A DNA stretch of 63,329 nucleotides, counting the filler, from Octopus bimaculoides (lineage: Eukaryota): assembly GCF_001194135.2 (NCBI RefSeq). It is 5 parts of 5 records of this genome, joined end to end, with 100 filler letters (N's around TTAATTAATTAA, not from the genome) between each part and the next. Parts side by side here need not be neighbours in the genome. Positions count along the whole stretch, not along the records: positions 18,049 to 36,496 come from NC_068994.1; 4 more parts are not named here. One strand, 5' to 3'. The position numbers and the translations under genes were made by a program. The notes under the pieces are model-generated. The model saw only the letters and a list, made by a program, of their open reading frames with translations. It had not been told where the DNA came from and searched no databases. Within the stretch, counting starts at the first letter, position 1; every line of letters starts with the position of its first letter. Shown here piece after piece: positions 1 to 63,329 of this stretch.

Positions 1-14692: not shown

Positions 14693-14949
14693 GCATACAT
14701 ACATACATATATGCATACATGCATGTATGTATATATATATATATGTGTGTATGTGTATGTGACTGAATATATGTGTGTATATATATACATATGTATGGAT
14801 GGATGTACACATGTAAATATACATTCGTGATGTGTGCGCGTATGTATATATTTATGTGCAACCCATTGAATCTGAACAAACCCGATCTTATGCTATTAAT
14901 CTACTAGCAAAATATGAAGAATCTTTGTTAGAAATCGCCCTTTGGAACC

Positions 14950-15016
<67 letters not shown>

Positions 15017-15020
15017 AATG

Positions 15021-15062
<42 letters not shown>

Positions 15063-17505
15063 TTGTCTCTGTTTGCGCCCCATCACTGCTTGACAACTGG
15101 TGTCCGTTTGTTCACGACCACGTAAATAATCGGTTCTGCAAACGAGGCCGATAGAATAAGTAGCAGGCAGCAGGCTTTAGAAAAATAAATAAATAAATAA
15201 ATAAATAAATACTGGGAGTCGATGCCCTCGACTAAAATTCCTTCAAAGCAATGCTCCGGTAGGGGTGCAGTCTAACGACTGAACCAAGTTAAAGGAAAAA
15301 AGATAAGCATATGAGTTTCATCTGCTCAGCTGGCTGAGTCCTTTATCAGATGGTCACTTCACACAATGCACAATATACGGTTTCATATATTTCTTACAAT
15401 ATGATATACATATATACAAACAGAAATATACATGTATTCACAGAAATATATTTGTCGAGAAATATACCCTCGTGAAACCAGGATTTTCTACGCTAGACGA
15501 ATTTCGGTACGAGTCAGGAATCGGACAGTGTTGATAGGCCAGAACTCGGGTTGAGCACTTACTTGGAAAAACGCTACATTTAAACCCTACAAGGACCTAA
15601 AGTTTATATATATATATCAAAAGGCTGTGTTATAACACTATTCCACAGTCACACCAACAATCCAATAATACTATTCCACATATACAAAAACAGCCATACC
15701 AACAATCCAACATATCTCCATCATCAGCTGCCCCACGGATATCATTATGGTTTCGACACCTCGGCAATACCATTCAATCCGGTGATATGTATGTATGTAT
15801 GTATGTATGTATATTTGTATATATATAAACTGAAAGTATTTATTTCTTACATCATTACACGTGATTTAGTGACTAATACCAAGTGAGTACAGGAGGAAAA
15901 GTTTCCCAAATATTTCAGTCTTATTTCATTAGCGATTGCTATATATTCATACATACCTTGATAGATGTTAAATATTTCAATAATTAAAATTGGCTTCAAA
16001 ATATTAGTGGTTAAGTGACAAAACTAGCTGATAAAGCAGTTTTGACAAAACTGCAAAATCATTCACAAATATTTAAAAGTTAAGCGCGCGCGCCTTTGTG
16101 TGTGTGTGTGTTTGTGTGTGTGCGGCGGGCTTCTTTCAGTCTCCGTCTACGAAATCCACTCACAGTTGTATGATAAAATTGTTGAAATACTTTGAGTATT
16201 GTAGAATCAACCAATTTTATTGCACTTGAAGTTTTACAAGACACTATACGGACCTCCAAAGGCCGTATGAACCGCAGTTGAGACCTACTGCGCAATGTTT
16301 TTGCGTATTGTTGCAAGGTAAATCTTTGCGAAACGCACCGGAACCTTCGCTTTTCGGTGGCAATGAAAAAAACATGTCTCTTTCCTTTCTCACGTTACAG
16401 AAGGAAAAGGGAAACTAATTGCTAAGTTTTATATCCCGTTTTATTCATATCAGAATTATTTACTGCTGTCAGTTTAAATAGGAACAACCACTTGATCTGC
16501 ATAATGAGAGCTAAGGAGCTAATTACTGTATGCATTCAATAAATGTAGTTTCTTTATTCGCATGATCAGTTTGGCTTGCATAATTGCCTCTTAATTAATG
16601 ATTCACTCGAATTAATTGGTTAATTATGCAACAAACACTGACTCTCTGTTATATCATTCATATAAATATATGTAAATATTTACACACATACACACAAACA
16701 CATATGTGTATGTATATATGTATAGTCAAATCAAACGAAAGAAAATTAAAAATTACAATAACGAAACAAGAGGGTGTGTTACGGAATGTGTTAGACGCTC
16801 AGTAAAGAGAGAAAGTTTTTGATATTTCGAGCATAGCACCACTTTGTCGGAAAGGAGAAAGGGAAAAGAAAGAAATCGCCGAAAGCACACATGTAGTTAC
16901 ATTGCTGGAGTATATATATATATATACGCGCAAGCATGTATGTATATATATATATATCGTGGCACTCCGTCGGTTACCACGACAAGAGTTCCAGTTGATC
17001 CGATCAACGGAACAGCCTGCTCGTGAAATTAACGTGCAAGTGGCTGAGCACTCCACTTATATATATATATATATATATTTACGCTCATACGGACAGATAG
17101 TTTTAAGAATTGTGTCTGGAAAACTGGACTGTCCCCATGGCATTATCATGCTCCTCCAAGACTAGTAACTTTGGTGCCGTTAATATTTGATGCAGCTCTT
17201 CGGTTCTTCCAGGAAGACATGACCAGGGAGAAGATTCTATGAAATCAATGTTCTGCGGACAAAAGTCAAGGGATAACGGTTAAAACAAGCATAAATATAT
17301 ATATCAACTATTATCATATTTATTTCTGTAAATGAATTTTCTGATGTCGAGAATTACATTTTAATCTATCAAAGACTTGTTTCTTTTCTTTAAAATAATT
17401 AACCATATCAATTGCTTGAGATATTGTATATACAGACGCTTCTTGCTCTAAAGCTGAATGTGTGTAGATATGTAGGTCTGAACATGAGAGTGTGGGAGTC
17501 TGTGT

Positions 17506-17552
<47 letters not shown>

Positions 17553-17661
17553 CAANNNNNNNNNNNNNNNNNNNNNNNNNNNNNNNNNNNNNNNNNNNNN
17601 NNNNNNNNNNNNNNNNNNNNNNNNNNNNNNNNNNNNNNNNNNNNNNNNNNNNNNNNNNNNN

Positions 17662-17719
<58 letters not shown>

Positions 17720-17912
17720 GGGAGAGAGAGTGTGTGTCATTGTGCGTGCCTCAACATAACGATTTACAAAATTTTACCGACTCAAGTACGCTTGCTCGCA
17801 TAACCACTCCCATTCATGTATATGTATGTGTGTATGTATGTCTGTATGAATATATATATACATATTTATATATATATACATATACATTTATATATGTGTG
17901 TTTATGTATATA

Positions 17913-17948
<36 letters not shown>

Positions 17949-18700
17949 NNNNNNNNNNNNNNNNNNNNNNNNNNNNNNNNNNNNNNNNNNNNTTAATTAA
18001 TTAANNNNNNNNNNNNNNNNNNNNNNNNNNNNNNNNNNNNNNNNNNNNGAGCATGTCCCTTGGTGGCTGACGATATGTGCATCTCTGATCATGAACAGAA
18101 GTAGTGGGGGAGTATCATAGCCATGTGTTGAGAAGAATTCTTTGGGGTTTGAATAATTCACCTTTGGAAACATGGGTGTTTTGCTCAACATCCTTAAACA
18201 AACCTTATTCAGGGACCTTTTGAGCGGGATGAGCTAATCGACCTGAAGAAAATTGTAACTGGGCCCCCACCTGCGAGGTCATGTGCTGTTTATCTTGATA
18301 TGAGATCACCATGTTGCGCACATATGGTTGTGACGCATGTGCCTGGTGTACCCTTATCAGGCGGGTAGTCATGATGGGTATAATGGGCTTCTTATATTTT
18401 ACCCCTGTGTCACTTTGATGGCATGCACTGCTCTTTCACTCAATAATAATAATAATAATAATAATTCTTTCTACTGGAAGTACAAGGCCTCAAATTTTGG
18501 GGAGGAGATTAAGTCGATTACATTGTCCCCAGTGCATAACTAGTACTTATTTAATCGACTCTGAAAAGATGAATGGCAAAGTTGACCTCGGCAGAATTTG
18601 AACTCAGAATGAGAAGATGGACAGAATGCTGTTAAGCATTTTGCCCGGTGTGCTAACTATACTGCCAGTTCACTACTTTTAATAATAATAATAATAATAA

Positions 18701-19620
18701 TTTCTTTATTAAACACAAAGGGTTTACATTAAAAAACATTGTGTACAGAACAGGACAAACAGAAAGTGAGGTTGCATGAAAGTCATGTAAACAATGAAAA
18801 ACAATCAATTATAGCAAAATTTCCCAAAAGGGAACTTCTAGGACTGTTCATGAAAACCTCACAAATCTATGGCAGTCCTGACCACCAGGGTAAGCACCCT
18901 TTCCACTTTGTCTACAAGCACATGCTTAGAGTAGGCCCATTCACTCGGGCCATTCTTGTGATATTGACCCACCTTTTAACAAAATTGCTGGGGTTGGGGT
19001 GGGAGAAGAACGTCCCTCTCCAACCACACTTTCTTTTTCAAGTGAAACTTGAAAAAGTTGATGAGGGCTTGGTCAAAGAGGAAAGTATCTGTCTTCAGCC
19101 CTTTCAATCTGGTCCACCACAGGCTATCAGCCAAAGAAAAACAGTCTGCCTTTCCTGGACAAAGGAAGGCAGTGGGACTATCTTCATAATAGACTCAACC
19201 AATAGCCGGATCCATTCCACATGTGACAGCAAGTGTTTGAGATAAACACACAAGCCAGAAATACTCGGGCACTGGTCAAGAGTATGCAGAATGGCTTTGT
19301 TGCTCTGTGCACATCTCAAGTAAACCCGGGTGACTGCACTTATGTGCCTGTAGAAAGTATCCTGAACAAGCAGTGCCCCACAGTAGCACGGCCAGGCCAA
19401 GGATTTCTGGAAATTATCCATAGGCCCTGGTCCGAAAGTTCTCCAGAACAAACCAGCCAACTCATTCTCATCGACTCCCAGAGTCTCCCTGAGAGTGTCA
19501 TCACACTTACTTGTCACTAACCCTTGATAGAAAGCCAACCACATTTCCTGATTGGCAGTGGTGTGTGAGTACCTAACGACACTCTAAGTGCCAGGCACCC
19601 TGCCTTGATCTATGTTTGAT
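18701..19620 (-). mobile_element. 5'-truncated L1/Tx1-clade LINE, ORF2 C-terminus and 3' end
   Basis: RETLGVDE...DNFQKSLAW...RCAQSNKAILHTLDQCP resembles a degenerate zf-RVT/CCHC region. The 3' end carries AATAAAG followed by (TTA)n. Confidence 0.72.
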
Positions 19621-19669
19621 CCAGGACTGCAGCTCAGTAACAGAGAGAAGCTGTAATAATGATGATAAT

Positions 19670-20123
19670 AATCCTTTCTACTAAAGGCACAAGGCCTGAA
19701 ATTTTGTGGGAGGGAACTAGTCGATTATATCAGCCCTAGTGTTTCACTGGTACTTATTTCGTCAACCCCAAAAGGATGATAGGCAAAGTCAACCTTGGCA
19801 GAATTTGAACTCAGAATATGAAGATGGATGGAATGCTGCTAAACATTTTGCCTGATGTGCTAACGATACTGCCAGTTCACCGATTTTAATAATAATAACA
19901 ATAAAGATAATCCTTTCTACTAAAGGTACAAGGCCTGAAATTTGGGGGAGGGGAGATTGTTGATTTTATTGACCCTAATACTCAACTAGTACATATTTTA
20001 TGAACCCTAAAAGGATAAAAGACAAAGTTGACCTCAGCAGAATTTGAACTCTGAATGTGAAAATGGATAAAATGCTGCTAAGCATTTTGCCTGGCGTGCT
20101 AACGATTCTGCCAGCTCACCACC

Positions 20124-20125
<2 letters not shown>
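19670..20125 (-). mobile_element. Two tandem decayed SINE family B copies
   Basis: Each has the core domain and an (AAT)n-associated end. Further decayed copies lie at ~18465-18680, 21360-21540, 24150-24360, 34070-34270 and 41785-42010 (-), and ~20300-20435 and 27355-27580 (+). Confidence 0.75.
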
Positions 20126-20172
<47 letters not shown>

Positions 20173-22180
20173 TAATAATGATAATAATAATAATAATAAT
20201 AATAACTAGCTGGACCTGTGAAAAATTCACGGAAAACATAAAAAATGTAAGCATCTGTAAACAGTGTACTGGTGCCATGAGAAATGTTTGTATATTATGA
20301 CTGTCTGTCTTTACATTCTGAGTTCAACTTCTGCCAAGATCGACTTTGCTTTTCATCCTTTCGGGGTCAATAAATTAAGTATTAGTTATGTATTGGGGTT
20401 GGTCTAACCAATTTGGCCCCCTCCCCACAAAAAATTCAGCCTAAAAAAGCATATTGTGACAGTTACAGAATATAGAAAGTAATGTAATACCAATGAAAGT
20501 AATGTAGCATCCAACCAAAATATCACAGTTACACAAACGTAAACGGAATTACTATTTAACCTTAAAATACATCATACATATTCAAAGAACCTTAATGTAC
20601 AAATTGAAATGCAAAAGAATGAAATAATAATGGATTTATGAATGAAAGTTTGGTAAATACGTTTATTTCCATTACGCGACACTTATTATTGCAAACATGT
20701 TTTAATTAACCTAAACTATACACACACAAACACAAATACATTCATATTTATATATATGTTTCGAGTTGTAGCTGTAATTCAAAGGGGCAAGCCTTGTTAT
20801 ATTCTGTGTGAGGCTTAATCTCCCTGAGAACTACATTAATGTTATGCATGTCTGTAGAGTACTCAGCCATTTGCGAGTTAATTTTATCCTCGCATGGTAA
20901 TGAAAAGTGAAATTGACATCCAATATTTGCTGTGTTTATGTATCCATGTATGAACTTTTCTTTGGATTTATGTATCTACTGTCTCTCTCACTTTCTCTTT
21001 TTCTCTTTCACTTCCTTTGTGTCCCTCTTCTCTCCTGCTTTTGATTTAACAATGTGTATATGTATCTATGTATTTACTTCTCTTGCAATGTGATAAACAT
21101 TCAAAAACACAAAACGAACACTGTCACCACTTACATTCTCTTTCACTCTCTCTCTTTCTTTCTCACTTTTTCTCTCTCTTTCTCTCATACATCCTCTCTG
21201 AAATATTCAAAAACACAGAACGAACACTGTCACCACTTAGTTTCTCTCTCTCTCTTGCTTTGCCACTTCTTTGAAGTAAGTGTGACACACACAACAAGTA
21301 TGTACAAAAATAAGAAGTTAGTATATTAATATTATTGATAGTAATAATAATAATAATAATAATCCTTTCTACTGAAGACACAAGGTCTGAAATTTGTGGG
21401 GAGGGGACTAGTCGATTACATTGTCCCCAGTGTTTAGCTGGTATTTCATTTATTGACTCCAACAGGATGAAAGGCAAAGTCAACCTTGATGGAATTTGAA
21501 CTCACAAAGTAGTGATGGATGAAATACCACTAAGCATTTCGTATACATATAGATGTAAGTATGTACATATACGTATGTATATATGCATATAAGTAAGTTT
21601 TATCTTATTAATTCTGATGCTCGCTCTATACGATCTTTTTACTCTTTTGTTTTTCTCTCTTATTCTTTTACCTCCTCTTCTCCCATTATTACTCTGTTAC
21701 TCTCTCTCCCTCCCTCACTCCTCCTCCCTTGCTTATGTGACCATCAGCCATCTTTCTTTCTTCTCCTAACTTGTGTTTCTTTCTTTCTCTCCATTGTAGC
21801 TGGAACAAGGAAGACGTGTTCTTGTCTGTCTCCTGTCCAAGCTTGATTTATGCATTCGCCACCACAACCTTGTTTAGGCTTAGCAGCCCTTCCTGTTTGT
21901 TTTCACTGTCCTGTTTGTGTTACCAATTTTGACCCTCCGCAAAAATCCCAAATTTTATTTGATTTGCTTTGTGTTCTATCAAAAGCGTATATTGTTGTTA
22001 AATGCTCAAAATATGAGAGTAGAAAAACAGCCAACAACTGATGAAGGGTCGCTCTTTATGTTGCTTGTCTTATTTTCCATTTGTGTTTTTTGTTGTTCGA
22101 AAAAATAGTTCATATTCCATGTACTTGTACTTTGTATTTTTTTGTTGTACACATTTCATGATGTTCTAAGCCCACACATG

Positions 22181-22214
<34 letters not shown>

Positions 22215-22239
22215 NNNNNNNNNNAATAAAAATAAACTT

Positions 22240-23330
22240 TAGGGGTGCATAAATTACACGAGTAGATCATTTCCAGAATTTATTTTGAAATTTTTTTTGT
22301 TGCAAAATGATGTACAAAATGTAAATATTCATACTGGAAGTTAGCTCATTTAATGCCAGAACAGGTTTTTATAGAAAAAATAATGGCTTAAATATGAAGT
22401 TGACTTTTATTTATGCTGGAGGGTATAATGCTTATTTTTTCTGTATAAATTTACTAAAACCATTAAATGGTTACCTAAATTTTGAAGTCTGGCGTTCACG
22501 CTGGCAAACATGGTCCGGGCCATATTTTACATTGCTTGGAGTTTCTACCAATTGCAATGGAGCACCATTGAAACACATAATGATATGGATATTCCTAACT
22601 GAAAAAAAATGTAATGATATGGATAATCTTGATTGTATGTTTTTATTTTTGTCTGTTTATTACTAGGCACAGTTTTAAATTTATTGTATTGTTTACACCA
22701 ATTTCAAACATTGGCTCTATTGCCATGTTCAGGTGCATATTCAACATATTTAATCTCTCCTTCGCAGTAAACAATTCATAAGTTCTGCCCAAACTGGCAA
22801 TAACAGTAATAACAAATTTTAAAGTTTACTTGACATTTTATAAGTGTGAAAGGGATTAAAATTTTGATCCTCCATATCCAAGGTTCCGACAAGAATAGGT
22901 GGAAAAGAATTGTGTTTACATAATCAGTTTGATCGGTCATCTTTCTCTGTCAATTGAATAAAGTGTCATCAACAACTTTTCCTGTGATTGTGATTTGAGG
23001 AGACCTACAGCTAAAGATCGGACATGACCTCTTGTGGGCAAGAAATGTAAAACAAAGTTTATTATAAACAACACAAATACTTTGTAATTTAATAGCTTTC
23101 AATGTGATACCTGTTAAACAGAAATTATCTTTATTTAATGAAAATTTTATAAAATCTAATCTAAGTAAAATTATGCTAAATACAACTAAATTGAAAACGT
23201 TTTCTGTCTGACCATATCGGAAATTCTGAAAACTTTTGGGTGCAAATTTTACATAAGTAGAAGCTTTTTTTAACAAATTTTATCCTGAAAATCACCTGCG
23301 TAAATTACACAGGCACACAAATTACATGGG
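22240..23330 (-). mobile_element. Possible old pogo/Tigger-like DNA transposon remnant
   Basis: YVEYAPEHGNRA near 22720-22760 resembles a Brinker-type DBD. The rest is too decayed; boundaries are approximate. Confidence 0.3.
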
Positions 23331-26300
23331 GTTTTATGGTATATACATATATATAAATCTGGGGGTGTTACAAGGTGAAAAGAGTTTTCTGGAAAAGTGT
23401 GTTTAGGAAATGCATGTATATATTAGGGTTGATGTTCTATATATAAATTATATATACACATACACACACACACCCATAAATGCATAATATATATGTATAT
23501 ATATTAATTGAAGTGTACGTTATTATATATCCAATACAGTTGATCTTGCCAGTTACTTTTGCACAAGGGGTTCAACGAAGTGTTAGGTAACAGCCTGATT
23601 ATGTAACCCAGCACTCTTCAGAGATGGCAGTTGTGGAATGAAACATGGCAACTGCTCTCTACTGTTGGAGGTGAAACGACACATTCAGTTTGTGGTTGCT
23701 GTGAAAGAGACAATGGAATGAACTGAGCAAGGGTTAAGTTAAGAGTTATGTCCCTTGGCACCAAAATATTGTCTCTTGTGTTGCAAGGTGACTACAGTTT
23801 TCTGGAAAACTATGTATGTTTTAGCATTGGCGTTCTATATATATATAGAACAAATAGTGAGGGATTATTAATCCAGGCAAAATAGTTCATGAGTTGCAGT
23901 TCTTCATTTATCTAAGTAATATTGCTTAGATTAGTGAAGAACTGCAAGTAATCTTGTGGTAGTGTCTAAGGTTATGGTTCATCACAATTCTATATTGTAA
24001 ATCTGTGGGTTCAAAATAATTTTTACACAAAGTGATCATCCAGCATGGATAATGAATGTTAAATGATGATGATGATGATATGTTGACCCTAAAAGAGTAA
24101 AAAACAGAATTGACCTTGGTGGGATTTCAATGAAGATATGTAGTGCTGGTTTCAAATGTTGGCACAAGGCCAACAATTTTGAGGGAGGGGATAAGTTGAT
24201 AACATTGATCCCAGTGTTCAACTGGTACTTACTTTATTGAACCTGAAAGGATGAAAGGCAAAGTCAACCTGGATGGAACTTGAACTCAGAACGTAGAGAT
24301 GAACAGAATGCTGCTAGGCATTTTGTCTGGTATGCTAACAATTCTATCAGTAACCCAACTTGAAAATGTGTAACTCTACTGTATCAGATAACTTCTACTA
24401 TAATTAAATCTACTTAGACATCTTGTCATTTGTTGTTTAGTTTATTATTCTATTGTCAGTGGTTTCAGTCATGAAGGATTTTTTGCTGCTTATATCAACA
24501 CTAATACCTAATCTGGTACTTATTTAATCTTATTCATAAGATGTGAGAATGTAAAAGAAACACTNNNNNNNNNNTTATTATTCTATTGTCAGTGGTTTCA
24601 GTCATGAAGGATTTTTTGCTGCTTATATCAACACTAATACCTAATCTGGTACTTATTTAATCTTATTCATAAGATGTGAGAATGTAAAAGAAACACTGGA
24701 ATAATGCATGTATATACGTATGCATGCATGTATGTATACATGCCTATATGTATGTAGGTATTTACATTTACATATATGTGCATGTGTGTCATCATCATCA
24801 TCTTTAATGTTCATTTTCAATGCTACCATGAGTAGGACATTTTAATAGGAACTGCACCAAACTTCAATTGTCAGTTTTGGCATGGTTTCTATGGCTGGAT
24901 GCCTTTCCTAATGCCAACTACTTTAGAGTGTACTGGGTGCTTTTTACAATGCATTGGGCACTAATGAGATTGCCAAGTAATTAGCAAGACTGAATGGGTG
25001 TAGATTGAGGGAGCTAGCTTTGTACTGGGTGATGAGAAATTAAATCATAACAGAGGTCCAGGAAGATGTGTCTTAGCTGCAGAGGAGATGCATGGTTACC
25101 CCAGTTAGAAAAAAAAGAGGATGGTAGTGAGGACATACCCTCAAGTTACAGGAATGTGACTATAAGAGAAGTGGTATGGGTGGGTAAGTAAGTTTGTGGA
25201 ATTGTGAGAGGTGAGTAACAGATGAATAGAGATTGAGATAGAGTGAAATGAAGTGGGTTCACAAGGAAGTGTTTTCAGAGTTGGTTAACCTGCAACCTTT
25301 CCTTTCAATGCTAGAAAATATTCCAGCTCCCCCAACATTATGAAGCTTATATAAAGTCATGGCAGCAAACTCATCAGAGCATTGGACATTATTATCGAAC
25401 CTCACATTATTTGTTCTGAATTCCTGTGTTCTGTGTTCAAATTCCACTGAAGTCGACTTTACTTTTCATCCTTTTGGAGTCAATTAAAAGAATCAATCTA
25501 AGGTTGTGAATTGCTGGAAATGTAAGAATGTTGGACTGGATATCTTAACCCTTTAGCATTTAAACCGGCCATATCAGGCCAAAACATTCTACCCACCTTA
25601 TGTTCAAACTGGCCCCTCACATCTATTCTACAATGTCATTCTAAAAATACATAGTCACATCATCAAATTCTTGAAGCTTCAAGATAATTCATAATTAATT
25701 CAAAACAATGTGAATAAATAAACATTACAAATGACAGGATAACCTGTATGCTAAAGGATTAAGATTCTACTCCTGCTTTTTGCATTCTGATTTCATATCT
25801 TGTCATGACCTACATGGATAGTTGATTAATCCATTGTCCAGTTTAACAACACTTGACACCTTGGCAACTTTTAGTGAAGTCCATTCTGTTTCAAGCATTT
25901 AAGCCAGGTGTCTGATTTAAGGACACCTTTCTTTCTTCTTCCTTCCCACCAGTCTTGTAGGCCCTGTAAAGAGTCATGGGTACTGTTTTCCCTCCTGACA
26001 AAAAGGTAAAAGAAAACTGAACTGAAACATCATGGAATACGGCATACCTTACATCAGTGACTGCTGTTACTACATATAGACATTCTAGAACACATCCAAA
26101 AAAGAAGTTGACCTTACTGATTGACATGGTGTTGCTCACTAACACAACCACCTCTGGTCCACAGATGTCCTATCTCCTTTCTTTACCTTTCCTACTGCTA
26201 CTATAGTGGTGACTGTTTTTCAGAGCTAGCTGGATTTGTGTCACCCTTATTAAGAACCTTCTGAATCATACATTTCCCATGTTGTATTGCCACTTTGCAC

Positions 26301-29299
26301 TACCTCATTCTCCAGAATGTTGGCTCTCTTGATTCCTTCCATGGCTATGTTTTCCCTGCATCTGTCAACTTGTAATTTTTCAGCAGGACAATCAAGTATA
26401 TCATTCTCACTCCTCTCAGGTGTATGAGTATGTGTGCACATGATGGGGGTTCTGTAAAAGCCAAGTACACAACCTCTTTTTCTATACCAAATCATAAAAA
26501 AAGGTGAAGCAACTATTCAGAGGCTCCCTTACTGGCATATCTCTGAACCATAAAAATAGGAATGGTGCTTGTTTATAAAGTCAGAAGTTTGTTGTATCAT
26601 ATAGCTCTGCTCTTTCTACTCTTTAACTACTGTACTCTAAGAAGAGAGAAAGTTTGTACACCAACCAATCTACACATTACTTTTCAGCTTGAATAAGTGA
26701 GGGAAAATTTCAGAGCTGCTCAAAACTATACAGATTTCTGCTTTAGTAAACATGTAGCCTAAAGGTCTACTTTTATATCTGAGAGCGTTGCTGCTAGAAT
26801 AAGAACAAGCCATGTGTCTTTGTCCCCCATCAGCAAGTTTGCTGTTTTCTCTATACAGGAATAGTTTAGCTCCAAATGACTGAGGTAGTATCTGTCACCA
26901 TGAAGGTTAAATAATATTGAAACACCAGGTGCTGGTAGACTAAGCAATATCTCTAGGAGCTTGGCCCAATGTGTTTTTACACAAAAATTATAAAGAAAAT
27001 ATTTCTCTGACAAAATCCTAATGCAAATGTCTTTAATGTTTTTGTATGCAAAGATGGGCTAAAAATATATGCACACATTTTCATATATATATATTTTATC
27101 TTTTACTTGTTTCAGTCATTGGACTGTGATCATGCTAAAGTATAACCTCAAAAGGTTTTAATTGACTTCAGTATTTATCCTATTAATCTATTTTGCTGAA
27201 GCACTAGGTTACATGGACATAAACAAACCAACACATGTTGTCAAGCAGTAGGTGATAGACAAGCACAAAGACACAAATCCATATATGATGAGCTTCCACA
27301 CAGTTTATGTCTACCAAATTCACTCACAAGGAATCAGTTAGCAATAAGAGAAAATACTAAATGTGGTGAGGTGGCAGAATCATTAGCATGCTCGGCAAAA
27401 TGCTTAGCAGCATTTTTGTCTGTCCTTACATCTGAGTTCAAATTCTGCTGAAGTTGACTTTTTTGCTTTTTATCCTTTTGGGGTCGATAAAATATGTACC
27501 AGTTGAGCATTGGGGTCAACGTAATCAACTTAACCCCTATCTCAAAATTGCTAGCCTTGTGCCAAAATTTGAAATCAATAACCTAACCAGTGACACTTAA
27601 CCTGAAACTACATTGTTGCAAGGCAAGCTTCTTAACAACACAGTCATACCTGCACTCACACACATCTCTCTCTCTCTCTATATATATATAATATAGATAT
27701 CACTGTAGGATGCAATTTGATACATTTCAAGAGAAACACTGAGGTAGTGTCCGACTGAATTACCTCCCCTTACATCAACTTTTTATTTTGTAGTTCATAT
27801 CTTGGCAAGACTAGAATTTATACCAGACGAAGGACTGGTGTTAACAATTGATTAAAAATCCTTACAGGTAATGGCTCAGCATGACTGCGTTACAACGATT
27901 GAATGTACTAAAAAGGAGTCTGGTTGATGTTCACTTTAATTGTCACCAAGTTAATATTTACAGCAAAGGTGTTGACCTTTTGTGGGAGGAGGTTTATAGC
28001 TTATATATAAGAAGGTGAGATGACAAAGGAAAAATGATTATCTTATGAACTTCATTGGCTTACAACTGCTTCTGCAATAAAATTCAGTGGACTCATAGTT
28101 GAGTGCCTGAGTAACACCTTATTCCTTCATCAGAAACTCAAATATGAAGTTTAAAATTGTTTATTCCTTTGTCATCTCACATTCTTATTACTGCACTATA
28201 CTCAACTAATGCTTCATTCTGAAGCATATGTAGACTGAATTCTACACCCGGTTATTAGTCTTGCAATGCTTATATATATACACACACACACACAAACTCA
28301 CCAAGTGTATAGCTTAATCTAAACTTCTACATTCTATACAGTTGCTTGAGGTGTTGAATATTGTAGTCACATCTTTGTCAATAACTTACAAACTATCTTT
28401 ATAGATTGAATTATTTAAAGAATTTCTATGTAGTTGCTTGGATTGTTCAACATAGCTGTTACAGTTGTGGCAGTAACTTTTAAATTTAATATTTTGAGCT
28501 AAATCACTTCTGTATTTGTTGCTTGAGGCACTCAATATTGCAACCACAATTCTGCTTGTAACTAACTAGCTGCTTTGTGAGATACACCACATGCTTCAAA
28601 TTGCAAATTTTAGGATGGAGAGCCCCACCATCCTCCATCACCATAAAGATAGTCTCAGTGATTAAACATATTGTTCAGCTACATCTGCAAACATAAATCT
28701 CTTGTGAACTGTTCCATGTTCTTATCTGATCTGTTGGGCAAGTAGAAACAAGAAAAGTTTCATACCTTACTCAGGGTGCTTCAAATTACACCATTGGTAA
28801 TATATCAGTGATGTGCATTCACTGATAATATAGAGTGATGTTGTGCTCATAACTCTTCTGCCAGCAAGTTGGTATCTTGACCACTAGGTCAGGAAGTCAA
28901 CTTTGCTTTTCATACTTCTGGGATAAATAAATAAAATACCAATCTAAGGTAAAAGATAGATACCAGTGACTGAGATCACAACACACTTCTTGAACAAAAT
29001 GCCAGTTACTCATTTGCAGCTGAGTGGACTGGAGCAACATGAAATGAAGTGACTTGCTCAAAAACACAACACACTAACTGGTCTAGTAATTGAAACCACG
29101 ATGTTGTGTTCATGAGTGCAAAACCTTAATCACTAGGCTGCATACCTTCACTCCTCATAAACAGATGAAAAAGAAAAAAAACTTTCCCTGTGATTTCATA
29201 AAGAAGAATTAAAAAAAAAAGAAAGTATGAAATCTTTTTGCTAGAGAAATTGTCATTCTTTTTTTAAAAAATTTTGATTTTATTATTGAATTAAATTAA

Positions 29300-31129
29300 T
29301 TATTTGTTTGTGAATATTCGTGTTGTGTTTGCTAACTGAGGATTGTTTGTAAATAAATGTGTTGCTGGAGCCATTTGTAAAGTGGGGAAAAGTTGAGCAG
29401 TTGAAGACATTTGGATTGTATGAAAAATCTGTGTGATGGGTGTGTTAGGAAGTGTGACTGTGTGTGCACCGAGTGTTGCCTGCTGTGGGATCACAGCAGT
29501 AGCAGTGCCTGCATTGGTGTGAAATACTGCTTGGCCTTCTGTTAGCTGTGCTTGTGAATCAATGGCTGTTAGTCCTGAAGCAGTGCTTGCATCTTGAATT
29601 ATGTTGGATTGTGTTGTCTGTTGTTGTTGATGATGTTGCACTTGTTGTTGTGTCAGTTGTATTTGCTGTAGATCGTTTTGAAAATGCACCTCAGTGACAG
29701 TAGCCCCTGTTGCTGGAGCATCTTCTGTTGTATTGTTCACAACTTCTGCCATAACATCAGCACGTGGCACACAGCTCAGCTTCCTTCGGCCCTTTGTAGG
29801 TGTTTTGTGTTTAAGAAGGTGGTCATAACGAGAAAAGGCAAACCCACACAGATTGCACTGGTAAGGTCGTTCACCGGAGTGGATTCGGGCATGAACTTTA
29901 AGGTAAGACTTCCGAGAGAATGCCTTATCGCATATTTCACAACTGTACTGTTTACTGGCACCTTCTTGGTGACACAGTTTGTGTCGTTCAAGATTGTCAC
30001 GCCGGGAAAAAGTTTTGCTGCAAACAGAGCAGTGAAATGGAACTGCATTGCAGTTGACACTTTTCTGAGGTGGCTTTGTGCTGCTGATTGGTAGGGCATA
30101 AGTGGTGATGATTCCAGGACAGTTGTCTTCTTGTTTCCAGCAAATGTTTGAACTGTCTATTGCACTGGTGTCAAGGTAGCAGCCACTACAAGATGTTGCA
30201 ACAACTGCAGGAAGTATTTTTACAATGTTCATTACATTGGTGCCATCTGTAGTAAAAGCTTGCACACTGTTGTCTACATCTGTTGACAACTCCACACCAG
30301 ACGGCACTACAGCTGCTGCTGCATGTGGTACAACAGCTGATGCAGTTGGTACAACAGTTGCAGCAGCAGCAACAGCTTCTTCATCATCAATGTCCTGTTT
30401 TAACACAAGATGGGGCTGATACTGTTGCAGCTCAGACTGTTGCTGCAATTGCTGTTGAAGAAGTAGTTGTTGTTGTTGTTGATGCTGTTGCAATTCTTGC
30501 TGAATCTGCAACAGATCAGATGTTGTTAATTTTTTTGTATCTTCATCTTCTTTTATTGCACAGATGTAGTTTACCTGATTTTCACCTGACAACACAGGAA
30601 ATGCATTAGAAATAATGCAACGTTCACTTGGTGGTTGTTGTAAGGAGCTTTGACAGGTTTTTTGTTGCTGTTTCTGTTGTTCACTAAGGACTTCTGAAAC
30701 CTGACTTGAAATATTGCTGCGGGTACTACTACTACTACTACTACTACTACTGTTGTTGTTGGCAGTGGTAGTGGTAGTAGTGGTGGTGGTGACATTGTTT
30801 ACATCATTGCTTGTAGAGACTGGCATGACACTGGCAACAGAAGAAATAATGTGGCTGAATATTTTGTCTGTATGCTGCTTACGACGATGCCGCATCAAGT
30901 GGTCATCACGTGCAAATGCACAGCTGCAAATCCCACAGACATATGGCTTCTCACCAGTGTGTGATCGACCATGCACCTTCAAATAAGACTTGCGTGAGAA
31001 TCCTTTTTGGCAGACATCGCAGTAGTAAACTGGTCTGGACAGGTGTGCAGCCTTGTGCCTCTCCAAGTTGTCACGACGGCTGAATGACTTTCCACAGATA
31101 TCACAGCGAGGAATCTTCTTCATCTTCAT
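29300..31129 (-). CDS. C2H2 zinc-finger protein, ~609 aa, two 3-finger arrays separated by a T/S/Q/A-rich linker
   Basis: Uninterrupted 1.8-kb ORF with six C-x2-C-x3-F-x5-L-x2-H motifs and TGEKPY/SGERPY linkers. The ORF track starts at TTG 31138; the first ATG is 31129 and a second ATG with better context (A at -3) is 31123. In-frame upstream stop at 31151-31153. Confidence 0.92.
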   Translation of the reverse strand: MKMKKIPRCDICGKSFSRRDNLERHKAAHLSRPVYYCDVCQKGFSRKSYLKVHGRSHTGEKPYVCGICSCAFARDDHLMRHRRKQHTDKIFSHIISSVASVMPVSTSNDVNNVTTTTTTTTTANNNSSSSSSSSSTRSNISSQVSEVLSEQQKQQQKTCQSSLQQPPSERCIISNAFPVLSGENQVNYICAIKEDEDTKKLTTSDLLQIQQELQQHQQQQQLLLQQQLQQQSELQQYQPHLVLKQDIDDEEAVAAAATVVPTASAVVPHAAAAVVPSGVELSTDVDNSVQAFTTDGTNVMNIVKILPAVVATSCSGCYLDTSAIDSSNICWKQEDNCPGIITTYALPISSTKPPQKSVNCNAVPFHCSVCSKTFSRRDNLERHKLCHQEGASKQYSCEICDKAFSRKSYLKVHARIHSGERPYQCNLCGFAFSRYDHLLKHKTPTKGRRKLSCVPRADVMAEVVNNTTEDAPATGATVTEVHFQNDLQQIQLTQQQVQHHQQQQTTQSNIIQDASTASGLTAIDSQAQLTEGQAVFHTNAGTATAVIPQQATLGAHTVTLPNTPITQIFHTIQMSSTAQLFPTLQMAPATHLFTNNPQLANTTRIFTNK

Positions 31130-31154
31130 CGAGAACAACAGGGTTGGGCTTCAT
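31101..31154 (-). other. Out-of-frame upstream ORF (MKPNPVVLDEDEEDSSL*) overlapping the ZF start
   Basis: ATG at 31154-31152 and TGA at 31103-31101, read directly. Function is not shown. Confidence 0.5.
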
Positions 31155-31231
31155 CCAAGAGGATGAAGCAAAATTTGATGAACAAGTGAGAGAGCGAGTG
31201 TTGGGAGAAAATATTACTTACTGAATGGAAT

Positions 31232-31252
31232 CTGGAAAGTTATAAGTGTTAC
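31232..31252 (-). other. Candidate 3' splice acceptor for the ZF coding exon
   Basis: Minus strand reads TAACACTTATAACTTTCCAG|ATT, ~100 nt upstream of the ATG. Confidence 0.45.
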
Positions 31253-31404
31253 TTTACAAATGATTCCCTAATTAGACAGAGAAATCTCTCAGTGGGTGGG
31301 AGGAATCATATTGTAAAAATGTTTTGTACATGACTTTTGCTTTAAAAAGTTAGTAAAACAGATAAGTATTGTTTAATGGTGATGGGCAGGCAGTTTTAAA
31401 CAAC

Positions 31405-31555
31405 GGCGTTAGGAAGGGCATCCATCTGTAGAAACTCTGCCAAATCAGATTGGAGCCTGGTGTTGCCATCTGGTGTCACCAGTCCTCAGTCAAATTGTCC
31501 AACCCATGCTAGCATGGAAAGCGGATGTTAAATGATGATGATGATGATGATGAGA
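31405..31555 (+). mobile_element. RTE-type 3' tail fragment
   Basis: GTTAGGAAGGGCATCC...CCAACCCATGCTAGCATGGAAAG...(GAT)n. Similar pieces lie at ~32200-32385 (+) and ~24790-24960 (-). Confidence 0.7.
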
Positions 31556-33933
31556 ACTATCACCAGAATCAATGTTAGCAGAAGTCTTCTCCTTCTCCTC
31601 TTCCTGTCTCTGGGATAGTAATTACCATTTTGCACTTTTATGGAATTACTGGAAAACAAAAGAAAAAGAAAAATACAGGTAAGTAGTTTGTAGATACTAC
31701 TGAGGTCAATTTTGCTGAGTCAGTAAAATAAGTAGCAGTTAAGTATTGAGGCTCATATATTGCTTGTCCCTTCCAACTAAAATTTCTGGCCTTGTACCAA
31801 TGCAAAAAAAAAAAACAATATTTAAATGCAACTGAAGGTGAAGTTGCAAGTAGTATTTACATAAGCAACATGCATCTTATGGACAGTCAAAGGCTGAAAC
31901 CAAAATATTGTTCATCTCAGCTGTTGTCCATTAATTTTCCCTCAGTTTTCATTCACTTTGTATCTATCATCATCTCCTTTCTCCCACCGATTTTAGTCTT
32001 TCTGCTGTCATTGCTTTCTCTCTCACCCACCCTTCCTTGTTTACATTATCTGAGTAAAGTTACTGAGGCATCATCTGCATTGATGTCACAGCAAAAGCCC
32101 TTCTCCCTCCTCTCCAGGTATCTTCTAAAGTGATTGGTGAGCAAGCAGAGCAAAAGTAGGGCTCTGATGTTCTTTCATTCTTACCATACAAAGGATTGCT
32201 GGTGCACCCAGTCCACTCTGTAAAAGTTGATGATAGGAAAGATATCTTTCAGCTGTAGAAACTGAGCCTAAATGACATATATGAGCATTAGTCTATGAGA
32301 AAAATTTTAAAAAGTGACTCAGAGAGTGATTACTTGTCCAACCCATGCCAGCATGGAAAGTAGACATAAAATGATGATGATGATAACAAACAAATGAAGT
32401 TCATACAAGAGTGTATTACAAATAAGTAAATAAATAAAACAATAAGGTGCACTTCTCAACATTTTATACATTTCTATGGCGTATTGCATAACATATAGAT
32501 GAATATTTTACATTTTCTCCAATATTTCAAAAATGAAAGATTTTCTCTTTGTGATCCTTTCAGAACTATTCTGAGCCCCAATTTGGATTGTGATCTATAG
32601 TTTAGGGAACTGCTGATATACTTAAAACTGCCACTGAATTATATCTTATTTGTTCTGTTTAGTGGTACGCATATAACACAAGGATGGCATCTAAGCAATA
32701 TTAATTACTCACACCTGTCACATATGTAACCAAGTGGTGAAGGTATTCACTAGGTTTGGACAAACTCCTCTGCAAATGTAATTATTATCTAATATTTATT
32801 TTCATTTTCCACAAATTGAATGCCTAATGGTGCCTCTATTTTAACAATTAAAATCATCTCAGACGACATTCTGGCATCTAAAGGCAGGTAAATGCTGTCC
32901 CTTGCTGGCCAAATTCAATGTAGGTCATAGTGATTCTTAAACTTTCCCACTTTTACGAAAACAATTTTAATCAAAAAAACAAAAAAATCTCAAATGCCTT
33001 GTCACATTTAACCGCAGACCAGCCCTTGAGCAGACTTACAATCAAAATCGCTCGGGCCGAGACCATTCCATCGTTTTAGGTGTATATACGACTACATTAT
33101 CTAATGTAGTGTAATATGTCGCTCCTATTTTAGCTGGTAGGGGAAATTTAGCTATTATTTCTAGGAAATTGAACGATTGCATACAAACTCCATAATTGGT
33201 TCGACCTATGCAATTTTTGTTGTTATTGTTTAACTCTAGGTCAGTCACGACTGAGTAGACTTATGATCACTGATATTCCACCCATGACCATTTAATTCTC
33301 CCGGATATGTGTACTTAGGACAACATTTTCCAATGTGTCTCTTCTTTTTCAAGGCGTAATTTGAGAGATGCGGCTGCTGCTTCATAGAAGTCATTGTTGT
33401 TTAACTACTGATAACCCCACCATCCTGGAGATTAATTGTTGAAAACATTCTGGATGTGACCATACCATCTTTTTACAAGAAACGTTATCCAATGTATCCT
33501 TCCTCTTATGAAGGTGCAATGCGATTTGAAGAGAGACAGGTGTGTTATTTCTTGCAGGTTGAGTGACGATCATATAAAAACTAAAACGATTTCATTCGCC
33601 GGTATATCGTTTCAACTTATGAGACTGATGATAAGTCCGTCATGCGAATAAATTTTGAATATTTACAGAAGTAGTTTATTAGGGTTATCAATTAATTATG
33701 CAAATGGAGCGGGGAGGGAAATCGGTTAACTTGTTTGTATTTGCTTTTCGGCAGTTGGAATGAAAATCGGACATGAAGCTTGGATTGCTTTCAAATCTCG
33801 ATCAAACTCTGTTTTCCGTCTTAATGGATTTCACTAGTTTTATTTATAATTAAAATGAAAATAATTAAAGAAGGAAATTAAAAAATAACATAGATAAAAC
33901 AAATAAAATATAATTGTAATAAACAAAACTCAC

Positions 33934-34030
33934 CAAATAATCAAATTTTCCAGTAAATGCCACAATTAATAAATAGCAATAACAAAGAAGTCGGTGAAAG
34001 CGGTGTAAATGTGTCTATATTCAAAAGTTC
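33934..34030 (-). promoter_or_regulatory. Candidate non-coding first exon / TSS region of the ZF gene
   Basis: Strong donor TTG|GTGAGT (intron starts at 33933), ATG-free non-repeat sequence in a CpG-retaining zone. It pairs with the acceptor at 31232 to give a 2.7-kb intron. The 5' limit is a guess. Confidence 0.4.
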
Positions 34031-34462
34031 CTACCCCCTTCCTCCTCAAACCTAATCAGGGAATTCTGTTGGTCTTAGGATGTTGGAGATATTCAGGAAA
34101 TACTATATGAATTCTAATACTGGACTGCTACTTTATGTTATTAACTTCGAAAGGATGAGAGAAAAAAAAGCAAACTTCAGCAGAATTTGAATATAGGATG
34201 TAAAGAGAAATGGTTGTTTAACTGCAAAGCATTTTGCCCAGTTCTCCTAACGATTCTTTTCATCCACCCTCCTTCTCTGTTGAGAGACATTTTATTTAAA
34301 ATTAGATAAATGTGGAGAATCACAGCGTAATTTCAAAATAAATAAATGAACAAATAGACGAAAGGAAATGTTTAAAAATAATATGGGTTACTCAAAATAC
34401 CGAAACGAAAAAGAAAAAAAAAAAGGATATTGTTTATTAATTCGGTGTACACAATTGGAGAA

Positions 34463-35072
34463 GCATTAAATTTAAAAAGCCATTTTGTAACATAACATAT
34501 ATACACCGTTGACAGACTAGAAGTTGCAGTTTTTATCTGAGGTAAAATCTCTTAAAGCCGTGCTGTGTTTAAAAACATAAATCATATCGGAGGGTTACGA
34601 AAAATCGCTTCTACAGCGGCAAGCGAGAACACTATATATATTTCGGCCTGTTTGAGTTTAGTCAATGACGTATACTCGTAACCAGCAGCATGCTTATACG
34701 AAATCCATCGCCTTTGAAATCGAGGAAACAGTGGAGAATATATTCACTGATATTGTGGCAATGCCAGTGAATATATTATTTACTGTTTGCCAAAAATTCG
34801 GAGGCGGTGAATTTTGTCTTAGCATGCAGTTGTGAGAACATGTCATTGACAAGGCTCAACAAGGCCGAAATGTATCTTATGCTGTCGCTAGCCGCTGTCG
34901 CTAGCCGCTGTCGGGACGATTTTTCGTTTCTTTTCGATATGTATATATGCTGTATATTTAATATAGTATGTTCATAGATTTTATCTCGGATAAAAACTGC
35001 AGCTTTTTGCCTATCAACGATGGATGTATTATACGTTAAGTATGATACGCACATGGTTGTATTGTTTAATGC
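34463..35072. repeat. ~610-bp imperfect palindrome (foldback)
   Basis: Perfect 13-bp inner stem AATATATTCACTG (34737-49) / CAGTGAATATATT (34765-77). Matching blocks continue outward: GTCAATGAC/GTCATTGAC, ACGAAAAATCG/CGATTTTTCGT, and TGCAGTTTTTATCTGAGGTAAAATCT/AGATTTTATCTCGGATAAAAACTGCA. Confidence 0.88.
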
Positions 35073-35709
35073 AATTTTTTTTCCTCTTGAAGGGATAGGG
35101 AAGGCCATTGCGACTCTATTGGATAGTTCTGCTCTGGATTACATTGATCTGAGCGTCTGAAGTGAAATGACGCTCAGCTGAATATGAATAACATTTCATA
35201 ACCAGCTAAATGATACCCTGAGGTAGCAAATATTAATTACTAGAAGTATCCTTAGTAGACTATGCAATCGACCAGTAAGATTTGAACTCAGGAATGTAGC
35301 GTTTTTATTCAATTTGAAGCTGTAAACCCCTTCTATCTATCTATCTATCTACCTATCTATCTGTCTATCTGTCTTTGTGTGTCTGTCTATCTATCTATCT
35401 ATCTATCTATCTACGGGTCTGTCTGTCTGTATGTATGTATGTATGTATGTAATATTTAGAGCTGTAAACAATTTTCTACAGTTTACTTTGCTATTGTCAA
35501 AATAGAAATAAGAGCAGTAAGGGCTGCAGATAAAAAGTATTACAATAAAACTCATCCCAAAGAAAAAAACAAAACAAAAAAACGAGTTATTTCCCTTGCA
35601 CCGTTATTATTTTATACATGTAATTGACAACAAATAAAATCAATCAATCTATCTATCTATCTATCTATCCACAAACACACAATCATGCACGCACACATGC
35701 AGACACTTG

Positions 35710-36085
35710 TCTTTTATCTTCACTAGTTCCAGTCGTTAGATTGTGGTCATACTGGGGCTCCGGCTTCAAGACTTTTTTGTCGAATGAATCGACCCCAGTA
35801 CTTATTTGTTAAAAAATCTTGGTACTAATTCTATCTGTGTCTGTGGTTGAACCATTAAGTTATGGGGACGTAAGCACGTCAACACCAGTTGTCAAGCAGT
35901 TTTATTGGTGGAGGACACCGACACACACACGCGCGCGAGTGCGCACACAGAGAAGCTTTTTCGGTATCCGTCTACCAAATCTAATCACTAAGTTTTGGCC
36001 GGTCCATAGCTATAGTAGAAGACACTTGGCCAAAGTGTCACGCAGTGGCATTGAACTCGGAACTGTGTGGTGTGGAAGCGTCTAT
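35710..36085 (-). mobile_element. SINE family A, diverged
   Basis: Reverse complement matches tail, body and head. Confidence 0.7.
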
Positions 36086-36179
36086 GAAAGCAGGAAAATC
36101 TGCAGACAAAAAGACTAAAAACAGGGGGAAAAAAAAAAAAATCTACAAGAGTTACTTCCCTTGAACCGCTATTTAATAT

Positions 36180-36496
36180 CTATACCCTGAAAGGAGGGCT
36201 GGGCATGCCGTGATTGATGATGCGCAGACACGCGCTGAGACTGCGACATCTCCGGCTCTACGTAGACGACGGTGAGCAGCTGTAGTCGCCGTTTGTGCGC
36301 CACGCTTTCCCGCAGCTCGTCTCCATGACCGAGCTGCAGTCGTGGATCAAGAAGAGGCTGAGGAAGGGCGAATGGCACCGCGAGTGTCGCGTTGCTCTCC
36401 AGCAACTCTGCCGTCCCGGGTCGACCTTGAGCGACTGCATCACAACTAACGCATTCTATAGGGGATTAGTGGAGGGGAGGTACGACGACGATCTCG
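36180..36496 (+). mobile_element. Younger, CpG-rich L1/Tx1 ORF2 fragment running into a gap
   Basis: KGGLGMP*LMMRRHALRLRHLR...GLVEGRYDDDL. Its end corresponds to the DDTLRETLG start of the 19540 fragment, so it is probably the same family. Confidence 0.68.
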
Positions 36497-36540
36497 NNNN
36501 NNNNNNNNNNNNNNNNNNNNNNNNNNNNNNNNNNNNNNNN

Positions 36541-36552
36541 TTAATTAATTAA
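36541..36552. other. Scaffolding linker TTAATTAATTAA inside an N gap (assembly artefact)
   Basis: The identical 12-mer flanked by ~44 Ns also occurs at 17993, 49149 and 55470, and contains stops in all six frames. Confidence 0.9.
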
Positions 36553-36777
36553 NNNNNNNNNNNNNNNNNNNNNNNNNNNNNNNNNNNNNNNNNNNNACAA
36601 GACCTGTCGAAAGCTCGGATGGACCTAGTGCAGGATCAATGGCTATCTAGCAATAGCACGGGTACGCAGAAATTCTGGGATGGTGTCCGGTGTGCTGAAA
36701 GACCAGTGGGAGTGAGGCGCCCCTCAGCTTTTGTTGAAGCATGTCTCTAGGAGAAGGTCACTCTGATATAAAACCAA

Positions 36778-37225
36778 ATGCCCTTCCTAATGCCAACCAC
36801 TCCGAGAGTGTAGTGAGTGCTTTTACATGCCACCGGCACAAGGGCCAGTCACATGGTACTGGCAACGGCCACGCTCAAATAGGTGTTTTTTACATGCCAC
36901 CTGCATGGGAGCCAGTCCAACGGCACTGGCAACAACCTCGCTCAAATGATTTTCTAATGTGCCACTAGCACAAGTGCTAGAAGGCAACACTTGTAACTGT
37001 TATGCTCAAATGGTGCTATTTACGGGCCACTAGCAAGGAAGCCAGACAGCTGCTCTGGCAATGAACACGCTCAACAGTGCTGTTAGTGCTCCAATGGCGC
37101 AGGTACCAGTCATCGAGTATGGTTCAATTACGATTTCACTTGCTCCAACAGGTCTTCACAACCAGAGCTTAGTGTCAAATGAAGGAGAGGTTGGCATGGG
37201 TGCCAGCCGTCGGATTCGGCTCAAT
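36778..37225 (-). mobile_element. Inverted copy of the same RTE 3' UTR
   Basis: The reverse complement aligns colinearly with ~37600-38020. Confidence 0.78.
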
Positions 37226-37291
37226 TTCAATTTCAGATTTTAAATTTCAAATTATATATATAATATTATATATATAATATATAATATATCT

Positions 37292-38150
37292 AAGAAGCAT
37301 CAATTGTGGTGTGCAAGAGAGATGATTGCGCTGGTATGGTCATGTGGCAAGAATGGATGAGGATAGCTGTGTTAAAAAGTGCCACACCCTAGCAGTTGAG
37401 GGAACCTGTGGAAGAGGTAACCCAGGAAGACCTGGGATGAGGTGGTGAAGCATAACCTTCGAACTTTAGGCCTCACCGAGGCAATGACTAGTGACCGGGA
37501 CCTTTGGCAATATGCAGTACGTGAGAAGACCTGGCAATCCAAGTGAGAGCATAATCTGTGGCCTCTGCCAGAAGTGTAGCCAGCTCACTAATTCGTATCT
37601 TTACTTCATTGGACACTAAACTCTGCTTGCGAAGACCTGTTGGGGTAAGTGAAATTGAAATCGTAATTGAACCATATTCGATAACTGGCACCTGTGCCAG
37701 TGGAGCACTAACAGCACCGTCTGAGTGTGATCATTGCCAGAGCAGCTATCTGGCTTCCGTGCTAGTGGCACGTAAATAGCACCATTTGAGCATGATCGTT
37801 ACCAGCGTCGCCTTACTGGCACTTGTGCTGGTGACACGTTAGAAAATCATTCGAGCGAGGTCTTTGCCAGTGCTGCTGGACTGGCTCCTGTGCAGGTGGC
37901 AAGTAAAAAACACCATTTTGAGCATGGCCGTAACCAGTACCGCGTGACTGGCCCTCGTGCCGGTGGAACGTAAAAGCACCCACTACACTCTCGGAGTGGT
38001 TGGTGTTAGGAAGGGCATCCAGCTGTACAAATTCTGTCAGATCAGATCGGAGCCTGGTGCAGCCATCTGGTTCACCAGTACTCAGTCAAATCGTCCAACC
38101 CATGCTAGCATGGAAAGCAGATGTTAAACGATGATGATGATGATGATGAT
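37292..38150 (+). mobile_element. 5'-truncated RTE-clade LINE: ORF2 end, 3' UTR with ~65-bp subrepeats, (GAT)n tail
   Basis: ER*LRWYGHVARMDEDSCVKKC...GRG/PRKTWDEVV is an RTE ORF2 C-terminal signature. Tail ...GATGTTAAACGATGATGAT. Confidence 0.8.
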
Positions 38151-38545
38151 AGCTTTGATATATATATATATCAAAGCTATGTCGCATTCTTCTCCACACG
38201 CAGTTGTCACATTCAGTAATAATGTCTTACGGTTGAGTTGATTTTTATGTTTTTTCCCTGAAGAGAAGATACATCTTTCTCAACATCATTCATTCCTTTG
38301 GAATGAACCAATTGTAATCTTCAAAACATATGTCAGAGATAAAAGAAATTATTTAACACATGTGTATAACTCCATTTATTTAATCTTATATTTATTCAAA
38401 ATATCTCAGATTAACAGTTTCTACCTCATAAACAGGAGTTACACCAAAGTTATTTTGTGAACTTTGCTACCCTGGTAACTATTAACCAATTTATTTTGTC
38501 AGAGTTAGTTGTTAACTAAGAAAAAATACATATAATAAATGCCTC

Positions 38546-38875
38546 CTAGCATTTGTGCTGGTAGCACATTAGAAAATCATTCGAGTGAGGTCGTTGCCAG
38601 TATCACTAGACTGGCTCCCATGCAGGTGGCACATAAAAAACACCATTTTGAGCATGGCCGTTACCAGCACTGTGTGACTGGCCCTCGAGCCGGTGGCACG
38701 TAAAAGCACCCACTACACTCTCAGAGTGGTTGGCGTTAGGAAGGGCATCCAGCAGTAGAAACTCTGCCAAATCAGATTGGAGCCTGGTGCAACCTTCTGG
38801 CTTTGCCAGTCTTTAGTCAAATCGTCCAACCCATGCTAGCATAGAAAGCAGACGTTAAACGATGATGATGATGGA
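38546..38875 (+). mobile_element. Partial RTE 3' UTR/tail copy
   Basis: Colinear with ~37825-38150, including the (GAT)n tail. Confidence 0.75.
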
Positions 38876-39334
38876 CTACTTTCTTCTTTATTATTGTAAT
38901 CCTTACATGAGGGGTTATTTCCAACTTTCCCTCTCCCACAATTTAGTAATCTCTTTGTTTAGCTTCCTATTATTAAGTCTATGAATGATATATTCTAAGG
39001 CATGTGATGTTGCTTGCGATGATTTCACTCTATGTCTACAAAAATCTTGTCGTACTTATTAGAATTAGGAAAGTGCCTATCTGATGCAGAAAAGAAGTCC
39101 CTGGCAATCTTGAATGATACATGTAATCTCAAAATGGCACAAAACCACAAAACATTGTATTTTTATACTTATTGTTTGGTCTCTTATGACTGGTATAATC
39201 AGAAACAGAGTCTTTATCTAAAGAATCCCAGTCAGACTTAGGTTTCTAGATCAGAAAGTTCATCAGAGCAATGACCATGGAAATGGAAAAGACAACAAAA
39301 GGTACATGACACTCAAGCACTAACCCAAAGCAGA

Positions 39335-63329: not shown

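What the first reader, a model, noticed from the sequence alone, without database searches (positions are those of the whole stretch)
29771..31105. Bivalent zinc-finger protein: two 3-finger arrays with the same recognition helices, conserved despite heavy synonymous divergence
Seen: ZF1 and ZF4 both read FSRRDNLERHK, ZF2 and ZF5 both read FSRKSYLKVH, and ZF3/ZF6 read FARDDHLMRH/FSRYDHLLKH. The codons differ synonymously at 8 of 11 positions in ZF1 vs ZF4 and 6 of 10 in ZF2 vs ZF5, which argues for an old internal duplication under purifying selection rather than recent copying. The arrays are separated by ~280 aa of poly-T/S/Q/A sequence. Established: most expanded cephalopod C2H2 genes are long contiguous TGEKP arrays. 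Inference: one polypeptide could bind two copies of the same ~9-bp site far apart, acting as a looping or bridging factor or as a reader of repeated DNA.
Basis: partly seen in the sequence, partly recalled or inferred. Interest (0 to 1): 0.72.

Follow-up and report, generated by a model that had tools for sequence, protein, structure and literature searches.

The report
Two-handed octopus zinc-finger protein
An intronless Octopus bimaculoides gene encodes a zinc-finger protein with two far-apart three-finger DNA-reading "hands" that have kept the same base-contacting residues since before octopuses and cuttlefish split; it belongs to a small, so far cephalopod-only gene family and probably grips paired DNA sites, as the vertebrate ZEB and HIVEP proteins do.

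Summary
One uninterrupted minus-strand ORF (window 29300-31129, 609 aa) encodes fingers 1-3 and 4-6, 280 residues apart. Synonymous sites between the two arrays are saturated (pS 0.97).

The gene lies on O. bimaculoides chromosome CM046614.1. A cuttlefish-like ortholog keeps both arrays (76-77% identity, dN about 0.17), while the linker is only 31% identical.

The gene belongs to a small family of mostly intronless paralogs, found here only in cephalopods. Family marks are a last finger without its second His, an invariant "RKLSCVP", and C-terminal "IFPTIQM" repeats. Four paralog groups share the split layout [DN-SY-DH]...[DN-SY-DH], with nearly invariant contact residues but diverged frameworks. 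So the split is ancient, was not homogenised by gene conversion, and is under purifying selection.

Each hand is predicted to read about 5'-GGG-NNG-GAG-3'. The best reading is a two-handed transcription factor analogous, not homologous, to ZEB and HIVEP. Long-range bridging is untested. The hands are not fully identical: the third fingers and one linker length differ.

The parts
29300..31129 (-). Complete intronless coding sequence, 609 aa plus TAA stop (29300-29302). Identical to a predicted protein of O. bimaculoides GCA_001194135.2, chromosome CM046614.1, at about 29.2 Mb.
   Evidence: P0001; L001
30872..31111 (-). N-terminal hand, ZF1-ZF3 (aa 7-86). Helices are RRDNLER, RKSYLKV and RDDHLMR. 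ZF3 has H-x4-H spacing (RHRRKQH). The protein starts directly at ZF1 (MKMKKIPRC).
   Evidence: AF2 pLDDT 78-91
30032..30871 (-). 280-aa linker (aa 87-366), S/Q/T/V/A-rich with poly-T (30764-30790) and poly-S (30725-30751). Only 31% identical to the cuttlefish-type ortholog. Mostly predicted disordered.
30428..30523 (-). Q/L-rich segment (aa 203-234) predicted as one long helix with pLDDT 78-90. Not conserved in the ortholog P0002.
30119..30193 (-). Cys patch 'SCSGC' and 'NICWKQEDNC' (aa 313-337), the relic of a decayed finger. It aligns with the intact finger 'CDVCWKAFSQRSH..H' of paralog P0125 and with 'CEECWKEY' and 'CNVCWKTS' in other paralog groups.
29771..30037 (-). C-terminal hand, ZF4-ZF6 (aa 365-453). 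Helices are RRDNLER, RKSYLKV and RYDHLLK. The ZF4-ZF5 linker is 9 aa instead of 7. ZF6 has Cys425, Cys428 and His441 but no second His; Cys453 in 'KGRRKLSCVP' is invariant across the family.
   Evidence: AF2 pLDDT 79-92
29303..29449 (-). C-terminal tail (aa 561-609) with four copies of the family motif: ITQIFHTIQM, AQLFPTLQM, THLFTNN, TRIFTNK. It is 65% identical to the ortholog (dN 0.23). Probable effector or interaction motif.
29279..29284 (-). AATAAA polyadenylation-type signal 18 nt after the stop codon.
   Evidence: sequence only

Best explanation
This is a functional, intronless gene for a sequence-specific C2H2 transcription factor. It belongs to a small family found here only in coleoid cephalopods. 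The protein carries two equivalent three-finger DNA-binding hands joined by a long, mostly disordered tether.

Each hand is predicted to read a G-rich site of about 5'-GGG-NNG-GAG-3': the DH finger reads GGG, the SY finger reads NNG, and the DN finger reads GAG. With two hands of the same specificity, the protein should bind best where two such sites occur together, with loose spacing and orientation. That is avidity-based 'two-handed' binding, as in ZEB1/2 and HIVEP/ZAS. The conserved C-terminal IFPTIQM-type repeats would then recruit partners.

Shown: the gene, the two arrays, their age, the selection on their contact residues, and the family and its distribution.

Inferred: the DNA motif, the simultaneous use of both hands, and the role of the tail.
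For: - Intact ORF with an AATAAA signal.
- The ortholog in a decapod contig is also one ORF. Both arrays are 76-77% identical with dN 0.167 and 0.173 against saturated synonymous sites, while the linker has dN 0.81.
- Canonical contact residues (-1, 2, 3, 6) across nine split-array proteins of four paralog groups: RDNR in 17 of 18 DN fingers, RSYV in 15 of 18 SY fingers, RDH[R/K] in 18 of 18 DH fingers.
- Framework identity N versus C is 0.28 (DN) and 0.27 (DH) within one protein and 0.28 and 0.25 across groups, while N versus N across groups is 0.52 and 0.47. The split therefore predates the paralogs and was not homogenised by conversion.
- Engineered-finger tables pair RSDNLAR with GAG and RSDHLSR with GGG (PMC3607563).
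- AF2 gives both arrays pLDDT 80-92 and most of the linker below 50.
- Precedents for two separated clusters reading the same motif: ZEB (PMC8304685) and ZAS/HIVEP (PMC3048431, citing Fan and Maniatis 1990).
- An exhaustive profile search with the post-finger tail finds only 16 cluster representatives among 1.84 billion. Every one that carries a name is a cephalopod.
Against: - No binding data exist for any family member.
- The middle (SY) finger's specificity cannot be read from the code.
- ZF6 lacks a canonical fourth zinc ligand and may fold or bind differently from ZF3.
- The ZF4-ZF5 linker is two residues longer than ZF1-ZF2, so the two hands may prefer slightly different half-sites.
- The ZF1-ZF2 and ZF4-ZF5 linkers are not TGEKP-like.
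- Several paralogs work with a single contiguous array (groups E and G, P0122, P0124), so two hands are not essential to the family.
- No group-A ortholog from another octopod turned up in the protein search.
Confidence: 0.55

Rival explanations
1. Trans bridging or looping factor: the two equal hands hold two distant DNA segments together, or read dispersed repeated DNA, giving the protein an architectural rather than a local regulatory role.
For: The hands are equal and under selection. The 280-aa tether is mostly disordered. A predicted Q/L-rich helix in the linker (aa 203-234) could add self-association. The predicted motif occurs 4 times in the 18.4-kb piece against 0.48 expected, which is weak evidence.
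Against: Nothing here separates cis two-site binding from trans bridging. The helix is not conserved in the cuttlefish-type ortholog. In the known two-handed proteins the hands act on half-sites within one element. The motif excess rests on four G/A-rich hits and is not reproduced upstream of the ortholog.
Confidence: 0.15
2. Only one hand binds DNA. The other conserved array serves protein-protein or RNA contacts, as the C-terminal fingers of Ikaros and Hunchback serve dimerisation, or is a redundant spare.
For: ZF6 lacks the second His in every family member. The family's single-array paralogs show that one array suffices. Separated finger clusters often divide labour in other proteins (own knowledge).
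Against: The residues kept invariant in both arrays are exactly the canonical base-contacting ones (Arg-1, Asp2, Asn3 or His3, Arg6 or Lys6), while the frameworks drifted. The TGEKP-type linkers ZF2-ZF3 and ZF5-ZF6 are kept in both hands. Both arrays evolve at the same low dN.
Confidence: 0.2
3. Recent copying, gene conversion, or an annotation or assembly artefact produced the identical helices.
For: Repeated helices are fairly common in young poly-zinc-finger arrays: 23 of 104 control proteins repeat at least one.
Against: pS between the arrays is 0.97 and only 16 of 41 identical residues share a codon. The same layout occurs in an independent decapod contig and in Argonauta, O. vulgaris and Acanthosepion proteins. 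N-versus-C framework identity is the same within a protein as between paralogs.
Confidence: 0.02

Closest known systems
ZEB1/ZEB2 (deltaEF1/SIP1, Drosophila zfh-1), the 'two-handed' zinc-finger repressors
   Same: There is an N-terminal and a C-terminal finger cluster, separated by a long flexible region. Both clusters read the same kind of short motif (CACCT(G)). Both are needed for full binding, with variable spacing and orientation of the half-sites (PMC8304685).
   Different: There is no homeodomain and no other Pfam domain besides C2H2. The layout is 3+3 fingers instead of 4+3, and the predicted motif is unrelated and G-rich. The protein is much smaller and the gene is intronless. No similarity was found beyond generic fingers. 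The origin is independent, within cephalopods.
HIVEP/Schnurri/ZAS proteins (PRDII-BF1/MBP-1, KRC/ZAS3)
   Same: They have two widely separated finger modules that each recognise the same DNA sequence (GGGGNNNNCC-type), followed by acidic and Ser/Thr-rich sequence (PMC3048431 and Fan and Maniatis 1990 as cited there).
   Different: ZAS domains are pairs of fingers in proteins of more than 2000 aa and are conserved across bilaterians. Here there are triplets in a 609-aa protein restricted to cephalopods, with a different C-terminal motif.
Lineage-specific C2H2 expansions of coleoid cephalopods
   Same: It is a C2H2 gene with an intronless coding exon, present as several paralogs on one chromosome and shared by octopods and decapods. 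That matches the 'coleoid expansion' class described in PMC12513265.
   Different: It is not a long contiguous TGEKP array. The family is small (16 cluster representatives at 50% identity), has split arrays with fixed helices, and carries its own C-terminal motif. The paper does not describe this architecture.
Sp/KLF three-finger factors
   Same: A three-finger unit with Arg-Asp-His-type helices predicted to read G-rich DNA, next to Q-rich regions.
   Different: KLF/SP are defined by C-X4-C in fingers 1 and 2 and by a single C-terminal triplet (PMC7661307). Here all fingers are C-X2-C, there are two triplets, and the helix series DN-SY-DH differs.

Membership tests
C2H2 zinc-finger proteins (Pfam PF00096) | Repeated C-x2-4-C-x12-H-x3-5-H units that score above the Pfam gathering threshold | tested here: met
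   PF00096 scores 97.5 bits against a cut-off of 25.2, with 6 stretches. Five fingers match the regular expression. The sixth lacks the last His.
Cephalopod 'RKLSCVP / IFPTIQM' paralog family (defined here) | The last finger is C-x2-C-x12-H without a second His, followed by x11-Cys in '(N/T)KGxRKLSCVP' | tested here: met
   Cys453, Lys450 and His441 are invariant in 21 family proteins.
Cephalopod 'RKLSCVP / IFPTIQM' paralog family (defined here) | C-terminal repeats of the Q-I-F-P-T-I-Q-M type | tested here: met
   The window protein has ITQIFHTIQM, AQLFPTLQM and two shorter copies. It scores 116 bits, E=1.4e-28, against the tail profile. It was one of the 12 sequences the profile was built from, so this match is partly by construction.
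ZEB / zfh-1 family | A central homeodomain between the two finger clusters | tested here: not met
   The Pfam scan at E<=0.1 finds no homeodomain.
ZEB / zfh-1 family | Two separated finger clusters with like specificity | tested here: inconclusive
   The architecture and equal contact residues are shown. Specificity was not measured.
HIVEP / Schnurri / ZAS | Two ZAS domains (finger pair, then acidic region, then Ser/Thr-rich region) in a very large protein | tested here: not met
   The protein has triplets, not pairs, and is 609 aa. No HIVEP-like hits appear among the best 120 homologs.
Sp/KLF | C-X4-C-X12-H-X3-H-X7-C-X4-C-X12-H-X3-H-X7-C-X2-C-X12-H-X3-H as a single C-terminal triplet (PMC7661307) | tested here: not met
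   All six fingers are C-X2-C and there are two triplets.
KRAB, SCAN, BTB or ZAD zinc-finger families | An N-terminal effector domain | tested here: not met
   The protein starts at ZF1, and Pfam finds no such domain. The 'KRAB' names on Acanthosepion relatives are source labels only.
Ikaros / Hunchback type (DNA-binding cluster plus dimerisation cluster) | A C-terminal pair of atypical fingers without canonical base-contact residues | tested here: not met
   The C-terminal array has three fingers that carry the same canonical contact residues as the N-terminal array.

The most novel reading that the evidence does not exclude
A transcription-factor family born in coleoid cephalopods has its own C-terminal effector motif, and its split members act as genuine DNA-bridging or architectural proteins. 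The two equal hands would clamp two copies of a GGG-NNG-GAG-type site on separate DNA segments. The odd last finger (C2H plus a distal Cys) would form a new zinc-binding variant. Such a factor could contribute to the unusual long-range regulatory organisation of coleoid genomes.
Probability: 0.1. Interest if true: 0.8.

Novelty: new variant of a known kind. Interest (0 to 1): 0.45.

Why it matters
Cephalopod C2H2 expansions have so far been described mainly by counts and expression. This locus picks out a small, old and well-defined sub-family with a testable design: two hands of the same predicted specificity, a disordered tether, and a private C-terminal motif. It would be an independent invention of the two-handed binding mode known from ZEB and HIVEP. 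Because the family contains both single-hand and two-hand paralogs, it offers a natural series for asking what a second identical hand adds: affinity, site-pair selectivity, or bridging. It also offers two small structural puzzles, namely a finger that has lacked its fourth canonical ligand since before the paralogs diverged, and the IFPTIQM repeats.

Tried and rejected
1. Protein search with the tail alignment A2 in the 5.8-billion-cluster index returned only 5 hits and missed even the input proteins. Poly-Q words probably swamped the word prefilter, so the search was uninformative.
The 42-aa version (A5) gave 12 candidates and no scores. Relatives outside cephalopods that keep only this signature therefore cannot be excluded.
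3. A PDB sequence search with the N-terminal hand gave only generic poly-finger hits (ZNF568, Aart, PRDM9, CTCF, WT1) and no specific relative.
4. Gene conversion or recent duplication was rejected.
5. Membership in KLF/SP, ZEB, HIVEP, KRAB/ZAD/BTB or the Ikaros type was rejected on defining features.
6. The count of the predicted motif GGGNNGGAG (4 against 0.48 expected in the piece; 1-2 per 21-kb related locus) is too few and too purine-biased to carry weight.
7. Pfam scans of seven other ORFs in the piece and an Rfam scan of the piece found nothing.
8. AF2 gives no coordinates here, so whether Cys453 sits at the zinc site of ZF6 could not be checked. Local pLDDT there is only about 60-65.

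Full report
**What is in the sequence.** It encodes 609 aa, with an in-frame stop just upstream at 31151-31153 and an AATAAA signal 18 nt after the stop. Pfam sees only C2H2 fingers (PF00096, six stretches, E=2e-28) and no other domain. ZF1-ZF3 occupy aa 9-86 and ZF4-ZF6 occupy aa 367-453. The gap between them is 280 aa, rich in S, Q, T, V and A.

The helices and counts reproduce exactly. FSRRDNLERHK and FSRKSYLKVH each occur twice, with 8 of 11 and 6 of 10 identical residues encoded by different codons. Over 71 aligned codons, 41 residues are identical but only 16 codons are. By Nei-Gojobori counting, pS between the arrays is 0.97 (saturated) and pN is 0.27. Recent copying and gene conversion are therefore excluded.

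**Origin and ortholog.** The protein is identical to a predicted protein on a 60.58-Mb record, O. bimaculoides GCA_001194135.2 chromosome CM046614.1, at about 29.2 Mb. The closest other protein (P0002, 540 aa) sits on an ENA contig and is nearly identical to a partial Acanthosepion pharaonis protein (P0018), so it comes from a cuttlefish-type decapod. It is also one uninterrupted ORF. Between the two orthologs the regions compare as follows:
- N-terminal array: 77% identical, dN 0.167
- C-terminal array: 76% identical, dN 0.173
- Last 49 residues: 65% identical, dN 0.23
- Linker: 31% identical, dN 0.81
- Synonymous sites: at or near saturation throughout

Both hands have therefore been kept, equally, since the octopod-decapod split. 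The commonly cited age of roughly 270 million years or more is from my own knowledge.

**A family, not a singleton.** Cephalopod proteins of 340-720 aa share three marks with the window protein:
- a start directly at ZF1 (MKKPxC), seen in the window protein's group and in groups B, C and E;
- a last finger with Cys, Cys and His but no second His, followed by an invariant Cys 11 residues later in '(N/T)KGxRKLSCVP';
- C-terminal repeats of the type TQIFPTIQM.

An exhaustive HMMER search of 1.84 billion cluster representatives, using a profile of the post-finger region only, found just 16 proteins. Every one that carries a source name is a cephalopod: Argonauta hians, Acanthosepion pharaonis or Octopus.

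In Argonauta, seven paralogs lie on one 30.66-Mb contig. Four of them sit within about 190 kb (15.56-15.75 Mb); the others are at 10.9, 12.6 and 23.6 Mb. Six of the seven are single ORFs. In O. bimaculoides, a group-B paralog lies 6.5 Mb from the window gene on the same chromosome.

**The split layout is ancestral to several paralogs.** Naming fingers by helix residues 2-3, the layouts are as follows:
- Window protein's group (A): [DN-SY-DH]--274--[DN-SY-DH*]
- Groups B and C: [DN-SY-DH-SY-DH]--146 to 215--[DN-SY-DH*]
- P0123 (group F): [DN-SY-DH]--104--[DN-SY-DH*]
- Group D: a degenerate 3+3
- Other paralogs: one contiguous array of 3-5 fingers ending in DH*

Across the nine split proteins of groups A, B, C and F, the canonical contact residues (-1, 2, 3, 6) are RDNR in 17 of 18 DN fingers, RSYV in 15 of 18 SY fingers, and RDH[R/K] in 18 of 18 DH fingers.

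At 17 framework positions the picture differs. N-versus-N identity across groups is 0.52 for DN fingers and 0.47 for DH fingers. N-versus-C identity is 0.28 and 0.27 within one protein, and the same (0.28 and 0.25) between different paralogs. So the N and C arrays separated before the paralog groups did and were never homogenised. What has been held constant is specifically the DNA-reading surface.

The linker is not featureless. A Cys patch and a 'CxxCW' element (aa 313-337) align with an intact finger in paralog P0125. This shows that at least one finger decayed in the gap.

**Predicted function.** Engineered-finger tables pair RSDNLAR with GAG and RSDHLSR with GGG (PMC3607563 Table 2). By the canonical code, RRDNLER should read GAG, while RDDHLMR and RYDHLLK should read GGG. 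The SY finger contributes a 3' G through Arg-1, with its other two bases uncertain. Each hand is thus predicted to read about 5'-GGG-NNG-GAG-3'. This is an inference, not a measurement.

AF2 with the 21-sequence family alignment models both arrays confidently (pLDDT 80-92). Most of the linker and the whole tail fall below 50. One long Q/L-rich helix is predicted at aa 203-234 (pLDDT 78-90), but it is not conserved in the cuttlefish-type ortholog.

Two equal hands on a flexible tether is the design of ZEB1/2. Their N- and C-terminal clusters bind two CACCT(G) half-sites with variable spacing and orientation (PMC8304685). [quoted passage not shown] My best reading is therefore avidity-driven binding to paired sites, with the conserved IFPTIQM repeats as the effector or interaction end.

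**Caveats.**
- The hands are similar, not identical. ZF3 is H-x4-H with Arg6. ZF6 lacks the second His and has Lys6.
- The H-x11-C spacing of 'RKLSC' equals the normal distance from a finger's first His to the next finger's first Cys. The Cys may therefore be a relic of a lost seventh finger rather than a ligand.
- The ZF4-ZF5 linker is 9 residues in both octopus and cuttlefish, against 7 for ZF1-ZF2. This could shift the register of the C-terminal hand.
- Single-array paralogs exist, so a second hand is an option within the family, not a requirement.
- The predicted motif occurs 4 times in the 18.4-kb piece against 0.48 expected, including once about 165 bp upstream of the ATG (31294-31302). 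The hits are purine-rich and are not reproduced upstream of the ortholog. I give this no weight.
- No group-A ortholog from another octopod appeared in the protein search. Two further indexed searches were unproductive, so a wider distribution of the ZF6 signature cannot be ruled out.

**Comparison and novelty.** The protein fails defining features of ZEB (no homeodomain), HIVEP/ZAS (finger pairs, giant proteins), KLF/SP (C-X4-C fingers, single triplet; PMC7661307), KRAB/ZAD/BTB/SCAN families (no N-terminal domain) and the Ikaros/Hunchback type. It works like a two-handed zinc-finger factor but is not a member of any described two-handed family. The recent survey of cephalopod C2H2 expansions distinguishes coleoid-wide from lineage-specific expansions but does not describe this architecture (PMC12513265). 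I rate it a new variant of a known kind.

**Verdict.** The bridging idea is open, and the concept has clear precedents. Interest is moderate (0.45).

Noticed in passing
window 29771-29857 (aa 425-453): In all 21 family proteins examined, the last finger has no second His. An invariant Cys sits exactly 11 residues after the first His, which is the spacing to the first Cys of a next finger in a normal array. It is either the relic of a lost seventh finger or an unusual C2H-C zinc site.
   Followed up: partly
window 29303-29449 (aa 561-609), and the C-termini of P0004, P0014, P0106, P0123, P0125 and others: A repeated motif of the type TQIFPTIQM(Y/S)P defines the family. It gives no Pfam hit and is predicted disordered. 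It may be a lineage-specific effector motif playing the role that KRAB or ZAD play elsewhere.
   Followed up: partly
window 30119-30193 (aa 313-337): The 'low-complexity' linker holds a Cys patch (SCSGC) and 'NICWKQEDNC'. These are conserved in the cuttlefish-type ortholog (CCWKQEDD) and align with an intact finger of paralog P0125, so they mark a decayed finger.
   Followed up: yes
window 30428-30523 (aa 203-234): A Q/L-rich stretch (LLQIQQELQQHQQQQQLLLQQQLQQQSELQQ) is predicted as one long helix with pLDDT 78-90 and could be a coiled coil. It is absent from the decapod ortholog.
   Followed up: partly
window 31294-31302, 18499-18507, 18997-19005, 21706-21714: The site predicted for each hand (GGGNNGGAG) occurs 4 times against 0.48 expected in the piece. 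One copy lies about 165 bp upstream of the gene's ATG. All hits are purine-rich, and the excess is not seen upstream of the ortholog.
   Followed up: partly
window 19667-20205: A 239-bp unit repeated twice (80% match) runs directly into a (TAA)27 microsatellite. Just upstream, at about 18.0-20.0 kb, the GC fraction rises to 0.41-0.43 and there are overlapping ORFs (18739-19544) with no Pfam match. This may be an old repeat element.
   Followed up: partly
window 35332-35450 and 22184-22214: There are TCTA/TCTG tetranucleotide microsatellites (about 21-24 copies) and an (AT)15 run.
   Followed up: no
Argonauta hians contig BAAFZT010000037.1 (L004-L010): Seven family paralogs lie on one 30.66-Mb contig. 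Four are within about 190 kb (15.56-15.75 Mb). Six are single uninterrupted ORFs. The group-B gene (P0006) is annotated with an intron that adds an N-terminal extension.
   Followed up: partly
P0128 and P0131 (Acanthosepion pharaonis): Two family members are named 'KRAB' by their source, although no KRAB domain is listed among their Pfam hits. This looks like an annotation label carried over from best hits.
   Followed up: no
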